Shown here piece by piece: positions 1 to 64,000 of a stretch of DNA of 64,000 bases. Source of the DNA: a virus; the IMG/VR virus record IMGVR_UViG_3300032246_001180, positions 32,001 through 96,000 of that record. The stretch is one strand, 5' to 3'. The notes beneath the pieces are model-generated. The model made no database searches. It was not told where the DNA came from and saw only the letters and a program-made list of their open reading frames with translations. How positions within the stretch are numbered: position 1 is the stretch's first letter; each line of letters opens with the position of its first letter. The position numbers were made by a program, and so were the translations under genes.

Positions 1-57
1 ACATATCACTTCCAAGGAGATATGCCGGCTGTGGCTAATTTTGTCGGAGAAATGTAA
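1..57 (+). CDS. 3' end of upstream CDS (partial, ...TYHFQGDMPAVANFVGEM*)
   Basis: Open frame from base 1 to TAA 55-57, overlapping next ATG. Confidence 0.6.
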   Translation, partial: TYHFQGDMPAVANFVGEM

Positions 58-473
58 TGAGTGATGGCTATGATTCTGTCAATACTGAGTATGATAGACA
101 ACAAGCATGGATTAAAAAACAAATGAAATCTTCCGATACTGGATTCGTTGATGAGGTTTTAGCATCACAAACGGCAACTACTGGCGGTAGAAAATTTGAT
201 GGTAACAAATTAGAATATGGTTTGTTACCTCCTTTAGCGCTTGAAGAAACTGTTAAAGTTTTAACTTTTGGTGCTCAGAAATATGAACGTGATAATTGGC
301 AAAAAGTACCTGATTCAAAACGCAGATACTTTGATGCATTACAACGGCATATGTGGTCATGGAAACAAGGCGAACAAAATGACCAAGAGTCTGGTATTAA
401 TCATCTAGCACACGCAATGTGTTGTTTGATGTTTTTGTATGAACATGATGTTAAGTATTCGAAAGACGCTTGA
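57..473 (+). CDS. dATP/dGTP diphosphohydrolase domain protein (DUF5664-like)
   Basis: GRKFDGNK..YGLLPP, GAQKY..DNW, ESGINHLAHA motifs. Confidence 0.8.
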   Translation: MSDGYDSVNTEYDRQQAWIKKQMKSSDTGFVDEVLASQTATTGGRKFDGNKLEYGLLPPLALEETVKVLTFGAQKYERDNWQKVPDSKRRYFDALQRHMWSWKQGEQNDQESGINHLAHAMCCLMFLYEHDVKYSKDA

Positions 474-498
474 CATTCAGTTCAAATTGTTATATACT
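470..498 (+). promoter_or_regulatory. sigma70-type promoter
   Basis: TTGACA-17nt-TATACT upstream of gp45. Confidence 0.75.
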
Positions 499-527
499 GT
501 TGAAACATTTACATAATGGAGAAATAA

Positions 528-1199
528 ATGAAACTTTCAAACGAAACACTTTCCGTGTTAAAAAACTTTGCTGGCATCAATTCTGGCATCGAATTCAAAA
601 AAGGAAACAAACTTACCACGATTTCATCTGGTAAAACTGTTCTCGCAAAAGCGATTCTCAAAGATGAGTTTCCACAAGACTTTTGTGTATATGATTTAAA
701 TCAATTTTTAAACATTCATTCTTTGAATAAAGATACTGAGATTGATTTTGACGAAGCAAACATTATTTTCAAATCTGGCCGCAGCAAAGCGAAGTATCGT
801 AAAACTGCGAAAGAAATGATTGTAACTGCACCAGATAAAGCATTGAGTCTTCCCTCAGTTGATGTTGAATTTACATTGACAGAAGAAGATTATGCGTCAA
901 TCCTTAAGAGCGCTAACATTCTACAGTCGCCTAATATTGCAGTTGAGTCTGTGGGTGAAAAGATTGTATTGACGGCATTTAGTGCAGTTGATGATTCTGC
1001 ACACACAAACTCTATTGAAGTTGCTGCTGGTAATGGTAGTAAATTTAAAATGGTTTTTTTGACCGAAAACTTGAAAATGATTTCAGGTTCTTATGATGTT
1101 GAGATTTCTTCAAAAGGTCTTGCCTCGTTCAAAAATAAGAATGTTGACATTCAATATTGGGTTGCAACAGAATCTAAGTATTCTAAATTTGGAGAATAA
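528..1199 (+). CDS. 45: sliding clamp (T4 gp45-like)
   Basis: MKLSxETLxVLKNFAxINxGI N-terminus, YWVATE C-terminus, synteny with gp44/62. Confidence 0.93.
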   Translation: MKLSNETLSVLKNFAGINSGIEFKKGNKLTTISSGKTVLAKAILKDEFPQDFCVYDLNQFLNIHSLNKDTEIDFDEANIIFKSGRSKAKYRKTAKEMIVTAPDKALSLPSVDVEFTLTEEDYASILKSANILQSPNIAVESVGEKIVLTAFSAVDDSAHTNSIEVAAGNGSKFKMVFLTENLKMISGSYDVEISSKGLASFKNKNVDIQYWVATESKYSKFGE

Positions 1200-1201
1200 A
1201 A

Positions 1202-1399
1202 ATGCTGGTCTATTTGAATGAATCTACTACAGGTCAAGCTTTAGCAATTAATCCTGACCATATCATCACTTGCTTTGAAGCCGCTGAAGGCGAGTTAGAA
1301 GGAAAAACAATTGTGGTTTTAACACAAGGCAGTTGGACAGTTAGTCAATCTCAACTTGAAGTGGTTGGAATGATTAATGGCCTTGCTTCAACTAACTGA
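1202..1399 (+). CDS. small hypothetical protein (FlbD-like AINPDHI motif)
   Basis: ORF with GGAG RBS. Confidence 0.55.
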   Translation: MLVYLNESTTGQALAINPDHIITCFEAAEGELEGKTIVVLTQGSWTVSQSQLEVVGMINGLASTN

Positions 1400-1401
1400 T
1401 A

Positions 1402-1437
1402 AAAATTGACCACCGTTAATCCTGGTGTGTCGTTTTT
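1402..1437 (+). repeat. 36-bp hairpin/T-tract element, copy 1 (inverted copy at 60292-60327)
   Basis: 34/36 identity to reverse complement of 60292-60327. Confidence 0.85.
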
Positions 1438-1513
1438 TTCTGAAAGACCATACTCCTGGTCTATATTGATTTGATTTGATTTTTTATTATGTTTTATATT
1501 ATGGGAGTTTTAT

Positions 1514-2446
1514 ATGTCGCAACACGTTTTGTGGGTGGAGAAGTATCGTCCAGCTAAGGTAGAAGATTGTATTTTACCTGAACTAGTTAAAAATACTTTT
1601 CAGCAGTATGTCAATAAAAAAGAAATTCCCAACCTTCTTCTGTCGGGTGGAGCTGGCGTAGGTAAAACTACAATTGCTAAAGCTCTATGTGAAGAAGTTG
1701 GTTGTGATTACATTGTCATCAACGGTTCAGATGAGAATGGTGTTGACACTATTCGTATTAAAATTAAAAACTATGCCTCGTCAGTAAGTCTGATGGGTGG
1801 TCGTAAGGTCATCATTCTAGATGAGGCAGACTATCTAACGCCTAATGCACAGGCTATTCTTCGTGCATCGATTGAAGAATTTGCAAGTAATTGTTCTTTT
1901 ATCTTTACTTGTAACTTCAAGAACCGAATCATCGACCCTATTCATTCACGTTGTACCGTTATTGACTTCCGAGTTAACGGCCAAAAGGCCAAACTTGCAA
2001 CTCAATTTTTCAAACGTGTTGAATGGATACTTGCACAGGAGAAAATCACATATGACAAAGAGGTTGTTGCTGCTGTTATTACTAAGCACTTTCCTGACAA
2101 TCGTAGAATACTCAATGAACTACAAAGATATTCGGTATCAGGAGTCATCGACAAAGGTATTCTTGCAGCCGTAAGTGATATTCAATTAAATGAACTCACT
2201 AAAGCCTTGAAAGAGAAAGACTTTGCATCATGTCGTAAATGGGTCACCAATAACTTGGACAATGATCCTGCACGAATCTTCCGTAAACTATATGATGGTC
2301 TGTATGAACTATTGAAACCAGACACCGTACCCGCACTGGTTCTTATTCTTGCTAAGTATCAGTATCAAGTAGCTTTTGTTGCTGATTCTGAGATTAACTT
2401 GATTGCTTGTTTGACAGAAATTATGGTGGACTGTGAGTTCAAGTAA
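1514..2446 (+). CDS. 44: clamp loader large subunit (gp44)
   Basis: WVEKYRP, GxGKTT, DEAD, SRC motifs. Confidence 0.95.
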   Translation: MSQHVLWVEKYRPAKVEDCILPELVKNTFQQYVNKKEIPNLLLSGGAGVGKTTIAKALCEEVGCDYIVINGSDENGVDTIRIKIKNYASSVSLMGGRKVIILDEADYLTPNAQAILRASIEEFASNCSFIFTCNFKNRIIDPIHSRCTVIDFRVNGQKAKLATQFFKRVEWILAQEKITYDKEVVAAVITKHFPDNRRILNELQRYSVSGVIDKGILAAVSDIQLNELTKALKEKDFASCRKWVTNNLDNDPARIFRKLYDGLYELLKPDTVPALVLILAKYQYQVAFVADSEINLIACLTEIMVDCEFK

Positions 2447-2832
2447 TGCCAGACCTATTCAAAGAAATCATTCCATCCATACTCACGACTAAAAAATCTG
2501 TTATACATGATGAGTTGGATGCTAAAGACTATACTCCGTTTGTAGTCAATCGAGCCTTGTCTTATCATATGGACTGTGTTCTGTATGCTAATGAGATTAA
2601 TCTACACCCACATCTAGACAAGGACCTTCAATATCACTATCTTCTAAATACCGTAAGGTCTATGAAACGGAAATTTCAACCGTGGCAGAAATCATCGACC
2701 GATAAAGATATAGAATCCGTTAAAACTTATTTTGGTTACTCGAATGAGAAGGCCAAAGAAGCATTGCGTATTCTAAATGAAGACCAAATCGCTGACATAA
2801 GAAAAAGAACAGATAAAGGCGGAATGAAGTGA
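2446..2832 (+). CDS. 62: clamp loader small subunit (gp62)
   Basis: YxPFxVNRxLS, YFGYSxEKA, synteny. Confidence 0.9.
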   Translation: MPDLFKEIIPSILTTKKSVIHDELDAKDYTPFVVNRALSYHMDCVLYANEINLHPHLDKDLQYHYLLNTVRSMKRKFQPWQKSSTDKDIESVKTYFGYSNEKAKEALRILNEDQIADIRKRTDKGGMK

Positions 2833-3239
2833 TGATTACTATAGCAGATTTAGTTGAGGTAACACTCAAAGAACAGGACGACTTCCTCAAGGTTCGTGAA
2901 ACTCTAACCCGAATCGGTGTTGCTTCCAAAAAAGAAAATATTCTATATCAGTCTTGTCATATACTACACAAACAGGGAAAATACTATATCGTACATTTCA
3001 AAGAACTCTTTGCTTTGGATGGTAAACCTTCTGATATATCAGAAAATGATTTATCCCGTAGAAATGCCATTACCAAGTTATTACAAGATTGGGGACTTTG
3101 CAAAGTGGTAAATATGAAACAGATTGAAACACCGGAACCAATCTTTTTATCTCAGATTAAGATACTATCCCATAAAGAAAAGAACGATTGGAATTTAGTA
3201 CCAAAATATAATATTGGTAAAAAACCAGGATCTTATTGA
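2829..3239 (+). CDS. regA: RegA translational repressor
   Basis: DDFLKVRETLTRIGVAS, LYQSCHILHKQGKYYIVHFKELF. Confidence 0.95.
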   Translation: MMITIADLVEVTLKEQDDFLKVRETLTRIGVASKKENILYQSCHILHKQGKYYIVHFKELFALDGKPSDISENDLSRRNAITKLLQDWGLCKVVNMKQIETPEPIFLSQIKILSHKEKNDWNLVPKYNIGKKPGSY

Positions 3240-3258
3240 CTTTCTCTGACGTTTAGTG

Positions 3259-3298
3259 TATAAATATAGGTGTAGATGCCTTCGGGGTCTACATTTAT
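3259..3298 (+). promoter_or_regulatory. T4 late-type promoter TATAAATA plus 5' hairpin with CUUCGG loop upstream of hsp20
   Basis: TATAAATA 3259-3266; tgtagat-gccttcggg-gtctaca stem. Confidence 0.7.
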
Positions 3299-3324
3299 TA
3301 ACTCGCTTAACTAAGGAGAAATCT

Positions 3325-3783
3325 ATGACAAGCATATCCCTATTCCCGCAATGGGAACAACTCCATAAGTCTTTGGATCCTTTCACCGTTGGTTTCAATG
3401 ATGTATTTGACCAACTACAGGACGTGTCTAAAACAATCACCAAAGGCGTACACAACTACCCTCCATATAATATCAAACAAGTCAAAGATAACAAATTCGT
3501 TATCGAAATGGCTGTTGCAGGCTTTGCTAAAACTGATATTGAAGTAACTTTGGAAGGTAATAAATTGGTTATCAAAGGTGAAACCAAAGATTCAGAACCA
3601 GAAGAAAACTTCATTTTCAAAGGTATTGCTAACCGCAATTTTATCCGTCAATTTACATTGGCAGACAAGATTGAGATTAAAGATGCCGAAATTGCAAATG
3701 GTATGTTAAAAGTTTGGTTGGAAAATATTGTGAAAGCCCAAGACGCAGTAAAGAAAATTACTGTAAAAGAAAAGGGTGAATAA
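3325..3783 (+). CDS. small heat-shock protein Hsp20/IbpA family
   Basis: YPPYNI, EMAVAGF, KGIAxRxF, NGML; AAGGAG RBS before ATG 3325. Confidence 0.93.
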   Translation: MTSISLFPQWEQLHKSLDPFTVGFNDVFDQLQDVSKTITKGVHNYPPYNIKQVKDNKFVIEMAVAGFAKTDIEVTLEGNKLVIKGETKDSEPEENFIFKGIANRNFIRQFTLADKIEIKDAEIANGMLKVWLENIVKAQDAVKKITVKEKGE

Positions 3784-3942
3784 ATGGCTAAAATGTTAAA
3801 AAGGCTAGCGAAGTTATTTGAAGCCAATAAAAGTTCGCCATTAGAAAGATTCATTAATAGCAAGTATCCTCAAAATGCTTCTGATGTTGAGTATTGGACA
3901 AAACAATACCAACAATCACAGTATTGGTCGAGAGGTCTATAA
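3784..3942 (+). CDS. small hypothetical protein (52 aa, MAKMLKR...YWSRGL)
   Basis: Manual translation; abuts both neighbours. Confidence 0.6.
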   Translation: MAKMLKRLAKLFEANKSSPLERFINSKYPQNASDVEYWTKQYQQSQYWSRGL

Positions 3943-4031
3943 TGAAGAAATTTTTCAAACAAATGTATGAAGCTTGGGTTGAAGCTCGTAAGATGCAAGC
4001 CGAACACGTTATTCGTAGCCGTAGAGGCTAA
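3942..4031 (+). CDS. small hypothetical peptide (29 aa)
   Basis: GAGG RBS, TAATG coupling. Confidence 0.5.
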   Translation: MKKFFKQMYEAWVEARKMQAEHVIRSRRG

Positions 4032-4032
4032 T

Positions 4033-4107
4033 ATGAATAATTGGTGGCCTGTATCGGACGAAGAATGGGAAAATTTAAATTTTCCCAAAAAACAACCAAC
4101 TAAGTAA
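4033..4107 (+). CDS. Trp-rich mini-peptide MNNWWPVSDEEWENLNFPKKQPTK
   Basis: GAGG RBS; ends just before terminator. Confidence 0.45.
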   Translation: MNNWWPVSDEEWENLNFPKKQPTK

Positions 4108-4117
4108 GTGGTAAACA

Positions 4118-4147
4118 AATAGGGGGTTGTTGCCGATCCCCTATTTT
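4118..4147 (+). terminator. intrinsic terminator overlapping a sigma70-type promoter (TTGCCG-17-TATAAT, 4130-4158)
   Basis: aatagggggttg-ttgc-cgatcccctatttt. Confidence 0.7.
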
Positions 4148-4167
4148 ATCTGTATAATGGACACATT

Positions 4168-4362
4168 ATGAAAACTTTGAACAGACAAATACTAAAAAAA
4201 GTTCGTTCTCACACGAACCATGATATCTATTATACCTTTTCTCATTGGGAACCTAAAGAGATTGAAGGTGTAAAGTTTATTCCTGTAGTAAAAAATCCTC
4301 CTAATAATCAAACCCAAACCATACACTATATGCGTAAAGATAGTTTGGAGTATGTTAAATGA
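4168..4362 (+). CDS. hypothetical protein
   Basis: ORF downstream of promoter. Confidence 0.6.
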   Translation: MKTLNRQILKKVRSHTNHDIYYTFSHWEPKEIEGVKFIPVVKNPPNNQTQTIHYMRKDSLEYVK

Positions 4363-5291
4363 AGGTGTTGGGAATAAGCACTTCACATAATGCATCCATC
4401 TGCCAAGTTACAGATGGTAAAATTGATTTTTACCTTGAAGAAGATAGATTCAACAAAAGAAAAAATTGGAATCCAAATATAAAAGAACAAGAATATCTTT
4501 CTATTAAAGAACGGGCTAACATTGAATATGATAAAGTAATTATTGCTTCCTTTGATAGACGATTTCCTAATAATTATACTGGTGATTTAGATAAAAATAT
4601 TAACTCTAATATTTTGAAACAATTAAAAGGAAATCCTCAATTTTATTTTTTTTCTTATTATCATCATTTATATCATGCATATTCAGGATTTTATTTTTCA
4701 AATTTTGAAGATGCCATCTGTATTGTGATGGATGGTGCTGGCGCTCAACCATATTTCTCTCATAGAAAATTCTGTCCAGAAGTAGAGAGTATCTATTACT
4801 TAAATAAATTTGAACATAAATTGCTATGCAAACATTTATCAAATGCTAGATATGTTCATAGTAAAGATGATGTAATACATCCAGCAGAATATATTAATAT
4901 TGATGGAGTAGATTTACAATTTGGATCAGCACCTAGTAGTGGCCATAAATTTGGAGCTCTAACACATAGACTAGGATTAGGTGATGGTAATGAAGCAGGT
5001 AAAACTATGGGTCTTGCCAGTTATGGTAATCTAACTGGTGATAGACCAGAAGACTTAGCAAGACAACTACAAGAAGAAACTAAGTTGGATACAATTGAAT
5101 TAATTAAAAAAGCAATTTCATATAACGATTGCAAGAATATTGTGTTGTCTGGTGGTTATGCTTTAAATTGCGTTAACAATTATGAATATTTAAAAGAATT
5201 TCCTGACCACAATTTCTTTGTGGATCCTGTTGCACATGATGGCGGTACTGCCATTGGTGCTGCTTTATGGGCTTATCACCATGCAAAGTAA
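4359..5291 (+). CDS. carbamoyltransferase (NodU/CmcH), N-terminal Kae1-like domain
   Basis: LGIS.SHNAS, EEDRF, HHLYHA, DGAG, GKTMGLASYG, SGGYALNCV, DGGTAIGAA. Confidence 0.9.
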   Translation: MKVLGISTSHNASICQVTDGKIDFYLEEDRFNKRKNWNPNIKEQEYLSIKERANIEYDKVIIASFDRRFPNNYTGDLDKNINSNILKQLKGNPQFYFFSYYHHLYHAYSGFYFSNFEDAICIVMDGAGAQPYFSHRKFCPEVESIYYLNKFEHKLLCKHLSNARYVHSKDDVIHPAEYINIDGVDLQFGSAPSSGHKFGALTHRLGLGDGNEAGKTMGLASYGNLTGDRPEDLARQLQEETKLDTIELIKKAISYNDCKNIVLSGGYALNCVNNYEYLKEFPDHNFFVDPVAHDGGTAIGAALWAYHHAK

Positions 5292-5817
5292 AATTATACA
5301 CAATAAAGAAAAAGTTGTTGAGCATTTACTTGACCAAAAAGTTGTTGCTATTTTTCAAGGACAATCTGAATGGGGTCCTAGAGCTCTAGGCAATCGTTCT
5401 ATTCTTTTTGATCCACGAAATCCAAAAGGCAAAGATATTATTAATGGTATCAAAAAACGTGAATGGTTTAGACCATTTGCTGGAACAATCATGTTAGAGT
5501 ATGTACATGATTATTTTGAAATGTTAACATTGAAAGAATCTCCTTATATGTCTTTTGCCATTCAAGCAAAAGAAAAAGCAAAAAAAGAAGTGCCATCAAT
5601 TATTCACGTTGACAATACTTGCAGAATACAAACAGTAACTAGAGAACAGAATAAACATTTCTACGAACTGATTGAAGAATTTTATAACAAAACTGGAGTA
5701 CCAATTCTATTCAATACCTCGTTTAATTTGGCCGGCGAACCATTGGTAGAAACTCTTGCAGATGCTATAGATACCGTTAACAGGTCAGAAATTGATTACA
5801 TCTATGTACCAAAATAA
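5281..5817 (+). CDS. carbamoyltransferase C-terminal (YrdC-like) domain, separate ORF
   Basis: EWGPRALGNRSIL, KKREWFRPFA, HVDNTCRIQTV, NTSFN. Confidence 0.9.
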   Translation: MQSKIIHNKEKVVEHLLDQKVVAIFQGQSEWGPRALGNRSILFDPRNPKGKDIINGIKKREWFRPFAGTIMLEYVHDYFEMLTLKESPYMSFAIQAKEKAKKEVPSIIHVDNTCRIQTVTREQNKHFYELIEEFYNKTGVPILFNTSFNLAGEPLVETLADAIDTVNRSEIDYIYVPK

Positions 5818-5825
5818 ATATTTAC

Positions 5826-5907
5826 GTCAACTCGTTAATGCACCATCAAAGGATGCCGTGGAATTTATTTTGTGCATTTCTACCACAAGGCCAAATTTGG
5901 AGTTGAC
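5826..5907 (+). ncRNA. candidate structured, pseudoknotted 5' leader RNA sequestering an RBS
   Basis: gtcaactc/gagttgac, aatgcac/gtgcatt, gcc-gtgg/ccac-aa-ggc pairings. Confidence 0.5.
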
Positions 5908-6096
5908 ATGAACACAAAAAACTTTTATAATTATTTTAAATACTCTGGTATCAATATCACTTTAAAATTAAATCCATTTCATTGGAGAATCAGTTGTGCA
6001 TACAACAAAACTAATGATGTTTGGGAAGCAGATGCTTTTGTTTTAGAACTTTTGCCTTTGACGTTGCGAGTTTGGTTTGATAATGGTGATTGGTAA
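5908..6096 (+). CDS. hypothetical protein
   Basis: GGAG RBS and ATG 5908. Confidence 0.65.
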   Translation: MNTKNFYNYFKYSGINITLKLNPFHWRISCAYNKTNDVWEADAFVLELLPLTLRVWFDNGDW

Positions 6097-6496
6097 GAAA
6101 ATAATTGTTAATGGTACATTCGATATACTTCACGTTGGCCACATTGCACTTTTAGAATATGCTAGAAGTCTTGGTGACCAACTATTGGTGTGTATAGATA
6201 GTGATAGGCGAGTAAAAGAACTCAAAGGAGAATCTCGTCCAATCAATAATCAATATGACCGAATCAGAATGTTGTGTGCGTTGAGAAGCGTTGACATGGT
6301 TTGGGTATTTGATACAAAAGAAAAACTGATTGAACAAATTAAATTGTATCAACCAGATATTATGGTAAAAGGTTCCGACTACAAAGGTAAATCTGTGGTT
6401 GGAGAATCTTTATGTAAAGAGGTAATTTATTATGACAGAACAGAACACTCAACAACAAACACAATTCAGAATATTATTGATAGGCGACCATTGTGA
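6083..6496 (+). CDS. heptose-1-phosphate adenylyltransferase (RfaE domain II/HldC-like)
   Basis: NGTFDILHVGH, SD..V..LKG..RPIN, VKGSDY, STT. Confidence 0.85.
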   Translation: MVIGKKIIVNGTFDILHVGHIALLEYARSLGDQLLVCIDSDRRVKELKGESRPINNQYDRIRMLCALRSVDMVWVFDTKEKLIEQIKLYQPDIMVKGSDYKGKSVVGESLCKEVIYYDRTEHSTTNTIQNIIDRRPL

Positions 6497-7193
6497 AGAT
6501 GTTTATCAATATGGTATCGTTGACAGAATAAGTCCTGAAGCTCCTGTTCCTGTTTTTCTCCAACAAAACCATGTTATAAAACCAGGCATGGCCGGCAACG
6601 TCTGTGAAAACTTTAAAGCTTTAGGCTGCGATGTTAATTATATACACGGCATGACTTCTGTTAAAACTAGATTGATTGACAGTAGAAGCAAACAACATAT
6701 TGTGCGTATTGATGATGACGTTTTATCAGAACCCATCAGATTTTGGACTGTTGTTCCGCCTGGTTATGATGCAATTGTTATTAGTGATTATAATAAAGGT
6801 ACAATAACTTACGAATTGATTGAAGAATTACGAAAAGACTTTAAAGGTCCTATATTTGTTGACACCAAAAAAACAGATTTAAGCCGAATGGAAGGTTGCT
6901 TTGTCAAGATTAATTCGTTAGAATATTCCAGAATAACTTCAAAGTGTAACAATTTAATTGTTACGGCCGGTGCAGAAGGTGCTTACTATAATGGCACAAG
7001 GTACCCAACAATGAAGGTAGAAGTTGCTGATGTGTGTGGTGCAGGTGATACTTTTCTAGCAGCACTCACATATCAATATTTGTTATGCAAAGATATAACA
7101 CGTTCAATTCCTTTTGCAATAAGGGCATCTGAAATAACTGTTCAACATATAGGTGTTTATGCACCAGATTTAGGAGAAATAAATGCGCCTTGA
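6432..7193 (+). CDS. heptose-7-phosphate kinase (RfaE domain I/HldA-like, PfkB)
   Basis: RISPEAPVPV, GMAGNV, SDYNKG, DVCGAGDTF. Confidence 0.88.
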   Translation: MTEQNTQQQTQFRILLIGDHCEDVYQYGIVDRISPEAPVPVFLQQNHVIKPGMAGNVCENFKALGCDVNYIHGMTSVKTRLIDSRSKQHIVRIDDDVLSEPIRFWTVVPPGYDAIVISDYNKGTITYELIEELRKDFKGPIFVDTKKTDLSRMEGCFVKINSLEYSRITSKCNNLIVTAGAEGAYYNGTRYPTMKVEVADVCGAGDTFLAALTYQYLLCKDITRSIPFAIRASEITVQHIGVYAPDLGEINAP

Positions 7194-7539
7194 AGGATTT
7201 GTAGAAAAAGGTTGGGGCCACGAATTAATTTGGGCAACCAACGAACACTATTGTGGCAAATTGTTGAAGTTCAATAAAGATGCTAGATTCAGTATGCACT
7301 TTCATGCTCAGAAAGATGAGAGTTGGTATGTGTTAGATGGACTATTTAAAATTGTATTCATCGAAACAAATGATGCTTCATTACACGATATCACGTTGAA
7401 ATCTGGTGATGTGTGGCGCAATCGACCACTACAACCACATCAAGTAATTTGTTTGGAAGAAGGAACAATTATTGAAGTGAGTACGCCAGATTCAGTAGAA
7501 GATAACTATCGAGTTATGAAAGGCGATAGTCAAAAGTGA
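7183..7539 (+). CDS. cupin-fold protein (sugar-phosphate isomerase-like)
   Basis: VEKGWGHE, SMHFH..KDESWYV, EVSTPD. Confidence 0.75.
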   Translation: MRLEGFVEKGWGHELIWATNEHYCGKLLKFNKDARFSMHFHAQKDESWYVLDGLFKIVFIETNDASLHDITLKSGDVWRNRPLQPHQVICLEEGTIIEVSTPDSVEDNYRVMKGDSQK

Positions 7540-8318
7540 ATATCTTATTAACAGGTCACCGTGGCTTTATCGGTTCACACTTGCTTAAAGCATTAGAAGA
7601 AAAAGAACATAATGTATCAACCTATGAGTGGGATGATGGCAATATGCCTAGTATCATGGAACAAGATTGGGTAATCCATGTTGGTGCCATTAGTTCTACA
7701 GCCGAAAGAGATGTGGAAAAAGTGATGCGACAAAATGTGGATTTTACCACACAACTATATGACGCTTGCAAAACTTTTGGAGTTAACTTCCAATTCTCTA
7801 GTTCTGCATCTGTCTACGGTTCAGTAAGCACGTTTAAAGAAGATGCTCCTGTTGATCCTAGAACGCCCTACGCATGGTCCAAGTATCTGTGTGAGCGACA
7901 TATCAACAGACATATGGGTGGAAATGTAACTCAGATGTTTAGGTATTTTAATGTATACGGACCTGAAGGTGAAGAACACAAAGGCGACCAAGCCAGTCCA
8001 TATTATAAATTTACCAAACAGGCAAAGTATGGCGAAAAAATTAAAGTATTTGATGGTAGTGGAAAATTTCATAGAGATTTTATCCATGTCAGTCAAATCG
8101 TGGATATGCACCTTAGATTCTTAGATATTAAAGAATCTGGTACATGGAATTTTGGCACAGGTTCAACTAGAACATTTTTAGAAGTTGCGAATGAAATAGG
8201 ACAAAAATATCCATCTGTGATAGAATATGTTACTATGCCAAAAGAACTTGAACAATCATATCAAAAGTACACTTGTGCTGATATGACAAAAACTAATAAC
8301 ACACTAAACGAAAGGTAA
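7536..8318 (+). CDS. hldD: ADP-L-glycero-D-manno-heptose 6-epimerase
   Basis: TGxxGFIGS, GAISST, SSASVYG, YxxSK, RYFNVYGP.E.HKG, YQxYTCAD. Confidence 0.85.
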   Translation: MNILLTGHRGFIGSHLLKALEEKEHNVSTYEWDDGNMPSIMEQDWVIHVGAISSTAERDVEKVMRQNVDFTTQLYDACKTFGVNFQFSSSASVYGSVSTFKEDAPVDPRTPYAWSKYLCERHINRHMGGNVTQMFRYFNVYGPEGEEHKGDQASPYYKFTKQAKYGEKIKVFDGSGKFHRDFIHVSQIVDMHLRFLDIKESGTWNFGTGSTRTFLEVANEIGQKYPSVIEYVTMPKELEQSYQKYTCADMTKTNNTLNER

Positions 8319-8321
8319 ATT

Positions 8322-8771
8322 ATGTCTATTACAATTAAAAATCTTGAGAGTGCTTTGGCTGGTGAGTCAATGGCACATATTAAGTATCGCTACTTTGCGA
8401 AGATTGCGATGGAAGAAGGATTTGAAGATGTTGCAAAACATTTTTGGCACACGGCAGACCAAGAATTACTTCATGCATGGGGTCATCTTGAGTTGTTGAT
8501 TGGTAAGCCTTCAACAAAAGAATGTCTTGAAAAGGCAATCGAAGGTGAAACCTATGAGTATACAGAAATGTATCCTAAGTTTGAAGAAGAAGCCGAATTA
8601 GAAGGCAATGATGATGCCATGCTTGAAGCTAGATTACAGGCTGCTGAAAGCAAGGAACACGCCGAACAGTTCAAACAAATTTTAATTAAAGCAGAGAAAC
8701 GATTCAACGCTTTGAAGAAAATTGAAGAACGTCATGCTAACGCATATAAACAAAAATTAGGAGAACTATAA
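8322..8771 (+). CDS. rubrerythrin
   Basis: NL..AxAGES.A..KY..FA..A..EG, E..HA, GETYEYTEMYP. Confidence 0.9.
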   Translation: MSITIKNLESALAGESMAHIKYRYFAKIAMEEGFEDVAKHFWHTADQELLHAWGHLELLIGKPSTKECLEKAIEGETYEYTEMYPKFEEEAELEGNDDAMLEARLQAAESKEHAEQFKQILIKAEKRFNALKKIEERHANAYKQKLGEL

Positions 8772-8911
8772 TGGAAATCGAAAATCAATATGTTTGTATT
8801 GTTTGTGGCCATGTTCACCACGAACAAACTGAAGGTCGTTGGGAAGATTTACCTGATGATTTCACTTGTCCAGAATGTGGTTGTGGTAAAGAAGATTACG
8901 AATTACTGTGA
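8771..8911 (+). CDS. rubredoxin (46 aa, not in ORF track)
   Basis: YVCIVCGHV...WEDLPDDFTCPECGCGKEDY. Confidence 0.9.
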   Translation: MEIENQYVCIVCGHVHHEQTEGRWEDLPDDFTCPECGCGKEDYELL

Positions 8912-9465
8912 AACAAAAATTCATTAACGCTTACATGGATGTTGCCCGCCGTTTTGCACAGTTATCTAGTGCAAGACGATTAAAGGTGGGTGCCATCATT
9001 GTCAAAGACGATAGGATTATTTCTATTGGTTACAATGGTATGCCTGCCGGTTGGGACAATAATTGTGAACATAAAGAATATATGGATCCAGATGCTGGTG
9101 GTTGGTTAAGTCCGGATGAAATTGAACAACGATGGCCTAACCAAGAACAACAATTACCAAAAGAATCAAATATTTGGAAACGATATTCTCTTAAAACCAA
9201 AGATGAAGTCATTCATGCCGAAGCTAATGCGATTGCCAAACTTGCTAAGTGTACCGAATCAGGGGACGGATCCACCATGTTCCTGACCCATGCACCGTGC
9301 ATACATTGTGCCAAACAGATTTATACCGCAGGCATTAAAACGGTATATTTTGGTTCGGCATATAGGGACGATATAGGCTTGACATTTCTGAAAAAGTGTG
9401 ATATACTAGTACATCAAGTGAATAGAGATGTTTCACCTGGTGAAATTGACACTATCGCTAAATAG
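8908..9465 (+). CDS. cd: dCMP deaminase
   Basis: VGAIIV, GYNG, HAEANAI, PCxxC. Confidence 0.92.
   Translation: MKQKFINAYMDVARRFAQLSSARRLKVGAIIVKDDRIISIGYNGMPAGWDNNCEHKEYMDPDAGGWLSPDEIEQRWPNQEQQLPKESNIWKRYSLKTKDEVIHAEANAIAKLAKCTESGDGSTMFLTHAPCIHCAKQIYTAGIKTVYFGSAYRDDIGLTFLKKCDILVHQVNRDVSPGEIDTIAK
9379..9407 (+). promoter_or_regulatory. sigma70-type promoter inside cd, upstream of the peptidase/Leu-attenuator unit
   Basis: TTGACA-17-TATACT with extended -10 TG. Confidence 0.65.
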
Positions 9466-9515
9466 AAAAGGGTGTCAGTCGTACTATAGTCTTAATTGTG
9501 CAAGGATAAGGCAAA

Positions 9516-10085
9516 ATGAAACTGAGCATAATTGGTTGTCCTGATAAAAAAAGATTTCGTCCGTATATCAAAAGAGCAGCATTGTTTTATGCTGGAGAAT
9601 TGCTTACGCCGAAAATGAGAGAAAACGTTTATATAAAAATTAAGTTTAATAGTAAGATTGATGCTTTTGGTTATGCCTCTGTAGAAGATTATAATGATAG
9701 CGGTAAACCTAGAGATTTTTTAATTGAGTTGTATCCGCATCTAGCTGCATATGATATATTGAAAACTCTAGCACATGAAATGGTTCATGTAAAGCAATAT
9801 GCATATTCAGAAATGAATGAAGAAGGAAATAGATGGAAAGGCAATCGTGTGGATTTATCAACGATTGATTACTGGACTGAACCGTGGGAAATAGAAGCAC
9901 ACGGAATGGAACCAGGATTATTTACAAAGTTTGCAATCAAGGAAAAGTTGTGGGAAGTTTTTGACTATGTGCAGAATCCAGATAGTCCAATAGTACCTGA
10001 AATGTTAGGATTTAAAGAAGATAAGTCGGAAAATATTGTAATCACAACATTAGAAACAGAAGATAACACCTATATACAATTATGA
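9516..10085 (+). CDS. putative HEXXH metallopeptidase
   Basis: LAHEMVHVKQ, YW.EPWEIEA. Confidence 0.7.
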   Translation: MKLSIIGCPDKKRFRPYIKRAALFYAGELLTPKMRENVYIKIKFNSKIDAFGYASVEDYNDSGKPRDFLIELYPHLAAYDILKTLAHEMVHVKQYAYSEMNEEGNRWKGNRVDLSTIDYWTEPWEIEAHGMEPGLFTKFAIKEKLWEVFDYVQNPDSPIVPEMLGFKEDKSENIVITTLETEDNTYIQL

Positions 10086-10156
10086 AAAATACAAATTACA
10101 CATCACTACCAACAAATTTATGGCTCTTGAGTTTAGCCAGAATGGGGTTCGTGTAA
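10082..10156 (+). CDS. putative Leu-rich attenuator leader peptide MKNTNYTSLPTNLWLLSLARMGFV
   Basis: ATGA coupling to upstream stop; 5 Leu codons; 3' end complementary to terminator arm. Confidence 0.7.
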   Translation: MKNTNYTSLPTNLWLLSLARMGFV

Positions 10157-10181
10157 ACAATTCGTTGAGAATTACATACAG

Positions 10182-10212
10182 AACCCTAGACTAAACATCT
10201 AGGGTTTTTTTT
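10182..10212 (+). terminator. attenuator terminator 1
   Basis: aaccctaga-ctaaaca-tctagggtt plus T-run. Confidence 0.9.
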
Positions 10213-10226
10213 CGTTTATGTTTTTT

Positions 10227-10303
10227 GCCCCGATGACGGAATTGGTATACGTGCTGGTCTTAGAAACCAGATTTTGCGAGTTCGACTCTCGCTTGGGGCA
10301 CCA
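10227..10303 (+). tRNA. tRNA-Leu(TAG), short variable arm
   Basis: cloverleaf; ctggt-ctTAGaa-accag; CCA. Confidence 0.9.
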
Positions 10304-10371
10304 ATAAAAAAGTCTTGGACACGCAGACTTTAAAGAGAAGTGGGAGTAGGTGGAAACCCTACACCGAATTT

Positions 10372-10454
10372 GCGGGTATGGTGAAATAGGTAAACACAGC
10401 AGACTTAAAATCTGCCGCTTCGGCTTGCCGGTTCGATTCTGGCTACCCGCACCA
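10372..10454 (+). tRNA. tRNA-Leu(TAA)
   Basis: gcaga-ctTAAaa-tctgc; long variable arm; CCA. Confidence 0.93.
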
Positions 10455-10458
10455 AGTT

Positions 10459-10541
10459 TGTTGTTTTTTTGCAACAGTTGTTGTTTTTTTATTAAATTTT
10501 TATGAAAAGTGCTTGACATTTAAGAAAATATCCTATATACT
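10459..10541 (+). promoter_or_regulatory. TGTTGT-N6-GCAACA palindrome plus sigma70-type promoter of tRNA array
   Basis: palindrome 10459-10476; TTGACA 10513-18, 17 nt, TATACT 10536-41. Confidence 0.8.
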
Positions 10542-10547
10542 ATCACT

Positions 10548-10691
10548 ATGTTAAATTTTAAATCACACTCCTTTTTTAGAACGCCTGATGCCATGTCAAC
10601 AACATGGCAGGCTAACTATCGCTCACCGAAATGTGAGAATCCAGGTAGTATTGTCGGCAAGGGGTTTTGTGATGGAGATGGATGCTGTTAA
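10548..10691 (+). CDS. putative leaderless attenuator leader peptide (47 aa, contains all 20 amino acids)
   Basis: ATG 7 nt after -10 box, no SD; ggggttttgtg pairs with terminator 5' arm. Confidence 0.75.
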   Translation: MLNFKSHSFFRTPDAMSTTWQANYRSPKCENPGSIVGKGFCDGDGCC

Positions 10692-10718
10692 GTAACTAAT
10701 CTCAAAGAATACAAACAC

Positions 10719-10751
10719 AAAACCCTAGACCTAAAAAATCTAGGGTTTTTT
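10719..10751 (+). terminator. attenuator terminator 2
   Basis: aaaaccctaga-cctaaaaaa-tctagggtttttt. Confidence 0.9.
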
Positions 10752-10752
10752 G

Positions 10753-10784
10753 TTTTCGTTCTTACGAAAATTGCTCTTTAAAAA
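10753..10784 (+). promoter_or_regulatory. boxB-like hairpin plus boxA (TGCTCTTTAAAAA) antitermination site
   Basis: ttttcgt-tctt-acgaaaa, then close match to rrn boxA TGCTCTTTAACA. Confidence 0.65.
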
Positions 10785-10799
10785 CTTATATTGCTTTGT

Positions 10800-10873
10800 T
10801 GGGACATTGTGTAGTGGTAGCACAGCAGACTTTGACTCTGTTAGTCTAGGTTCGATTCCTAGTGTCCCTGCCA
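10800..10873 (+). tRNA. tRNA-Gln(TTG)
   Basis: gcaga-ctTTGac-tctgt; CCA. Confidence 0.92.
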
Positions 10874-10878
10874 AAAAT

Positions 10879-10970
10879 GGAAGGTAATGCAGCGGGGTTG
10901 GTCCTGCGACTGGCCTTGAAAACCAGGTTCTGAGAAATCGGATGGGGTTCGACTCCTCTGCCTTCCACCA
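10879..10970 (+). tRNA. tRNA-Ser(TGA), apparent 8/4 fold
   Basis: GGAAGGTA/TGCCTTCC acceptor, 4-bp T stem, ctTGAaa loop. Confidence 0.85.
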
Positions 10971-11095
10971 TATAAAAGCTCTTTGTGTAACTACAATGGA
11001 ACACCGAAATACTTGTCAATGTCGACCACGAACAAGGACCGGCCATGAAGAAGGGGTTATGTTCGGTTCAATTCCGTCAGAGAGCTTCTATATGG
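10968..11095 (+). ncRNA. helix-enclosed non-tRNA RNA 1 (with T-loop-like hairpin)
   Basis: ccatataaaagctctttg/cagagagcttctatatgg; cgg-ttcaatt-ccg. Confidence 0.6.
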
Positions 11096-11182
11096 GAGGG
11101 TTGGGTGAGTGGTTAAACCAGCGGTTTGCTAAACCGTCATCCAGAAATGGGTGCATCAGTTCGAATCTGATACCCTCCGCCA
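11095..11182 (+). tRNA. tRNA-Ser(GCT)
   Basis: gcggt-ttGCTaa-accgt; long variable arm. Confidence 0.92.
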
Positions 11183-11187
11183 ATTTT

Positions 11188-11262
11188 CTCGCCATCGTTC
11201 AACGGATAGGACAGCATTCTTCTAAAGTGCGAATGGGGGTTCGATTCCCTCTGGCGAGGCCA
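11188..11262 (+). tRNA. tRNA-Arg(TCT)
   Basis: gcatt-ctTCTaa-agtgc. Confidence 0.92.
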
Positions 11263-11268
11263 ATTTGT

Positions 11269-11345
11269 GTGGGCGTGCAGCTGAATGGTTAGGCACCGGA
11301 TTGCAAATCCGTATTATGCAGGTTCGAATCCTGTCGCCCACTCCA
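11269..11345 (+). tRNA. tRNA-Cys(GCA)
   Basis: cgga-ttGCAaa-tccg; U73 CCA. Confidence 0.9.
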
Positions 11346-11349
11346 AGAC

Positions 11350-11450
11350 TGTTGTATTTTTACAACACATCGAAAATAGTGCTTGACTATTTCTGTGGTT
11401 CGTGTAGAATACGTTCTATCGATTGAGAAATTAATCGATTCTTTAAAAAT
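11350..11450 (+). promoter_or_regulatory. palindrome plus internal sigma70-type promoter, hairpin and boxA-like site
   Basis: TGTTGT-ATTTTT-ACAACA; TTGACT-16-TAGAAT; atcgatt/aatcgat; TTCTTTAAAAAT. Confidence 0.65.
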
Positions 11451-11467
11451 TTGATGTAGTTTTTGAT

Positions 11468-11543
11468 GCACCTATCGTCTAACGGTTAGGACGCTGCCCT
11501 TTCAAGGCGGAAACGTAGGGTTCGATTCCCTCTAGGTGTACCA
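11468..11543 (+). tRNA. tRNA-Glu(TTC)
   Basis: ctgcc-ctTTCaa-ggcgg. Confidence 0.9.
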
Positions 11544-11757
11544 TACTAAAACATATTGGGTTACCAACTCCAGTAGGTACCTAGGAGAGATAATATCTGT
11601 GGCCGCACAGACTCTCGCTAGTAGTACATGAAGCAATCCGACTGTGCTGGAATCAGTTGAACCGTAATGTGGAAGTTGTCTTATCGGTAGACGAAACCGT
11701 GAGAAGCCAGATGAAGTTCTGGAACGACAACGACACCCCAATGTGTTTTAGTATGGT
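11540..11757 (+). ncRNA. helix-enclosed non-tRNA RNA 2 (~220 nt, multi-stem, possible pseudoknot)
   Basis: 21-bp terminal helix and several internal stems. Confidence 0.7.
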
Positions 11758-11780
11758 ATTTTTTAAACAAGGAGAAAGTA

Positions 11781-11822
11781 ATGAAACGAAAATTAAAACC
11801 TCGAAAGATTATGGGGGTATAA
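11781..11822 (+). CDS. Lys/Arg-rich mini-ORF MKRKLKPRKIMGV overlapping tRNA-Lys 5' end
   Basis: AAGGAG RBS 6 nt before ATG. Confidence 0.4.
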   Translation: MKRKLKPRKIMGV

Positions 11823-11887
11823 CTTAACGGCTAAAGTAGTAGGCTTTTAACCTATTAATCAGAGTTCGATTCTCTGTACCCCTACCA
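11813..11887 (+). tRNA. tRNA-Lys(TTT)
   Basis: gtagg-ctTTTaa-cctat. Confidence 0.92.
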
Positions 11888-11982
11888 TATAAAAACACTC
11901 TAAACTGGACGCAGGTTCTATGAAGCAAGACCTCGGGGTCATGTCCGAGAAGGTGTGGAGAATGAGAGTGTTTCTATATGGT
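11884..11982 (+). ncRNA. helix-enclosed non-tRNA RNA 3
   Basis: accatataaaaacactct/agagtgtttctatatggt. Confidence 0.6.
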
Positions 11983-12054
11983 GATGTAGCACAACGGTAG
12001 TGCATCTGCTTCATACGCAGGAGGTTAGTGGCTCGATTCCACTCATCACCACCA
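11980..12054 (+). tRNA. tRNA with CAT anticodon (elongator Met, or Ile2)
   Basis: ctgc-ttCATac-gcag. Confidence 0.85.
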
Positions 12055-12060
12055 GATTTT

Positions 12061-12135
12061 GCCCCGTTAATATAACGGCTATTATGCCCGCCTGTCCAGC
12101 GGAGAACAGGAGTTCGACTCTCCTACGGGGCGCCA
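12061..12135 (+). tRNA. tRNA-Asp(GTC)
   Basis: ccgc-ctGTCca-gcgg; G73. Confidence 0.9.
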
Positions 12136-12142
12136 AGTTTAT

Positions 12143-12217
12143 TCCAGAGTAGCACAGCGGTAGTGCAGTTGACTGTTAATCAATTGGTCGTAGGTTCGAT
12201 CCCTGCCTCTGGAGCCA
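12143..12217 (+). tRNA. tRNA-Asn(GTT)
   Basis: gttga-ctGTTaa-tcaat. Confidence 0.93.
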
Positions 12218-12230
12218 GTTAGTAAGTTTA

Positions 12231-12319
12231 GGAAGTGTGCGCTGAATTGGTTGAAGGCAACGGACTGTAAATCCGCCACATAAGAAACATTGTAGGTTCG
12301 AATCCTACCACTTCCACCA
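12231..12319 (+). tRNA. tRNA-Tyr(GTA)
   Basis: cgga-ctGTAaa-tccg; long variable arm. Confidence 0.9.
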
Positions 12320-12323
12320 AATA

Positions 12324-12397
12324 GCCTCTTTAGTTTAATGGTAGAACTCCGCTTTTACACAGCGGGTACGGCAGTTCGATTCTGTCAAGAGGCACCA
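12324..12397 (+). tRNA. tRNA-Val(TAC)
   Basis: ccgct-ttTACac-agcgg. Confidence 0.92.
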
Positions 12398-12399
12398 AT

Positions 12400-12475
12400 G
12401 CCAAGATAGCTCAGTTGGTAGAGCACCTGTCTGAAGAACAGGGTGTGGTTGGTTCGATCCCAACTCTTGGTGCCA
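12400..12475 (+). tRNA. tRNA-Phe(GAA)
   Basis: cctgt-ctGAAga-acagg. Confidence 0.92.
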
Positions 12476-12483
12476 AATTTTTT

Positions 12484-12557
12484 GCCCTATTAGTTAAATG
12501 GTAGAACATCGGTTTTGTAATCCGAGGACGGGAGTTCGATTCTCTCATGGGGCACCA
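12484..12557 (+). tRNA. tRNA-Thr(TGT)
   Basis: tcgg-tttTGTaat-ccga. Confidence 0.9.
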
Positions 12558-12571
12558 TTTAAAGGAATACG

Positions 12572-12817
12572 ATGTTAGATTATATCGTAACATTTTTAGC
12601 AATATTTTTACTTGATGTAGTGTACACTTATTATTTACGTTGTGTACAAAATAACAATGTCTTAGGTGCCAGTATATGGTCTATCGCTTGTTATTTGTTA
12701 GGCAGTTTAGCAGTAATTAATTATACAACAAATCATTGGTTGTTATTGCCAGCAATAGCAGGTGCTTTTTGTGGCACTTATGTGGGTATGACAATTAAAA
12801 AGAATAACGGAGTATAG
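12572..12817 (+). CDS. small 3-TM membrane protein
   Basis: hydrophobic ORF with AAGGA RBS. Confidence 0.7.
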   Translation: MLDYIVTFLAIFLLDVVYTYYLRCVQNNNVLGASIWSIACYLLGSLAVINYTTNHWLLLPAIAGAFCGTYVGMTIKKNNGV

Positions 12818-12884
12818 CACAGCCAGATAGTGCGCTCGGTTTGGGACCGAGAGGTCGCAGGTTTGATTCCTGCTACTCCGACCA
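12808..12884 (+). tRNA. tRNA-Pro(TGG)
   Basis: ctcgg(t)-ttTGGga-ccgag; C1-G72. Confidence 0.9.
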
Positions 12885-12889
12885 TTTAA

Positions 12890-12964
12890 GGGGGATTGGC
12901 GTAATTGGGAACGCAGTAGCTTTGCAAGCTTCAGTCGGGAGTTCGAATCTCCCATTCTCCACCA
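12890..12964 (+). tRNA. tRNA-Ala(TGC)
   Basis: agc-ttTGCaa-gct; G3-U70. Confidence 0.9.
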
Positions 12965-13021
12965 TTTTAAGTTTACAATAAAGTTTTTTAAGTTTACAAT
13001 AAAGTTTTTTAAGTTTACAAT
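12965..13021. repeat. 21-bp tandem repeat (aagtttacaataaagtttttt) x ~2.7
   Basis: direct inspection. Confidence 0.9.
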
Positions 13022-13096
13022 CGGTCCTTAGTAAAATGAATATTACACAGCGCTACGAACGCTGAAGTGGGAGTTTGATTCTCTCAGGACCGGCCA
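13022..13096 (+). tRNA. tRNA-Arg(ACG)
   Basis: cagcg-ctACGaa-cgctg. Confidence 0.9.
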
Positions 13097-13098
13097 TC

Positions 13099-13172
13099 AC
13101 TCGCATAGCTCAAAGGTAGAGCACTCGCTTGATAAGCGATAGACGAAGGATCGTTACCTTCTGTGAGTACCA
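13099..13172 (+). tRNA. tRNA-Ile(GAT)
   Basis: tcgc-ttGATaa-gcga. Confidence 0.88.
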
Positions 13173-13175
13173 TGT

Positions 13176-13250
13176 ATCTCGCTGGTGTTAACGGCAGCAT
13201 AGCGGTCTCCAAAACCGAAGGACGGGGTTCGAATCCCTGGCGGGGTGCCA
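13176..13250 (+). tRNA. tRNA-Trp(CCA)
   Basis: cggt-ctCCAaa-accg. Confidence 0.92.
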
Positions 13251-13272
13251 ATTATAATAAAAAGGTGTAATC

Positions 13273-13746
13273 ATGCGTAAATTAAATTTAGATGAAGTCA
13301 TTTCGTTTATCGAACAACAATCTCCAGAAAGTAAAGTTTATATTGGTTGTGATTCAGAGCGAGTTATTGTTGACGGCGTACCTTATGCTGATTATGTTCT
13401 TGCAATTGTAGTACACATCAATGGCAACAATGGTTGCAAATTATTTGGTGAAGTTAGTAGAGAAAGAGATTACGACCAGAAAAGAAACAAGCCTAGATAT
13501 AGGTTGATGAATGAAGTTTACAAGGTTTCAGAATTATATTTAAACCTTGTTAAAGTTTTAGTTGACCGTGATATTCAAGTTCACCTAGATATTAATCCAG
13601 ATGAAATGCACGGTTCATCTTGTGTTATCAATGAAGCGATTGGCTATATTAAAGGAACTTGCAATGTAATACCTCTGGTTAAACCAGAAGCGTTTGCGGC
13701 CTCTTATGCAGCTGACCGTTTTAAAGGACTAAAAAAGGCAGCTTGA
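13273..13746 (+). CDS. RNase H-like YkuK (DUF458) family protein
   Basis: YIGCDS, RLMNEV, VHLDIN, VKPEAFAASYAAD. Confidence 0.8.
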   Translation: MRKLNLDEVISFIEQQSPESKVYIGCDSERVIVDGVPYADYVLAIVVHINGNNGCKLFGEVSRERDYDQKRNKPRYRLMNEVYKVSELYLNLVKVLVDRDIQVHLDINPDEMHGSSCVINEAIGYIKGTCNVIPLVKPEAFAASYAADRFKGLKKAA

Positions 13747-13763
13747 ACATATGAGAGATTACA

Positions 13764-14210
13764 ATGATATCAACAATAAAAACAATAACAGAACAATTTC
13801 TTTCTCTTTTACTTGATGATCCAGTAAGACCATCAATACCACATCTCGACCGTGTAGGTGAGAACAAGGATATTTTTGTTTTTCGGGGAGAAGATGATTC
13901 TATAAAAGCAATTACTTGCGTTAGTTACCAAGTAACTGTACCAACATCAGAGGCGGAATTATTTGAAAGATGTTCCACTCCGACTGTGGCAGTATTCTAT
14001 ACAATTTGGAGTTATGCGCCAGGTGCTGGTCGCCAATTGATATTCGATGCTGTACAATACATAAAAGAAAATAGAAAAGATATTAACAGATTTGTAACAC
14101 TTTCACCTAAAACTCATATGGCACGAAAGTTCCATACAAGAAACGGTGCAATGGTGTTTCGTGATAATCCTGAAACGGTGAATTACGAATACAAGAATGT
14201 AGTTCTTTAA
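13764..14210 (+). CDS. hypothetical GNAT-like protein
   Basis: FYTIWSY..GAGRQL, LSP, ARKFH.RNGA resemble acetyltransferase motifs. Confidence 0.55.
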   Translation: MISTIKTITEQFLSLLLDDPVRPSIPHLDRVGENKDIFVFRGEDDSIKAITCVSYQVTVPTSEAELFERCSTPTVAVFYTIWSYAPGAGRQLIFDAVQYIKENRKDINRFVTLSPKTHMARKFHTRNGAMVFRDNPETVNYEYKNVVL

Positions 14211-14284
14211 GCGGGATTAGTTTAATGGTCAAACGAAACCTTGCCAAGGTTTAGTCAGGAGTTCGATTCTCCTATCCCGCTCCA
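14211..14284 (+). tRNA. tRNA-Gly(GCC)
   Basis: aaacc-ttGCCaa-ggttt; U73. Confidence 0.93.
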
Positions 14285-14366
14285 TTTAAGAGTGCAGGCT
14301 CTTTTTAAATCCTGCCTTTGTGTGGTACCGAACATCGCTACTGCTTGGATAAGCATCGGTACATTT

Positions 14367-14440
14367 GCAGGGTTAGTTTAATGGTAAAACTCCATCCTTC
14401 CAAGTTGGTGTCGTGAGTTCGATTCTCACACTCTGCTCCA
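14367..14440 (+). tRNA. tRNA-Gly(TCC)
   Basis: ctTCCaa loop; U73 CCA. Confidence 0.9.
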
Positions 14441-14446
14441 GTTTAT

Positions 14447-14521
14447 GGAGAAATTAGTTTAGTGGTAAAACCACGGGTTGTGATTCCGTTATCACGGGTT
14501 CGATTCCCGTATTTCTCCCCA
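14447..14521 (+). tRNA. tRNA-His(GTG)
   Basis: G-1:C73; acggg-ttGTGat-tccgt. Confidence 0.9.
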
Positions 14522-14525
14522 ATTT

Positions 14526-14600
14526 GGGCCAATAGCTTAATGGTAAAGCAATCGACTCATAATCGATTGAGTCTTGGTTCAATTCCAAGTTGGCCCACCA
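14526..14600 (+). tRNA. tRNA with CAT anticodon (probably Ile2, lysidine type)
   Basis: atcga-ctCATaa-tcgat; GGGCC acceptor. Confidence 0.85.
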
Positions 14601-14618
14601 AGTTTGCCATAGATAGTG

Positions 14619-14647
14619 TTGACAAAGCAATATAAGTATAGTAGAAT
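14619..14647 (+). promoter_or_regulatory. sigma70-type promoter
   Basis: TTGACA-17-TAGAAT. Confidence 0.7.
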
Positions 14648-14655
14648 GATTAAAT

Positions 14656-14722
14656 GCGGTGTGTGATAGCACGACATTCGGTTCCCCCGATTGTTATCTG
14701 AGCAAAGCAGACCACCGCTCCA
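14656..14722 (+). ncRNA. degenerate tRNA-Gly(TCC)-like RNA (67 nt)
   Basis: GCGGTG/CACCGC-T-CCA, TCC-centred loop, non-canonical T-loop. Confidence 0.6.
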
Positions 14723-14746
14723 TTTTATATATTAAAGGCATCTGTA

Positions 14747-14992
14747 ATGATTTTAAAACCAACTGCATCAAATGTTCATATCACCAGAGTTGCCGCAGAG
14801 AAGCAAACTAAATCTGGTATTATTTTAAAAAACACGGAAGAACCTGACAAAGCAAAAGTTGAATCAATAGGTAAAGACGTAACCGACCTTGAAGTTGGTG
14901 ATGTTGTTTTGGTTAACTGGAATAAAGCAATCAAAGTTGATGTTGATTCATACATCATTCCGGAATCAGACATTATTATGGTATTCGAATAA
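14747..14992 (+). CDS. groES: co-chaperonin GroES (Cpn10)
   Basis: LKP...V.I.....EKQTKSGIIL, VGDVVL, ESDI. Confidence 0.85.
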   Translation: MILKPTASNVHITRVAAEKQTKSGIILKNTEEPDKAKVESIGKDVTDLEVGDVVLVNWNKAIKVDVDSYIIPESDIIMVFE

Positions 14993-14997
14993 TTTAT

Positions 14998-15071
14998 AGC
15001 GGATTAGTGAAACGGTATCACAGAGGACTCATAATCCTCAGTTCCTAGTTCGAATCTAGGGTCCGCAACCA
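14998..15071 (+). tRNA. tRNA-Met(CAT), probable initiator
   Basis: 1:72 mismatch; gagga-ctCATaa-tcctc. Confidence 0.85.
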
Positions 15072-15087
15072 ACAAGAAAGGTATATT

Positions 15088-15399
15088 ATGCAAGTGTTAG
15101 CATTGAAATTAGTTACAGGTGAAGACGTTCTTGGAGAACTAGAATCACAATCAGAAACAGAATATGTTATTTGTAATCCAGTAGGTATCTCTATTGTTCG
15201 TGGTAAAGACGGACAACCCAATGTTGGATTCTCACCCTTTCCATTACACTCAGAACAAAAGTCCGGCACAACACTTGCCTTGGCAAAGAAAAATGTAGTA
15301 TACTCTTATACTCCTGCGGAAGATTTTGTTTCAAACTACAATCAAATTTTTGGTTCTGGCATCGTTCTTCCGCCAACTAAATCATTGATTACAGGTTAA
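15088..15399 (+). CDS. conserved T4-like hypothetical protein (Sm-like)
   Basis: LKLVTGEDVLG...YNQIFGSGIV. Confidence 0.7.
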   Translation: MQVLALKLVTGEDVLGELESQSETEYVICNPVGISIVRGKDGQPNVGFSPFPLHSEQKSGTTLALAKKNVVYSYTPAEDFVSNYNQIFGSGIVLPPTKSLITG

Positions 15400-15401
15400 A
15401 C

Positions 15402-17936
15402 TTGAGTACATTTTACACAAACGTTCAAAGCTTCGGCAATAACATACTGTATCGAGGCATCAAAGACGGCAAGAGAGTAAAAGAGAGGGTCGAGTATTCG
15501 CCTTCTCTTTATATTCCTTCCAAACGTATTACTAATTTTACCACACTAGAAGGCGACTATCTCGACCAAAAGATTTTTGGTTCGATTCGTGAAGCTCGTG
15601 ATTACATCAAACAGTTCGACAAAGTTCAAAATGCTCCGAAGATTTATGGTCAAACTCGGTTTGAATATGCGTTTATTGCGGATGAGAATCGAGGTATGGT
15701 GGATTATGACCAAGATAAAATCTCGGTTGCGGTAGTTGATATTGAAGTTGGTTCAGAGAATGGATTTCCTGATCCATATGAAGCGAACGAACCTATCACA
15801 GCTATCTGTATCAAATACTTGAACGGTGAAACCTATGTCTTTGGTTGCGGCATTTATGAAACTCAAGGCAACGAAATTTATGTCAAGTGTAGAGATGAAT
15901 GGACACTCTGTAAGCGTTTTATGGAATTGTGGACTAAGAAATGTCCCGATGTACTTACTGGTTGGAACACTAAGTTCTTTGATGAACCTTATATCATAAA
16001 TCGTTTCCGTAAAATTCTTGGTGAAGATGAAACCAAGAAATTGTCGCCATGGAATTATATTGGTGAGCGTGAAACTTTCGTCAACAATCGCCGTATGATT
16101 GCTTACAATTTGATGGGTGTTGAATCACTCGACTACATCGAACTATACAAATGGTATGCGCCAGGTGGTAAATCACAAGAATCATATCGACTAGATGCCA
16201 TTGCTCAAGTCGAATTGGGTGAAGGCAAAATTTCATATGACGAATACGATAATCTACATTCACTCTATCGTTTGAACTTTCAAAAGTTTATTGAGTATAA
16301 CATCAAAGACGTTGAACTCATTATCAAACTAGAAGAAAAACTTAAACTCATTGAACTGGCAATTACTCTTGCGTATGATACCAAGACAAATTATCAAGAT
16401 GTATTTGCACAAACTCGTATGTGGGATTCAATGACATATGCCTATCTTTTTGAGAAAGGCATTATTGTTCCACCAAGAGTTACTAAAGAGAAAGATTCCG
16501 CATTTGAAGGTGCATATGTAAAGATTCCACAAGTTGGTTTACATAATTGGGTTGCATCGTTTGACTTGAATAGTTTGTATCCTCATTTGATGATGCAATA
16601 TAATATCTCACCTGAAACATTGATTGAACCACAAGACTATACGGATGAAATGCGTAATGTTCTTTCACAAGGTGTATCTGTTGAAAAACTCTTGAAAAGA
16701 CAAATTGACACTTCAAGTTTGAAGAATGTAACTGTAACTCCTAATGGACAATTCTTCCGTACAGACATTCAAGGCTTCTTACCTAAGATGATGGAAGAAA
16801 TGTATACTGACCGTAGCAAATTCAAGAAGATGATGTTGCGAGCAAAGCAGACGTATGAAGATGAAACAGACGAATCGAAAAAATATGAAATTGAAAAACG
16901 AATTGCCAAGTATAACAACATACAACTTGCAAAGAAGGTTTCTCTTAATTCTGCTTATGGTGCTCTTGGTAGCCAGTATTTCCGCTTTTATGATTTGCGA
17001 ATGGCTCTTGGCGTTACTTCTGCTGGCCAGTTGTCTATTCGGTGGATTGAAAATAAAATAAATGAATACATGAACAAACTTCTCGGTACTGAAAGTGATT
17101 ATGTAATTGCATCTGATACCGATTCAATCTATCTCCGTATGGGTGAATTGGTCAATAAATTCATCAAAGATACCTCAGACAAACAAAAGGTAATCTCACT
17201 CATGGATAAAATCTGTGAAGAAAAGATACAACCTTATATTGACAAATCGTATCAAGAACTGGCTGATTATGTTCACGCATATGACCAGAAGATGCAGATG
17301 AAGCGTGAAGGTCTATCTGACAAAGGTATTTGGACTGCCAAGAAACGATACATTCTAAATGTATATAATAATGAAGGCGTTCAATACAACGAACCACAGA
17401 TGAAGGTAATGGGTCTAGAGATGATTAAATCATCAACACCATCATCTATTCGTGAGAAGATGAAGAAGGCTATTGAATTAATGGTGAACGGAACACAAGA
17501 AGATATTCATACATTCATTGCCGATTTCAGGAAAGAATTCAAGACGTTACCCGCTGAAGAAATTTCTTTTCCTCGGGGTTTGAACGGGCTAAATACCTAT
17601 TCCGATGCGGCGACCTTATACAAAAAAGGTACACCAATTCATGTTAAAGGTGCGATATTATATAATCATTACCTTAAACAGAAAAACTTAACCAAGAAGT
17701 ACCCGCTCATACAAGAAGGTGAGAAGTTAAAATTCACCTATCTGAAAATGCCTAATCCATTTAAAGATACTGTCATTTCGTATCCACAACGATTACCAAA
17801 AGAATTTGAATTGCAAGAGTATATCGATTATGATATGCAGTTTGATAAGGCCTTTTTAGAACCAATCAAAGTAATTTTGGACTGTATGGGTTGGTCAACA
17901 GAAAAAACTAGTTCTATAGAGGATTTCTTCACATGA
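15402..17936 (+). CDS. 43: family B DNA polymerase (gp43)
   Basis: DIEV exo I, SFDLNSLYP, K..LNSAYG, SDTDS, KKRY; TTG start. Confidence 0.97.
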   Translation: MSTFYTNVQSFGNNILYRGIKDGKRVKERVEYSPSLYIPSKRITNFTTLEGDYLDQKIFGSIREARDYIKQFDKVQNAPKIYGQTRFEYAFIADENRGMVDYDQDKISVAVVDIEVGSENGFPDPYEANEPITAICIKYLNGETYVFGCGIYETQGNEIYVKCRDEWTLCKRFMELWTKKCPDVLTGWNTKFFDEPYIINRFRKILGEDETKKLSPWNYIGERETFVNNRRMIAYNLMGVESLDYIELYKWYAPGGKSQESYRLDAIAQVELGEGKISYDEYDNLHSLYRLNFQKFIEYNIKDVELIIKLEEKLKLIELAITLAYDTKTNYQDVFAQTRMWDSMTYAYLFEKGIIVPPRVTKEKDSAFEGAYVKIPQVGLHNWVASFDLNSLYPHLMMQYNISPETLIEPQDYTDEMRNVLSQGVSVEKLLKRQIDTSSLKNVTVTPNGQFFRTDIQGFLPKMMEEMYTDRSKFKKMMLRAKQTYEDETDESKKYEIEKRIAKYNNIQLAKKVSLNSAYGALGSQYFRFYDLRMALGVTSAGQLSIRWIENKINEYMNKLLGTESDYVIASDTDSIYLRMGELVNKFIKDTSDKQKVISLMDKICEEKIQPYIDKSYQELADYVHAYDQKMQMKREGLSDKGIWTAKKRYILNVYNNEGVQYNEPQMKVMGLEMIKSSTPSSIREKMKKAIELMVNGTQEDIHTFIADFRKEFKTLPAEEISFPRGLNGLNTYSDAATLYKKGTPIHVKGAILYNHYLKQKNLTKKYPLIQEGEKLKFTYLKMPNPFKDTVISYPQRLPKEFELQEYIDYDMQFDKAFLEPIKVILDCMGWSTEKTSSIEDFFT

Positions 17937-18901
17937 TATACTTAACGCTTTTATCAGCATTATTATTATCAGGTATCGCCGCATACTATTCAGTTATTGG
18001 CCTTGCCGCAATCTTTACAGGTGCGTTTTGGCCAATTGTCTTTATGGGTTCCGTCCTTGAAATGAGTAAGTTGGTAACTACGTCATGGTTATATCGTAAT
18101 TGGAAAACTTGTCCGTTTCTCCTAAAAACATATCTGACGACCGCAGTTGTTATTCTAATGTTAATTACCAGTATGGGTATCTTTGGTTTCTTATCGAAGT
18201 CCCATATTGATTCAACACTAGATGCTGGTGCCAATTCGGTTGAAATCAAAACACTATCTCAGCAAGAGAAGATTGCCAAAGAACGATTGGACTATCTACT
18301 TGCTCGTGCCAAAGATCCATCTACAGCAAGTAATAAATTAGACAAACAGATACAAGAAACACAAAAAGAACTGAAAGAAATTTCTAACAAAAAATTGCCA
18401 CTATTGCGTGAAGAAAATAAATTGATTGCCGAAGTTGGACCAATTAAATATGTTGGTGAAATGGTTTATGGTAGTGAAGACGATAATGCTATTGACAAAG
18501 CTGTTCGTTTGGTAATTATGTTAATCATGGTTGTATTTGACCCGTTAGCTGTGTTATTATTGATAGCAGCAAATATGTCTATGAATCGAAAACGCAAAGA
18601 AGAAGAAAATGGTGTCATTCAATTCTTTGAGAGGGCAAGAAGTCATGCACAAGAACTTGACCGTGATGCGGCCGAATTAAAAGTTGAAGAACCAAAAGTT
18701 GATGAGTCTATTAAAGTAGAGAAAGAAAATTTGGCTACAATGGATGAAAAATCTGAAAGCATTGTTATAGATGAAGCCTCAGGTGAAAGTATTCCACCAT
18801 TAGGTAAAACTAAACGTGGATTTCCCAATAGAAAATCAAAAGAACTTGGACCAAATTATGATTATAATGCTGAGTATGCTTTTAAAGAAAAAGAAAAATG
18901 A
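17933..18901 (+). CDS. membrane protein with coiled coil
   Basis: 4 hydrophobic segments, VFDPLA motif. Confidence 0.7.
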   Translation: MIYLTLLSALLLSGIAAYYSVIGLAAIFTGAFWPIVFMGSVLEMSKLVTTSWLYRNWKTCPFLLKTYLTTAVVILMLITSMGIFGFLSKSHIDSTLDAGANSVEIKTLSQQEKIAKERLDYLLARAKDPSTASNKLDKQIQETQKELKEISNKKLPLLREENKLIAEVGPIKYVGEMVYGSEDDNAIDKAVRLVIMLIMVVFDPLAVLLLIAANMSMNRKRKEEENGVIQFFERARSHAQELDRDAAELKVEEPKVDESIKVEKENLATMDEKSESIVIDEASGESIPPLGKTKRGFPNRKSKELGPNYDYNAEYAFKEKEK

Positions 18902-19500
18902 CATTTCAAAAACACGGATTTGAAGTCGTTCCTAATGCGGTTGGTTCGGAAACTTGTGATTTGTTATCAAGAAATATAAGACAGATTGCAAATAATTACA
19001 GGTTTATAACCAAATCTGGTTTGTATCAAAGCGATGATTTGGTTGAAAAGTGTTACAGTAAATATGGCGTAGAATCTTTAGAGGTATTATCAGAAATGTT
19101 AATACCAAAAATTGAAAAGGTTGTCAATAAAGTATTGGTACCAAGTTATACATATTGTAGAATATATTATAATGAAGCAGAAATGCCAGAACATTTGGAT
19201 AGACCTAGTTGTGAGTATTCAGTAACACTTACACTATCGGTAACCGATGAACCTTGGGAAATTTGGTTTAAAGATTTAACAGGAAACACACAAGCACTAA
19301 GTCTTGATGTAGGTTCTATGTGTGTATACGAAGGTGCCAAAATTCCACATTGGCGTACTAAGTATAAAGGCAAAGAACAAATTCAAGCCTTTCTACACTA
19401 TGTTGATGTAAATGGTTCATTTGCAGATTTTAAGTATGATGGTCGTCCTATGATGGGATTACATCCTAGTATGAGGCGTAAAAATTTTAACATAAGGTGA
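18898..19500 (+). CDS. 2OG-Fe(II) oxygenase
   Basis: HLDRPSCEYS, HWR, FLHY. Confidence 0.8.
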   Translation: MTFQKHGFEVVPNAVGSETCDLLSRNIRQIANNYRFITKSGLYQSDDLVEKCYSKYGVESLEVLSEMLIPKIEKVVNKVLVPSYTYCRIYYNEAEMPEHLDRPSCEYSVTLTLSVTDEPWEIWFKDLTGNTQALSLDVGSMCVYEGAKIPHWRTKYKGKEQIQAFLHYVDVNGSFADFKYDGRPMMGLHPSMRRKNFNIR

Positions 19501-19504
19501 TTAT

Positions 19505-20578
19505 ATGAGTATTCTAGACAAAATTAAAAAGAACAGCAGTATCAAAGAGTCTGCAATTCTATCAAAATCAAAATTCTTCACACAGAAGGATATGATACCC
19601 ACAGCGATTCCAATCATCAACGTGGCTTTATCAGGAAAACTAGACGGTGGTTTGACACCAGGTCTTACAATGTGGGCAGGTCCTTCTAAACACTTTAAGA
19701 CGGCCTTTAGTTTATTGATGGCCAAATCTTACTTGGACAAATATCCAGATGCAGCACTATTATTCTATGATTCGGAGTTTGGTACTCCGCAGTCTTATTT
19801 TGATTCTTTTAATATCGACACAAACAGGGTGCTCCATACTCCTCTTACAGATATTGAACAACTCAAGTTCGACATAATGCAACAGTTGACTAGTTTAGAA
19901 CGTGATGATAAATTGATTATTGTTATTGATTCTATTGGTAACTTGGCCTCAAAGAAAGAAGTTGATGATGCACTTGAAGGCAAATCTGTTGCAGATATGT
20001 CCCGAGCTAAACAAATTAAATCGTTGTTTCGTATGGTAACTCCACACTTAACAATGAAAGATATTCCAATGATTGTTGTTAATCATACATACAAAGAAAT
20101 TGGTATGTTCCCAAAAGATATTGTTGGTGGTGGTACAGGTTCATATTACTCCGCAGACAACATCTTTATTCTTGGTCGTCAACAAGAAAAAGAAGGCACA
20201 GAAGTTGTTGGTTATAATTTTATTATTAATGTAGAAAAATCCCGTTATGTTAAAGAAAAATCTAAAATTCCTGTTACTGTATCTTTTGATGGCGGCATCA
20301 GCAAGTGGTCTGGCCTTTTGGATATTGCAATTGAATCCGGACACGTTATCAAGCCTAGCAATGGTTGGTATTCAAAAGTAGATAAAGATTCAGGTGAAGT
20401 TGAAGACAAGAAGTATCGCATCAAAGATACGGACACTAAAGAATTCTGGATGCCAATTCTCAAACAAGAAACTTTCCGTGATTTTGTAGAAGACAAATAT
20501 AGTATCTCTACAGGCAACATTATGAAACCTGAAGATGTGGCAGAAGCTTTTGATATTGAAACAATGAATGGTGCATAA
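19505..20578 (+). CDS. uvsX: UvsX RecA-like recombinase
   Basis: AGPSKHFKT, YDSEFG, DSIGNLAS, GGGTG. Confidence 0.95.
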   Translation: MSILDKIKKNSSIKESAILSKSKFFTQKDMIPTAIPIINVALSGKLDGGLTPGLTMWAGPSKHFKTAFSLLMAKSYLDKYPDAALLFYDSEFGTPQSYFDSFNIDTNRVLHTPLTDIEQLKFDIMQQLTSLERDDKLIIVIDSIGNLASKKEVDDALEGKSVADMSRAKQIKSLFRMVTPHLTMKDIPMIVVNHTYKEIGMFPKDIVGGGTGSYYSADNIFILGRQQEKEGTEVVGYNFIINVEKSRYVKEKSKIPVTVSFDGGISKWSGLLDIAIESGHVIKPSNGWYSKVDKDSGEVEDKKYRIKDTDTKEFWMPILKQETFRDFVEDKYSISTGNIMKPEDVAEAFDIETMNGA

Positions 20579-20580
20579 AA

Positions 20581-21219
20581 ATGGAAATTGTCTATTCAGA
20601 TAATTTGCCTCATGTTTTAATTATTAAAAATTTTTATTCCGAAGAAGAGGTGAATACTATATGGAAAGAATTAGAAACTGTGCATCTGATGGACAAAACA
20701 CAATCTAAGAAAATTGGTGGAGCAGAATCAGAACACGGACCACTTAAAAAAGCTATAGGTAAATGGATATATTATGAAGAAACTCCTGATAACGAATTAC
20801 TAAAAATATCTCACAAGGTTAAAAATCATGCGGATATTTTTACAGAATATAGTGATTACTATAAAGATTTGAAATTGGACTTGTGTGTGTCTAATGTTTT
20901 AATTTCATATTATTCTAATGGTGGTTTTTATAAACCACATACAGACTTTAGTTACATAACAGCTTGCTCTTATTTTTTCAAAGAACCAAAAAAGTTTTCT
21001 GGTGGAAATTTTCTAATAAAACAAAGAGAAAAAACATATGTTTCGGATCCATCTAAATTTGATGCAGACATAGAAATTGAAAATAATATGATTGTTATTT
21101 TTCCAGGACATTATTTACATCAAGCGAAAAAAGTTGAAATGAATAGTAAAGACTTTGGTTATGGTAGATATTGTATATCACAATTTTATAACGTTTTTAA
21201 AAGAAAAGAAAATGATTGA
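20581..21219 (+). CDS. 2OG-Fe(II) oxygenase
   Basis: YKPHTD, FSGGNF, FPG..LH, GRY. Confidence 0.8.
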   Translation: MEIVYSDNLPHVLIIKNFYSEEEVNTIWKELETVHLMDKTQSKKIGGAESEHGPLKKAIGKWIYYEETPDNELLKISHKVKNHADIFTEYSDYYKDLKLDLCVSNVLISYYSNGGFYKPHTDFSYITACSYFFKEPKKFSGGNFLIKQREKTYVSDPSKFDADIEIENNMIVIFPGHYLHQAKKVEMNSKDFGYGRYCISQFYNVFKRKEND

Positions 21220-21610
21220 TTGTTTAATTATGGGCGACAGCATTGCTGTAGGCACACATATGTTTAGTAAGCAATGTGCTGTAATTGCTAAAGGCGGTAT
21301 CAATAGCTATCAATGGGTTAATAAAAATCTTGACAAGGCGCCTTATCAAGCAAAAACTGTTATCATCAGTTTAGGAAGTAATGACCATCAATATGTTAAA
21401 ACCGAAAATGAATTGCACACCATTCGTCAGTTAACCAAAGCAGATAGAGTTTATTGGATTCTACCAGCTATCAAACCTGATATACAAGAAACGATTAAAA
21501 AAGTTGCCGCATATTATGGAGATATAGTATTGCCCATCACCAAATTACAACCCGATGGCATACATCCATCATGGGCGGGTTATAAAGAAATAGTGGAGAA
21601 GACAAAATGA
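21212..21610 (+). CDS. SGNH/GDSL hydrolase-like protein
   Basis: GDSIA, LGSND, DGIHP. Confidence 0.8.
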   Translation: MIDCLIMGDSIAVGTHMFSKQCAVIAKGGINSYQWVNKNLDKAPYQAKTVIISLGSNDHQYVKTENELHTIRQLTKADRVYWILPAIKPDIQETIKKVAAYYGDIVLPITKLQPDGIHPSWAGYKEIVEKTK

Positions 21611-21927
21611 TTGAAGGTATAGATTTCTGTTTCATTTATCCTAAAGATGATAAGACTACAGTACATATCAAACTATTAGATGGACCTTATAAAGATACCA
21701 CATTCAAATATGGTAAGGTAAAGTTTGAAGAAAAAAATGAACAAATGTATTTACTTTTTGGTTACGATGTGTTAGAATCTACTGTGAGCAAGCCAAAGAA
21801 GCTAGAAAAAGATAGCGACTTTAAAAACCATATTGGTGACCTATTGGTAGAAATTATGTCATCTAACATTGAACAGGAAATTATTGATGAAGTTGGAACT
21901 GACAATATTAAAGAATCTAGTCTATAA
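21607..21927 (+). CDS. probable gp40-like protein
   Basis: position between uvsX and gp41; YGKVKF motif. Confidence 0.5.
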   Translation: MIEGIDFCFIYPKDDKTTVHIKLLDGPYKDTTFKYGKVKFEEKNEQMYLLFGYDVLESTVSKPKKLEKDSDFKNHIGDLLVEIMSSNIEQEIIDEVGTDNIKESSL

Positions 21928-23275
21928 TGAAGACTATCTCAGAAAAGTATTACCGTTTTTAAAGACCGAATATTTTTCATCCAACGTTGAAAGGGTGTTG
22001 TTTAGTGAAATTACATCATTCACAGAATCTTATAATAATACACCAACGATTGAAGCACTTGCATTGGCCGTCAAAGAGAGGCGTAATCTTACGGATGATG
22101 AAGTGGAGAAGTGCCAAGAATATCTTAAAGACATTGCAGCTTCTAAAGAAGAGCAATCCGAAGTTCAATGGCTTACTGATAAGACCGAAAAGTTTTGTCA
22201 AGAGAAAGCCATATACAATGCAGTATTGGGGTCTATTTCTATTCTCGATGGAAAAGACAAAACGAATGACAAAGGTGCGATTCCCAAGATACTATCGGAC
22301 GCCTTGGCGGTAAGTTTCGATAACTCTGTTGGCCATGATTATTTGGAGAACTCTGATGAACGATATGAATTCTATCACAGAAAAGAAGAACGAATCCCAT
22401 TCGACTTGGACCTCTTTAACAAGATTACAAAAGGTGGCCTACCTGCCAAAACTCTTAATATTGCTCTTGCTGGCACCGGTGTTGGCAAGTCTTTGTTTAT
22501 GTGCCATGTTGCCGCTTCGTGTATGTCTTTGGGTAAAAATGTATTGTACATCACCCTTGAGATGGCTGAAGAAAAAATTGCTGAACGTATTGATGCTAAC
22601 TTGCTCAATGTTTCTTTGGATGATTTGATTGAATTACCAAAAGATATGTATGATAGGAAAGTACAGAAGGTCCGTGAAAAGACTACAGGCAAACTTATCA
22701 TTAAAGAGTATCCAACCGCAGCTGCTTCCACAACACATTTCAGAACATTATTAAATGAACTTAATCTCAAACGCAATTTTGTACCTGATATTATCTTTAT
22801 TGATTATCTTAACATCTGTTGTAGTTCTCGTATTAAGGCTGGTGCAAATATTAATTCATACACCTACGTTAAGTCGATTGCAGAAGAGCTTAGAGGCTTG
22901 GCTGTTGAGCATAATGTTCCTATTGTATCTGCGACACAAACTACCAGATCCGGATTTACATCAAGTGATCCAGGACTTGAAGATACGTCTGAGTCGTTCG
23001 GACTTCCCGCCACCGCAGACTTGATGTTTGCTTTGATTTCTTCTGAAGAACTGGAAGAACTTGGACAGATTATGGTCAAACAGTTGAAGAACAGATATAA
23101 TGATCCAACATATTTCAAAAGATTCACCGTTGGTATTGACAGGTCAAAAATGAAACTGTATGATATTGAACAATCTGCTCAAACAGGTCTTGCAGATGCT
23201 GGCCACGATAAACCATTAAATACTTTTGGTGAACGTGAAAGACAACCTAAGAAGTTTAGTGGATTTAAAGTATGA
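21887..23275 (+). CDS. 41: replicative helicase (gp41)
   Basis: AGTGVGKS, LEMAEE, IDYLNI, ATQTTR, SESFGLP, LKNRY. Confidence 0.95.
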   Translation: MKLELTILKNLVYNEDYLRKVLPFLKTEYFSSNVERVLFSEITSFTESYNNTPTIEALALAVKERRNLTDDEVEKCQEYLKDIAASKEEQSEVQWLTDKTEKFCQEKAIYNAVLGSISILDGKDKTNDKGAIPKILSDALAVSFDNSVGHDYLENSDERYEFYHRKEERIPFDLDLFNKITKGGLPAKTLNIALAGTGVGKSLFMCHVAASCMSLGKNVLYITLEMAEEKIAERIDANLLNVSLDDLIELPKDMYDRKVQKVREKTTGKLIIKEYPTAAASTTHFRTLLNELNLKRNFVPDIIFIDYLNICCSSRIKAGANINSYTYVKSIAEELRGLAVEHNVPIVSATQTTRSGFTSSDPGLEDTSESFGLPATADLMFALISSEELEELGQIMVKQLKNRYNDPTYFKRFTVGIDRSKMKLYDIEQSAQTGLADAGHDKPLNTFGERERQPKKFSGFKV

Positions 23276-24375
23276 ACCTAACACATGAAGATGCTTTAGT
23301 TTGTGCCAAGGCGTTTGAAGATTATTTTGGCAATTTTGAACGCATCGATGAATATATGCGTGACCAAAAGTTAAATTCATTATCAGAAATTCCAACTTCT
23401 TTATTTCCACCAGAGGACGATTTGTTCTCTGATTTTTCTATGCATCCAAATGATATGGATTTAGAAGTGGTTGAAATACCAACCGAAACATGGGAAACAT
23501 TACTTGCCATTACCAGTTCACATATTAACATTGCGCCTGTAGGTCGTAATCTTAAAGTGGCAGTTAGGGAAAAGAACACAGGAAAGTTTGTAGGATTCAT
23601 TCGGTTAGGTTCACCTGTCATCAACTGCAAACCTCGTAATGAGATGCTTGGACAAGTGTTTACGCAAGATCCAGACCGTGCTAGACGATTCAATGATTCA
23701 TCTATGATGGGATTTGTTATTGTACCATCTCAGCCGTTTGGTTTTAATTATCTTGGTGGTAAACTTCTAGCTGCCATTTGTTGTTCACATACTATTCGTG
23801 AAATGGTAAACAAGAAATACAACATGAATATGTGCCTATTTGAAACTACCAGTTTGTATGGTTCTTCTAAACAATCATCACAGTATGACGGAATGAAACC
23901 ATATATTCGTTATAAAGGTTTAACTGATTCAGATTTTCTACCAATGATGCATGGAAAACCTTATGAGAATTTGCGTGATTTTGTTGAAAGTAAAGTTGGT
24001 AAGATTGTAGATGATGATATCTCCAGTAGAAAATTAAAAATCTCAATGAAGATTATTTCTCTAACTAAGGCCGCACTTAAAGGAAAGCCAGAGTTTACCA
24101 AGTTTATGGAAACAATCACCAACGCAAAGAAATTGACTGAACAGAAAAGATATTATACTTCAAATTATGGTTTTAAAAACTCGGTAGATTATATTAACTG
24201 TGCAACCGATACTCTGATTAGAGATGAATCGTATGACAAATATAACTTAGAGAATGTTATTGCTTGGTGGAAAAATAAGGCAACTAATCGTTATGAAACT
24301 TTAAAATCTGAGGGTCGTTTGAGGAGTGAATTGGAAATTTGGACAAATGATACTAACATAGATATCATCAGATAA
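23272..24375 (+). CDS. conserved hypothetical protein (possibly DUF4338-like)
   Basis: GFIRLGSP, PFGFNYLGGKLLA, ETTSLYG. Confidence 0.6.
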   Translation: MNLTHEDALVCAKAFEDYFGNFERIDEYMRDQKLNSLSEIPTSLFPPEDDLFSDFSMHPNDMDLEVVEIPTETWETLLAITSSHINIAPVGRNLKVAVREKNTGKFVGFIRLGSPVINCKPRNEMLGQVFTQDPDRARRFNDSSMMGFVIVPSQPFGFNYLGGKLLAAICCSHTIREMVNKKYNMNMCLFETTSLYGSSKQSSQYDGMKPYIRYKGLTDSDFLPMMHGKPYENLRDFVESKVGKIVDDDISSRKLKISMKIISLTKAALKGKPEFTKFMETITNAKKLTEQKRYYTSNYGFKNSVDYINCATDTLIRDESYDKYNLENVIAWWKNKATNRYETLKSEGRLRSELEIWTNDTNIDIIR

Positions 24376-24383
24376 ATAGAATC

Positions 24384-25640
24384 ATGGCAACCAAAATACA
24401 TCCTGTAATTAAGATACTCAATAAATTTCCTTACGAACTAAAGAAAAAAAGTCGTAATAAGGAAGTATATGTTGTGCGTGCCAGTAACAGAATGGCCACA
24501 CAAAAAGAAATTGAAGATTTATTGACTAAAGTTAAAATCTACAATTTTAGAAAAAAAGAACCTTCATTATCTGGTAGCACAGAAGTTACAGTAATTGATG
24601 ACCCGCAAACAAAAGGTAACCAGATATTTTTGGTATTCAAGCCTGCCGCTGGTGGTATGCAAGAAACAACCTTAAATTCTACTATTACAGAACTTGCACC
24701 TGCTGTTGGATTTACACAGAAAATATCACCTAAAGATTGGAAAGATTTTTACGACAAAGTTAAGGCTACCGATCCTAAAAAATTAACAGTCTATGTAAAT
24801 GATAAAGACAGAAAGTCTGGTACTGAATTCATTAATAATTTCCCAAAATCTTCTAAATTTCAAACTAAGATGGAAAATGCCATTGGTGTTTTGAATTGGT
24901 TAAAAGATGAAAACAAAAAGAAACCAATTGCAAATGTAATTTGGGGATATCGTGCTAAACCTGATGGTGTAGATTCTAAACACAAAGGTGATTTGTTTGT
25001 AGAGTATAAAGATGGCAAGATGTTGGGTGTATCTCTAAAAGCTGGTGATGAAAACTCTAGTGAACCTAAACTAAACACCTATGTCAATCCTATTCTAGAG
25101 AAATTGGATAAGAATGACGTAGAGAAGTTGAGATATAAATTATATGATGAGGTATATAAAAAATTTAGTACGTCTAAAGATGGTTACGATAAAATAGCTA
25201 AAAGACAAACAATAAGCAAATTAGCTGAATTGGAAAAAATTGATCCAAAAGGTTACAATGATTTATATGATAAAGGTTTGACTATTATTAGAGATACATT
25301 AATTGATGCTTTTCCTAGAGATGTTAAAAAGACAGTAAAATATTTAAGAGAAGCAATCACAGGCGAAGCAGGTGATGTTCCTCTACTTGTTTTAAAAGCA
25401 TTCAATACAAGTGTTAAAGTGTTAACAGATGAAGATGATGTTGGTGTATTCTTAGCTAAAACAAAATCAATTAAATGTTACGCTTCAACAACATCGAAAC
25501 AAGATTTCTTTATTGAATTGGTTGCAACATCCTCAGACAAATTAGTTATGAAATTTTCAGTAAGAACAAACAAAACAGGTGATGACCACAAGTTGGGTCA
25601 ATTTTATAATTTAGCAGTCAAGTTCAACGGAGTTAAATGA
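24384..25640 (+). CDS. hypothetical protein, possible PD-(D/E)XK nuclease
   Basis: KGDLFV...GVSLK; GATAAATA late-like promoter upstream. Confidence 0.55.
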   Translation: MATKIHPVIKILNKFPYELKKKSRNKEVYVVRASNRMATQKEIEDLLTKVKIYNFRKKEPSLSGSTEVTVIDDPQTKGNQIFLVFKPAAGGMQETTLNSTITELAPAVGFTQKISPKDWKDFYDKVKATDPKKLTVYVNDKDRKSGTEFINNFPKSSKFQTKMENAIGVLNWLKDENKKKPIANVIWGYRAKPDGVDSKHKGDLFVEYKDGKMLGVSLKAGDENSSEPKLNTYVNPILEKLDKNDVEKLRYKLYDEVYKKFSTSKDGYDKIAKRQTISKLAELEKIDPKGYNDLYDKGLTIIRDTLIDAFPRDVKKTVKYLREAITGEAGDVPLLVLKAFNTSVKVLTDEDDVGVFLAKTKSIKCYASTTSKQDFFIELVATSSDKLVMKFSVRTNKTGDDHKLGQFYNLAVKFNGVK

Positions 25641-25921
25641 TGGCATTAATAGATTTTGATAAACTTGCAAAAGAGTATGACAATATAGAAGATGATTTTG
25701 GATTCTCTGCTGTATCGGAAGAAGAATATAATTCAGTCATAAATAAATCAGCTGAAACAGCCGATGATTATAAACTAAGATTGAACGAAGTTGAAAAGAT
25801 AGTTATTCCTTTTCTAACCAAACTACATTCGACCGGAGATAAAGAATACATATATTGGCCGAATCGTAAACCTTTAATTGAAAAACAAATCGAGAAGATA
25901 CTTAAACTGACTAGGAATTAA
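25637..25921 (+). CDS. hypothetical protein
   Basis: DFGFSAV...YIYWPNR. Confidence 0.7.
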   Translation: MMALIDFDKLAKEYDNIEDDFGFSAVSEEEYNSVINKSAETADDYKLRLNEVEKIVIPFLTKLHSTGDKEYIYWPNRKPLIEKQIEKILKLTRN

Positions 25922-25923
25922 TT

Positions 25924-26637
25924 ATGAGTGCAACGGTGATTATACCGACCACAGGATCCCCTGAGGTTAGAGATGCGATTGAGTCTGTACTAAATCAGAC
26001 TATGGAAACACATTGTTATGTTGTTGGTGATGGAAATGATTTTACACCAAAAGTCAAAGCTATCGTTGATAGTTATGCAGGTAATCCTTTTCTAAAAGTT
26101 TGTTATTTACCCATCAATGTCGGTGGCAACGGATTTTATGGCCATCGTGTCTATGCAGCTTTCACACATCTAATTAATACTGATTATGTATTCTATCTTG
26201 ACCAAGATTGTTGGCTCGAAAAGAATCATGTTGAAGAATGTATTAAAACTATTGAACAAGATGACTTGAACTGGTCATACTCTCTCAGAAGAATTGTTGA
26301 TAAAGAAGGCGAATATATATGTAATGATGATTGTGAATCTTTAGGTAAATGGAAAACATATCACGGAATCAATCATATAGATACTAACTCTTATTGCCTT
26401 AAAACAGATGTTGCGATAAAATTAGCACAGGTGTGGCACGGAGGTTGGGGCCAAGATAGAGTATTTTTATCGGCTCTAGCACAAAACTTTCAAAGATTCC
26501 ATTGTACAGGTTTGTACACAGTCAACTATCGTGTTGATGGTAATCCGGGTTCTGTTAATGCGGAATTCTTTTTGAATGGTAATGAAATAATGAAACAAAA
26601 ATATAATGGAGAATTCCCATGGCAAAGAAAAATTTAA
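25924..26637 (+). CDS. GT2-family glycosyltransferase
   Basis: VIIPT, AIESVLNQT, YLDQD. Confidence 0.85.
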   Translation: MSATVIIPTTGSPEVRDAIESVLNQTMETHCYVVGDGNDFTPKVKAIVDSYAGNPFLKVCYLPINVGGNGFYGHRVYAAFTHLINTDYVFYLDQDCWLEKNHVEECIKTIEQDDLNWSYSLRRIVDKEGEYICNDDCESLGKWKTYHGINHIDTNSYCLKTDVAIKLAQVWHGGWGQDRVFLSALAQNFQRFHCTGLYTVNYRVDGNPGSVNAEFFLNGNEIMKQKYNGEFPWQRKI

Positions 26638-27551
26638 TTATCGGTGGTTTTACAGGATACAATTATAACCAACTCAAACCTTGGGTTGAATCTATTTGTG
26701 AAGTTATGCCTGATGCAGCTAAAGTATTGATTGTTGGTGAAGCATCATCAGAAACAAAATCAATACTAATCAATAAAGGATTTTCCCTTTTTGATATGGC
26801 CAAAGCCAATATTCCTGTTCATGTATTGCGTTTTCTCTCAATATATGATTTCTTAAGGACTCGTTGGCAAGATTATAATTATGTAATTACAACAGACGTT
26901 AAAGACGTTTATTTCCAGACCGACCCATTTGAATTTTTAAAACAACGGGGTATTGGTTTAGAGGGAAAGCCAAGTCTGGTTGCTGGTTCTGAAAGTCTGT
27001 TATATAAAGATGAACCTTGGGGAAAAGAAAATTTGAATCAGGCATATGGACCATACATATATGACCAATTTAAAGATAATGAAATTTATAATGTAGGGAC
27101 TATTGGTGGTACAGCTGAATATGTAAAAGATATGGTCTTTAATATTTTTACCAATGCAGTCAATAGACCAATTCAAATTTGTGACCAAGCAGTATATAAT
27201 ATACTGATTAACACTCAACCTTATAAATCTCAAACTTTATTCTGTAAACAAGCAGATGCATGGGCTTGTCAGGCAGGTACAACAGTTGATCCTTCCAAGA
27301 TTCAATCTTTCAGACCATTCTTAACAGAAGCTGAACCTGTTTGGAAAGACGGACTTATGAGAACTGGATTGAATTCATTTTTAGATAATAATATTATTGC
27401 TGGAACGCCACCAGGAACTCCTTTTTGTATAGTGCATCAATACGACCGTGTTCCTGAATGGAAAAAAGTTGTGGCGCAAAAGTTCAAACAAGAAGAATCA
27501 TCAACAACGTCTAAAGATAAAACTGAAGACTATTTTGTATACAGGACTTAA
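26619..27551 (+). CDS. GT-A glycosyltransferase-like protein
   Basis: TDVKDVYFQ.DPF, DQAVYN, VHQYDR. Confidence 0.7.
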   Translation: MAKKNLIIGGFTGYNYNQLKPWVESICEVMPDAAKVLIVGEASSETKSILINKGFSLFDMAKANIPVHVLRFLSIYDFLRTRWQDYNYVITTDVKDVYFQTDPFEFLKQRGIGLEGKPSLVAGSESLLYKDEPWGKENLNQAYGPYIYDQFKDNEIYNVGTIGGTAEYVKDMVFNIFTNAVNRPIQICDQAVYNILINTQPYKSQTLFCKQADAWACQAGTTVDPSKIQSFRPFLTEAEPVWKDGLMRTGLNSFLDNNIIAGTPPGTPFCIVHQYDRVPEWKKVVAQKFKQEESSTTSKDKTEDYFVYRT

Positions 27552-27553
27552 CA

Positions 27554-28132
27554 ATGGAGTGGCCACCTATTATGCCTTTTGAAAGAGAATACCAAGATGC
27601 TTGTGCAGGTAAATATGGATCCGATATGGTTGAACACCTATCTTGGATTTCTGAAATAGCCGCTAAAGGCGATTCTGCTTGTGAACTAGGCGTTGGCCGT
27701 GGCGAATCAACCAGAGCTTTATTACGACATGATATTGAGATTCATAGTTATGAAATTAAACCGCAAGCAGGTTGTATTGAATGGTTTGAAGAAGCCAGAA
27801 AACTAGGACGTAACATCACCTTACACCTAGAAAGTAGTAGAGTAGCTAGAATTAAACCTACAGATTTTTTATTCTTAGACAGTTATCATTCATATGAACA
27901 AGTTAGAATAGAGTTAGCTCTACATTCTCCAAAAACAAGAAAATATATGATGTTACACGATACAACTTTATTTGCTGACAATGACCAAAACGAAGAAGAT
28001 TTAATTCTTCCAGGTCCTCCGCCTGGTATTTGGCCAGCGATTGAGGAATTCTTAGAAGACAATCCTCATTGGAAGTTAGTTGAAAGAAGACACAATAATA
28101 ATGGCATGACTCTACTTGAAAGAATAACATGA
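27554..28132 (+). CDS. class I SAM methyltransferase
   Basis: ELGVGRGEST, FLDSYHSY, HDT. Confidence 0.8.
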   Translation: MEWPPIMPFEREYQDACAGKYGSDMVEHLSWISEIAAKGDSACELGVGRGESTRALLRHDIEIHSYEIKPQAGCIEWFEEARKLGRNITLHLESSRVARIKPTDFLFLDSYHSYEQVRIELALHSPKTRKYMMLHDTTLFADNDQNEEDLILPGPPPGIWPAIEEFLEDNPHWKLVERRHNNNGMTLLERIT

Positions 28133-28692
28133 AGACTTTAGTTGATATTATGATTGATAAGAATTTGCGTAATGATTTAAATTATGAGTTTGGAACAGAC
28201 AAAGAGTTTAATCACAAATATTGTACAGCATTTTATGATAAAGAGTTTGCAAAATATCGCAATAAAAGAATTCGACTATTAGAAATAGGCGTACATAGAG
28301 GTGGTGGCCTTGCTGTTTTCCATGAGTATTTCCCTGATGCGGACATTTATGGAATTGATCCAGTAGACTTTGGTGCTATGCAAAAATGTTTACCTTACCC
28401 AAGAGTTAAAGTAATCTATGCAGATGGTTACAATAAAGATTTTGCTGAAGTTTTACCAAAGTTTGATATCATCATTGACGATGGTCCTCATACAAAAGAA
28501 AGTCATCTAAAATCACTCGACATTTACCTAGACAAATTAAATGAAGGTGGTGTATTTGTGATTGAAGATATTTCAGAAATGGAATGGACAGAAGAATACA
28601 AATTAAAAGTTCCGCCTTGGATGACATATGAGATTATTGATGCTCGTGAAATTTCAGGTATGTCGGACAGTATTATGTTTGTGGTAAGATAA
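28129..28692 (+). CDS. class I SAM methyltransferase
   Basis: GTDK, LLEIGVHRGG, IIDDGPH, VIED. Confidence 0.85.
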   Translation: MKTLVDIMIDKNLRNDLNYEFGTDKEFNHKYCTAFYDKEFAKYRNKRIRLLEIGVHRGGGLAVFHEYFPDADIYGIDPVDFGAMQKCLPYPRVKVIYADGYNKDFAEVLPKFDIIIDDGPHTKESHLKSLDIYLDKLNEGGVFVIEDISEMEWTEEYKLKVPPWMTYEIIDAREISGMSDSIMFVVR

Positions 28693-29420
28693 TGTCTACA
28701 TTGTCGTTCTTACACCTTGCTTCCGCTGGCAAAAAAGTATCTACTGGTCATATTGTATCGAATATAAGAAAGCATTACCCAAATGCATTTTATTTCTTAG
28801 GTTCGGATGCGGCAGATGACTTGTCAAGTATTGCTATTTCAAACATTACAGACTATAATTACTATACGGAAAAGATTGGTTATCCAAGTTACAAGTGGGA
28901 TAAACTCTCACGTTGGTTAGAAAGATTTAAAGAAGCTTGCCAACAATGTAACACCACACATATAATGATGGTTGAAGATGATGTTTGGATTAAAAAACCA
29001 ATAACAGTAATTGATGAATGGGAAATGTCCTGTCATCACATCACTCATGGGAATATTATTCCTGCACAAGTGATAGATATGATTGAAGAATTTTCTGGCA
29101 AAAAACCTAAGACCAATTACTATGGTGGCGGTGGAGGCTCAATATATAAAGTAGATACGTTTTTAAATAATTATGAAAGAGTGTATGCTTGGTTTGAAAA
29201 GAACCACGACACAATTCAAAGTTATTATGAACCGTTTGGATTTATGGATTGTTATATGGTTGTATATTATATGTTGTGTGGTAAAGACTATACAACTAAT
29301 CCATATTTGACAGACACACATCATCATGCGAATGACGGATATGATTGGGATAAATTTGTTGATGATTGTATTCCAACAATTGAAATTGTAAACAACTATA
29401 AGAAATACTATTGGGTATGA
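28692..29420 (+). CDS. glycosyltransferase-like protein
   Basis: MVEDDV motif, cluster context. Confidence 0.55.
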   Translation: MSTLSFLHLASAGKKVSTGHIVSNIRKHYPNAFYFLGSDAADDLSSIAISNITDYNYYTEKIGYPSYKWDKLSRWLERFKEACQQCNTTHIMMVEDDVWIKKPITVIDEWEMSCHHITHGNIIPAQVIDMIEEFSGKKPKTNYYGGGGGSIYKVDTFLNNYERVYAWFEKNHDTIQSYYEPFGFMDCYMVVYYMLCGKDYTTNPYLTDTHHHANDGYDWDKFVDDCIPTIEIVNNYKKYYWV

Positions 29421-30211
29421 ATAATATAAGCATTGTGACCGCCTTCTTCGACATTGGCCGAGGCGATTGGACACCAGACAAAGGCCTGCCTCATTATCTC
29501 CAAAGAACCAATCAAACTTATTTTGATAGGTTTTCTGAACTGGCTAAACTAAAAAATAATATGGTTATCTTCACTTCAAAAGAATTTGTTGAAGATATTA
29601 AGAAAATCCGTGGAAACAATCCCACTCAGATAATCAGAATTGATTTTGATGACTCGTTTGAAACACTTCGTAGTGAAATCAAAAGAGTTCAAAGAATGCC
29701 AGAATATCAAGCTAAAATTAATCCACTTCAGATAAAGAATCCAGAATACTGGAATGCTGATTATGTCCTTGTCAATCTTTTAAAATCTTCTTTTGTTACA
29801 AAAGCTATAGAAGCAGGAAATGTTCCTAATGAATTGGTGGCATGGATTGATTTTGGTTATTGTAGAAAACCCCTAGAAATATCTGAGTGGTCTTATAATT
29901 TTGATCCAGAAAAAATGCATTTCTTTAATATTAAAGATTGGGTTGAAGGTACATACATTCAAGATGTAATTGCTAATAATGATGTACACATTACCGGTCC
30001 TTGTATTGTTGGCGGCAAGAAGTCTTGGTATATACTTGAAAATCTGGTTCATCATTCAACAAAAGAATTACTCAAAAATAATTTGATTGATGATGACCAA
30101 ACTTTGTTATTAATGTCGTATCTATATAAACCAGATATGTTTGAATTGCATAAGGTTTCTCCAGACAATTGGTTTGTAGCTTTTGAGGATTATAATGAGA
30201 ATTTATCTTAA
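29417..30211 (+). CDS. HtrL/YibB-family glycosyltransferase
   Basis: IVTAFFDIGRGDW, NPEYW.ADY, WIDFGY, DDDQ. Confidence 0.85.
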   Translation: MNNISIVTAFFDIGRGDWTPDKGLPHYLQRTNQTYFDRFSELAKLKNNMVIFTSKEFVEDIKKIRGNNPTQIIRIDFDDSFETLRSEIKRVQRMPEYQAKINPLQIKNPEYWNADYVLVNLLKSSFVTKAIEAGNVPNELVAWIDFGYCRKPLEISEWSYNFDPEKMHFFNIKDWVEGTYIQDVIANNDVHITGPCIVGGKKSWYILENLVHHSTKELLKNNLIDDDQTLLLMSYLYKPDMFELHKVSPDNWFVAFEDYNENLS

Positions 30212-30932
30212 TGGTACATCTAATCTAGGTGATTTTTTGAATGGTATGCCCGTTATGTCGGGTATTTGTAAACACTATGGCAAATATTCTTTAACTATTA
30301 AAAAAGAAATGAAGAAGTTTAAAGGCCTTGTCGAATTTCTTATGTACCAAGATTTGTTTACTGAGGTTGTATTTGATGATGAGGTGTTTATGTATGGTGA
30401 TATCATACAAATGAGTTCTTGGCCTATCAGAGAAGACAAGAATGATCCAAACAGACCAACCGAAACTTGTCGTTATGAAAACTTTATAAAAGATAATTTC
30501 GGAATGATGTTTGATGTGGACGATAATTTTACAATAAAAACACCAGACTATGATATTAAGGTGAAAGATACTTATTATGTTGGCGATAGATGGTCTGTTG
30601 GTGAGATTGATACTCGCAGAGAAACACATATTCTATCACACTTAACAAATTGTGAGTTTATTGATTTTGAAAGACCTATGTTGGAGAATGCTTATATCAT
30701 TAAGAATCTAACAAAGCCTTTCATCACAAATTTTACAGGTGTTGGTATGTTGGCGGACCTACTCAATAAAGAATTGTATTGTGTATGGAAAGCAGAAGAT
30801 TGGAGACCTGAACACCGAGTTGGTGATAACATTTCTTGGGACAATGGTAAGAACATTAATCAAATATTTGAAAAACACTTTTACTTGAATCGTAAAGCAA
30901 AATTGGTTCACGCTTCAGAACTATCACTATGA
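30195..30932 (+). CDS. divergent GT9-like protein
   Basis: SNLGDFL..MP N-terminus, FITNFTG. Confidence 0.45.
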   Translation: MRIYLNGTSNLGDFLNGMPVMSGICKHYGKYSLTIKKEMKKFKGLVEFLMYQDLFTEVVFDDEVFMYGDIIQMSSWPIREDKNDPNRPTETCRYENFIKDNFGMMFDVDDNFTIKTPDYDIKVKDTYYVGDRWSVGEIDTRRETHILSHLTNCEFIDFERPMLENAYIIKNLTKPFITNFTGVGMLADLLNKELYCVWKAEDWRPEHRVGDNISWDNGKNINQIFEKHFYLNRKAKLVHASELSL

Positions 30933-31630
30933 CAACAATTATTAATATTGAACCAGATACCTTTGGTGGTCCTTTACGCAATGGTGATATGCTTGGTGTT
31001 GCAAATGTTGTAGAACATCTTAGAAATAGTAACAAAGATCCAAATATAAAATTCTACATCGAATCTCATGGTATAAACCCAGCAGAATACAACAAACAAT
31101 TTTACGAATTTCTATTAGAGAAAACAAATTACTTTACTACTATTCCTGGTAAACAATCTTTATCGTGGCGCAAAGTTAATGTTTGGGATTTCAGAGATGT
31201 GTGTGGTGATTTGGTTAAAATAAAAAACACACATACAAAAGAAAAAAAGATAGTAATATCTCCACTATTTGATGCACCATATAATCAATACAGAAATTGG
31301 CCAACAGAGTTATTTCTCCAATTAGTTAAAAAATATGATAACTTTTACGGTGAAAAAATTATTGTCAATCCTAAACCTTTTAACATTATTGGTTGGAAAG
31401 ATAGTGTAGATTTTAAAGAAAGTTTAAAACATATTATGACGGCTGAGATTTATATTGGTGGTGATACTGGACTATCTCATTTCGTTGGCGCCTTAGACCG
31501 AGGACCAGAACCAATTTATTATTACTCCAGCCGAGGCCTTCTACATACTACACCCCTTTATTGGATGACGGAGAAAAAGGGAACGATGAAAACATATTGG
31601 TTAGATTTTGAAGGAACAAAATGGCAATGA
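30929..31630 (+). CDS. GT9 heptosyltransferase-like protein
   Basis: RNGD, RNWP..LF, YIGGDTGLSHFVGAL. Confidence 0.7.
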   Translation: MTTIINIEPDTFGGPLRNGDMLGVANVVEHLRNSNKDPNIKFYIESHGINPAEYNKQFYEFLLEKTNYFTTIPGKQSLSWRKVNVWDFRDVCGDLVKIKNTHTKEKKIVISPLFDAPYNQYRNWPTELFLQLVKKYDNFYGEKIIVNPKPFNIIGWKDSVDFKESLKHIMTAEIYIGGDTGLSHFVGALDRGPEPIYYYSSRGLLHTTPLYWMTEKKGTMKTYWLDFEGTKWQ

Positions 31631-32634
31631 AAAAAGTATTCATAACAGGTGTTGCAGGATTTTTAGGTAGTCATTTGGCTGACGCATTTTTGGCCAAAGG
31701 TTATCAAGTCGCAGGCATTGATAATTTATTAGGAGGTTATCGTGATAATGTGCCTGATAATGTTGAATTTTATGATTGCGATTTATTGCATCTCAACCGA
31801 CTAAAAGATATGATGGCAGATTGTGATGTTGTATATCATACAGCCTGTACTGCATATGAAGGTCTATCAGTATTTTCTCCATCTCTTATTGTACAGAACA
31901 CAACACAAATTGCTGTCAATGCAATGACTGCCGCTATTCAAGCGGGTGTTCCCAAGTTTGTACATTGTTCTTCTATGGCAAGATATGGTACACAAGAAAT
32001 TGTTCCGTTTACAGAAGACTTGACACCGAAACCACAAGACCCTTATGGTATTGCTAAATGGGGTACAGAACTTTTGCTTAAGAATTTGGCAGATGTTCAC
32101 GGTATTGAATTGGTGATTGCCGTACCACATAATATTATTGGACCTCGTCAAAAGTATGATGACCCATTCCGAAATGTGGCTAGTATTATGATTAATTTGA
32201 TGTTGCAAAATAGGCAACCAATCATCTATGCTGACGGTTCACAGACTAGGTGCTTCTCCGACATATCAGATGACGTAGATTGTCTAGTAGAGTTTGCAGA
32301 GAATCCTAAGGCGGTTGGAGAGATTTTTAACATAGGTCCTGATGAGAATCCAGTAACAATTATTGAACTTGCACAGACAGTTGCCAAATTACTTAATTTT
32401 AATTTAGATCCGGTATTCATGCCAGGTCGTCCACAGGAAGTTAAACACGCCAACTGTTCTGCTGATAAAATTAGAGAATATTTTGGATATGAAACGAAAA
32501 CCACGTTGGAACAGTCTTTACAAAAACAAATCGACTATATCCAAAGGCGTGGAACTAAGCCATTTCTGTATCATTTAGACTTAGAAATTGTTTCAGATAA
32601 AACACCAAAAACTTGGACCCAAAAAATGTTTTAA
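31621..32634 (+). CDS. NAD-dependent nucleotide-sugar epimerase/dehydratase
   Basis: TGVAGFLGSH, YGIAK, NIIGPRQ. Confidence 0.9.
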   Translation: MAMKKVFITGVAGFLGSHLADAFLAKGYQVAGIDNLLGGYRDNVPDNVEFYDCDLLHLNRLKDMMADCDVVYHTACTAYEGLSVFSPSLIVQNTTQIAVNAMTAAIQAGVPKFVHCSSMARYGTQEIVPFTEDLTPKPQDPYGIAKWGTELLLKNLADVHGIELVIAVPHNIIGPRQKYDDPFRNVASIMINLMLQNRQPIIYADGSQTRCFSDISDDVDCLVEFAENPKAVGEIFNIGPDENPVTIIELAQTVAKLLNFNLDPVFMPGRPQEVKHANCSADKIREYFGYETKTTLEQSLQKQIDYIQRRGTKPFLYHLDLEIVSDKTPKTWTQKMF

Positions 32635-32707
32635 AAAACCGAACAATTGGGCGACTATGTATCTAACCCAATTTTTCTAAGGTTTGATTGTGAAACTTTG
32701 GATGTTG

Positions 32708-32715
32708 TATAAATA
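32708..32715 (+). promoter_or_regulatory. T4 late-type promoter
   Basis: TATAAATA in intergenic region. Confidence 0.75.
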
Positions 32716-32775
32716 GTACAACCCATGTAGTATTCTAGCGACCATAGTGTGTTGCAAATCTAGTAAGGAAAACTA

Positions 32776-33966
32776 ATGTTGACATTTAAAACGTATTTGA
32801 CTGAGGAAGCCGAAGAAGGTTCCCAACTTAAACATATCCACCATGCGGAAGATAGACCGTTGATGCATGGCCATGCTGGTTTCGAACACGCATTTGATGC
32901 TTTACACAAAGCACACGAACACATTAAATCTGGCCAAAAAAGTTCGAACCTAACAATGAAGTATGATGGTTCTCCTTCACTCGTTTTTGGTCATCATCCT
33001 AAGAATGGTAAATTCTTTGTCGCATCTAAATCTGCTTTCAACAAAAATCCAAAGATTAATCATACAGAAAAAGATATTGACAAGAACCACGGCCACGCTC
33101 CTGGTCTTGCAAAAGCACTCAAACACGCACTTAAGCATTTACCAAAAGTAACACCTAAACATGGTGTTTATCAAGGTGACCTGATGCATCATGCAGAAAC
33201 AAAGACTTTGCATGAAGAATATATTGCAGAAGCCAAAGGTGATGTTTCATTCACACCAAACACTATCACCTATACTGCAAAAGGCGAAACAGCAAAGAAG
33301 GTTAAAAACTCAAAAGTAGGTGTTGTTGTTCATCACAAATATGATGATGAAATGAAACACGCTTCACCTAAAGTTGACCATGAAAATTTCAAACAACATA
33401 AAGATGTTCATATTCATGGTGCAGAACACGACACAAGCAAAGTAAAACATTCAGCTGAAAACGAATCAGGTTTTCACAAGCATATGTCTGCCGCCAAAGA
33501 AATACATGATACACATGGCCACAAGATGTATGATTCCGTTCACCCAAAACACTCAGGTGAAACTGGCCACCTATCAACCTACATAAACAAGACCGTGCGA
33601 CATGATGAGGTTCCATCTGTGAAAGGATTTAAAGAACATCTGAAAGACGTACATGAAAAGGCAGCTTCTAAAGTTAAAACAGAAAAGGCCAAGTCAGAAA
33701 AAACTGGTGAGGGCGCCAAACAAGTTGCCCACGTTGAGAAACACAAAGCACATTATGGTAATTTATTGACTATGCATCATCATTTACATCAAGCAAAGAA
33801 TCACTTAGTTAAATCATTAGAAACACATGAAGGTGATTATGAGCATCATATTGAAGGTAAGAAATCAAAGCCAGAAGGATTCGTTGTACATCACAACAAT
33901 GAACCTACTAAGTTGGTCAACCGTGCAGAATTTGCCAAACAAAATCTGTTAAAAGTCCGCAAATGA
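32776..33966 (+). CDS. His-rich protein with ligase-like KxDG motif; probable capsid-internal protein
   Basis: TMKYDGSP, QGDLM, PEGFV, KLV.R; MLTFKTYLTE N-terminus. Confidence 0.65.
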   Translation: MLTFKTYLTEEAEEGSQLKHIHHAEDRPLMHGHAGFEHAFDALHKAHEHIKSGQKSSNLTMKYDGSPSLVFGHHPKNGKFFVASKSAFNKNPKINHTEKDIDKNHGHAPGLAKALKHALKHLPKVTPKHGVYQGDLMHHAETKTLHEEYIAEAKGDVSFTPNTITYTAKGETAKKVKNSKVGVVVHHKYDDEMKHASPKVDHENFKQHKDVHIHGAEHDTSKVKHSAENESGFHKHMSAAKEIHDTHGHKMYDSVHPKHSGETGHLSTYINKTVRHDEVPSVKGFKEHLKDVHEKAASKVKTEKAKSEKTGEGAKQVAHVEKHKAHYGNLLTMHHHLHQAKNHLVKSLETHEGDYEHHIEGKKSKPEGFVVHHNNEPTKLVNRAEFAKQNLLKVRK

Positions 33967-35732
33967 AATCGTTTCTACAGTTAGTTGAAGAACAAAAATC
34001 TGGTGAGAATCACCATGTTATGACGTTTGGTCGTATGAATCCTCCTACGACCGGACATTTGAAATTAATCAATAAAGTTAAAGATGTTGCTAAAAAGCAA
34101 GGCGCTTCACATTCTGTAGTGGTATCTCATTCTCAAGATGCAAAGAAAAATCCCCTATCAGGTGAACAAAAAGTTAAACACCTGAAAAGATATGCACCAG
34201 ATACAAATGTTGAATCTTCTTCAAAAGAACATCCTACAATCATGCACCATGCTGAGAAGTTACACAAAAAAGGTGTAACTCATCTTCATGTTGTTGCTGG
34301 TTCGGACCGTGTTAAAGAATACCATGACCTATTACACAAGTATAATGGTAAACCAAACAAAGAAGGTCATGTACCATATCACTTCAAAAAAATAACTGTA
34401 CATTCAGCAGGACACCGTGATCCGGACGCTGAGGGTTCTGAAGGTATGTCTGGCACCAAGATGCGTGAACACGCCAAGAGTAAGAACTTTAAAGAGTTTA
34501 GAAAAGGTGTTCCTGGTCACGTTTCAGATGAACACGCAAAAGAACTCATGCATGATACTAGAAAAGGTATGGGTCTGCATGAGAATCATTATCATGGAAT
34601 GTTCAAAGCAATTTTTGTAACAGGCGGTCCTGGTTCTGGCAAAGATGTTGTCATTCGTGAGTCGATTGCTGTAGCAAATGCAGTAGAACTAAACGCTGTT
34701 CAAGCATACGACTATTTGGCTGACAAACAAAAGTTGTCTGAAAAAACTGATGACTTCCGCAGAGAAGCAATTCGCAACCGTGGTCCGTTGGTTATTAATA
34801 GTCCTGCGGACGATGTACAGAGAATTAGTTACATCAAAGAAGAATTGGAAGAACTTGGATACGACACCATGATGGTGTTCGTTAACACAACAGATGCTGC
34901 AAGCAAAGAAAGAAACACCAAACTTTCTCGCATGATGGTTGAATCTATCCGCCACGAAAAGTGGTTAAAATCGCAGAAAAACAAAGAACTTTTTACAGAA
35001 TCTTTTTCCACTTTTGTTGAATTCGATAACAATCAAACAATCGACCAAATTGAGGAAGATATTACTGACACTTACAAGAATATAAATAGGTTCGTAAGTA
35101 ATGAAATGCATAGTGAATTGGCTTCAGATTGGTTTGTAAGACGCAATAAATTAAATATATTTGAGGAAAAAAATGTTAAAAGCTCTACTGGATTTTCTAA
35201 AATTAAAACCTCGGGTAACCGAGCAGAAGGACCCTGTGATATCCCAGCCGACAATCGTGCCGGAGCCACAGACACCGGTGACGATATCCGTGGAAACACC
35301 TATCCAAGAAAATATCCAAACAAAACCTACACGTTCAAAACCTACAGCGAAGAAGCAAAGCTTAAAGTCAACCCCAGCCCCAAAGAAAGCAACTTCTCCA
35401 GGGACAAGGAAAAAGACAAAGTAAAGAATAAAAGATTCGTTGATGCACCTACAGTAAATCAACGAATCAGAAATACAGATGGAATTGGTCCACAATTCGA
35501 TACACGCCAACAGGGAACAGTATATCCTATGTCAGGTCTAGGCGATGTAACATATAAAGAACAAAAAGAATTTAGTAGTTTTAAAAAATTTAGAGAAGCT
35601 ATTGACGATCCAGGTGCCTGTGATATGGGTGTTGGTGGAACTCTAGGTGGCGCTACTAATAAAGAACCAATGCAATCGTATAAAGATGCAGATAGAAACA
35701 TCGGTATTCAAATTAAGAAGAAAAAGAAATAG
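33963..35732 (+). CDS. cytidyltransferase-like plus P-loop kinase fusion
   Basis: FGRMNPPTTGH, GSDR, MSGTKMR; GGPGSGK. Confidence 0.75.
   Translation: MKSFLQLVEEQKSGENHHVMTFGRMNPPTTGHLKLINKVKDVAKKQGASHSVVVSHSQDAKKNPLSGEQKVKHLKRYAPDTNVESSSKEHPTIMHHAEKLHKKGVTHLHVVAGSDRVKEYHDLLHKYNGKPNKEGHVPYHFKKITVHSAGHRDPDAEGSEGMSGTKMREHAKSKNFKEFRKGVPGHVSDEHAKELMHDTRKGMGLHENHYHGMFKAIFVTGGPGSGKDVVIRESIAVANAVELNAVQAYDYLADKQKLSEKTDDFRREAIRNRGPLVINSPADDVQRISYIKEELEELGYDTMMVFVNTTDAASKERNTKLSRMMVESIRHEKWLKSQKNKELFTESFSTFVEFDNNQTIDQIEEDITDTYKNINRFVSNEMHSELASDWFVRRNKLNIFEEKNVKSSTGFSKIKTSGNRAEGPCDIPADNRAGATDTGDDIRGNTYPRKYPNKTYTFKTYSEEAKLKVNPSPKESNFSRDKEKDKVKNKRFVDAPTVNQRIRNTDGIGPQFDTRQQGTVYPMSGLGDVTYKEQKEFSSFKKFREAIDDPGACDMGVGGTLGGATNKEPMQSYKDADRNIGIQIKKKKK
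35173..35424 (+). CDS. nested alternative-frame Pro/Thr/Lys-rich protein
   Basis: GAGG RBS; amphipathic N-terminus, basic tail. Confidence 0.5.
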   Translation: MLKALLDFLKLKPRVTEQKDPVISQPTIVPEPQTPVTISVETPIQENIQTKPTRSKPTAKKQSLKSTPAPKKATSPGTRKKTK

Positions 35733-35741
35733 GAGAACTCA

Positions 35742-37145
35742 ATGTTTGTAAAAAATAATAAACTAGCCTCTATAGCATCTGCTGTCAGCGAAGTTATGGA
35801 AGCATCACCAGTAAAAATCCAAACTCCAACAGGAACAAGAGTTCTTGGTACACGTTATGGAAATTCTGCTAAAGCACACCATGACCAAGTAGCTGATCCG
35901 TTTGCTGGTCATAAAGGTCCTGCTAAGAAAGATTTAGAAGACATCGAGAAACCAAAGAAAAAACAAGAGAGTTTTTCTGCTTTCACAAACAAATTACTCA
36001 ATAATTTACAAGAAGATAAAAAAATTCAAAAACAAATTGATGAAGTTCTTAAAAAAGACGCATCAGCTGGCGATTGGATTCACGATTTTGTACATTCGGA
36101 CAATCCTAAATTTGCAGGTAAATCTAAAGCTGAACGCAAGAAAATGGCTCTTGGTGCTTATTATGCGAAACAAAATGAAGAAGCTGATGCTGATTTAGAT
36201 TTGAAAAATAGAAAAGACGAAAGAGAAGAAACCAATGCTATAAAGTCCATCAAAGCTAAAGCAACAGAAAAAGACCAAAAGATTGATAACTTTGATCCAA
36301 AATATGGCAAACCAAATGCCTTTGGCGAAGAAGTTGAACAACAAGACGAAGCTTTGATTGGCAATCAGAAAAAAATTGATAAGAACCATAATAACAAAAT
36401 TGATGCACAAGATTTTAAAATTCTTCGTGGTAAAAAGAAAGCAAATGAAGAAATAGAACAAGCCGATGAAGCTGTTCGTGTTTTTGACATTTCTAAGTCA
36501 GCTGCTGGTGTAAAACCAAAAACTCCTGAGGACCGCAACAAAGCTGCTGCTGTGGTCAAAGCTGCAAGAGCAAACAAACCAACAAACAATTATACTGGTA
36601 AATCTATTATTGGTGCTGGTTCAGTTGGCACAGGTCAACGTCAAGCTGGACAAACAGCATCACATATTGCTGTTAAAGAAGAAGAAGAATTGGACGAATC
36701 AGTAACAAGAAAACATTTCCAACAAGTTGCTGATTTAATTAAGACACATGATAATTCAGCAAAGCGTAAAGAATTAGCAAGCCATCATGCTGAAATTTTC
36801 AAACAACAGAATCCTCGTTTTGACCATGCCAAGTTTATGAAAGCTTGTAATGTAAATGAAGAAACTGTTGGTGAAACTTTAAATCCTGCAAAAAAAACTA
36901 TCGATACATTGGCTGGTCGTAGCAAAAAAGTTCCAAAAGATGCACAGATGGATAATGGCCATGCTTCTGCAAAAACAGAATTAAAAGTTGAAGAAAAAGA
37001 TGTTCCATTTGATGGACCATATACAAAAAAAACACCAGATTCGATTAAAGATAAATCTGGTGCAACGCACACACCTATGTCCCGTGCCAAACATTTAGCT
37101 CAAACAGCACTCAAAAAAATCAAAAGTGATTTGAAAGTTAAGTGA
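35742..37145 (+). CDS. Lys/Glu-rich modular hypothetical protein (probably virion-internal)
   Basis: modules separated by xxE/EE motifs; DKNHNNKIDAQDF. Confidence 0.7.
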   Translation: MFVKNNKLASIASAVSEVMEASPVKIQTPTGTRVLGTRYGNSAKAHHDQVADPFAGHKGPAKKDLEDIEKPKKKQESFSAFTNKLLNNLQEDKKIQKQIDEVLKKDASAGDWIHDFVHSDNPKFAGKSKAERKKMALGAYYAKQNEEADADLDLKNRKDEREETNAIKSIKAKATEKDQKIDNFDPKYGKPNAFGEEVEQQDEALIGNQKKIDKNHNNKIDAQDFKILRGKKKANEEIEQADEAVRVFDISKSAAGVKPKTPEDRNKAAAVVKAARANKPTNNYTGKSIIGAGSVGTGQRQAGQTASHIAVKEEEELDESVTRKHFQQVADLIKTHDNSAKRKELASHHAEIFKQQNPRFDHAKFMKACNVNEETVGETLNPAKKTIDTLAGRSKKVPKDAQMDNGHASAKTELKVEEKDVPFDGPYTKKTPDSIKDKSGATHTPMSRAKHLAQTALKKIKSDLKVK

Positions 37146-37146
37146 G

Positions 37147-38160
37147 ATGGAAACTTCTAAAAAATTAAAGCAGTTAATTAAACCTAACATTAATGAAGGT
37201 GCTCTAGAACAGTACCTTATGGCGAAAGGTATCAATCCAAAGTTTGTTTCTACACAAACTAAGATATCTCATGCTAAGTCATCTGCTTTTATAAAGTGGA
37301 AGCAAGACCACATGATGGAATCAACAGACAAGAAAGATACAGTAGTCTTAGATATTCCATTATTGATTCGTGTATTAGAATTGGCCAGAGAAGATATCAA
37401 AACGGATATGGACTTACACCGTGTGGTTGAGAAACTAATCTCAATACGCACCAAAGGTGTTTTGACTATGGATGATTATAATACGATTGCCAATATCAAA
37501 GAGAATCACATTGCAATCGCTATGGGTAAGATGCTTGATGATGAAGGCAGCATGATTCTTGACCAGATGGACCAATTAGAACGTGCAATCACAATGATTC
37601 GTACTTATGTTGGTAAAGACTATGAGAAACAATTGCCTGCATGGGTTCAGTCTAAGATAACACTTGCAACAGATTATGTCGATACTGTTGGTAACTATTT
37701 GTCCAGTAAAAATGAAGAAGTAGTTTCAGAAGTTAGTTCTGAACTATTAGACCGTTACAAAGAAAAAGCTAAGAAGTCTGCTGATGAGTTAACATCTAAA
37801 GGTCAACATAAGAAGTCCACAGACCGTTGGATGGGTGTTATGAAAGCGACCGGTAAACAAATTGAAAAGACTACTGCAAATATTAAAAAAACTTTAGGTA
37901 AAGAAGAAGTGGTTTATGAAACCAAAAAAGATGATGGTTATACAAAATCAGCAAGAATGATTAAAGCCATATATGGAAAGTTACCTAAAACAAAAACTTT
38001 AGATACAAAAAACAACGTGGGCGATAAAGCTCAAGCGGCAGCCGTTCTTACTGGTGGCAAAACATTAACAGGTCAAACTAGAGATACTTTAGAAATTGAT
38101 CCTGTAATGCGTAAAGGTGACCCGTTAGAACTTCAAAAACAACAGAAAAAATTAAGATAA
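37147..38160 (+). CDS. modular hypothetical protein (probably virion-internal)
   Basis: LPAWVQSKITLA module, EE boundaries. Confidence 0.7.
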   Translation: METSKKLKQLIKPNINEGALEQYLMAKGINPKFVSTQTKISHAKSSAFIKWKQDHMMESTDKKDTVVLDIPLLIRVLELAREDIKTDMDLHRVVEKLISIRTKGVLTMDDYNTIANIKENHIAIAMGKMLDDEGSMILDQMDQLERAITMIRTYVGKDYEKQLPAWVQSKITLATDYVDTVGNYLSSKNEEVVSEVSSELLDRYKEKAKKSADELTSKGQHKKSTDRWMGVMKATGKQIEKTTANIKKTLGKEEVVYETKKDDGYTKSARMIKAIYGKLPKTKTLDTKNNVGDKAQAAAVLTGGKTLTGQTRDTLEIDPVMRKGDPLELQKQQKKLR

Positions 38161-38197
38161 ATAGATACATAACCCGAGGTTAATCAAGGAGAACAAA

Positions 38198-38851
38198 ATG
38201 CCATTATGGGGAAACACAGACGCAGCGAACAACAAGCCACACTTCTCAAATCTAAGAGAAGTTACGCCAGTTGCTTCGTTCATCACAGCTAATGCAACTG
38301 CCATTGGTGCAAACGGTATCACGTTTACATCCAATGCAAACTTTTCAGTTCTAGCAGCTGGAATGTTTGTTTATTCAAACGATGCTAATAACGCTATTTC
38401 TAGGTCTAATAAAGATTTAAGTGTTATTGACGGAAATGAAATGAGTTTTTGGAAATCAAATAATACAATTACTCAAATCGATACCGCAAACTCAAAGATT
38501 TTAATTAGAAACAATGCAATGTTTACTTTAGCTACTGGTTCAACAGTTGCTGTAGGTAATGCCATTTCTTATCATACCAACACAATCGCAGTTAATGCTG
38601 CGAACGATGTTATCTTGGTAACTGCAACTCGTATGGCCAATACATCAGGTACAACTGGTGCGGGCGGTTCAAACGTTGCTAATACTAAATTAGGTGCCAT
38701 AAATCAAGGTTGGAATAGAATCACTCGTAAGATTAATTCTGATGGTACTATTCGTTTCTTAAAAGAAACTTTAGTTGCTCTCGCTAACGTACAAGCTTCT
38801 AACACTAGTTCCGCTAACACTTCGGCTAATGCTATTTTTGGTGGCGTATAA
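38198..38851 (+). CDS. Asn/Ala/Thr-rich putative virion structural protein
   Basis: MPLWG start, KETLVAL; GATAAATA late-like promoter 38156-63. Confidence 0.65.
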   Translation: MPLWGNTDAANNKPHFSNLREVTPVASFITANATAIGANGITFTSNANFSVLAAGMFVYSNDANNAISRSNKDLSVIDGNEMSFWKSNNTITQIDTANSKILIRNNAMFTLATGSTVAVGNAISYHTNTIAVNAANDVILVTATRMANTSGTTGAGGSNVANTKLGAINQGWNRITRKINSDGTIRFLKETLVALANVQASNTSSANTSANAIFGGV

Positions 38852-38876
38852 GTATAGTTAGTTGCTGACGTAAACC

Positions 38877-38948
38877 GACCTTGCGGACAAACTATCCAGG
38901 GAATTCATAATCCCATATGGCGACTGGATACAAACCCGCAAGGTTTTT
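38877..38948 (+). terminator. long branched hairpin with T-tail (terminator or structured RNA)
   Basis: accttgcgg/ccgcaaggt, tatccag/ctggata, ggga/tccc. Confidence 0.6.
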
Positions 38949-38975
38949 GTTTTTATAGGATTGAATAATAAAAAA

Positions 38976-39365
38976 ATGATATTTGATGAATTGAATGAAG
39001 ATAATTTCATGATATATGCAATGAAGTGCTATAACTCGCCTCATTGTATTATGTCAGAATTTGAAAGCGATATTAAAAGAACTAAGTATCTAAAACGATT
39101 ATTTCGTAGGTACAAAATAACTAAATCTTTGAAAGAAAGATTGATATTGAATCACATCATTTTATTAAATAATGTTTTTGGACCGGTGCATACACCGAGA
39201 ATATTATTTTATAAAACTGATGAGAGGGATTACGATATACTGAAAACGTTTTTATCGTATCTTAATATTATGCCAGATGAAGTTAAAGGAATCAGGGGTA
39301 AAAATCTTCATATCTCTGATATACCGTTAGAACCTAATGTTGTAGAGATATTAAGACGTATATGA
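38976..39365 (+). CDS. conserved T4-like hypothetical protein
   Basis: LNEDNF..YAMK.Y, ERLILNHII. Confidence 0.75.
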   Translation: MIFDELNEDNFMIYAMKCYNSPHCIMSEFESDIKRTKYLKRLFRRYKITKSLKERLILNHIILLNNVFGPVHTPRILFYKTDERDYDILKTFLSYLNIMPDEVKGIRGKNLHISDIPLEPNVVEILRRI

Positions 39366-39805
39366 AAACTTTTAAAAAATTCTTAGAAGAAAATTGTTGT
39401 TGTGTTACCGCTTTGGAAAAAGGTTTAAAGAAGTTAGATAATCACGACTATGATTCAATTAATAAATTGATGATGAGTATTTCTAAAAAAAATAACATTA
39501 CAGGTAAAGAATTACACGATGATTTCGTGGCCAAACACGGAAAAACTCCAGATGATTGGATTAAACAAGGTTTAAAAGAAGATTTAAGAAAATGGTTTAA
39601 ACAAAAGTGGGTTCGTATGGACACCAAAGGTAATATTAAAGGTGATTGTGCTAGAGAACCTGGTGAAGGTAAACCAAAGTGTTTACCTCAAGCAAAAGCT
39701 CATGCAATTGGTAAAGATGCTCGTGCTTCTGCTGCTCGGAGAAAACGCAGGGAAGATCCAAATCCAGAACGTCATGGTGCACCAATCAATGTCAGGACAA
39801 AATAA
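39362..39805 (+). CDS. hypothetical protein with capsid-targeting-like N-terminus
   Basis: MKTFKKFLEE. Confidence 0.7.
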   Translation: MKTFKKFLEENCCCVTALEKGLKKLDNHDYDSINKLMMSISKKNNITGKELHDDFVAKHGKTPDDWIKQGLKEDLRKWFKQKWVRMDTKGNIKGDCAREPGEGKPKCLPQAKAHAIGKDARASAARRKRREDPNPERHGAPINVRTK

Positions 39806-39806
39806 T

Positions 39807-40388
39807 ATGAAAACACTAAAACAATTTAAAGAAGAAGTTGAAAATTTAGAAGAAAAAAATGTTCCTACTAGTCCAGAAAAATGGGCTGCTGCAAAAGCCG
39901 CAGCTAAATCAAAATTTGCTGTATATCCTTCTGCCTATGCAAATGGCTGGGCATCTAAGAAATATAAAGCAATGGGTGGTGGTTGGAAAAGTGTTAGTGA
40001 AGAACTTGAAGAATTGTTTGATATCATTGAAGAAATGGTTGAAGAATCTGCACTAAAACATAATGTTGATCCAGAATCAATTTGGAAAGAACTTGAACAA
40101 GTATCAGACGAAGAATTATATGAGTCTGCTGCATGGCAAAGAGCAGCAGGTAAAGACCCTAAAGGCGGCCTAAATCGTAAAGGTATTGCCTCATATCGTG
40201 CAGAACATCCTGGTTCCAAACTGTCCATGGCAGTTACAACAAAACCGTCTAAATTAAAACCCGGATCGAAGGCAGCTAAACGTAGAAAATCTTTCTGTGC
40301 TCGTATGGGTGGCATGGAAGGACCTATGAAAAAACCAAATGGTAAACCAACTCGTAAAGCATTAGCTTTAAGAAAATGGAATTGTTAA
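39807..40388 (+). CDS. basic hypothetical protein with capsid-targeting-like N-terminus
   Basis: MKTLKQFKEE; RRKSFCARM...KWNC. Confidence 0.7.
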   Translation: MKTLKQFKEEVENLEEKNVPTSPEKWAAAKAAAKSKFAVYPSAYANGWASKKYKAMGGGWKSVSEELEELFDIIEEMVEESALKHNVDPESIWKELEQVSDEELYESAAWQRAAGKDPKGGLNRKGIASYRAEHPGSKLSMAVTTKPSKLKPGSKAAKRRKSFCARMGGMEGPMKKPNGKPTRKALALRKWNC

Positions 40389-40624
40389 TGAAAACACTAA
40401 AACAATTTAAAGAATCGTGCTGGCCTGGATATAAACGTAAAAAAGGCACACAAGAATTTGCAAAAGGTAGTTGTGTTAAAGAAGATGGTGCTGTTGCAGG
40501 TCCCACTAACGCTGTTGGTGGTGGCGCAATTGCTGGATCTGGTGGCCGTGGTGGAGAACCAGGTGTTAGTAAAAAAAGAACACCTATAATGTTATCTATG
40601 GCTAAAAGAAAACCTCCTCAATAA
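40388..40624 (+). CDS. small hypothetical protein with capsid-targeting-like N-terminus
   Basis: MKTLKQFKE, CWPGY. Confidence 0.65.
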   Translation: MKTLKQFKESCWPGYKRKKGTQEFAKGSCVKEDGAVAGPTNAVGGGAIAGSGGRGGEPGVSKKRTPIMLSMAKRKPPQ

Positions 40625-40632
40625 AATTCTAA

Positions 40633-41439
40633 ATGATTAATATTAGTGGTTTGAACATTTCAGGCGGAATTAATTTTGTTTTAGACTCTCCTGATGGTTT
40701 AACATCCAGTCGAGCAGCTACCTCAGCATATGCAATTAAACAGGCATATCCTAATTCTGCAAGTGGTTTGTATTGGATTCAAAACGCAAACATAAACTCT
40801 GGTAATCCAGTTCAGGTATATTGTGATATGACCACACTTGGTGGTGGTTGGACTCTCATCATGCAGAACAACTATGGTGATTGGACATTCAGTAATGCTC
40901 TATTGAGAAATCAAACATCCGCACCTAGTTCTCTTGCCGCTGAATATGTTTCTGGTAGTGCGGGTAGTAATGGAAATTATAGTATTATTGGTTGGGCAGA
41001 TTATATTAAGAAATCATCAAGTGGTTTCGATTATATGATGGATGCAGGATATCGTGGTCGTAATGGCGGTGCATGGACTGCCAATCAACCATACAGTTTT
41101 GTTGGCCAATACGATAACTCATCATTTGGTACAGATGTGGTTGCTGGTAGCGATGGTTTCAGACAGAATATAACATTACTTTCATCATTCTATACTGGCC
41201 AAACTGGTACCGGCACTTGGTCTTATAACGATAATGGTTTAGAGAAACGAATGCCATGGTATGCAAATAATGGCGCAAACGCAACTGTTGTTGGTGGTGC
41301 TATTTTTACTACAACACACAATGATAGTGGTTCATGGTGGGGAACATTGATGAGTATTGGTGGCGGTTGGGATCCTGCACCTTGGCAATCTGAAACTGGT
41401 TGGGGTTATCCAAAAGTTATTTGGTATTGGGTAAGATAA
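40633..41439 (+). CDS. fibrinogen C-terminal-like domain protein
   Basis: SGLYWI, VYCDMTT.GGGWTL. Confidence 0.75.
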   Translation: MINISGLNISGGINFVLDSPDGLTSSRAATSAYAIKQAYPNSASGLYWIQNANINSGNPVQVYCDMTTLGGGWTLIMQNNYGDWTFSNALLRNQTSAPSSLAAEYVSGSAGSNGNYSIIGWADYIKKSSSGFDYMMDAGYRGRNGGAWTANQPYSFVGQYDNSSFGTDVVAGSDGFRQNITLLSSFYTGQTGTGTWSYNDNGLEKRMPWYANNGANATVVGGAIFTTTHNDSGSWWGTLMSIGGGWDPAPWQSETGWGYPKVIWYWVR

Positions 41440-41463
41440 TTAATTTAATAGGAAACAAACATA

Positions 41464-41940
41464 ATGTGGATGTTATCGTTTATACCTGATTCTCTTATAA
41501 CTCTTATTGTACATCTAATATTTACAATCGGAGTTATTGGTTTTTTCATTGGTTCTTTTGCTTCAAAGTTTCCATTCATAAGTACATATGGCAACATTAT
41601 AAAGATTGTTGCAGGCATTCTATTGATTGCAGGTCTTTATCTTGAAGGTGGTATTGGTGTGGAACAAGAATGGCGAAGTAGAGTTACAGAACTACAAGAT
41701 AAAATAGAAGTTGCACAAAAAGAATCCAAAAAAGAAAATATAGTAATAAGAGAAAAGGTTGTTGAGAAAGTTAGAATTATTAAGGAAAAATCAGATGAAA
41801 TTAGAACAGTTATTGAAACAAAGCGTGATGCTATTAATGCTGAGTGCAAGTTGTCTGATGATGCATGGGTGCTCTACAACCGTGCCACTCAAAATGCCGT
41901 TTCCGGAAGTACCGGAAAATCTGATGGAAAAGTCGAATAA
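41464..41940 (+). CDS. i-spanin (Rz-like)
   Basis: N-terminal TMs, coiled coil, C-terminal Cys; overlapped by lipoprotein. Confidence 0.65.
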   Translation: MWMLSFIPDSLITLIVHLIFTIGVIGFFIGSFASKFPFISTYGNIIKIVAGILLIAGLYLEGGIGVEQEWRSRVTELQDKIEVAQKESKKENIVIREKVVEKVRIIKEKSDEIRTVIETKRDAINAECKLSDDAWVLYNRATQNAVSGSTGKSDGKVE

Positions 41941-42094
41941 TTTAAAACCTTTACCTGAAGATAAAAAAACATTAGTAGATTTGATTGAAAACGCAAACGA
42001 TAATTTTACAACATATTACATACTAAAAGAAAAATATGATGCGTGGCAAGAATGGTATAAAATGCAACGTAGAATACATGGAAGTGTAAAATGA
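41795..42094 (+). CDS. o-spanin (Rz1-like lipoprotein)
   Basis: signal peptide plus MHG-C lipobox, FPEVP.LM. Confidence 0.65.
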   Translation: MKLEQLLKQSVMLLMLSASCLMMHGCSTTVPLKMPFPEVPENLMEKSNNLKPLPEDKKTLVDLIENANDNFTTYYILKEKYDAWQEWYKMQRRIHGSVK

Positions 42095-42465
42095 AAAAAC
42101 TATTATTATTTGTTTTAGTTTTACAATTAACGGGTTGTGCATTGGTTGAAAAACTATGGGTAGCGAATTACGATACAAATGAATATGCACTCGTTACAAA
42201 AGTTCGCACTTTAGCACAATCTGCCAAATCCTGTGATGAACAAACAGTCAAAGAATTGTATGTTACTTCTTTAGAATTGAAAAACTTTTCTGAATATATA
42301 CCTAGAAACAAAGCAACATTAGACCTTACTAGTCATCTATTTGTAATAGTGGAAGAATTAAATAAAAAAGAAAGTCCAAGTCCATCTTATTGTAAAGCTA
42401 AACTAAATACCATTGTTAGATCCGCTGAAACTATTCAACAAGTGGTGGGGAATAAACCTAGATGA
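42091..42465 (+). CDS. lipoprotein
   Basis: LTG-C lipobox. Confidence 0.7.
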   Translation: MKKLLLFVLVLQLTGCALVEKLWVANYDTNEYALVTKVRTLAQSAKSCDEQTVKELYVTSLELKNFSEYIPRNKATLDLTSHLFVIVEELNKKESPSPSYCKAKLNTIVRSAETIQQVVGNKPR

Positions 42466-42674
42466 GCCAATTACAAGAAATTGCTTTTTTAGCAGAACAA
42501 TATAAACAACAATACGAAACCGGTCAACTGTCAGCCTCTGAATTTAAAGAACTAATTGAAGATTTAAACATCATGGGTCATATTGAACAAGGTGCAGCAG
42601 AGTTGCATCAAAATGAAGAATATTATAAAATTTTAGTGGGGATTGTCCAGTTGGCTAGTTCATTACCAGTATAA
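42462..42674 (+). CDS. hypothetical protein
   Basis: coupled ORF. Confidence 0.6.
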   Translation: MSQLQEIAFLAEQYKQQYETGQLSASEFKELIEDLNIMGHIEQGAAELHQNEEYYKILVGIVQLASSLPV

Positions 42675-42683
42675 GGAATTAAA

Positions 42684-43286
42684 ATGACACTAGAACAATT
42701 TAAAGCGATATTAGGAAACAATCCATATGCAGACCACTGGTATGATGCATTAAGTAAGTTGTTACCTGATTATGAAATCAATACACCTCAACGAATTGCA
42801 TCATTCTTAGCTCAATGTGGCCATGAATCAGCAAACTTCACCGCACTACAGGAAAATCTAAACTATAAAGCCGAATCTCTATCGAGAGTTTGGCCAAGAT
42901 ATTTTCCAGCAGATGTAGCTGCACAATACGCACACAAACCAGAAGCTATCGCCAACCGTGCATACGCCAATCGTATGGGTAACGGAGATGAATCATCAGG
43001 TGATGGATGGAGATATTGTGGACGTGGTTTAATCCAGTTAACAGGTAAATCAAACTATCAAGCATTTGCTGATAGTTTAGAAATGAATGTTGAAGATGTT
43101 CCTGCTTACCTCGGAACATTTGAAGGCGCAGCACAGTCTGCTTGTTGGTTTTGGGAAAATAATAACCTGAACCGATTCGCTGATGCTGGCGACATTAAAG
43201 GTATGACTAAAGTAATCAATGGTGGTTATCTTGGTTTGGAAGACCGTGAAAAACATTATCATCACGCATTGGATATACTCTCTTAA
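42684..43286 (+). CDS. GH19-family endolysin
   Basis: FLAQCGHES, ENLNY, GRGLIQLTGKSNY, INGG..GL.DR. Confidence 0.92.
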   Translation: MTLEQFKAILGNNPYADHWYDALSKLLPDYEINTPQRIASFLAQCGHESANFTALQENLNYKAESLSRVWPRYFPADVAAQYAHKPEAIANRAYANRMGNGDESSGDGWRYCGRGLIQLTGKSNYQAFADSLEMNVEDVPAYLGTFEGAAQSACWFWENNNLNRFADAGDIKGMTKVINGGYLGLEDREKHYHHALDILS

Positions 43287-43294
43287 TATAAATA
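43287..43294 (+). promoter_or_regulatory. T4 late-type promoter
   Basis: TATAAATA. Confidence 0.7.
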
Positions 43295-43367
43295 TAGAAT
43301 TTGAATTGCATCAATGTTGTAGTCTTTGAAGTTCATAATGTAAGAAAACTTTAAAGGAACAATAAAA

Positions 43368-43850
43368 ATGTATTCAAGAACCATCAGCAAAGTAATTGCT
43401 GTATTGTTATTATCTTCTTCAGTTGTTTTTGCGGCCGATCCAATCGTTACCGATTCAACCTCAAGAAGCACAACAGATTCTAATTCTACTAGCACCACTA
43501 CAGTAAAATCTCCACCTCCAACTGCGGTTGCTCCAGCGGTTACAGTTATCAATTCGGATGTTTGTGCTGTAGCTGCATCTGGTGCAGCTCAAACACAAAT
43601 TCTTGGTATTTCATTTGGAACTACCATGACAGACGCCAATTGTGAAAGATTAAAACTTGCTCGTGGTATCTACGACATGGGTATGAAAGTTGCAGCTGTT
43701 GCCATCATGTGCCAAGACGAAAGAGTATTCTCCGCTATGATGAACGCAGGCACACCATGTCCAGTAGATGGTAAGATTGGTGAATCTGCAAAAGAAATTT
43801 GGGCTGCGGATCCAAAAAGACAACCACAAAAAGTTAAAAGCAAGGACTAA
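43368..43850 (+). CDS. secreted Cys-containing hypothetical protein
   Basis: signal peptide, SPPPTAVAP, 4 Cys. Confidence 0.75.
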   Translation: MYSRTISKVIAVLLLSSSVVFAADPIVTDSTSRSTTDSNSTSTTTVKSPPPTAVAPAVTVINSDVCAVAASGAAQTQILGISFGTTMTDANCERLKLARGIYDMGMKVAAVAIMCQDERVFSAMMNAGTPCPVDGKIGESAKEIWAADPKRQPQKVKSKD

Positions 43851-43853
43851 CCA

Positions 43854-45995
43854 ATGAATTTGGTTTCTGTTTTTGTTGCTATTATTTTGATGGCAGGTCT
43901 TGGCACCTGCTCAGTCAAAGCACAAACTCCAATCGTATCAAATAATATTTTGATGCCAACTGTTAATGCATGGTCCGGTTCAGTCGCAGGACAAAATGGT
44001 GGATACTCTGGTGGTGGTAATGGACCAGCATTTAACGCTGGAACAAATACTCTAATCTTTGGATACACAACTGCAACAGCAACACAAAGAATAACTGCTG
44101 AAGCATTTGCACTTCAACACGCATTAGACTTATCAAACTCCGGTATTAAAATTAATGGATATAATTATTCTTGGAAAATTGATAACTCTGGCCAACAGGC
44201 AGGAACATTGACCGGTAAAGTTGAGATGTTAAGGGGTGGTAATGCTCTTCAATCATATACTTACAATTATAATGCAACAACTGATGGGTTCGAATTAAAG
44301 ACTGGTACTGAAACATTCACTAATCCACAAAGTTTACTTGCTGCAGATTCAATTGCTTTATCATTTACAGGTAAAGACAACAGATTTTGGGCAGGTTATT
44401 ATGGTCCAAGAGTTCGTGAACCATCTCTCACCTTAAACTATACAACTGATCCGTGTATGAGTAATCCAGCATACTCATCATCTTGTGCTGGGTTCAATGA
44501 TATTCTTACTAGCAGAAGAATGTATGCAGAAAGTTATGCTATCAATCAAGCATTAGACTTAGTTGGTGCTGGATTAAAAATCCATGGTTTGAATTATGGA
44601 TATGACTATGTTCTTGGTGGAACATGGTGCTCAGTTGCTGGTACAAATACAGATGGAACACTTGGTTGTTCTGTAATGTCGCCATCATCACTTCAAGTGG
44701 GTGTTGCTGTAACAAAAAATGACGGAACTGTTTTATATTCTAATTTGCATACGCATACAGAACAGAACACATTCGCTTCAATGTCTTATTCTAAAATATT
44801 TGACAAATCTTTATTGTTAGGTGATATGGGTGGTTATGCTATGGAAGATAGAGTGAATGGTACTGGCGCAGTTTTTAATAAGTTTAGTAGTTGGCAATAT
44901 ACACCAGATCCATGTGTAGTTAATCCACTATCATCACAATCTTGTCCAGGTTATGCTGCAGCTTATCAAACACAACAATGTACAGCAAATATATTTTATA
45001 ACTCTGCGTGTCCAGGTTATGCTGAAGCAATGTTTACTAGACAATGCACAGCGAATCCACTTTCGGATCCTTCTTGCCCAAGTTATGCATCAGCATACCT
45101 AACTTATCAATGTTCTATTAATCCTCTTTATAGTACAACGTGTCCAGGTTACGAACAAGCTTATCTAGATTCTCAATGTATTAAAGATTCTTTATATTCT
45201 CCAAAATGCGAAGGTTATAAAACAGCTTACGCTATTAAATATTTGGTAACAGGAATCGATTCAACAGTAGTAAATCAATCACTATCAAATACTGCGGCCA
45301 CTAAAGCTAATGACCCAACTACTGTAAAGGTTGCGACTAACACCGCATCAACAACAGTTAATACTGATGGTACAGTTTCAACTGGCGTATCTGCAACAGG
45401 AGATACAAACGTAGATAAAGCAATTGCTGCTAAATCATCAACAACCAATACTACACCAGCAGCAGTTCAATTATCATCACCTCCACCTCCAGCATCCCAA
45501 CAGATGGCTCAGAACGAAATAAAAGGTGGCGATAATAAACCTGAACCAAAAGGTGATAACAAACAAGAGGATAGAAAAGATGATGCTCCGAAAGGCAATG
45601 GAGGCAATCCTCCGCCACCGAATACTAATACTGCTCAAGCTTCATCTGATAGACCGACAGCACCAACTGCAAGACAAGAAATTCAAGCAAGACGGGAAGC
45701 TGCAGCAAAAGCAGATGCCGTAGAAAAGGGTAAAAACCTTGCTGGTGAAATGGGTAAAGCATCTGATATGGAAGCACAAAAAGCAGTTCAGAATGTTGTA
45801 ATTCAAGCGATGGGATTTACACCTGGATTTGATGCATATAGTAGACAGATGATAGTTCAACAACAATTTTATCCTGTTGCATCAGTATACAACAATCAAA
45901 AAAATATTGATAATCGTGCTAATTTAAGAATGTTTGGTGGCACAGATAGACTACACAATGACATGGTAGAATTACAATACAATAAAGGAAATTAA
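43854..45995 (+). CDS. large secreted protein with Cys-rich repeats
   Basis: signal peptide; six C..NP....CPGY-type repeats. Confidence 0.75.
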   Translation: MNLVSVFVAIILMAGLGTCSVKAQTPIVSNNILMPTVNAWSGSVAGQNGGYSGGGNGPAFNAGTNTLIFGYTTATATQRITAEAFALQHALDLSNSGIKINGYNYSWKIDNSGQQAGTLTGKVEMLRGGNALQSYTYNYNATTDGFELKTGTETFTNPQSLLAADSIALSFTGKDNRFWAGYYGPRVREPSLTLNYTTDPCMSNPAYSSSCAGFNDILTSRRMYAESYAINQALDLVGAGLKIHGLNYGYDYVLGGTWCSVAGTNTDGTLGCSVMSPSSLQVGVAVTKNDGTVLYSNLHTHTEQNTFASMSYSKIFDKSLLLGDMGGYAMEDRVNGTGAVFNKFSSWQYTPDPCVVNPLSSQSCPGYAAAYQTQQCTANIFYNSACPGYAEAMFTRQCTANPLSDPSCPSYASAYLTYQCSINPLYSTTCPGYEQAYLDSQCIKDSLYSPKCEGYKTAYAIKYLVTGIDSTVVNQSLSNTAATKANDPTTVKVATNTASTTVNTDGTVSTGVSATGDTNVDKAIAAKSSTTNTTPAAVQLSSPPPPASQQMAQNEIKGGDNKPEPKGDNKQEDRKDDAPKGNGGNPPPPNTNTAQASSDRPTAPTARQEIQARREAAAKADAVEKGKNLAGEMGKASDMEAQKAVQNVVIQAMGFTPGFDAYSRQMIVQQQFYPVASVYNNQKNIDNRANLRMFGGTDRLHNDMVELQYNKGN

Positions 45996-45996
45996 A

Positions 45997-46527
45997 ATGT
46001 CAGAAGAAATCAAAGACGTTAATGCTAAAATTGATGAAGCAGAAGCGACAATAAAAAAATATGCAAGTGCAGATACCGTTATTAGTATTGGTGGGTATGA
46101 ATTCACACCAGCTAAACTAATGGTCGCATTTACATTGGTATCATCTATTTTAGGTGGTCTTTATGGTGCGTTTGAAGTCTATAAAGACTATCAAGATATG
46201 AAGTCTAAAATTGCAAAATATGTTTCTCCAGATTTGACAGAGGTTTATAAAAAACTAGCCGTTATCGAAGATAACAGCCAAAAAACAAGTGATTACACCC
46301 GTGATATTAAGAACGACCTTAAAAACGATATACGCCGTTTAGAGGGTGTGGTTGAGGGTGTGGAGAGAAGTGCAAAAACATCTCAACGTGAAGCTGACCA
46401 AGTGGTAAAAGAAGTCCGTGAAGAAGTTAGACAGGTTCGCAAAGAGTCCGAATCAATGTCTAAGAACTTAGAACGTGATGTGGATAGAAAAATCCAAAGA
46501 GCGTTAGATAATCCATTGTCTAAATAA
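45997..46527 (+). CDS. single-TM coiled-coil protein
   Basis: TM segment followed by heptads. Confidence 0.7.
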   Translation: MSEEIKDVNAKIDEAEATIKKYASADTVISIGGYEFTPAKLMVAFTLVSSILGGLYGAFEVYKDYQDMKSKIAKYVSPDLTEVYKKLAVIEDNSQKTSDYTRDIKNDLKNDIRRLEGVVEGVERSAKTSQREADQVVKEVREEVRQVRKESESMSKNLERDVDRKIQRALDNPLSK

Positions 46528-46616
46528 TGTACCATCCGTACAATTTGTTTGACTTGTGGGTTTACTACTCGTTACAGATGTACTTTTTACCATACAGAAT
46601 CATGGGGAATCAATAA
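46527..46616 (+). CDS. Tyr-rich mini-ORF (29 aa)
   Basis: exactly fills the gap, TAATG coupling. Confidence 0.45.
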   Translation: MYHPYNLFDLWVYYSLQMYFLPYRIMGNQ

Positions 46617-47162
46617 ATGGCAGAAGTTAAGCCTTTATCTCGTTCAGAACGGGAAGCACTAATTAAAGACAAAGCTGGTTGGGTTATTACGGTACTTGCA
46701 GCATTACTAGCTATCAATACGTTGATGGGTGGAAGTAATGGTTCTAAAGTATTGAATAATACTATTGACGCAAACAATACTTGGGCATTTTACCAAGCAA
46801 AGTCTATCAAACAAACATTAGCAGAACAGTCCTATGAAGATGCGGTGCGTAACAAAGACACCAAAAAGTCAGAATTATACAAAGCTAAAATTGAAAGATA
46901 TGAATCTGATCCTAAGACGGGTGAAGGTAAAAAAGAATTAATGGAAAAAGCGAGAAAGTTGGAAGCAGACAGAGCTATTGCCAAATCTCGTAGTCCATGG
47001 TATACTTACGCTGGAAGTTTATTTCAAATTGCAATTGTATTATTGACTGCCAGTATTTTAGCTGTTAACAATAGATTATATTTTGCAAGTATTGGTGTTG
47101 GAGTTTTAGGTGCATTATTAATGAGCCAAGCTGTTTGGTTGTGGGTGCCGATTACGTTATAA
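46617..47162 (+). CDS. DUF4337-like membrane protein
   Basis: WAFYQAKSIKQ, QIAIVL.ASI. Confidence 0.7.
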   Translation: MAEVKPLSRSEREALIKDKAGWVITVLAALLAINTLMGGSNGSKVLNNTIDANNTWAFYQAKSIKQTLAEQSYEDAVRNKDTKKSELYKAKIERYESDPKTGEGKKELMEKARKLEADRAIAKSRSPWYTYAGSLFQIAIVLLTASILAVNNRLYFASIGVGVLGALLMSQAVWLWVPITL

Positions 47163-47178
47163 AAGAAAGTGATTTGTT

Positions 47179-47865
47179 ATGGAAAGAAGATTGATATTTT
47201 TTAGTGGCGGACTTGACAGTACGGCTTTATTAACATTGTCAAAACCTGATGACATTATAGTTTGTATTGTTGATACGGTTGATAATAAAGTAGCCACAAG
47301 TTTTGATGATGTTGTAAAAGATAAAGTTTTAAAAATAGCAAAATATTTTGACAGATTTGTTTATTTTAATCCTGTTCATATACCGGCTGTAGAAATAGAA
47401 TCGGGTGCAGGTGTACATCAAACAAATGTGATGTTTTCAATTGCAAATAATTGGGCTCATATTAAAACAGAAAGTTTAAAAGAAGTTTGGTGGGGAGTTT
47501 ATGATTCGGAGTACAACAATAATGTTGTAGTCAAAAAACTAAGGGACGATTGGTTTAAAGCTTGGAACATATTACATCCAAATATTAAATTTCATAATCC
47601 ATTAGGTCATTTGACTAAAAGAGATTGTTGGGAAATGATTCCTGAAAAAGTTCGACCGTTAGTTAGTTGTTGTAGAATAAGTCCACCACAAGATTGGAAA
47701 ACGTGTGAATGTATGAAGTGTGTTCAACAACGTAGAGCTATAACACCAGGAGCTTATGATGGTGCATGGAAAAGATTTAAATTGGAAACAGGACCACTTA
47801 AGGATACCTGGATAATTTATGATCCCTCGGCAGAAAGTGATAGAGTATATTACCAAAAAGGATAA
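47179..47865 (+). CDS. QueC-like PP-loop ATPase
   Basis: FSGGLDST, NPL..LTK, C..CxxC. Confidence 0.65.
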   Translation: MERRLIFFSGGLDSTALLTLSKPDDIIVCIVDTVDNKVATSFDDVVKDKVLKIAKYFDRFVYFNPVHIPAVEIESGAGVHQTNVMFSIANNWAHIKTESLKEVWWGVYDSEYNNNVVVKKLRDDWFKAWNILHPNIKFHNPLGHLTKRDCWEMIPEKVRPLVSCCRISPPQDWKTCECMKCVQQRRAITPGAYDGAWKRFKLETGPLKDTWIIYDPSAESDRVYYQKG

Positions 47866-47868
47866 AAA

Positions 47869-48297
47869 ATGGCAGACGTAAAAGAAGTAAAAAAAGACGA
47901 AGATTGGATGCAAAAGAAATGGCGTCCTGCTATGGGTTGGATGTATATGGTTGTCTGTATGATGGACATGGTTATTTTTCCCGTTGTGTGGAGTTTAGCG
48001 CAAGTCTTAACTAAACAGCCTATCACTCAATGGAATCCCTTGACACTTCAAGGCGCCGGTTTATTTCACCTTGCTATGGGTGCTGTTTTGGGTATTGCTG
48101 CTTTTGGTCGTACACAAGAAAAGATTGCTGGTACAGCTACAAATACACCAGCACCAATCCCTAGCCCATCATCACTACCGTCAATGTCTGGTGCGATTGG
48201 TGCTCCGATTGGTGGTCCAATCACGCCGTTGGGTTCAAACGGTCCATCTGGTCCAGCACCACTAGGACCACCTCCAGCAAATCAACCTGCTCTATAA
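47869..48297 (+). CDS. holin-like membrane protein (GTA 3TM holin-like)
   Basis: WRPAMGW, LGIAAFGRTQEK. Confidence 0.7.
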   Translation: MADVKEVKKDEDWMQKKWRPAMGWMYMVVCMMDMVIFPVVWSLAQVLTKQPITQWNPLTLQGAGLFHLAMGAVLGIAAFGRTQEKIAGTATNTPAPIPSPSSLPSMSGAIGAPIGGPITPLGSNGPSGPAPLGPPPANQPAL

Positions 48298-48307
48298 AGG
48301 ACAAGAC

Positions 48308-48529
48308 ATGAAAAAATTTTTAATCGCTCTTAATATCGTAATCTGGTCATTTGTTGGTTATCAAGTTAATGCTTACGCAGCCGAAACCAAGAAAGTTTGC
48401 CACGAAGAAACTGATAAAAAAGGTAAGACAAAAGAAGTCTGTAAAAACGTAAAAGTGCATAAGAAATTAGAAGGTACTAAAGTACCGGATAAAAAAGTAC
48501 CAGAAAAAAAGAAAAATGCCAACAAATGA
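48308..48529 (+). CDS. small secreted basic protein
   Basis: signal peptide, Lys-rich. Confidence 0.6.
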   Translation: MKKFLIALNIVIWSFVGYQVNAYAAETKKVCHEETDKKGKTKEVCKNVKVHKKLEGTKVPDKKVPEKKKNANK

Positions 48530-48932
48530 TACCGAAGACATTAAAGTAGATATTGGTGTATTAAAGACCCAAGTGTTGACTTTATCTGCATTATGTAATA
48601 AAATGGACCAGGTTATCGATAAACTGGTTGACCAACACGACCGCCATATAGCCAAGGTATATACTGACATGGACTCAAGAAGAAAAGAAACCGATTCGGA
48701 TGTTAAAGAACTCCATAATCGAATTGATACCGTTCTAGAAAGAATGTCGGATCAAAACGAAAAAATTATGGATGAGTTTAAATTTATCCGAAAAGAAATG
48801 TCGGCGCACAATTCTCAAGAAAAACAACAGTTAGATAAAATTTTAGAGTGGAAGTGGATGGTTATTGGTGGTATTCTTGTTCTTTCTTGGTTGATTTCTC
48901 ATGTAAAGTTAGATACAATACTATTTAAATAA
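48516..48932 (+). CDS. coiled-coil protein with C-terminal TM
   Basis: WKWMVIGG TM segment. Confidence 0.65.
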   Translation: MPTNDTEDIKVDIGVLKTQVLTLSALCNKMDQVIDKLVDQHDRHIAKVYTDMDSRRKETDSDVKELHNRIDTVLERMSDQNEKIMDEFKFIRKEMSAHNSQEKQQLDKILEWKWMVIGGILVLSWLISHVKLDTILFK

Positions 48933-48950
48933 TTTTTGAATTGATATATT

Positions 48951-49967
48951 ATGAGCGTTTTCATCGACAGGTCTTTCCTGTTACAATTGTCACCTAGATT
49001 AGGAAGGTTTTCTCAAAAAAAAGAAGACCTTTATAATTTCAGGTGCCCGCTCTGTGGCGACTCACAGAAAAATAAAACTAAATCCCGTGGTTATGTTTAC
49101 CGGAAAAAGAATGACTACTTTTATATGTGTCATAATTGTGGTGTGTCAACCACTTTCTTTAATTTTCTAAAACAAGTTGATCCATCTCTTGTACAAGAAT
49201 ATCAACTAGAGAGATATAAAAATGGAGAGAACGGCAATTCGAATTATCAGAAGGCTGAATTTGAAGATGTTAAAGATTCGAAACCGGTCTTCCGTCAATC
49301 TCTTGAACTTCCATCAATTGACTCGTTACCAGAGGCGCATTTTGCTAAAGTCTATGTCCAGCAAAGGCAAATTCCGAAAGCCTTTCAATCACAACTTTAC
49401 TATGCGGAAGACTTTGCAACCTTTGTACAAAGTATGGGCATCGAAAAGGAACTTATGCAAGGTGATAAACGTCTTGTAATACCGTTCTATGACAAAAACA
49501 AAAACCTAATTGCATTTCAAGGTCGTGCATTGGGTGAATCTAAACTACGTTATATTACTGTTAAACTACACGATGATAACAAAAAAATCTATGGCCTTGA
49601 TAGACTGAGTGATGATGAAGAAAAAAGAATCTATGTGGTTGAAGGACCAATCGATTCGATGTTCTTAGAAAATGCAGTTGCAACAGCAGACTCCAATCTA
49701 GAATCGATTGAGAACACATTGGATAAATCAAAAGTGATTCTTATCTTTGACAATGAACCACGCAACAAAGAAATTGTAAACCAAATAGAAAAAGCCATCG
49801 ATAACCATTTCCATGTGGTGATTTGGCCAGAGATGATTGTTGAGAAGGATATTAATGATATGGTATTATCTGGTTTCTCACCTGACGAAATCCAAGATAT
49901 TATAGATAAAAATACCTTCGTTAATTTAAGAGCAAAATTTGAATTTATTAATTGGAAGAAAGTGTAA
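48951..49967 (+). CDS. 61: DNA primase (gp61)
   Basis: CPLCGDS, CHNCG, VVEGPIDS, DNEPRN, KDIND. Confidence 0.95.
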   Translation: MSVFIDRSFLLQLSPRLGRFSQKKEDLYNFRCPLCGDSQKNKTKSRGYVYRKKNDYFYMCHNCGVSTTFFNFLKQVDPSLVQEYQLERYKNGENGNSNYQKAEFEDVKDSKPVFRQSLELPSIDSLPEAHFAKVYVQQRQIPKAFQSQLYYAEDFATFVQSMGIEKELMQGDKRLVIPFYDKNKNLIAFQGRALGESKLRYITVKLHDDNKKIYGLDRLSDDEEKRIYVVEGPIDSMFLENAVATADSNLESIENTLDKSKVILIFDNEPRNKEIVNQIEKAIDNHFHVVIWPEMIVEKDINDMVLSGFSPDEIQDIIDKNTFVNLRAKFEFINWKKV

Positions 49968-49968
49968 T

Positions 49969-50889
49969 ATGGATACAGTAGTTCACGATTTACCTGAGTT
50001 GGAATATTTGATTAAAGAATTCGACAGAAAATATATTGAGAGTGGATTAACATACGGTTGGCCTTCAGATTCAAAAAAGGAATATGATTTTGGACATTGG
50101 AACAAAGTTGTATTAAAATCGAACAAAGCATTCGTCTTTGATAATGCAAAGTTGCCTTTTATCAAGAAACATCCAGAGGTCGAATCAATTTGGAATATTA
50201 TTCAATCAAAAATTGGTCGCAGAAAACTTGTAAGAGTATATGTTAATGGATATACTTATGGAACTGATGCGTATATGCATAGAGATGATGCGTGGATTCG
50301 TGAAGTATACGGAGATGTATTAACAGAAACAGCTATTGTGTATCTAAACGATGAATGGAATCCAGATTGGGCAGGAGAAACCGTAATACTAGACGAATTA
50401 GGTGAAATTGAAAAGTCAGTCTTGCCTAAGAAAAATAGAGTATTGGTTTTTGATTCAAATAAATTACACGCTGCTAGACCTTTAACTAGAGTTTGTCCTG
50501 AGTTGAGGAAGGTGTTAGTATTCAAAACCCTAGATTATAATGTGCCAACAAAAGAAATTGAATTCATTCATAAGTTAACATTAAATGATCCTAGATTGTT
50601 TTATGTTTCATTTAAAATGTCTATTGCATTAGATGAAATAAAGGTAAAGAAAAATGTTTGTCTAGCAGCTTTATATCATGCAGTTTACACTTATGATGTT
50701 GAAAGACAAACCGTTAAAGATTTAATTGGTGAAACAGCAGAACAATTAGTGTATGATTATCATAACAAGTTAAATATGGAAAGTAAAGATTTAATGTATA
50801 TTGAATTTGCTAAACTGGTGCGTACAAATAAAGATGGCGTTCATACCGAAACCTTGAATACCTTATGGAGAAAATTGAATGAAAGTTGA
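49969..50889 (+). CDS. 2OG-Fe(II) oxygenase with HD-like C-terminal extension
   Basis: HRD, W...WAGET, LHAARP, R; AALYHAVY...LIGE.AE.LVY. Confidence 0.75.
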   Translation: MDTVVHDLPELEYLIKEFDRKYIESGLTYGWPSDSKKEYDFGHWNKVVLKSNKAFVFDNAKLPFIKKHPEVESIWNIIQSKIGRRKLVRVYVNGYTYGTDAYMHRDDAWIREVYGDVLTETAIVYLNDEWNPDWAGETVILDELGEIEKSVLPKKNRVLVFDSNKLHAARPLTRVCPELRKVLVFKTLDYNVPTKEIEFIHKLTLNDPRLFYVSFKMSIALDEIKVKKNVCLAALYHAVYTYDVERQTVKDLIGETAEQLVYDYHNKLNMESKDLMYIEFAKLVRTNKDGVHTETLNTLWRKLNES

Positions 50890-51556
50890 ACTGATTAATT
50901 ATTCACAAACTTCTTTTAGTGATGATGCCGGTAGAATCTTATCACAAAAGAGTTTATTGGAACAGGTTGCTTATGCAGCTAGAGTTTCAAATCCATCCAA
51001 TCAAGACAATAGCGACACCGCTGAAAAGTTGGTTCGTTATCTAATCAAACATCAACATTGGTCACCACTTGAAATGGTGAGCGTGTGTTTGGAGATTGAA
51101 ACTACCCGTGATATTGCAAGGCAAATCTTGCGCCATCGTTCATTCTCTTTCCAAGAGTTTAGTCAACGATATGCCGATCCAACCAAAGATTTAAATTTTG
51201 TAACCCGTGAAGCAAGATTACAGGACACAAAGAATCGCCAGAACAGTATCGTAACTGATAACTTAGCATTACAAGCTTGGTGGGAAGAAAGACAAAAGCG
51301 AGTAATTGAAGAATGTAAAAATGCTTATGAATGGGCAATCGCAAATGGTGTTGCCAAAGAACAAGCAAGAGCAGTTTTACCAGAAGGTATCATGGGTTCT
51401 AGAATGTATATGAACGGAACGCTTCGTTCTTGGGTTCACTATATACAACTCCGAACCGATAAAAGTACACAGAAGGAACATAGAGAAGTGGCACTTGCCT
51501 GCGCTGATGCGATTAAACCCATTTTTCCTATGATTACAGAATTCATTTCACAATAA
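50879..51556 (+). CDS. thyX: FAD-dependent thymidylate synthase
   Basis: HWSPLE, RHRSFSFQEFSQRY, QKEHR. Confidence 0.95.
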   Translation: MKVELINYSQTSFSDDAGRILSQKSLLEQVAYAARVSNPSNQDNSDTAEKLVRYLIKHQHWSPLEMVSVCLEIETTRDIARQILRHRSFSFQEFSQRYADPTKDLNFVTREARLQDTKNRQNSIVTDNLALQAWWEERQKRVIEECKNAYEWAIANGVAKEQARAVLPEGIMGSRMYMNGTLRSWVHYIQLRTDKSTQKEHREVALACADAIKPIFPMITEFISQ

Positions 51557-51580
51557 CAACAATATAATAAGGCAATATAT

Positions 51581-53383
51581 ATGGAATATCTAGGGATTAG
51601 AATAGATTTAGAGAGAGATAAACTGTTTGATGAGTTGGGTATCAAACGATTAAAAGAAAGTTACATGAAAGAAGATGAGGAAAGTCCACAACACAGATTC
51701 GCATTTGTATCTAAAGAATTCGGTTCAAATCCCGAACACGCACAAAGATTGTATGAATACAGTAGTAAGCATTGGCTCTCTTATTCTACTCCCATTCTTT
51801 CTTTTGGTCGCAGTAAGCGTGGTATGCCTATATCATGTTTCCTTAATTATATTGAAGATACAGCGGAGGGATTAGTTGACAACCTATCAGAAACTAACTG
51901 GCTTTCTATGCTCGGGGGCGGTGTGGGTATTGGTTTTGGTATTCGGTCTGCCGATGATAAGTCTACTGGCGTTATGCCGCATCTTAAAATTTATGATGCA
52001 AGTTCTTTGGCTTATCGTCAAGGTCGTACTCGCCGTGGTTCTTACGCCGCTTATCTTGATATTAGCCATCCCGATATTATTCCTTTTTTAGAAATGCGTA
52101 AACCAACAGGTGACCCAAATGTGCGTTGCCTGAATTTACATCATGGTATTAACATCACCGATGACTTCATGGAAATTATTGAAAGGTGTATGTTAGACCC
52201 CGAATCTAATGATGATTGGACTTTAACCGATCCACACTCTGGTGAAGTGCGTGAAGTTGTATCAGCAAAAGAACTATGGCAACGTATACTTGAGATGCGT
52301 ATGCAAACTGGTGAACCATATATTCACTATATCGATACAAGTAATAAAAAACTTCCACAATGGTTGAAAGATAAAGGATTGAAAGTACACCAATCTAATC
52401 TTTGTTCTGAAATCATTTTACCAACAAACGAAGAAAGAACAGCAGTATGTTGTTTATCTTCTTTAAATTTGGAGAATTACGATGAGTGGTCAAATGACAA
52501 ATTATTTCTCAAAGACGTTGCCGAAATGCTTGATAATGTCCTTAATTATTTCATCGCTAATGCTCCTGATGCTATCGCTCGTGCAAAGTATAGTGCCGAA
52601 AGAGAACGTTCTATTGGTATCGGTGCTCTTGGGTTCCATGCTTATCTACAGCGCAACAATATTGCTTTTGAAGGTGTTATGGCCAAAGTTGCCAACAACA
52701 GAATTTTCAAATCTATACGAAAAGGACTCGATGATGCAAATAAACAATTGGGATTGGAAAGAGGTGAAGCACCTGATGCTGTCGGCACTGGTAATCGTTT
52801 CAGCCATCTCATGGCAATTGCTCCCAATGCTAGTTCTTCCATTATTATGGGCAATACCTCTCCTAGTATTGAACCTTATCGGGCTAACGCTTATAGGCAG
52901 GACACTCTTTCGGGTTCTTTCTTAAATAAGAATCGTTGGTTGGATAAAGTTATTCAAAAACACCTGTCTAGTGATGGTGGAACAATATCACAAAATGATT
53001 ACAACGACATTTGGTCATCAATTATTGCTAACGATGGTTCCGTACAACATTTAACTTGGATGGATGAATACACTAAAGACGTATTTAAAACATCCATGGA
53101 AATTGACCAACGATGGGTAATTGATTTGGCTTCTGATAGACAAGAGTATATTGACCAAGCACAATCATTAAATGTATTTTTTAGACCAGATGCAAACATA
53201 AAATATCTCCATGCAATTCATTTCATGGCATGGAAAAAAGGACTGAAAACACTCTACTATTGTCGTTCAGAAAAAATTGGCAAAGCAGATAAAGTATCTA
53301 AACGAATTGAAAGAGATGTTATCAAAGAATTGGATATGACACAGATTGCTCAAGGTAACGATTGTATAGCTTGCGAAGGATAA
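51581..53383 (+). CDS. nrdA: ribonucleotide reductase class Ia alpha
   Basis: PISCF, SNLCSEI, APNASSS, KTLYY, C-terminal CIACEG. Confidence 0.95.
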   Translation: MEYLGIRIDLERDKLFDELGIKRLKESYMKEDEESPQHRFAFVSKEFGSNPEHAQRLYEYSSKHWLSYSTPILSFGRSKRGMPISCFLNYIEDTAEGLVDNLSETNWLSMLGGGVGIGFGIRSADDKSTGVMPHLKIYDASSLAYRQGRTRRGSYAAYLDISHPDIIPFLEMRKPTGDPNVRCLNLHHGINITDDFMEIIERCMLDPESNDDWTLTDPHSGEVREVVSAKELWQRILEMRMQTGEPYIHYIDTSNKKLPQWLKDKGLKVHQSNLCSEIILPTNEERTAVCCLSSLNLENYDEWSNDKLFLKDVAEMLDNVLNYFIANAPDAIARAKYSAERERSIGIGALGFHAYLQRNNIAFEGVMAKVANNRIFKSIRKGLDDANKQLGLERGEAPDAVGTGNRFSHLMAIAPNASSSIIMGNTSPSIEPYRANAYRQDTLSGSFLNKNRWLDKVIQKHLSSDGGTISQNDYNDIWSSIIANDGSVQHLTWMDEYTKDVFKTSMEIDQRWVIDLASDRQEYIDQAQSLNVFFRPDANIKYLHAIHFMAWKKGLKTLYYCRSEKIGKADKVSKRIERDVIKELDMTQIAQGNDCIACEG

Positions 53384-53386
53384 TAT

Positions 53387-54001
53387 ATGTTTAAAGAAAT
53401 GATGGAAAATTTAAAAGTTCAACGTTGGGATGACCACAGATATTATCACCATAGTCGAATCAATCAATCATTACATTTTGTATCGGCAATTAGTTTCATG
53501 ATTGCATACGTTTATTTGTTTATTGATCCTGTTGTGTCTGCTTATGTTGCATGGTTAATTGCTATGACAACTCGTCAAGCTGGCCACTTCTTCTTTGAAC
53601 CAAAAGATTATGACACATATAACCAAGCAACGCAAGAATATAAAGAAGAAATCAAAGTTGGTTTTAACTTGAAACGTAAACGTGTATTAATGGTCTGCTT
53701 TGTTTTAATTCCAATTCTTGCTGCATTTGATTTGGAATTTATGAATTATCTTGTGCCAGAACAAGATACAGAAACATTTTTAAATCGTGTTGGTATTGGT
53801 TGGTTGTGGTTAGGTGTTGCTGCTGTATTGTTTAGAATGATACAATTGACAGCAATACAGAGTCGCCGTGTTGCAATTACATGGTGTATTAAGATTTTGA
53901 CTGATCCTTTCCATGACTTCATTATTTACAGAAAAGCGCCATTATATTTAATGAAAGGTCAATTGATTGACCCCGATTTAAAACAAGACTATCAACCATG
54001 A
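53387..54001 (+). CDS. Mpo1/DUF962-like membrane protein
   Basis: YYHH..NQ.LH, RQAGHFFFE. Confidence 0.6.
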   Translation: MFKEMMENLKVQRWDDHRYYHHSRINQSLHFVSAISFMIAYVYLFIDPVVSAYVAWLIAMTTRQAGHFFFEPKDYDTYNQATQEYKEEIKVGFNLKRKRVLMVCFVLIPILAAFDLEFMNYLVPEQDTETFLNRVGIGWLWLGVAAVLFRMIQLTAIQSRRVAITWCIKILTDPFHDFIIYRKAPLYLMKGQLIDPDLKQDYQP

Positions 54002-54648
54002 AAACCATTGCACTCTTTTTGCATGATCCGGAATGTTCATTGGATTGTGTGAGTGCTATGACAAATGCGTTATCAGAAAAATATGAAATAAAAACATTTA
54101 ATGAAAAAGATATAGAAGATGTTAATTTTTTTGATAATGTTGATATTATTGCTTTTCCTGGTGGGATTGGCGACTCTGATTCTTTTTATAAATTCTTTAC
54201 TAGAAGAACAGGAAACAGAATAGCCAAATTCATCGAAGATGGTGGCCACTATCTTGGTATTTGTATGGGTGCATATTGGGCAGACCAATGGTACTTAGAT
54301 ATAATTGAGAATGTCCGTGCAGTACAATATATAAAAAGGCCTAATGCAGATGTTCGCAGAAGTTTTGGAACGATTGCTAAAGTTGAATGGAATGGTTGTA
54401 AAGAAGATATGTATTTTTACGATGGTTGTGCTTTGATAGGTGATGAAAGTAAGTTTAAAACAGTTGCGAGATATGCCAATGGTGACCCTATGGCAATCAT
54501 AAAAGGTAGAGTTGGTTTAATTGGTTGTCATCCTGAAGCACCTCTTTATTGGTATGAAAAACCTTGGCAATATATAAACAAATATTGGAATCAAGGAAGG
54601 CACCATAAATTATTATTAAATTTTGTTGATGAATTAATGGAGAAATAG
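53998..54648 (+). CDS. BPL_N / class I glutamine amidotransferase-like protein
   Basis: FPGG, YLGICMGAY, HPE. Confidence 0.75.
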   Translation: MKTIALFLHDPECSLDCVSAMTNALSEKYEIKTFNEKDIEDVNFFDNVDIIAFPGGIGDSDSFYKFFTRRTGNRIAKFIEDGGHYLGICMGAYWADQWYLDIIENVRAVQYIKRPNADVRRSFGTIAKVEWNGCKEDMYFYDGCALIGDESKFKTVARYANGDPMAIIKGRVGLIGCHPEAPLYWYEKPWQYINKYWNQGRHHKLLLNFVDELMEK

Positions 54649-54792
54649 ATGATATTAGTAGCGACATGGGTTACAGTCGGTTTCTTTTCCGCAATTGGTT
54701 GGTATGGTGCTAATCACTATGTAATTGAACCTTACTTCCCACCACCTATAGAAAGAAAAAAAGATGAAAACCCTAAAACAAATTCAAACTGA
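54649..54792 (+). CDS. small membrane peptide (47 aa)
   Basis: GGAG RBS, hydrophobic N-terminus. Confidence 0.5.
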   Translation: MILVATWVTVGFFSAIGWYGANHYVIEPYFPPPIERKKDENPKTNSN

Positions 54793-54922
54793 AGCCTTTT
54801 TAGCAATGGCTGAGGGAATGAAAGCATTAGAGCTTCAATTAGATTTAGCTAAAAAAAGAATAGAAGAATTAGAAAAGGAAATACAGAATGTCAAACAAAC
54901 AGAAACTATCACTAACGGATGA
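54764..54922 (+). CDS. small coiled-coil peptide (52 aa)
   Basis: manual translation MKTLKQIQTE... Confidence 0.45.
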   Translation: MKTLKQIQTEAFLAMAEGMKALELQLDLAKKRIEELEKEIQNVKQTETITNG

Positions 54923-55874
54923 AAGAACATACTTCAAACCGTTTAATTATCCATGGGCTTATGATGCATGGTTGAAACATGAACAATCACATTGGCTTCA
55001 CACAGAAGTTCCAATGGCTGAAGATGTTAAAGACTGGAAAAAGAAACTAACAAATGAAGAAAAACAATTTCTTACCCACATATTTCGCTTCTTTACTCAA
55101 GGAGATATTGATGTGGCGGGTGGCTATGTTAATAATTATCTTCCTTATTTCCCGCAGCCAGAAATACGAATGATGTTAACTGGCTTTGCTGCTCGTGAAG
55201 CCTTACACATTGCTGCTTATTCACATTTGATTGAAACATTGGGTTTGCCTGAAACAACATACAACGAATTTATGGAGTATGCTGAGATGAAGGAGAAGCA
55301 TGACTATGTTATGGACATTTCAAGCCAAAATACCACTAAAGAAAATACTGCCACACATATCGCTGTATTCTCCGCATTTACTGAAGGGATGCAGTTATTC
55401 TCCTCTTTTATTATGTTACTAAACTTCCCACGCACAGGCAAAATGAAAGGTATGGGTCAAATCGTTACATGGTCTATTGTTGATGAAACTCAACACGCTG
55501 AAGCAATGATTAAATTATTCAGAACATACATAGAAGAAAATAAAGAAATTTGGAATGACGAACTGAAGTCTAGAATTTACACTATTGCTGAACGCATGGT
55601 ACAACTTGAAGATAAGTTTATTGACCTTGCTTTTTCGATGGGTGCTATGGAAGGCCTAAGTAGTGAAGATGTTAAAAAGTATATTCGTTATATTGCTGAC
55701 AGAAGATTGATTAGCCTTGGTTTGAAAGGTATCAATAAAGTAAAACGTAATCCTTTACCGTGGGTCGAGGAGATGATTAACGCTCCAACACACACCAATT
55801 TCTTTGAGAATAGAGCAACTGATTATGCAAAAGGTGCTCTATCAGGAAATTGGGGAGAAGTTTGGGCACATTAA
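54888..55874 (+). CDS. nrdB: ribonucleotide reductase class Ia beta
   Basis: HW...EV, REALH...Y, EGMQLFSSF, DETQH, NFFE.RATDY. Confidence 0.95.
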   Translation: MSNKQKLSLTDERTYFKPFNYPWAYDAWLKHEQSHWLHTEVPMAEDVKDWKKKLTNEEKQFLTHIFRFFTQGDIDVAGGYVNNYLPYFPQPEIRMMLTGFAAREALHIAAYSHLIETLGLPETTYNEFMEYAEMKEKHDYVMDISSQNTTKENTATHIAVFSAFTEGMQLFSSFIMLLNFPRTGKMKGMGQIVTWSIVDETQHAEAMIKLFRTYIEENKEIWNDELKSRIYTIAERMVQLEDKFIDLAFSMGAMEGLSSEDVKKYIRYIADRRLISLGLKGINKVKRNPLPWVEEMINAPTHTNFFENRATDYAKGALSGNWGEVWAH

Positions 55875-55883
55875 AGGAATCAA

Positions 55884-56072
55884 ATGACAAACAAATCTAT
55901 GACTGGCGATTGTACAAATTGCGAATCAACTTATAACATAGAATTTATGGAAGAACTGGTTTCGGAAGAACTACCTGAATACTGCCCGTTCTGTGGTGAA
56001 ATCATCGAAGAATTATCCGAAGACTATATAGAGGATGAAGATAATTCCGAAGATGAGGAAAAATGGGACTGA
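55884..56072 (+). CDS. small acidic zinc-ribbon protein
   Basis: CTNC...CPFCG. Confidence 0.7.
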   Translation: MTNKSMTGDCTNCESTYNIEFMEELVSEELPEYCPFCGEIIEELSEDYIEDEDNSEDEEKWD

Positions 56073-56518
56073 CTTGGACATATAAAGACAAAGACTTTAC
56101 AGAAGATTTAATTGGTGACAATTATGGATTCGTGTATGAGATAACCAATGTTATCAATAACAAAAAGTACATAGGTAAAAAATTATTCTATTCATCCAAA
56201 ACTAAACAGGTTAAAGGTAAAAAGAAAAGATATAAAGTATTGAGTGATTGGCAAACTTATTATGGAAGTAGTGCCGAATTAAGCAAAGATGTGTTATCAT
56301 TAGGCCACGAAAAGTTCGAAAGAAAAATAATTCATTTATGCCAATCAAAAGGCGAGTGCAGTTATTTGGAAGCTAAAGAACAATTTGCAAACTGTGTTAT
56401 GGAAAGAGAAGATTACTATAACACATGGATTATGGTCAGAGTAAGAAAATCACACATTAAGGATTACAATGCTAGATTACTTAAGGGAAATACGGCAAGA
56501 ACAGGACAAACCGTTTGA
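56063..56518 (+). CDS. GIY-YIG family endonuclease-like protein
   Basis: GFVYEITN...KKYIGKK, Y.GSS, YYN. Confidence 0.8.
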   Translation: MGLTWTYKDKDFTEDLIGDNYGFVYEITNVINNKKYIGKKLFYSSKTKQVKGKKKRYKVLSDWQTYYGSSAELSKDVLSLGHEKFERKIIHLCQSKGECSYLEAKEQFANCVMEREDYYNTWIMVRVRKSHIKDYNARLLKGNTARTGQTV

Positions 56519-56828
56519 TTTCCTGACGTTCACTTCAGGTGATAACGGAGAATCATTAAGTATAATTGGCAACGAATATGCTGAACCTGGTGAACCAGTT
56601 GGAACTACAGCAGTTGGTCCTCAATATCATATCATACTATTCAAAGACCATCCAACAGATATGGAGAAGTTTTATGATGTTGATACTTTTGATGCTATAC
56701 TTGCCGATCCATGGGAATATATTTCTGGATTAATACCAGCAGGATTTTATGGTGTAATTGCACGGAAAACTACCACTTCTGAACCTATTGTGAAAAAACT
56801 GCTTGCCGACATTCAAAAAGTGTGTTAA
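56469..56828 (+). CDS. hypothetical protein
   Basis: AAGGA RBS. Confidence 0.6.
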   Translation: MLDYLREIRQEQDKPFDFLTFTSGDNGESLSIIGNEYAEPGEPVGTTAVGPQYHIILFKDHPTDMEKFYDVDTFDAILADPWEYISGLIPAGFYGVIARKTTTSEPIVKKLLADIQKVC

Positions 56829-56860
56829 GATAGAGTCTTTGAAACTATAGAAAGTTTGTT

Positions 56861-57712
56861 ATGATTTTGGTAGATTTGAATCAGGTATTGTTATCTGGCC
56901 TTATGGCACAGATTGCAAACCAAAAAGGTGTAAAGTTGGAAGAAAACCTAGTGCGTCATATGATACTCAATATCATTCGTATGCACATTAGGAATTTCCG
57001 TAAAGACTATGGTGAAGTTGTTCTCTGTTGCGACAATCGTAAATATTGGCGTAAAGAATTCTTTTCATTCTACAAAGCTAACCGCAAGAAAAACCGTGAA
57101 AAATCCGATTTGGATTGGCATATGATTTTTGATATGTTGGCTAAATTCAAACTTGAACTCAAAGAAAATTTTCCATACAAAGTGGTAGATGTTGAGAGTG
57201 CTGAAGCCGATGACATTATTGGTACACTTGTACCTATCTATGCACCAACTGAAAAGATTTTGATTCTATCAAGTGATGGAGATTTTCTCCAACTACAGAT
57301 GTATGGTGATAATGTCAAACAATACAACCCATCACAAAAGAAGTTTGTAACCTCTCCTAATCCAATCCTAGACCTCAAGGAAAAGATTATCCGTGGCGAC
57401 AAAGGCGATGGCATTCCAAATATCTTCTCACCACCTGATTGTTTTGTCAATGATATGCGGCAAAAACCAATCACACAAAAAATAATCGATAAGTACCTGA
57501 ATGAATCTCCAGACGCATGGGGTGATTCAGCCGCACTTACTGGATTTTCACGAAATGAAACTCTTATTGATTTGCGATTTATACCGTCTGAGGTCAAACA
57601 AAGAATTATAAATACATATGATAATTTAGTACCAGCATCGAAACACCAGATGTTGAATTACTTTATCGAACATAAACTTAAAAATCTAATGGAAGTGATT
57701 GAGGAATTCTAA
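56861..57712 (+). CDS. rnh: T4 RNase H (5'-3' exonuclease)
   Basis: ILVD, YWR, YKANR, EADDII, SSDGDF.QL, GDKGDGIPN; promoter TTGCCG-17-TAAGAT upstream. Confidence 0.93.
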   Translation: MILVDLNQVLLSGLMAQIANQKGVKLEENLVRHMILNIIRMHIRNFRKDYGEVVLCCDNRKYWRKEFFSFYKANRKKNREKSDLDWHMIFDMLAKFKLELKENFPYKVVDVESAEADDIIGTLVPIYAPTEKILILSSDGDFLQLQMYGDNVKQYNPSQKKFVTSPNPILDLKEKIIRGDKGDGIPNIFSPPDCFVNDMRQKPITQKIIDKYLNESPDAWGDSAALTGFSRNETLIDLRFIPSEVKQRIINTYDNLVPASKHQMLNYFIEHKLKNLMEVIEEF

Positions 57713-58134
57713 TGAAAAATATCTATGAAGTGTTTGATGAATTTGAACAAGCTAAGTCTAAGAAAGACAGAGTGGCCGTTATTGAAAAGAATCTTTCGAA
57801 GACTCTAGTTCAAGTTTTGGAGTATACTTTTCATCCATCTTATCAATGGAAAATAAAAGAAATGCCAGATAATTATAAAATTCCCGATACACCTCCTGGT
57901 TTATCACGTTGTCAGTTATCAACTGAAATCAGAAAACTCTATCTCTTTCAAGATGGACACCCATCATCAGAAACACTATCACAAAGAAAACGTGATGAGC
58001 TGTTTATTCAATTAATCGAATCACTCGAGCCCCGTGAAGCCGAAGTAGTTATCGGCATCTTCCAAAAAGACCAAGGAGTTAAAGGTTTGGATTATAAATT
58101 CGTAAAAGAGGCATTTCCGCAACTTTTACCTTAA
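57712..58134 (+). CDS. conserved T4-like hypothetical protein
   Basis: FIQL.E.L.P.EA; TATAAATA at 57607. Confidence 0.7.
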   Translation: MKNIYEVFDEFEQAKSKKDRVAVIEKNLSKTLVQVLEYTFHPSYQWKIKEMPDNYKIPDTPPGLSRCQLSTEIRKLYLFQDGHPSSETLSQRKRDELFIQLIESLEPREAEVVIGIFQKDQGVKGLDYKFVKEAFPQLLP

Positions 58135-58140
58135 TACTCA

Positions 58141-58512
58141 ATGCCACCTAAAGATGAAATAATAATTACTACAGGTGAATTTGATCCTTTACATTATGAT
58201 GAGTTACGATATTTACAGAAATGCCGCTCTAAAGGTAGTTGGTTAATCGTGGGAATACATTCAGACTGGTATATGCAATACGCTCGTGGTGGATTCATGC
58301 AGAATCATTTTGAACGCAGCGAAATAGTTAAAAACTTAAATTGTGTAGATGAGGTTTTTGAATTCAACGACCAAGATGGTACCATATGTCATTTACTTAG
58401 AATTGTAAAATTTTGTTATCCAAATGCAGATATGACTTACATATCTCCAGAGGATATGGATAATATGCCTGAAACTAGGATTAAAGGCATTAAATTTGAA
58501 ACCATGAGATAG
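58141..58512 (+). CDS. degenerate cytidylyltransferase-like protein
   Basis: GEFDPLH (HxGH replaced by HYDE), VGIHSD, ER, VDEV. Confidence 0.65.
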   Translation: MPPKDEIIITTGEFDPLHYDELRYLQKCRSKGSWLIVGIHSDWYMQYARGGFMQNHFERSEIVKNLNCVDEVFEFNDQDGTICHLLRIVKFCYPNADMTYISPEDMDNMPETRIKGIKFETMR

Positions 58513-58523
58513 GAGATTTAGAA

Positions 58524-58703
58524 GTGTCCAAGTTTGTTGGAAAGTTTAGAAAACAAAAAGATTATATGGATGATTATGAATTGTCAAAGAATGTCTTCCA
58601 TAAAAAGAAAAAAAATGAAAATGGTGAAATTAAAAAATTGATACGAATGTGTCAAGATGAAGATTATCATTACGATGAGAGAAAGAAATATCGGAAACAC
58701 TAA
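58524..58703 (+). CDS. small basic hypothetical protein (GTG start)
   Basis: AGGAG RBS; MSKFVGKFRK... Confidence 0.55.
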   Translation: MSKFVGKFRKQKDYMDDYELSKNVFHKKKKNENGEIKKLIRMCQDEDYHYDERKKYRKH

Positions 58704-58720
58704 TTCATAAAGGAATTTTA

Positions 58721-59482
58721 ATGGCAAGAACCGCTGCAGTAAAAAAAGTAAATGATACACATGAAGAACGTGAATCAAAACCAATTGCATCAAATCAACT
58801 TAGGATAAAATTAGATAATTTAAAAACGTTCCAACCATTAACAAGCAATCAAAAGAAATTCTTTGATGCCTATAAACAAGGCGACTATTTTATAGCATTA
58901 CATGGCGTTGCTGGTACAGGTAAAACCTTTATTGCTTTATACAAAGCAATAGAAGAAGTGTTAGATAAATCAAATCCATTCAATAAGATTATTGTTGTTC
59001 GTTCAGCAGTTCAATCCCGTGAAATAGGTCATCTTCCTGGTGATGTTGGTGAAAAAATGGAAATCTATGAACAACCATATCGTCAAATTTGCCATCAGTT
59101 ATTTGACCGTAAAGATGCTTGGGATAGATTAGAAGAACAAGGACATATTCAATTTATTTCTACATCTTTTATCCGTGGTATGTCGTTTGATAACGCAATC
59201 ATCCTTGTTGATGAAATGCAAAACTTGAATTATGAAGAAATTGATACTGTTATGACCCGTGTTGGTCATATGTCAAAAATTATTTGGTGTGGTGATTATA
59301 GACAGACAGATTTAACCAAGAGAAGAACCGATGTTACTGGTATTCTAAAATTCTTTGATATTGCTCAACATATGAAGGCTTTTACAAGAGTTGAATTTAC
59401 ACCTGATGACATTGTTCGTTCATCATTGGTCAAAGATTATATTCTTGCCAAATTAAAATATGAAGATTTAATAGAAAAATAA
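58721..59482 (+). CDS. phoH: PhoH-family ATPase
   Basis: GVAGTGKT, GHLPG, RGMSF, DEMQN, GD..QTD, VRS. Confidence 0.93.
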   Translation: MARTAAVKKVNDTHEERESKPIASNQLRIKLDNLKTFQPLTSNQKKFFDAYKQGDYFIALHGVAGTGKTFIALYKAIEEVLDKSNPFNKIIVVRSAVQSREIGHLPGDVGEKMEIYEQPYRQICHQLFDRKDAWDRLEEQGHIQFISTSFIRGMSFDNAIILVDEMQNLNYEEIDTVMTRVGHMSKIIWCGDYRQTDLTKRRTDVTGILKFFDIAQHMKAFTRVEFTPDDIVRSSLVKDYILAKLKYEDLIEK

Positions 59483-59560
59483 AAAACACCACTTTTGGTG
59501 TCAACCTAAAATCATATCATGCGTTAAGCTTATGTGTGATTTTGATATAATGGAATAAGT

Positions 59561-60289
59561 ATGTTTGATATTATAATGAAACCAAGTACAGTCCACGTGG
59601 ATTGTTTTACTAATTTGGGTGTTGCATATAACTATGCAAAAATTGATTACGCAAGTAATTTTTATCCTGAATGGTGGAAAAAACTAAGTAAAGAAACTTT
59701 TCCTCCACCAAGAAGGGTTCCAGCACCCACAATGAAAACGTGTCAAGGTATTATTAATTTATATCAAAATAATTTAATTATGCCTATGTGGACCGATACA
59801 ATCGTTCAAACCACAGAAAATAGCATAGATGTTCAATTTGCTGAACAATGGGTTTGGGACCAACATCCATATGAACAGAGAGAGGGATATTTAAAAGCTT
59901 ATCATCACGCAAAGATACGTTCTCCTTGGTTATTTAAATCAAAAAAAGAAATATATTGGTCATTTCAAAAACCAATGTATAATTTTGATAATCCTTTAGA
60001 ATATATTATTTTTGATGGAGTTGTGGACTTTAAATACCAATACACAACAAATATTAACATGGCTTTTAAGAAGTTGAACAAACAAACAAAAATTCCATTT
60101 AAACAACCTTTACTTTTAATGACTCCTCACACAGAAAAAAGATTAGTGTTTAAAAATCATTTTTTAAGTAAAGAAGAATTTTTAAATTTAGCGGAAGATG
60201 GTGGTGGTACTACCACATTTGTTAATAAGTATCTCACAAACAAAAAAATCAAACAATCACAAGAAAAGAAGTGTCCATTTCACTTTTAA
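59561..60289 (+). CDS. hypothetical protein
   Basis: PEWWK, TMKTC.G, SPW, KCPF motifs. Confidence 0.65.
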   Translation: MFDIIMKPSTVHVDCFTNLGVAYNYAKIDYASNFYPEWWKKLSKETFPPPRRVPAPTMKTCQGIINLYQNNLIMPMWTDTIVQTTENSIDVQFAEQWVWDQHPYEQREGYLKAYHHAKIRSPWLFKSKKEIYWSFQKPMYNFDNPLEYIIFDGVVDFKYQYTTNINMAFKKLNKQTKIPFKQPLLLMTPHTEKRLVFKNHFLSKEEFLNLAEDGGGTTTFVNKYLTNKKIKQSQEKKCPFHF

Positions 60290-60291
60290 GG

Positions 60292-60327
60292 AAAAACGAC
60301 ACACCAGGATCAACGGTGGCCAATTTT
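60292..60327 (-). repeat. 36-bp hairpin/T-tract element, copy 2 (inverted)
   Basis: 34/36 identity to 1402-1437. Confidence 0.85.
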
Positions 60328-60361
60328 CTTTAAGTGGTTGATACACCGATATCACTTATTT

Positions 60362-60423
60362 TGTTGTTTTTATGCAACAAAACCAAAATAACGCTTGACT
60401 CCTGACTAAAACTATGAGATAAT
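60362..60423 (+). promoter_or_regulatory. palindrome plus sigma70-type (early) promoter
   Basis: TGTTGT-N6-GCAACA, 15 nt, TTGACT-17-(TG.)GATAAT. Confidence 0.75.
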
Positions 60424-60450
60424 GATATCTCTTGAATGGAGATTTAATCA

Positions 60451-60837
60451 ATGATAGTTTATGGTCATATTCCAAAATCCAAAAAACGTAAAGTTCCAAA
60501 AGCTTTGAAAAAAGAACACGATGAATGGTTAGCTTCTGTACAGAAAATGACCACCAACTTTGGAAAAACTAAATCCACGCAAATTTCTAAAAGTGTTCCA
60601 TTACCTAAGGTGCCTCCTGGTCGTGAAACGCCATATTACGCTTCCTTGGATACAGGTTTTACAGGAACTTTGACAAAAGTTGGGATTATGAAGGATTATC
60701 ATAAAATGTCAAAGGAAGATAGAGCAAAAGTTGATGAAATTAACGCTTGTGTTGCTCCTTTACACAAAAGCAATTATGTGTATGTTTCTCCAGGTATGAA
60801 TCCTGCCGGATTTGGCAGAAAAAATGAAGTTCTTTGA
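60451..60837 (+). CDS. hypothetical protein
   Basis: GGAG RBS, PLHKSNY. Confidence 0.7.
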   Translation: MIVYGHIPKSKKRKVPKALKKEHDEWLASVQKMTTNFGKTKSTQISKSVPLPKVPPGRETPYYASLDTGFTGTLTKVGIMKDYHKMSKEDRAKVDEINACVAPLHKSNYVYVSPGMNPAGFGRKNEVL

Positions 60838-60852
60838 AAGGAATATTAAATA

Positions 60853-61041
60853 ATGTATGCACCACACGAAGAAACGCAAATTTTGCGAGGAATTGATGAA
60901 ATTATGTTCAATTTACGTCATGTACCAGTTGATGATGTAGCACATTTTCTTGTAAAATTCAATCCGAAACTTGCAGAAGAGCTTGCAACAGCAATTTCTT
61001 TTCAAATTTTCGATAAAAACGAAGGGAAAAATCATGAGTAA
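60853..61041 (+). CDS. hypothetical protein
   Basis: AAGGA RBS. Confidence 0.6.
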   Translation: MYAPHEETQILRGIDEIMFNLRHVPVDDVAHFLVKFNPKLAEELATAISFQIFDKNEGKNHE

Positions 61042-61207
61042 TAGCAATAAAGAAGAAAATTACTATCTTTGGCTCGATGCTAAGGCGGATGACGAAGAAA
61101 TTCCTGCTTGGAAACGCTTAGACATTGTAACTCGTAAATGGGCAGCTTTATCGGGAATGGAAAAAGACCTTTCCGACTACGCAAAAATGAAAGAAATGTA
61201 TCAATGA
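61034..61207 (+). CDS. hypothetical protein
   Basis: coupled ORF. Confidence 0.55.
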   Translation: MSNSNKEENYYLWLDAKADDEEIPAWKRLDIVTRKWAALSGMEKDLSDYAKMKEMYQ

Positions 61208-61404
61208 GTCGTAATTTGAGAAAAACAACTTATTCCTCTATTGTTGAAGATGCTGGCGATGGAAGCGGAGATGCAATTTTAACTATTCCTCCAGAAATCT
61301 TAGAACAGACACAATGGAAAGAAGGAACAGTTTTAAATATTTCCATGGATAACATGGGAAGAATCATTCTTAAAGAGGTTGGCAAACCTCCTGTTGTTGT
61401 ATAA
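61204..61404 (+). CDS. AbrB/MazE/SpoVT-like DNA-binding protein
   Basis: GDAILTIPPEIL....WKEGTVL.I.....IILK. Confidence 0.7.
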   Translation: MSRNLRKTTYSSIVEDAGDGSGDAILTIPPEILEQTQWKEGTVLNISMDNMGRIILKEVGKPPVVV

Positions 61405-61456
61405 AAACAACAACTTGAAAATATCGCTTGACTATATTATGGAAGTATGAGATAAT
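61395..61456 (+). promoter_or_regulatory. palindrome plus sigma70-type (early) promoter
   Basis: TGTTGT-ATAAAA-ACAACA, 15 nt, TTGACT-17-(TG.)GATAAT. Confidence 0.75.
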
Positions 61457-61479
61457 ACTTGTATTAACTCGGAGAAAAC

Positions 61480-63639
61480 ATGGAACTCATTCAAACTAAG
61501 TCTTTACTTGCCAAACTAATGGCAACTGAAAATCTAATTGTTGAACAACGTAAAGTTGCCACAGCATCCTTTGATGTTGCAAAACGTGTATTGACTGTAC
61601 CTGTGCTGGACAGGAATCTTTCACCATATCTTTATGATATGTTTATGGGTCATGAGGTTGGCCACGCATTGGAAACTCCCGAAGCAGGCATGAAAAAGGC
61701 ATTCGAAATGAAGATTCCTATGTCGATTATGAACGTGCTTGAAGATGTTCGTATTGAAAGAAAAATCAAAAACAAATATCCAGGTCTCCGCACCTCCTTT
61801 GTCAAAGGTTATCGTGAACTAATTGAAAAAGATTTCTTTGGTACAAACGGAGCAGACCTTAATGATATGAATTTTCTTGACCGCCTGAATCTCTATGCAA
61901 AAGGCGGTGCTGCTCAAGGCATCAAATTTACAGACGAAGAAAAAGTAATTCTACTCAAGACCGAAAAAACAGAATCTTATGATGATGTTATCAAACTCGC
62001 TCAAGAAGTTATGAAATACTTGAAAGAAGAAGAAGAAGAAAAAAAGAAAAAACGTGGCGTTAACTTTGAAGAAGATGACGAAGATGAAGAAAACGGTGAT
62101 GATGATTGGTCTTTCCTTGATAACGAAGAATATGACCGTGATGAAGAATGGGATGACCGTGAAGAAAAATCCGAGTTTGATTCGGAAGATAACAAAAAAG
62201 AAAAATCTGAAGATGACGTAAAGAACAAAGGTTCTGCTCCATCCGAAGGTCAGAGATCCGAAGAAGACATTTTCAAATCACATACTGATGACAACTATCG
62301 CAAAAATGAATCCAAACTTTTTGCTTCAGAACCAGGTTCTTACTATTACGGCAATATTCCAAATATTGATTTGAATCGCATGATTGTATCACACAAGGTT
62401 CTTTGGAAACGATATCGTAGTGATGTAATGGAACAATTCTCACATTGTGAAGTTCCATCATCGAAAGGTATCGATACTGAAAGCTTTCTAAAAACTCGTA
62501 ATGATGCTAAAAAAGTTGTTGGTTATTTGGCCAAAGAATTCGAATTGCGTAAAAATGCCGACCAGCTAAAACGTGCATCCGAATCAAAGACTGGTGAATT
62601 GAATATGAGTAAAATATTCTCATATAAATTTTCTGAAGATATCTTTAAAAAGATGACGATTATTCCTGATGGAAAATCTCATGGCTTGGTTATGTTCATT
62701 GATTGGTCTGGTTCAATGTTTGACAACCTGGAAAACACCATCAAACAATTGATTAACTTGGTTATGTTCTGTAAAAAAGTAAATATTCCATACGATGTTT
62801 ATGCTTTCACTTCAGACTATGACGAAGTTGCTGGTCCTGGTTACCGTGTTGCCGAAAAAGAAGGCGATATTTACATGGGTAAACTATATTTGTTGAACTT
62901 GTTCTCAAGTAAAATGAGTGCCAGTGAATTCACTTATGCCGGTTCTGCATTGGTGCAAATGTCCTCATATCGTAGAGGTTATCGTCCTAGTTGGTTCAAC
63001 TTGGGTGGCACACCTTTGAATGAAACTATTATTGCTGCTATGAAGGTTGTGCCTGAATTCCAGAAACAATATAAATTGCAAATTGTAAATACTGTTTTCC
63101 TTACTGATGGTGATGGTCACACTTTGAATAGTGTATATTTCACAGATGATGATGGCCGTTTGTTTACAGGTCAAACAAATGATTACCACGAACCTGGATA
63201 TCGTCATTCTAATAGAAAATTTGTGATGGTTGATCCAGTATCAAAACATCAAGAGTTTTGTGATAATGCAATGGGTCGTAGTTTGACTTCACACTACATC
63301 AAAATGTTAAAACGTAAAACTGGTTGTAACATCGTTGGTTTCTATGTTTTGTCTGGTCGTGAATTTGGTAGAGAAGCAAGAAATTTCTTTCCTGCTATGT
63401 CAGACTTCTTCACATTAAAAGTAAAGTTTCGTAAAGAAAAATGTATGGTTGTTAAATCAGCTGGTTACGATGAATATTATTTGCTCCGTGCGGAAGGCCT
63501 AGATACTGATGAAGATGTGGGTTTTGAAGTTAAAGAAAATGCCACAACCCGTGGCCTTGTATCTGCCTTCAGTAAATATGCAGGCAATCGTTTAAATAAC
63601 CGTGTAGTATTAAATCGTTTTGTGGAGATGATAGCATGA
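61480..63639 (+). CDS. CobT-like peptidase-vWA protein
   Basis: HEVGH, N..ED.RIE, acidic linker, DWSGSM, GTP, LTDG. Confidence 0.85.
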   Translation: MELIQTKSLLAKLMATENLIVEQRKVATASFDVAKRVLTVPVLDRNLSPYLYDMFMGHEVGHALETPEAGMKKAFEMKIPMSIMNVLEDVRIERKIKNKYPGLRTSFVKGYRELIEKDFFGTNGADLNDMNFLDRLNLYAKGGAAQGIKFTDEEKVILLKTEKTESYDDVIKLAQEVMKYLKEEEEEKKKKRGVNFEEDDEDEENGDDDWSFLDNEEYDRDEEWDDREEKSEFDSEDNKKEKSEDDVKNKGSAPSEGQRSEEDIFKSHTDDNYRKNESKLFASEPGSYYYGNIPNIDLNRMIVSHKVLWKRYRSDVMEQFSHCEVPSSKGIDTESFLKTRNDAKKVVGYLAKEFELRKNADQLKRASESKTGELNMSKIFSYKFSEDIFKKMTIIPDGKSHGLVMFIDWSGSMFDNLENTIKQLINLVMFCKKVNIPYDVYAFTSDYDEVAGPGYRVAEKEGDIYMGKLYLLNLFSSKMSASEFTYAGSALVQMSSYRRGYRPSWFNLGGTPLNETIIAAMKVVPEFQKQYKLQIVNTVFLTDGDGHTLNSVYFTDDDGRLFTGQTNDYHEPGYRHSNRKFVMVDPVSKHQEFCDNAMGRSLTSHYIKMLKRKTGCNIVGFYVLSGREFGREARNFFPAMSDFFTLKVKFRKEKCMVVKSAGYDEYYLLRAEGLDTDEDVGFEVKENATTRGLVSAFSKYAGNRLNNRVVLNRFVEMIA

Positions 63640-63857
63640 AAGACGTAGCAACATTTGTAGGTAATAGTGGCGACATTGTGGCCATAATTTATGAGGGTGA
63701 TGGATTCTATAAAGTAAATTATGGATCCGTATTAAAGAGTGATGGTAAACCTGGAATTCCTCTAATGAGTCAGATTTTTAAGACTGAGAGTGATGCAACA
63801 AAATTTGCTGCAGAATACACAAACAAAGGAAACAGTCCCGTATTTTTGAATGAGTGA
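63636..63857 (+). CDS. hypothetical protein
   Basis: coupled ORF with GGAG RBS. Confidence 0.6.
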   Translation: MKDVATFVGNSGDIVAIIYEGDGFYKVNYGSVLKSDGKPGIPLMSQIFKTESDATKFAAEYTNKGNSPVFLNE

Positions 63858-63860
63858 TGT

Positions 63861-64000
63861 ATGAAAAAAAATGATGAAATCCTTTTGATTGCACAAGAAG
63901 AATGTGCAGAAGTAACACAAGCAATTAGTAAAGTATTCCGTTTTGGTATGGATGCAGAACATAATGGTGCAACAAACAAACAAAGGTTAACAGAAGAACT
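63861..64000 (+). CDS. MazG-like NTP pyrophosphatase (partial)
   Basis: QEECAEVTQAISK..RFG...L.EE. Confidence 0.7.
   Translation, partial: MKKNDEILLIAQEECAEVTQAISKVFRFGMDAEHNGATNKQRLTEE

Follow-up and report, generated by a model that had tools for sequence, protein, structure and literature searches.

A candidate leader-peptide attenuator with leucine-biased sensing ahead of two phage tRNA-Leu genes

Positions 10082 to 10214 of the window, i.e., the whole 64,000-nt stretch of viral DNA that was analysed, are best read as a ribosome-mediated (leader-peptide) transcription attenuator with Leu-biased sensing that gates two tRNA-Leu genes, a reading to which we give a somewhat better than even chance of being right. 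If so, the phage probably transcribes its tRNA-Leu genes more when ribosomes read the leader slowly. The features concerned are the following.

9379-9407, plus strand: predicted sigma70-type promoter (TTGACA-17-TATACT, TG-extended), with 11 of 12 consensus matches in the promoter scan
9516-10085, plus strand: putative HExxH (SprT/WLM-like) metalloprotease gene, 189 aa, from the ORF list
10070-10081, plus strand: degenerate copy of the family -10 motif (CCTATATA...), recognized by comparison with the TATAAT plus 6 nt plus ATG of relatives
10082-10156, plus strand: leader ORF P0001, 24 codons, from the ORF list
10106, 10118, 10124, 10127, and 10133: the Leu codons of the leader (CTA, TTA, CTC, TTG, and TTA, respectively)
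10143-10156, plus strand: segment 2, predicted antiterminator 5' arm, including the TAA stop and the leader codons just before it (hairpin, -16.3 kcal/mol)
10172-10188, plus strand: segment 3, predicted antiterminator 3' arm, pairing with 10143-10156 and overlapping the terminator 5' arm
10181-10214, plus strand: intrinsic terminator with a 10-bp stem, a 7-nt loop, and a T-run, from the scan and RNAalifold
10227-10303, plus strand: tRNA-Leu(UAG), first regulated gene (ARAGORN; Rfam tRNA model, 61.4 bits)
10372-10454, plus strand: tRNA-Leu(UAA), second regulated gene (ARAGORN; Rfam tRNA model, 59.7 bits)
10513-10752, plus strand: sister cassette with a promoter, a leaderless 47-codon many-amino-acid leader, an antiterminator, and a terminator with the same stem

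The ATG of the leader shares the tetranucleotide ATGA with the stop codon (TGA) of the 189-aa HExxH gene upstream, an overlap that would allow translational coupling between the two. The product of this gene had no matches in Pfam; relatives of the protein were found by tblastn in T4-like phages, one of them annotated as a WLM protease domain, and the gene is syntenic with tRNA arrays in 80 IMG/VR loci. Transcripts reaching the leader likely originate at the promoter at 9379-9407. The -10 copy at 10070-10081 has a spacer 3 nt shorter than in relatives, and its promoter activity is uncertain; a weak promoter-scan match lies at 10051-10080, and the strain variant C10077A, which falls within the motif copy, was present in four metagenome runs. 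The window leader lacks a Shine-Dalgarno sequence and any convincing promoter belonging to itself, and its translation would depend on reinitiation after the upstream gene.

The Leu codons occupy leader positions 9, 13, 15, 16, and 18. Leu accounts for 7.45% of residues in the long ORFs of the window, and at this share the probability of at least five Leu in 23 codons is 0.025; the probability of at least four among the 10 codons that separate the conserved 5' part from the hairpin arm is 0.0045. Of the 19 sensor codons, 5 are Leu and 14 are not (Asn, Thr, Ser, and more); the sensor region includes three Asn and three Thr codons, and tRNAs for these amino acids are absent from the unit. The leader bias toward Leu is moderate and not exclusive, and the dispersed arrangement of the Leu codons (5 of 23), together with the Asn and Thr codons, implies that specificity for Leu is only partial.

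The terminator ends 13 nt upstream of tRNA-Leu(UAG), a 77-nt tRNA without a long variable arm. This gene and tRNA-Leu(UAA) are the sole tRNAs ahead of the promoter at 10513-10541, where the sister cassette, which is the next transcription unit, marks the end of the Leu unit. The Leu unit is small, comprising 132 nt plus two tRNAs for one amino acid. The sister leader (10548-10691) has a single Leu, at codon 2, and its unit contains no tRNA-Leu. The sister antiterminator duplex has an energy of -17.5 kcal/mol, a value matched by 0.07% of random genomic windows.

Segments 2 and 3 pair as a duplex at -15.9 kcal/mol (z = -4.4 versus shuffles), and pairing of this strength is reached by only 0.5% of random 80-mers drawn from the window. 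The terminator stem (10182-10190 with 10198-10206, then the T-run) has the sequence AACCCT in common with the antiterminator 3' arm; because segment 3 overlaps the terminator 5' arm, the antiterminator and terminator hairpins are mutually exclusive. The TAA stop (10154-10156) lies inside the antiterminator 5' arm, and a ribosome terminating there would be expected to mask that arm, given textbook values for the ribosome footprint. The terminator stem motif recurs once, at 10721-10747, and is otherwise absent from the 168-kb genome. We also looked for a trp-like 1:2 anti-antiterminator hairpin: RNAalifold across the family gave no consensus pairs, swaps showed no native preference for 1:2 pairing, and z versus shuffles was -0.2 in the window, with a family mean of -1.1. 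The minimum free energy fold of the window does pair 10096-10111 with the arm, and this candidate was dropped because the alifold, shuffle, and swap analyses gave no excess. Such a hairpin defines the four-segment trp type and not every ribosome-mediated attenuator.

Most of this anatomy had been picked out in an earlier sequence-only reading, which proposed a 24-codon ORF coupled by ATGA to a peptidase gene, five Leu codons within codons 9 to 18, an ORF end (10144-10156) that pairs with 10172-10187 and overlaps the terminator, a terminator stem shared with a second terminator, no tRNAs other than Leu(TAG) and Leu(TAA) before the next promoter, and an all-amino-acid leader with one Leu at codon 2. 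All of these elements were recovered here. Its interpretation of them as an attenuator is supported as far as sequence goes, by the frame conservation, structural co-variation, and conserved cassette described below.

We infer a switch in which read-through from the upstream gene into the tRNA-Leu genes would be gated by 10082-10214. Ribosomes would enter the leader, here most likely by termination-reinitiation at ATGA and in most relatives on a leaderless mRNA. Upon prompt arrival at the TAA, the ribosome would cover segment 2 and leave segment 3 available to pair with segment 4 as the terminator, so that transcription would halt ahead of the tRNAs. If the ribosome were delayed upstream, segment 2 would pair with segment 3 once the latter had been transcribed, no terminator would form, and RNA polymerase would continue into the tRNA-Leu genes. 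Four of the five Leu codons are placed where a stalled ribosome would leave segment 2 free and, with Leu making up 5 of the 19 sensor codons, the switch would thus be biased toward slow Leu decoding. The outcome would be a feedback loop in which limiting Leu decoding raises the synthesis of the phage tRNA-Leu.

The cassette belongs to a family found in IMG/VR in uncultured T4-like freshwater phages, always ahead of tRNA genes. The family comprises 19 distinct short cassettes (the window cassette plus 18 others, which make up the short-cassette alignment) and about 30 longer cassettes, and each of them immediately precedes tRNA genes. Short cassettes were defined by an ORF of 21 to 26 codons, a GGGGTTC-type arm with the stop, a GAACCC(T/A)AG terminator with a loop of 6 to 9 nt, and a tRNA 8 to 22 nt behind; the window cassette falls within this definition and differs from the others by a 2-nt-shorter arm and a weaker promoter. 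A looser pattern (GGGTTC...GAACCCTAG) gave mostly chance hits among the matches listed, and the stricter pattern was used instead. More divergent phages have the same promoter-leader-terminator design before tRNA regions. In cultured phages, megablast and blastn searches with the region matched the tRNAs only, with no match on the leader or attenuator.

Several features of the family argue for translation of the leader. The reading frame is open in all 19 distinct short members, versus about two stops and about one stop in the other two frames. All indels in the leader family are multiples of three, the distances from ATG to hairpin (51, 54, 57, 60, 63, and 66 nt) are likewise all multiples of 3, and the leader stop codon lies 10 to 12 nt into the antiterminator arm in 19 of 19 cassettes. 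In relatives, the leader ATG is located exactly 6 nt past the -10 hexamer (TATAAT), with +1 on the A of the ATG, a spacing that implies a leaderless mRNA, and long-type cassettes with a 5' untranslated region have GGAG 7 to 9 nt ahead of a GTG or TTG start. Single-nucleotide codon differences are 40% synonymous versus 22% expected, a figure biased by the protein-guided alignment.

The RNA structures are also conserved. RNAalifold recovered 10 pairs in the terminator; at two of these, 7 of the 19 sequences carry compensatory UA/AU swaps. When antiterminator arms were swapped among 50 cassettes, native arms paired at a mean of -18.2 kcal/mol versus -13.1 kcal/mol for swapped arms, with the native pairing favoured in 48 of the 50; by this sequence comparison, the antiterminator arm co-evolves with its partner arm.

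The codon content of the leaders is correlated with the identity of the tRNAs behind them. Among the 19 curated short cassettes, to which this test was confined with the long (general-type) cassettes set aside, the leader match to all tRNAs of the unit was 0.317 versus 0.241 in permuted pairings, and the match to the first tRNA was 0.11 versus 0.055; the observed values were reached in 0 of 20,000 permutations. With the leaders collapsed to 11 lineages, the test gave P values of at most 0.007; the lineage grouping is our own, and relatedness is only partly controlled by it. The Leu counts in the sensor region are five in the window, four in L217, and four in L166, and a tRNA-Leu is the first gene in all three, while the other 16 short leaders have zero or one Leu there; counts of four or five are thus found only in the three short leaders with tRNA-Leu first. 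L217 (= L016) and L166 (= L018) are the two nearest homologous leaders, and Leu richness before a tRNA-Leu is found in both. L217 additionally has a Trp codon together with a tRNA-Trp, and its sister L166 has neither.

The alternative that survives best holds that this is a real ribosome-dependent attenuator but one that senses general translation capacity, such as ribosome availability, any limiting tRNA, or transcription-translation coupling, with Leu richness as a by-product of descent and drift. We regard it as unlikely, though well ahead of the other competitors. In its favour, the 14 non-Leu sensor codons are those of the family template (Asn, Thr, Ser, Tyr, Pro, and Trp), and almost every amino acid is represented in the longer leaders. 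Moreover, the L096/L114 lineage has the same tRNA-Leu pair first behind a one-Leu, many-amino-acid leader, with 6 to 14 tRNAs behind it, and within the pairs L119/L138 and L257/L270 the tRNA content differs without a matching change in the leaders. A by-product of descent accords poorly, however, with the restriction of Leu enrichment to the three short leaders with tRNA-Leu first and with the significant permutation tests. It also accords poorly with codon turnover at two homologous Leu positions, each of which is encoded by three synonymous codons in the window, L217, and L166, respectively (CTA/CTC/CTT at one and TTA/CTA/CTG at the other). Strain variation in four other metagenome DNA runs points the same way: among the variants listed, no Leu codon was lost, one leader variant was a synonymous TTG>TTA change, and a Ser>Leu variant gave a sixth Leu in three runs.

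The number of independent events behind the Leu correlation is small. Scans of viral and metagenome sequences for the pattern yielded three tRNA-Leu-first lineages, and with so few found, the correlation rests on few independent events. The viral scan matched five contigs, three of them already in the set; the other two (L288 and L289) stand outside the counts given here. The metagenome scan returned mostly bacterial tRNA-Gly-terminator-tRNA-Leu loci, along with variants of the L096/L114 and L166 lineages. In other relatives, tRNA-Leu occurs within arrays, without a cassette of its own. These comparisons bear on two points of the sequence-only reading. Its suggestion that leader codon bias in other phages would follow the downstream tRNAs was borne out by the permutation tests, and the expected Leu enrichment in homologous leaders before tRNA-Leu was seen in L217 and L166 but not in L096/L114. 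Its label of a "Leu-specific attenuator" is kept for the attenuator, while "specific" gives way to "Leu-biased," as 14 of 19 sensor codons are not Leu.

A second alternative, which we consider improbable, is that the hairpins form a factor-dependent switch or processing element in which a protein of phage or host, or an RNase, binds the invariant GGGGTTC...GAACCC helix and the ORF is irrelevant to the decision. The base of the 2:3 helix is nearly invariant between cassettes, as expected of a protein-binding site, tRNA precursors require 5' processing, and leader translation is itself deduced from sequence. Such an element would, however, leave unexplained the conserved frame with its 3n indels and the fixed place of the stop within the arm, the leaderless ATG spacing and the Shine-Dalgarno sequences with GTG or TTG starts of the long cassettes, and the leader-tRNA correlation.

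Still less probable is that the ORF encodes a small functional peptide, with the hairpin and T-run being merely its terminator or that of the upstream gene. Family members share conserved N- and C-terminal regions of the peptide, and synonymous differences are in moderate excess. Yet the conserved ends coincide with conserved RNA segments, while the middle is hypervariable in sequence and length, and the strain variants listed in the leader are three nonsynonymous versus one synonymous. A plain gene would need neither a conserved hairpin overlapping its terminator nor a constant place before tRNAs. Among the variants listed, those in the stem are C>U changes opposite G. Finally, the view that the upstream gene simply ends in an ordinary intrinsic terminator, with both the ORF and the complementarity due to chance, is strongly disfavoured and has the least to commend it: AT-rich DNA abounds in short ORFs (here, 11 kb contains 190 that reach 20 aa or more) and the whole-leader Leu enrichment reaches only the P value given above, but dozens of phages have kept the arrangement in full, the 2:3 pairing is much stronger than in shuffles, and the terminator motif is limited to two cassettes in the genome.

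The Leu-biased attenuator may be one case of a wider design, in which modular, codon-matched phage attenuators monitor individual tRNA pools in real time, here with a Leu module beside a Leu-poor general module, and are switched on by slow decoding. Candidate triggers are phage codon usage that is ill matched to the host's, host shut-off, and tRNA-cleaving host nucleases. We put this generalization forward tentatively, at somewhat less than an even chance. If the reading is right, phage tRNA arrays would be regulated rather than constitutive cargo, with the output of each tRNA block depending on how well a short test message is decoded by ribosomes. That would be relevant to why tRNA genes are present in phages and at what point they are needed; the reasons proposed include codon-usage compensation, host tRNA decay, and defence nucleases. 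The Leu unit would be a useful test case, being small and concerned with one amino acid. The Leu-poor general cassette 300 nt downstream constitutes a natural internal control for it.

Amino-acid operons and one synthetase operon are the textbook settings of leader-peptide attenuation. In the published literature, we found no case with tRNA genes as the output and none in a virus; if true, the present cassette would be the first example in which translation of a test ORF autoregulates tRNA genes. An Rfam cmscan of 9400-15400 (E <= 1) gave no match on 10082-10214, leader families included, and no T-box riboswitch; the sole leader match was to Thr_leader on the sister terminator (10685-10754), at 29.7 bits against a gathering score of 55.

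Among known systems, leuL, trpL, hisL, and pheL are single-amino-acid leader-peptide attenuators of enterobacteria. The phage cassette resembles them in its short leader ORF enriched in the codons of one amino acid (an ORF that is translated in those systems), in a stop placed so that a terminating ribosome would mask the antiterminator arm, and in antiterminator and terminator hairpins that exclude one another, with a U-run after them. Unlike them, it is phage encoded and would target tRNA genes instead of biosynthetic enzymes, its Leu codons are dispersed (5 of 23) instead of forming a run, the 1:2 pause/anti-antiterminator hairpin is not supported, leader entry would occur via ATGA coupling or leaderless mRNA, and there is no sequence or structure homology. 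Multivalent attenuators (thr, ilvGMEDA, and ilvBN) have mixed-codon leaders in which shortage of any one amino acid relieves termination. The mixed composition of the Leu-biased leader and the many-amino-acid sister leader at 10548-10691 recall these systems, which, in contrast to the phage cassette, target amino-acid operons and have dense clusters of regulatory codons and a four-segment structure. The pheST attenuator, with its pheM leader, is similar in applying attenuation to a component of the translation apparatus, with the level of charged tRNA as the signal, but it is bacterial rather than viral and controls a synthetase rather than a tRNA gene. T-box riboswitches likewise use a terminator/antiterminator switch to read the state of a specific tRNA and act on translation-related targets; their ligand is uncharged tRNA, which is bound directly by means of a specifier codon and the T-box sequence, and they have no ORF.

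The source record is a 168-kb IMG/VR virus rated complete by CheckV, and the window has a G+C content of 36%. Because the family-B DNA polymerase encoded in the window is cyanomyovirus-like (~51% identity to cyanomyovirus enzymes), the source is classed as an uncultured T4-like phage; most of the DNA runs with parts of the window carry a freshwater metagenome label. ARAGORN recovered 24 tRNA genes at 10227 to 15071 and Rfam added two, and the linkage of the adjacent gene for an HExxH protein, a putative metalloprotease, to a tRNA array is kept in 80 related IMG/VR loci (L-numbers below stand for IMG/VR relatives). The elements at this end of the array are as follows (window positions).

9516-10085: HExxH protein gene, 189 aa, directly upstream of the tRNA array
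10082-10156: 24-codon leader ORF of the Leu cassette
10143-10156: segment 2, antiterminator 5' arm (last leader codons and TAA)
10172-10188: segment 3, antiterminator 3' arm
10181-10214: terminator of the Leu cassette
10227-10303: tRNA-Leu(UAG), followed by tRNA-Leu(UAA)
10513-10541: following promoter, which opens the sister (general) cassette
10721-10747: terminator stem of the sister cassette

The sequence-only reading had described a Leu-specific attenuator in front of the two tRNA-Leu genes, and its account of the elements and their positions was confirmed throughout. The leader ORF, joined to the upstream stop by an ATGA overlap, has five Leu codons of four types (codons 9, 13, 15, 16, and 18). 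Segments 2 and 3 pair in a hairpin (2:3) of -16.3 kcal/mol, AACCCT is common to segment 3 and the 10-bp terminator stem, a T-run follows that stem, and 13 nt separate the terminator from tRNA-Leu(UAG). The 2:3 pairing has a z score of -4.4 versus shuffles and is equalled by only 0.5% of random window 80-mers, and it is therefore not a chance product of AT-rich DNA. The terminator stem shared with the sister cassette occurs in the whole genome in these two copies only. Leu makes up 7.45% of residues in window proteins; the probability of at least 5 Leu in 23 codons is 0.025, and that of 4 in ten structurally unconstrained codons is 0.0045.

Regions behind peptidase homologues, together with a hairpin-pattern scan of IMG/VR, yielded 19 distinct short cassettes (including that of the window) and ~30 longer ones, every one directly upstream of tRNA genes. 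The short type is built as follows.

Promoter: TTGACA-17-TATAAT
ATG: exactly 6 nt past the -10 hexamer
ORF: 21 to 26 codons
5' arm: GGGGTTC type, with the stop codon inside
Partner arm: GAACCC at its end
Terminator: ACCC(T/A)AG(A/T), a loop of 6 to 9 nt, and a T-run
First tRNA: 8 to 22 nt downstream of the terminator

The position of the ATG implies a leaderless mRNA in the short type. In its 3' half, the long type matches the short one; it is entered either leaderless or through a ~40-nt 5' UTR with GGAG 7 to 9 nt ahead of a GTG/TTG start. More distant large phages also have tRNA regions preceded by this same order of promoter, leader, and terminator. The window Leu cassette aligns clearly with the family and has a 7-nt loop as in the short type; relative to the family, its spacer from a -10-like motif to the ATG is 3 nt shorter and its ATG overlaps the upstream stop, and no convincing -35 was found ahead of it. 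The Leu-rich leaders of L217 and L166 have an upstream ORF directly 5', in place of a promoter. In most close relatives (L009 to L041), the peptidase homologue is followed by a conserved ~80-nt element starting GCGGTCGGGGTATAGAACC and then by a lysine-rich ORF of 53 to 68 aa, to the end of which the Leu-rich leader is coupled in L217 and L166. The divergent large phages L115 and L128 have a conserved, apparently structured noncoding stretch from attenuator to first tRNA (first ~200 nt after the terminator), which starts GCAGTAAGTG and includes a GTAGTGGGACAGCCACTAC hairpin.

Indirect evidence suggests that the leader may be translated. None of the 19 short leaders has an in-frame stop, versus averages of ~2 and ~1 in the other two frames, and the ORF is present in 18 of 18 short-type cassettes with enough upstream sequence and no long gene directly 5'. 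In relatives, the ATG and the conserved arm lie 51, 54, 57, 60, 63, or 66 nt apart, always a multiple of three; the window value is 62 because the arm there is 2 nt shorter. Start contexts are kept (leaderless +1 ATG, or Shine-Dalgarno with GTG/TTG), and synonymous differences reach 40% versus 22% expected, a figure inflated by the protein-guided alignment. Where the peptide is conserved, at its two ends, the RNA segments are conserved as well, and in between both sequence and length vary freely, as one would expect if the peptide itself were unimportant. A ribosome covers ~12 nt 3' of the codon in its A site. In the geometry that we infer from the sequence with this textbook footprint, a ribosome at the TAA would cover 10139 to 10166 and so mask all of segment 2, one stalled at Leu codon 9, 13, 15, or 16 would leave segment 2 free, and one at codon 18 would contact only its first three bases.

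Among the 19 short cassettes, none has a 2:3 hairpin (-15 to -22 kcal/mol) less stable than its terminator (-12 to -12.7 kcal/mol). The terminator and antiterminator states of the window cassette have similar energies, which would fit a switch decided kinetically during transcription. Across 50 distinct cassettes, pairing of the upstream region with the cassette's own segment 3 averaged -18.2 kcal/mol versus -13.1 kcal/mol with those of other cassettes and was better in 48 of them; the negative control, a terminator without a leader (L074), gave -2.8 kcal/mol. Compensatory UA/AU swaps occur at two positions of the terminator stem in 7 of 19 sequences. Classical covariation is scarce in the 2:3 helix (one compensatory pair) because its base is almost invariant. 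A trp-like 1:2 hairpin found no support in an RNAalifold consensus or in shuffle and swap tests, although such pairing does appear in the single-sequence minimum free energy fold of the window cassette.

Counting Leu codons from codon 2 through the fifth codon from the end (the sensor region), we found five in the window and four each in L217 and L166, with tRNA-Leu as the first gene in all three; other short leaders have 0 or 1 in 14 of 14 cases preceding other tRNAs and 1 in L096/L114. Two homologous Leu positions in the Leu-rich leaders read CTA/CTC/CTT and TTA/CTA/CTG, which suggests that what is retained is Leu identity rather than nucleotides. In L217, 12 of 17 sensor codons match its own unit (Leu, Trp, Pro, Thr, and Asn), and its sister L166 has neither a Trp codon nor tRNA-Trp; Ala codons occur in leaders ahead of tRNA-Ala and are absent from most others. 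The correspondence between leader codons and downstream tRNAs that the sequence-only reading had proposed to look for in other phages is present (own tRNA set, 0.317 versus 0.241 permuted; first tRNA, 0.11 versus 0.055). Both values lie above all 20,000 permutations, with P ≤ 0.007 after collapse to 11 lineages, a grouping of our own that removes relatedness only in part. Leader composition tracks the downstream tRNAs, a result that is solid but not final. Counter-cases are the kind of observation that the main rival, a general translation sensor, would accommodate: Ala codons are kept without tRNA-Ala in L138 and His codons without tRNA-His in L270, and L096/L114 carry the same tRNA-Leu pair plus 4 to 12 further tRNAs behind a one-Leu, 18-amino-acid leader. 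The window leader also retains the family Asn, Thr, Ser, Pro, and Trp codons, so that of the claim "Leu-specific" the bias stood and the specificity did not; "Leu-biased" is the accurate term. This leader looks like an L217-like multi-tRNA leader that may have gained Leu codons once its unit shrank to two tRNA-Leu genes. We consider a general sensor less likely than Leu-biased sensing.

Four further metagenome runs have contigs that span the leader, at ~95 to 97% identity. The differences listed in 10082 to 10214 include K2N; T7I, a C>U in the segment paired with the arm in the window's own fold, where a G.U pair would remain; S8L, which brings the Leu count to six in three runs; TTG>TTA, a synonymous change; C10163U, which turns an inner-stem C-G pair into U.G; C10175U, in a loop or wobble pair; and one terminator loop change. 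Among these listed differences, none removes a Leu codon or breaks a stem.

The array has further peculiarities. The tRNA-Leu(UAG) gene is just 77 nt long, with a variable region of 5 nt and A73 retained; a long variable arm is typical of bacterial tRNA-Leu. Short tRNA-Leu(UAG/AAG) genes are also present in L096, L114, and L166. Two small hairpins (AAGTCT...AGACTT and GTAGG...CCTAC) lie in the 68 nt that separate the tRNA-Leu genes (10304 to 10371), and this spacer may act as a signal for processing or represent a variable insert; one metagenome contig skips 10310 to 10425. Upstream of the general-cassette promoter, a GTTGTTG...CAACA(A/G) hairpin with T-runs (10456 to 10490; same in L017, L030, and L065) may either close the preceding unit, as a weak or bidirectional terminator, or serve as a promoter-upstream element. 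Between the general attenuator and tRNA-Gln lies TGCTCTTTAAAAA (10772 to 10784), which we take to be almost identical to Escherichia coli rrn boxA; TTCTTTAAAAA-like motifs occur 3' of promoters and 5' of tRNAs in L065 and L279, and none was found downstream of the Leu attenuator. Two tRNA-like genes fall outside the ARAGORN set. One (10879 to 10966) has a long variable arm, tRNA-Sec as its top Rfam model (36.8 bits, under the gathering score), and UGA in the anticodon loop on inspection, and is probably tRNA-Ser(UGA); the other (11271 to 11340) scores 43.2 bits on the Rfam tRNA model.

Overall, the attenuator architecture is very probably real, and tuning to Leu decoding is plausible, with moderate support; toward the full statement, an attenuator with Leu-biased sensing, we lean with some reserve. 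An Rfam scan returned no homology to Rfam leader families or T-box, and the full-text literature searched, which lacks most subscription journals, held no account of tRNA genes or phage tRNA arrays under the control of leader-peptide attenuation. Classical ribosome-mediated attenuators include leuL, trpL, hisL, the multivalent thr and ilv leaders, and pheM for pheST, and the phage cassette would belong to the same mechanism class; it differs from the trp type, whose 1:2 hairpin has no supported counterpart here. What would be new in the phage Leu cassette is the use of tRNA genes as the regulated output, its presence in a virus, entry that is leaderless or coupled, and a modular arrangement in which a Leu-biased unit adjoins a Leu-poor general unit.

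Follow-up and report, generated by a model that had tools for sequence, protein, structure and literature searches.

Discussion of phage tRNA genes usually centers on codon usage or on escape from tRNA-targeting defences, and to our knowledge little has been learned about how their expression is controlled. At the locus analyzed here, a promoter, a short open reading frame (ORF) and an intrinsic terminator precede a phage tRNA array. The DNA under analysis (hereafter the window, a stretch of 64,000 nt) belongs to the 168-kb record of an uncultured, T4-like phage, encoding a T4-type DNA polymerase with nearest deposited relatives in the cyanomyophages (~51% identity). ARAGORN identified 24 tRNA genes in the window, spanning positions 10227 to 15071, and Rfam contributed two further tRNAs (10879-10966 and 11271-11340). 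Megablast and blastn searches with the leader region against deposited phage genomes matched only terminator-like fragments. Among bacterial genomes, one scan detected the element once, on a contig assigned by binning to an uncultured Methylophilaceae genome; this offers no more than a weak hint at the host.

An earlier note on this sequence had proposed that the array is gated by an attenuator with a leader peptide containing all 20 amino acids. The promoter, the ATG at the predicted +1 without a Shine-Dalgarno (SD) sequence, the ORF and its peptide, the complementarity between the antiterminator strand and the terminator arm, the terminator itself and the boxA were all located where that note had placed them, with the tRNA-Gln gene following. 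The leader element and the array behind it can be outlined as follows, in window coordinates:

10513..10541, + strand: promoter P1, with TTGACA (10513-10518), a 17-nt spacer and TATACT (10536-10541), matching 11/12 consensus positions
10548..10691, + strand: 47-codon leader ORF and its stop codon; the ATG coincides with the predicted +1, and the ORF is probably leaderless
10562..10573, + strand: weakly supported candidate for region 1 (protector strand), pairing with region 2 in the minimum-energy fold
10617..10638, + strand: conserved TATCGC (Tyr-Arg), with an internal hairpin behind it
10661..10671, + strand: region 2, the 5' strand of the antiterminator, GGGGTTTTGTG, in the last codons of the ORF (Gly-Phe-Cys)
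10675..10703, + strand: small hairpin that separates regions 2 and 3 and includes the stop codon, seen in the minimum-energy fold
10709..10729, + strand: region 3, an A-rich flank plus the terminator 5' arm, common to both alternative helices
10716..10726, + strand: CACAAAACCCT, complementary to GGGGTTTTGTG and overlapping the terminator 5' arm
10719..10751, + strand: intrinsic terminator stem, followed by a T-run
10739..10757, + strand: region 4, the terminator 3' arm and T-run
10772..10784, + strand: boxA-like motif TGCTCTTTAAAAA, present in the same form in 32/39 homologues
10800..10873, + strand: tRNA-Gln, the first tRNA after the boxA-like motif
10800..13250, + strand: initial block of the tRNA array, from Gln to Trp, with 19 tRNAs by ARAGORN and Rfam

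The ATG at 10548 lies 6 nt past the -10 hexamer, and no SD sequence precedes it. A recount of the leader bore out its unusual composition, with all 20 amino acids represented within the first 36 codons and 31 different codons among the first 39. Under the amino acid composition of the phage proteome, complete representation has a probability of ~0.002 for 36 residues and of 0.023 for the full 47. The leader has one or two codons for each amino acid and lacks tandem runs like those of hisL or leuL, and the sensitivity of the leader to any single tRNA may therefore be low. At the RNA level, the best duplex between regions 2 and 3 reaches -17.5 kcal/mol, and the 213-nt leader folds with z = -4.3 relative to shuffled sequences. 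Across the 168-kb genome, 15 terminator-like hairpins were detected, and a strong complementary strand lies upstream of only the two that head the tRNA array (-17.5 and -15.9 kcal/mol); the partner strands of the others average -8.4 kcal/mol, the next best reaching -10.3 kcal/mol.

The reading that we favor, and regard as probable, is that this element is a ribosome-mediated (leader-peptide) attenuator coupling transcription of the tRNA genes to the speed at which a test peptide is decoded. P1 would start a leaderless mRNA at the ATG of the 47-codon ORF, and region 2, in the last codons of this ORF, would be available to pair with region 3, the terminator 5' arm and its flank. A ribosome keeping pace with RNA polymerase would cover region 2 while regions 3 and 4 emerge, so that the terminator would form and transcription would end before the boxA and tRNA-Gln. 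A ribosome delayed earlier in the ORF would leave region 2 free to pair first with region 3, blocking the base of the terminator and allowing the polymerase to continue through the boxA into the tRNA genes. Because the leader holds a codon for each amino acid or, ahead of small arrays, mainly for those served by the array, its transit time would signal whether there is enough of the aminoacyl-tRNAs that the array is able to provide, and the predicted outcome is a negative feedback on phage tRNA synthesis.

No + strand terminator-like site was predicted between 10751 and ~13374, and read-through from P1 could thus reach 19 tRNAs. The earlier note had suggested that tight control might be restricted to the Gln, Ser, Ser, Arg and Cys tRNAs, given a second promoter at 11383. 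A promoter-like site is indeed present at that position, with others inside the array at 12972/12993 and 14619, but the terminator-free run extends the potential reach of the leader well beyond those first five genes.

Homologues of the element were collected through the gene encoding a 189-aa protein upstream (9516-10085), without using the leader, which yielded 80 related uncultured viral loci. Approximately 28 arrays starting with tRNA-Gln among these loci are preceded by a promoter, a short ORF, a complementary strand and a terminator, in a layout contained within the 345 nt before tRNA-Gln, usually with a second promoter and nearly always with a boxA-like motif. Additional elements were obtained with two DNA-pattern scans and with a scan using a pattern for the terminator alone, which returned 72 more stretches; some of the added elements head arrays that begin with non-Gln tRNAs. 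The family sets used below comprise 39 curated homologous elements and a total of 64 distinct leader DNAs. The earlier note had made its proposal depend on conservation of the ORF and of the complementarity in homologues, and both are conserved in these sets. The frame is open, over 25-47 codons and with proper start signals, in all 39 curated elements and in the 64 distinct leader DNAs overall, and a promoter comparable to P1 is found at the same position in nearly all homologues. One locus (L076) keeps the promoter and the terminator and has lost the ORF, which weakens a simple gating model. Public RNA runs, searched as Logan contigs, cover the tRNAs and related terminators and do not cover the leader ORF.

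Among the long leaders the median peptide identity is 31%, and the breadth of amino acid coverage, which the earlier note had proposed to check, persists through this divergence, with 19-20 kinds retained. Considering 59 distinct peptides of 25-47 residues, all 20 amino acids are present in 34, 19 in 11, 18 in four and 17 in ten. The number of amino acid kinds averages 19.1 in frame 0 and 15.5-16.6 in the other five frames, with ~16 expected, and frame 0 scores strictly highest in 55/64 leaders, ties in nine and is never lower. In 13 representatives sharing less than 40% identity, 20 kinds are found in eight, 19 in four and 18 in one. When neutral drift was simulated by replacing 60% of a leader with all 20 amino acids, complete coverage survived in 1.3% of trials (P = 0.013). 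Complete coverage extends to leaders of only 31 codons (L097, 5052-5144) and 32 codons (L085, 4203-4298). Judged from these sequence comparisons, complete coverage is kept by selection at 31% identity, including the rare residues Trp, Cys, His and Met.

The content of the leaders could also be compared with that of the arrays behind them. For 35 distinct leaders with arrays uncut by the locus end, and with shared ancestry uncorrected in every comparison, 95.9% of the amino acid kinds with a tRNA in the array are found in the corresponding leader, versus 88.5% when arrays are permuted (P<5e-5); presence and absence are concordant in 484/665 cells versus 418 ± 11.5 (153/266 versus 124.6 ± 6.5 when only the 14 short and medium leaders are considered); leaders tend to be longer where the array serves more amino acid kinds (Spearman 0.68), the shorter ones preceding smaller arrays; and the codon boxes used for Leu, Ser and Arg agree with the isoacceptors present in 130/210 cases versus 102.5 ± 5.9. 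Individual short leaders illustrate this correspondence. The 22-codon leader of L018 contains six Leu, three Asn, two Thr, two Pro and one Trp codons, and precedes an array with Leu, Trp, Pro, Thr, Asn and Met tRNAs, while in L167, where the array comprises His, Trp, Glu, Tyr, Cys, Gly, Thr and Met tRNAs, 14/21 leader residues have a cognate tRNA in that array. There are also exceptions: the 26-codon leader of L130 has no Cys, Asp or Gln and precedes 25 tRNAs, four short leaders lack Glu although a tRNA-Glu follows, and three short leaders show no cognate enrichment. As regards whether an amino acid missing from a long leader corresponds to a missing tRNA, informative cases are too few, and the arrays are cut by locus ends. 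Confounded as it is by shared ancestry, the match between leader and array may be taken as support for the attenuator, not as proof of it.

The window itself contains a second, shorter instance of the same design, upstream of the main leader:

10050..10215, + strand: paralogous short element, with ORF, region 2 and terminator, followed by two tRNA-Leu genes
10082..10156, + strand: ORF of the short element, 24 codons, five of them Leu
10144..10156, + strand: region 2 of the short element, containing a C matched by a G in the flank of the element's own terminator
10183..10208, + strand: terminator of the short element, with the two tRNA-Leu genes behind it

The homologues of this element are the short leaders of L018 and L020, which are Leu-rich and precede arrays starting with tRNA-Leu. 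Where a related short leader is not enriched in Leu, the array behind it has no tRNA-Leu.

These observations on content bear on an alternative that accepts the attenuator and changes its signal. The element might read only the coupling of transcription and translation (that is, global capacity, ribosome availability or host shut-off) instead of particular aminoacyl-tRNAs, with broad coverage merely avoiding dependence on any single tRNA. The absence of tandem regulatory codons, with each amino acid used once or twice, agrees with such a design, as do the three short leaders without cognate enrichment and the state of the protector helix. The earlier note had seen no protector helix; a weak candidate strand does exist at codons 3-8, pairing with region 2 at a mean of about -10 kcal/mol across the family, but the swap test on this 1:2 helix revealed no covariation (P=0.4). 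Lacking a supported protector helix, a complete absence of translation should also give read-through. A simple timer, however, has no need of the 20 amino acids that selection keeps at 31% identity, nor would its length and content be expected to follow the tRNA content of the array, and we consider a signal limited to coupling to be unlikely.

The proposed attenuator entails two mutually exclusive helices, and both could be traced through the family. In 39/39 elements the best upstream partner of the terminator 5' arm is the 3' end of the ORF, with duplexes of -13 to -23 kcal/mol and the terminator behind, an arrangement with the trp/his/leu-type geometry that the earlier note had recognized in the window. 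Covariation, which the earlier note had put forward as a check, is apparent for the antiterminator: in the 24 elements not found by motif, strands pair with their own partners at -18.1 kcal/mol and with foreign ones at -14.8 kcal/mol (P<5e-5), and 86% of the cells in the antiterminator alignment are paired, compared with at most 61% in slid controls. At one antiterminator position, 17 sequences have a U-A pair and 14 have G-C. In the terminator alignment, where region 3 pairs with region 4, 92% of cells are paired and 6/9 pairs have changed on both sides. Four loci (L083, L072, L078 and L053) carry an altered terminator stem together with an upstream strand altered to match. When region 4 is left out of the fold, region 3 pairs upstream with region 2 in 37/39 elements.

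The spacing of these parts is also constrained. The stop codon lies 24-35 nt from the terminator stem across the family, and the end of region 2 ranges from 3 nt beyond the first base of that codon to 18 nt ahead of it. The window is at the latter extreme, and a ribosome parked at its stop codon would barely cover region 2. In equilibrium folds with a ribosome mask placed at each codon, the extended terminator wins in most elements whatever the position of the ribosome, and with early codons masked the antiterminator is favored in no more than roughly half of them, in a model that does not include kinetics. Since the terminator wins at equilibrium, the attenuator model depends on kinetics, as in classical attenuators. 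A hairpin after TATCGC is formed in most elements (mean z of -1.85 versus shuffles) and is possibly a pause hairpin. RNAalifold found no consensus structure for this internal hairpin, because loop lengths vary.

Another possibility is that the leader forms a small gene in its own right, complete with promoter, terminator and a functional peptide, adjoining the array by position alone, and that the complementary strand arises incidentally from A-tract/U-tract symmetry in a bidirectional terminator. The window terminator does score on the minus strand as well, and 21/39 relatives carry a strong second promoter between terminator and boxA, so that in them the attenuator would modulate only part of transcription, adding to a basal level. 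In the remaining 18/39 elements, the window and 17 others, there is no other promoter before the first tRNA, which counts against this possibility. The peptides share conserved residues (Tyr-Arg, Cys, Asp, Ser-Trp and Gly-Phe-Cys) that could reflect a function of the peptide, yet they coincide with RNA helices, and L083 and L072 have dropped the Gly-Phe-Cys motif while retaining complementarity to their changed terminators. A helix that competes and covaries with the terminator of the gene itself has no role in an independent gene. Coverage of all 20 amino acids and a length and content scaled to the array are likewise unexpected for a functional peptide, and a Pfam search with the leader peptide matched no family. 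Taken together, these data render an independent small gene quite improbable.

The data on reading frame support translation of the ORF, on which the attenuator depends. Frame 0 contains no stop codon in 64/64 leaders, and the other five frames average 0.8-3.5 stops per leader. The TATCGC anchor lies in frame 0, encoding Tyr-Arg, in every element, and the start codon precedes it by 36 to 75 nt, with ten different distances observed, each a multiple of three. The start codons add a further indication. Leaderless forms, with 6-9 nt between the -10 hexamer and the start, begin with ATG in 13/13 cases, whereas SD-led forms use GTG or TTG in 15/23 (Fisher P=9e-5). The requirement of leaderless mRNAs for a 5' AUG is established, and the distribution of start codons between both forms fits this need. 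We infer from these features that the ORF is translated. In Rfam searches, no family matched the window at its threshold, the best score being that of Thr_leader (RF00506; 29.7 bits versus a gathering threshold of 55, E = 0.014), limited to the terminator region (10685-10754). An untranslated structured leader or small stable RNA, whether riboswitch-like, T-box-like or processed in the manner of the small stable RNAs of the T4 tRNA region, with a coincidental ORF, would account for the stable fold, the conserved internal hairpin and this sub-threshold match, but it is very improbable in view of a frame open in all leaders, spacing that shifts in steps of three, start codons that depend on the leaderless or SD-led form, amino acid coverage specific to frame 0 and the lack of an Rfam family at threshold. 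The computational analysis depicts an element that is real, conserved and under selection.

The leader-peptide attenuator proposed here finds its nearest known counterparts in the multivalent attenuators of the proteobacterial ilvGMEDA (Ile/Leu/Val) and thr (Thr/Ile) operons. Like these leaders, and like trpL, hisL, leuL and pheL, the phage element has a promoter-proximal short ORF with an intrinsic terminator behind it, and its alternative helix uses the terminator 5' arm and a strand at the end of the ORF. The codons of the leader also correspond to what the controlled genes supply, here in a generalized form. It differs from the leaders of amino acid operons in that it controls tRNAs instead of biosynthetic enzymes, uses each of the 20 amino acids roughly once where those leaders have runs of one to three amino acids, is often leaderless, is encoded by a phage, has a boxA behind the terminator and lacks a supported protector (1:2) helix. 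The window falls below the Rfam threshold for the Thr_leader family, and no other leader family matched it.

Other regulatory systems share part of this logic. The pheM leader of pheST operates by ribosome-mediated attenuation, sensing one amino acid and controlling a synthetase, and T-box riboswitches bind uncharged tRNA directly, without an ORF. As in both of them, the products regulated by the phage element belong to the decoding machinery and the signal would be the state of the tRNA pool; unlike them, it would sample many or all tRNAs through a translated ORF and control tRNA genes. The leaders of ermC, cat, vmlR and Pseudomonas PA5471.1 (upstream of armZ) resemble the proposed element in that slow translation of a short ORF changes the RNA structure downstream and activates the genes that follow, in a response not tied to one amino acid. 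In those systems, however, drug-bound ribosomes stall at defined arrest motifs, whereas the phage leader has no evident arrest motif and a composition matched to a tRNA set. Finally, as in rrn-type boxA antitermination, a boxA-like motif lies just upstream of genes for untranslated structured RNAs in 32/39 elements, but in the phages this putative boxA would follow a conditional terminator, and half of the relatives place a second promoter ahead of it as well. A full-text literature search returned no description of tRNA genes, phage or bacterial, controlled by leader-peptide attenuation, in line with the earlier note, which knew of no described phage tRNA attenuator.

A broader interpretation of the attenuator, which we put forward tentatively, is that the full-length leader acts as an auditor of the whole aminoacyl-tRNA pool. 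Any shortage would then lead to read-through, providing the phage with its own complete set of tRNAs on demand through a response that switches itself off when decoding recovers, and shorter versions would audit only the tRNAs of their own smaller arrays. The shortages sensed in this manner may arise from host shut-off induced by the phage, from starvation or from cleavage of tRNAs by anticodon nucleases, the last of which would connect the element with tRNA-cleaving defences.

If the attenuator operates as proposed, these phages would gauge the speed of decoding and adjust their supply of tRNAs by feedback, and leader-peptide attenuation would reach beyond amino acid operons to tRNA genes. 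It would also embody a new sensing design, in which every amino acid is sampled by one codon in place of repeated codons for a single amino acid. The element would constitute a compact natural sensor of translation elongation, contained in less than 250 nt and directly testable in reporter assays.

The analysis of the window outlined several further elements within and around the tRNA array, comprising a second attenuator-like element, tRNA genes recovered with Rfam, a structured RNA, a repeat and two protein genes:

10050-10215, a second, shorter attenuator-like element directly 5' of two tRNA-Leu genes
10879-10966, a tRNA gene matched by Rfam and missed by ARAGORN
11271-11340, a further tRNA gene matched by Rfam and missed by ARAGORN
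11539-11758, a structured region, about 220 nt long, lying between tRNA-Glu and tRNA-Lys
12965-13021, a tandem repeat of three exact copies of a 21-nt unit, directly before tRNA-Arg(ACG)
13273-13746, a gene for a protein of an RNase H-like family (Pfam PF04308, E=2.5e-16), within the tRNA region
14747-14992, a gene for a Cpn10/GroES-like co-chaperonin (PF00166, E=1.6e-8), within the tRNA region

The shorter element encompasses a 24-codon ORF with five Leu codons, together with its own antiterminator and terminator, and the short leaders of two related loci (L018 and L020) are homologous to it. The two tRNA genes identified by Rfam bring the count for the window to 26. The first presents a long arm and scored highest with the tRNA-Sec model (36.8 bits, under the cut-off of that model); it is probably a tRNA-Ser. 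The second, assigned to Cys in the earlier note, scored 43 bits.

The structured region is delimited by 22-nt inverted repeats that are 95% complementary. Contigs spanning 11568-11705 were present at high depth in one lake metatranscriptome, one of them with 86 nt identical to the window in this interval, suggesting that the RNA may be abundant. Further downstream, each copy of the 21-nt repeat bears a promoter-like TTTACA ... TACAAT.

Related loci presented altered versions of the main leader and its promoter. L076 (4117-4283) carries a deletion of the leader ORF, the terminator immediately following the first promoter, and retains an intact second promoter and boxA. In place of a sigma-70 -10 box, the sequence in front of the leader ATG in L090 (3890-3905) and L091 (minus strand, 930-947) is TATAAATA, similar to a T4 late promoter. 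A different layout was observed 3' of the same 189-aa protein gene in relatives with few tRNAs (L011-L043; for instance, L029:6499-6807). It encompasses a strong promoter, a roughly 75-nt tRNA-like RNA with a CCA-like TCCA at its end, and a gene encoding a small basic protein (about 55 aa).

A homologous leader containing 19 kinds of amino acid, followed by a terminator and tRNA-Gln, was also identified in L165 (627-746), whose 17-kb contig had been assigned by binning to an uncultured Methylophilaceae genome. The assignment may reflect a mis-binned phage contig, or it may provide a hint of the host.

What the first reader, a model, noticed from the sequence alone, without database searches (positions are those of the whole stretch)
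10968..11982. Three non-tRNA RNAs in the array, each closed by a related long helix starting at the upstream tRNA's CCA and sharing AUGAAG
Seen: elements 10968-11095, 11540-11757 and 11884-11982 start CCATA(T/C)(A/T)AAA.C and end G.TT(C/T)TA.TATGG, forming 17-21 bp terminal helices. Elements 1 and 3 have an A-C mismatch at the same position. The interiors differ, but each contains ATGAAG (11045; ATGAAGCAA at 11628 and 11920). Element 1 has a T-loop-like cgg-TTCAATT-ccg. Established: T4 and T5 tRNA clusters carry stable RNAs of unknown function, and some phage tRNA arrays carry Y-like RNAs. Inference: a common RNase III-type processing stem releases different small RNAs (decoys or regulators) co-induced with the tRNAs.
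Basis: partly seen in the sequence, partly recalled or inferred. Interest (0 to 1): 0.72.

Follow-up and report, generated by a model that had tools for sequence, protein, structure and literature searches.

The report
Clamp-closed passenger RNAs between phage tRNAs
Three folded, non-tRNA RNA genes sit in the gaps of this lake phage's tRNA operon, each shut by a conserved 17-21 bp stem that starts at the CCA end of the tRNA before it; hundreds of uncatalogued relatives with very varied interiors exist in other uncultured phages, and their function is unknown.

Summary
The three elements are real. Each begins at the CCA of the upstream tRNA and is closed by a 17-21 bp helix. E1 and E3 have an A.C mismatch at helix position 8. 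The helix is selected as RNA on the tRNA-sense strand: 62 independent relatives gave 48 G.U and 0 A.C at positions 11-17. E1, E2 and E3 are three separate structured RNA families, with 12, 31 and 5 covarying pairs. None matches Rfam 15, tRNA models, T4 rnaC/rnaD or Y RNAs.

The same clamp (CCAUAUAAAAACACAYU / RGUGUGUUUCUAUAUGG and covarying variants) closes at least 236 distinct elements in 148 phage loci. Their interiors fall into about 100 types. Two thirds follow tRNA-Lys(UUU), Glu(UUC) or Gln(UUG).

The final UGG pairs with the CCA. Where a tRNA follows, U is its -1 base and GG its G1G2. I therefore infer release by RNase P on the 3' side and a cut just after CCA on the 5' side, leaving a stable RNA with both ends locked in the stem. 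RNase III is possible but untested.

The shared AUGAAG is probably chance. Cargo function is unknown.

Earlier notes of this scan report the same kind of element in other phage genomes.

The parts
10513..10541 (+). sigma-70-like promoter (TTGACA-17-TATACT) of the operon that contains tRNA-Gln, tRNA-Ser(UGA), E1, tRNA-Ser(GCU), Arg and Cys
   Evidence: 11 of 12 matches. No promoter-like site lies between it and E1.
10879..10970 (+). tRNA-Ser(UGA)-like gene whose CCA (10968-10970) forms the first three pairs of the E1 helix
   Evidence: Rfam tRNA-clan hit of 36.8 bits. Read from the sequence. ARAGORN calls tRNA-Ser(tga) before E1 homologues in L195 and L148.
10968..11095 (+). Element E1, about 125 nt. 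Clamp arms are 10968-10985 and 11078-11095, with the A.C mismatch at 10975/11088. The cargo has three inner stems and a conserved T-loop-like hairpin. The last G (11095) is G1 of tRNA-Ser(GCU).
   Evidence: Ten homologues give 96.9% of cells paired, 12 pairs with compensatory change, and 0 of 500 shuffles as good.
11383..11410 (+). sigma-70-like promoter (TTGACT-16-TAGAAT) ahead of tRNA-Glu, E2, tRNA-Lys, E3 and tRNA-Met
11468..11543 (+). tRNA-Glu(UUC); its CCA (11541-11543) starts the E2 helix
11541..11756 (+). Element E2, about 216 nt, a multi-helix RNA. Clamp arms are 11541-11561 and 11736-11756. It is followed by UAUUUUUU rather than by a tRNA.
   Evidence: Five homologues give 31 of 65 predicted pairs with compensatory change. 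Changes in the arm pass through G.U.
11813..11887 (+). tRNA-Lys(UUU); its CCA (11885-11887) starts the E3 helix
11885..11981 (+). Element E3, 97 nt. Clamp arms are 11885-11901 and 11965-11981, with the A.C mismatch at 11892/11974. The closing UGG is U(-1) (11979) plus G1G2 (11980-11981) of tRNA-Met.
   Evidence: Five homologues give 5 pairs with compensatory change, three of them in the clamp.
11980..12054 (+). tRNA-Met(CAU), whose RNase P site would define the 3' end of E3
   Evidence: RNase P cleavage is inferred.
11095..11182 (+). tRNA-Ser(GCU), whose RNase P site would define the 3' end of E1
   Evidence: RNase P cleavage is inferred.

Best explanation
E1, E2 and E3 are three different structured passenger RNAs encoded in the spacers of the phage's tRNA operons. 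They are transcribed with the tRNAs and cut out by the enzymes that mature the flanking tRNAs. RNase P, cleaving at G1 of the next tRNA, makes the 3' end. An endonucleolytic cut directly after A76 of the preceding tRNA makes the 5' end; this could be RNase E or RNase Z/BN type, with RNase III within the stem as an alternative. The conserved, AU-rich 17-21 bp clamp holds the two new ends together. The released RNA has almost no single-stranded end for exonucleases or 5'-end-dependent RNase E, and its fold is insulated from the neighbouring tRNAs. The clamp with its position-8 mismatch is a shared, sequence-conserved module, probably also a protein-binding or processing signal. The interior is the variable working part. 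Some interiors present a tRNA-like T-loop elbow. Shown here: the structures, their selection at RNA level, their position and their spread. Inferred: the nucleases, the stability and any function in trans.
For: - The elements lie on the tRNA strand inside operons. The only promoter-like sites are upstream of the tRNA runs, and there are no terminator-like sites at the elements.
- RNA-level selection was tested on 62 distinct relatives chosen only by 10-nt ends plus an upstream tRNA. All have helices of 17-24 bp, with 48 G.U and 0 A.C at positions 11-17.
- The clamp shows compensatory changes within each family.
- Interiors are conserved structures with covariation.
- Flush geometry was tested with a scan that did not require CCA or TGG. 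Of 105 distinct elements, 92 have CCA just before and 92 have TGG just after. TGG is kept in 36 of 39 cases that have no adjacent downstream tRNA. When a tRNA follows, it starts 1 nt after ..UAUA in 25 of 39 cases, so U is N-1 and GG is G1G2.
- There is a precedent for a one-step cut immediately after CCA that removes a whole hairpin: RNase E at E. coli proK, proL and proM (PMC5291269).
- Elements of the same kind follow the CCA at the 3' end of GOLLD. CCA-anchored helices also fill the excised spacer of permuted tmRNA genes, so these too lie directly after a CCA 3' end.
Against: - There are no expression or end-mapping data, because these are uncultured phages.
- Over half of the relatives, and E2 itself, have no tRNA directly downstream. 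RNase P cannot define their 3' ends.
- A stable helix that includes the CCA could hinder rather than help maturation of the upstream tRNA.
- Strong conservation of the clamp sequence is not explained by end protection alone.
- One E2 homologue (L167) is not preceded by a CCA.
- Cargo function is unknown.
Confidence: 0.6

Rival explanations
1. RNase III processing stalk. The clamp acts like the stems that flank 16S and 23S rRNA. Host RNase III cuts both strands near the middle of the helix, around the position-8 mismatch. This separates the upstream tRNA (with a short trailer), the cargo and the downstream tRNA (with a short leader), which exonucleases and RNase P then trim.
For: The helix length is tightly held at 17-24 bp, and pairing stops at positions 18-20. 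That is about the size of a minimal bacterial RNase III substrate (established knowledge). A recurrent non-canonical pair lies near the helix centre, as at some phage T7 sites. RNase III separating members of a polycistronic stable-RNA transcript is well known (PMC6582327 abstract).
Against: Nothing here tests cleavage. The flush fit of the helix to A76 and N-1/G1 is not needed for an RNase III site. Many helices are only 17 bp and very AU-rich. The cut would leave the cargo with a stem of only 8-10 bp.
Confidence: 0.2
2. A purely cis-acting spacer structure. The helix pairs the CCA of one tRNA with the 5' end of the next to order or throttle their maturation, and the interior has no function of its own.
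For: The CCA and G1G2 of the flanking tRNAs are part of the helix. Two thirds of the elements follow just three tRNAs, Lys(UUU), Glu(UUC) and Gln(UUG).
Against: The interiors are conserved, covarying multi-helix folds of 60-180 nt. The same interior type follows different tRNAs. Many elements have no tRNA downstream.
Confidence: 0.1
3. DNA-level element. The arms are terminal inverted repeats of a small mobile or recombination cassette (MITE-like or attC-like) that targets tRNA 3' ends.
For: The ends are conserved and the interior highly variable, with about 99 interior clusters among 162 elements sharing one clamp. The same interior type is found behind different tRNAs. A conserved mismatch recalls attC extrahelical bases.
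Against: 48 G.U against 0 A.C on the tRNA-sense strand is a signature of RNA, not of a DNA palindrome. There are no target-site duplications (sequence). No copies lie outside the tRNA array in the genome. The interiors themselves covary as RNA.
Confidence: 0.05
4. Bacterial Y-RNA-like (YrlA-type) RNAs. A long terminal stem binds a Ro60-like protein and a tRNA-like module recruits a nuclease.
For: The architecture is similar: a terminal stem with conserved sequence plus a variable module, sometimes with a T-arm, co-transcribed with tRNAs as for D. radiodurans Yrn2 (PMC4201824). T-loop motifs are the most enriched cargo words.
Against: The 168-kb genome has no TROVE/Ro60 gene. The 5' strand of the stem has no GNCGAA motif (sequence). 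There is no Rfam match even at E <= 10. Only 18% of cargos carry a T-loop-like motif.
Confidence: 0.05

Closest known systems
Phage T4 stable RNAs species 1 and 2 (rnaC, rnaD) in the T4 tRNA gene cluster
   Same: They are non-tRNA stable RNAs of unknown function, encoded in a T4-type phage directly behind a tRNA (rnaD starts 2 nt after tRNA-Arg) and on the tRNA strand.
   Different: rnaC and rnaD have no long CCA-anchored closing helix; rnaD does not even fold better than shuffles. A blastn search of the phage collection with the region containing E1-E3 returned matches only over the tRNA parts. The interiors are unrelated.
tRNA punctuation: spacer-derived RNAs released by tRNA processing, and the excised intervening segment of permuted two-piece tmRNA genes (Rfam RF04321)
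   Same: The element occupies the gap between a CCA 3' end and an RNase P site, so the flanking RNAs' maturation defines its ends. Permuted tmRNA genes in related arrays (L096, L092) have CCA-anchored helices in their spacers.
   Different: Here the spacer holds conserved, independently folded RNA families under a shared, sequence-conserved clamp. In this window they lie between ordinary tRNAs, not inside a tmRNA gene.
RNase III processing stems flanking 16S and 23S rRNA, and phage T7 RNase III sites
   Same: Long helices formed by the sequences flanking an RNA inside a polycistronic stable-RNA transcript.
   Different: These helices are shorter (17-21 bp) and very AU-rich. They are conserved in sequence across unrelated cargos and fit flush to the tRNA ends. 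Cleavage by RNase III has not been shown.
Bacterial Y RNAs (YrlA, Yrn1/2; PMC4201824)
   Same: A terminal stem of paired 5' and 3' ends with conserved sequence, a variable or tRNA-like module, and co-transcription with tRNA.
   Different: No Ro60 gene, no GNCGAA motif and no model match. Most cargos are not tRNA-like.
E. coli proK/proL/proM: a hairpin directly after CCA removed in one step by RNase E (PMC5291269)
   Same: A stable hairpin begins immediately after the encoded CCA. One endonucleolytic cut after CCA yields the mature tRNA and a hairpin fragment.
   Different: There the hairpin is a terminator and the fragment is degraded. Here the hairpin encloses a conserved structured RNA and transcription usually continues into more tRNAs.

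Membership tests
Any Rfam 15 family | Covariance-model match at or near the gathering score | tested here: not met
   The only hits in the window are tRNAs. At E <= 10 on 10400-12100, nothing falls on E1, E2 or E3 except a 6.7-bit T-loop fragment. In related loci the listed hits were only tRNA-clan models, GOLLD and permuted/alpha tmRNA. Lower-scoring rows were not shown (79, 36).
tRNA | Cloverleaf recognised by ARAGORN or RF00005 | tested here: not met
   for E1-E3. Of 254 related elements, 236 contain no ARAGORN tRNA. The 18 that do are mis-joined spans covering whole neighbouring tRNAs.
Bacterial Y RNA (YrlA) | Encoded next to a Ro60/Rsr (TROVE) gene | tested here: not met
   PF05731 search of the whole 168-kb phage record gave no match, while the positive controls responded.
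Bacterial Y RNA (YrlA) | GNCGAAN0-1G Ro60-binding motif in the 5' strand of the terminal stem (PMC4201824) | tested here: not met
   The 5' arms read CCAUAUAAAAGCUCU, CCAUACUAAAACAUAUU and CCAUAUAAAAACACUCU. The only GACGAA lies in an inner hairpin loop of E2 and is not conserved.
Bacterial Y RNA (YrlA) | tRNA-like D and T arms | tested here: inconclusive
   E1 keeps a T-loop-like hairpin but no D arm was identified. E2 and E3 have none. T-loop-like motifs occur in 29 of 162 related cargos.
T4 rnaC / rnaD | Sequence or structural homology to T4 species 1 or 2 RNA | tested here: not met
   The T4 RNAs were fetched and folded and show no terminal clamp. A blastn search of the phage collection with the region containing E1-E3 returned matches only over the tRNA parts.
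T4 rnaC / rnaD | Location in a T4-type tRNA cluster directly behind a tRNA, on the same strand | tested here: met
RNase III processing stem | Helix of about two turns formed by the sequences flanking the released RNA | tested here: met
   17-21 pairs in the window and 17-24 in 62 relatives.
RNase III processing stem | Staggered double-strand cleavage by RNase III | not testable with these tools
   Needs in vitro cleavage or an rnc mutant.
Intrinsic terminator | G+C-rich hairpin followed directly by a U run | tested here: not met
   No terminator-like site at any of the three 3' arms. The arms are AU-rich. Only E2 is followed by UAUUUUUU.
Inverted-repeat mobile DNA (MITE / attC-like) | Symmetry at DNA level (G.T and A.C mismatches equally frequent), target-site duplication, dispersed copies | tested here: not met
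   48 G.U against 0 A.C. No duplications. Copies occur only in the tRNA array.

The most novel reading that the evidence does not exclude
The clamp is a dedicated scaffold, read by one still unknown phage or host protein. It sits at a fixed hot spot behind tRNA-Lys(UUU), Glu(UUC) and Gln(UUG). Phages swap or rapidly evolve a hypervariable repertoire of about 100 or more cargo RNAs in it, including tRNA-elbow mimics. This would be an RNA cassette system in a phage-host arms race, for example decoys for the host nucleases or defence systems that attack exactly these tRNAs.
Probability: 0.15. Interest if true: 0.85.

Novelty: new variant of a known kind. Interest (0 to 1): 0.66.

Why it matters
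Phage tRNA arrays are usually read as codon-supply or anti-defence tRNA sets. This finding shows that in a large group of uncultured T4-like lake phages the arrays also carry many other structured RNAs, none in Rfam, delivered in a common conserved stem. The three families in this window (about 125, 216 and 97 nt) have enough covariation to be registered as new RNA families. The clamp gives a simple search handle for finding hundreds more. If the clamp proves to be a general release-and-stabilise module, it is also a natural counterpart of engineered tRNA-flanked RNA expression cassettes. The strong link to tRNA-Lys, Glu and Gln, the classic targets of anticodon nucleases (my own knowledge), makes a role in phage-host conflict testable.

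Tried and rejected
- **Rfam.** Scans of the window at gathering score and at E <= 10, and of 33 related loci, gave nothing on the elements.
- **Cultured phages.** megablast found nothing. blastn matched only the tRNA parts.
- **Y RNA.** No TROVE gene and no Ro-binding motif.
- **T4 rnaC/rnaD homology.** Rejected.
- **AUGAAG as a start codon or shared motif.** The ATG is paired and not conserved, and a shared 6-mer occurs in 6% of shuffles. A possible 8-10-codon ORF in E2 has no Shine-Dalgarno sequence, is absent in L167, and its conservation is explained by the RNA pairing.
- **Cargo as antisense or a copy of phage sequence.** Only chance-level matches in the 168-kb genome.
- **DUF458 RNase H-like ORF in the array as the clamp's dedicated nuclease.** It is present in 11 of 12 related arrays whether or not they carry elements, so there is no specific link.
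- **5' arm as a T4 late promoter.** UAUAAAAA resembles the T4 late-promoter consensus TATAAATA (my own knowledge). Covarying clamp variants destroy the motif while keeping the pairing.
- **Two-domain clamp (variable outer half, conserved inner half).** Not borne out by per-position information content in 121 independently found helices.
- **Bacterial genomes.** A specific paired-arm pattern hit only 7 places in 185,579 species genomes. Five of these are tRNA arrays on small MAG contigs, so there is no sign of a host chromosomal origin.

Full report
**Context.** The window is bases 32001-96000 of a 168,242-bp IMG/VR virus record. It encodes a family-B DNA polymerase and a UvsX-type recombinase, so it is a T4-like phage. 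Several hundred relatives exist in metagenomic virus contigs. The tRNA array at 10227-15071 has 24 ARAGORN tRNAs. Two more are seen only by Rfam models: a Ser(UGA)-like gene at 10879-10970 and a Cys gene at about 11271-11343. Promoter-like sites lie at 10513-10541 and 11383-11410. None lies directly before any element, and no terminator-like site coincides with them.

**The observation.**
- E1 (10968-11095), E2 (11541-11756) and E3 (11885-11981) each start with the CCA of the upstream tRNA and end in UGG.
- Their ends form helices of 17, about 21 and 16 pairs.
- E1 and E3 carry an A.C mismatch at helix position 8.
- Each folds far better than dinucleotide shuffles.
- The paired arms occur nowhere else in the genome.
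- In E1 the last G of the stem is G1 of tRNA-Ser(GCU). In E3 the closing UGG is N-1, G1 and G2 of tRNA-Met.

**Relatives.**
- PolB-anchored loci contained direct homologues of E1 (L066) and E3 (L075). They also held other long-stem elements that start at a CCA but have different arms and interiors.
- Among 62 distinct hits whose first three bases are the CCA of an ARAGORN tRNA, every one extends the helix to 17-24 bp. At positions 11-17, which the pattern did not fix, there are 48 G.U and 0 A.C non-Watson-Crick pairs. A DNA palindrome would give both equally, so the helix is selected in the tRNA-sense transcript.
- A second scan specified only the inner 14 nt of each arm. It gave 105 distinct elements, of which 92 have CCA immediately upstream and 92 have TGG immediately downstream.
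- TGG is kept in 36 of 39 cases where no tRNA follows directly, so pairing with the CCA is itself conserved.
- Where a tRNA follows, it begins 1 nt after ..UAUA in 25 of 39 cases.
- Pooling 283 loci with 3227 tRNAs gives 236 distinct CCA-anchored helices of at least 15 pairs that contain no tRNA, in 148 loci. Of these, 67% follow tRNA-Lys(UUU), Glu(UUC) or Gln(UUG), which make up 12% of the tRNAs. Position 8 is A.C in 46%.
- In 121 helices that match neither scan pattern, position 8 is still the position most often unpaired within the 17-bp stem.
- Outside virus contigs, a specific paired-arm pattern hit only 7 places in 185,579 species genomes. Five are tRNA arrays on small MAG contigs.

**The interiors.**
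- E1 belongs to a 10-member family in which 96.9% of cells are paired and 12 pairs show compensatory change. No shuffle out of 500 reaches this, and slid controls collapse.
- E2 belongs to a 5-member family of about 210-233 nt in which 31 of 65 predicted pairs covary. One member (L167) is not preceded by a CCA. Two members (L109, L192) are followed directly by a second clamp-closed element.
- E3 has four further homologues with 5 covarying pairs.
- The same interior type is found behind different tRNAs: E1-type after Gln, Tyr, Lys and Ser; E3-type after Lys, Thr and Gln.
- Across 162 distinct elements with the canonical clamp there are about 99 interior clusters by blastn.
- The most enriched interior words are the tRNA T-loop (GGTTCGA). 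A T-loop-like motif occurs in 29 of 162 elements against 5.6 expected, usually abutting the 3' arm. Most interiors have none.
- The interiors have no significant sense or antisense match elsewhere in the phage genome.

**Comparison with known RNAs.**
- No Rfam 15 family matches. Related arrays do contain GOLLD and permuted tmRNA.
- In L103 a clamp-closed element starts at the CCA that ends GOLLD.
- T4 rnaC and rnaD occupy the same niche behind a tRNA but lack the clamp and any similarity.
- Y RNAs share the general plan but fail on Ro60 linkage and on the binding motif.
- A lead from earlier notes of this scan said such RNAs also fill the excised spacer of permuted tmRNA genes. I checked this partly: the tmRNA spacers in L096 and L092 form CCA-anchored helices of 18 and 14 pairs, though not with the canonical arm sequence.

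**Mechanism (inferred).**
- Both ends coincide with tRNA-processing sites. The U of UGG is the N-1 base and GG are G1G2 of the next tRNA, so RNase P would leave the element ending in ..UAUAU.
- A cut directly after A76 would start the element at UAUAAAA. E. coli RNase E makes exactly such a one-step cut when a hairpin follows the CCA of the proline tRNAs (PMC5291269).
- The product would be an RNA whose two ends are locked in a stem of about 14 bp with a one-base overhang. From general knowledge of bacterial exonucleases and of 5'-end-dependent RNase E, such an RNA should be long-lived.
- The AU-rich outer stem with its mismatch may allow the fraying needed for the cut after CCA.
- RNase III cleavage near the central mismatch is the main alternative and could not be tested.
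- Neither model explains why the clamp sequence is so conserved over about 100 interior types. A common binding protein, or recombination between arms at a fixed site, are the obvious candidates.

**Verdict.** The structures are real and selected as RNA. They are widespread in uncultured T4-like phages and uncatalogued. Function is unknown. Earlier notes of this scan describe the same kind of element in other phage genomes.

Noticed in passing
window 10879-10970: A tRNA-Ser(UGA)-like gene with a long variable arm and a C.A mismatch closing the anticodon stem. ARAGORN misses it. Rfam scores it 36.8 bits with the tRNA-Sec model, below that model's threshold.
   Followed up: partly
window 11271-11343: A tRNA (Cys by its neighbours in related arrays) found only by Rfam RF00005 (43.2 bits) and not by ARAGORN.
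   Followed up: no
window 13273-13746: An RNase H-like (PF04308, DUF458) ORF embedded in the tRNA array. Homologues lie in 11 of 12 related PolB-anchored arrays and in 25 of 118 pattern-derived loci, whether or not clamp elements are present.
   Followed up: partly
L103:2633-3098 and 3103-3190; L085:11242-11709 (- strand): GOLLD RNAs sit in related phage tRNA arrays. In L103 the GOLLD 3' end reads ..CCACCA, and a canonical clamp-closed 88-nt element starts at that CCA.
   Followed up: partly
L103:812-1112, L096:6264-6540, L092:2777-3297: Permuted (two-piece) tmRNA genes in related arrays. Their intervening segments form CCA-anchored helices (18 pairs spanning 43 nt in L096, 14 pairs spanning 286 nt in L092).
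   Followed up: partly
window 11757-11822: The E2 clamp is followed by UAUUUUUU. Next comes AAGGAGA and a 13-codon, Lys-rich ORF (MKRKLKPRKIMGV) whose end overlaps the 5' end of tRNA-Lys(UUU). No promoter-like site lies between E2 and tRNA-Lys.
   Followed up: no
window 12965-13020: Three tandem copies of about 19 nt (TTTTAAGTTTACAATAAAG-like) between tRNA-Ala and tRNA-Arg(ACG).
   Followed up: no
L109:1060-1090 and L192:5520-5546 (- strand): Directly after the E2-type element comes a second long-stem element of another clamp class (CAUUUGUUUUGCUGA...). That class follows tRNA-Glu in L044, L047 and L060. Here it starts without a CCA, so elements can stand in tandem.
   Followed up: no
283 loci pooled: Clamp elements are nine-, five- and three-fold enriched behind tRNA-Lys(UUU), Glu(UUC) and Gln(UUG). 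Many unrelated interior types share the site behind Lys(UUU). Shared ancestry of the loci was not corrected for.
   Followed up: partly
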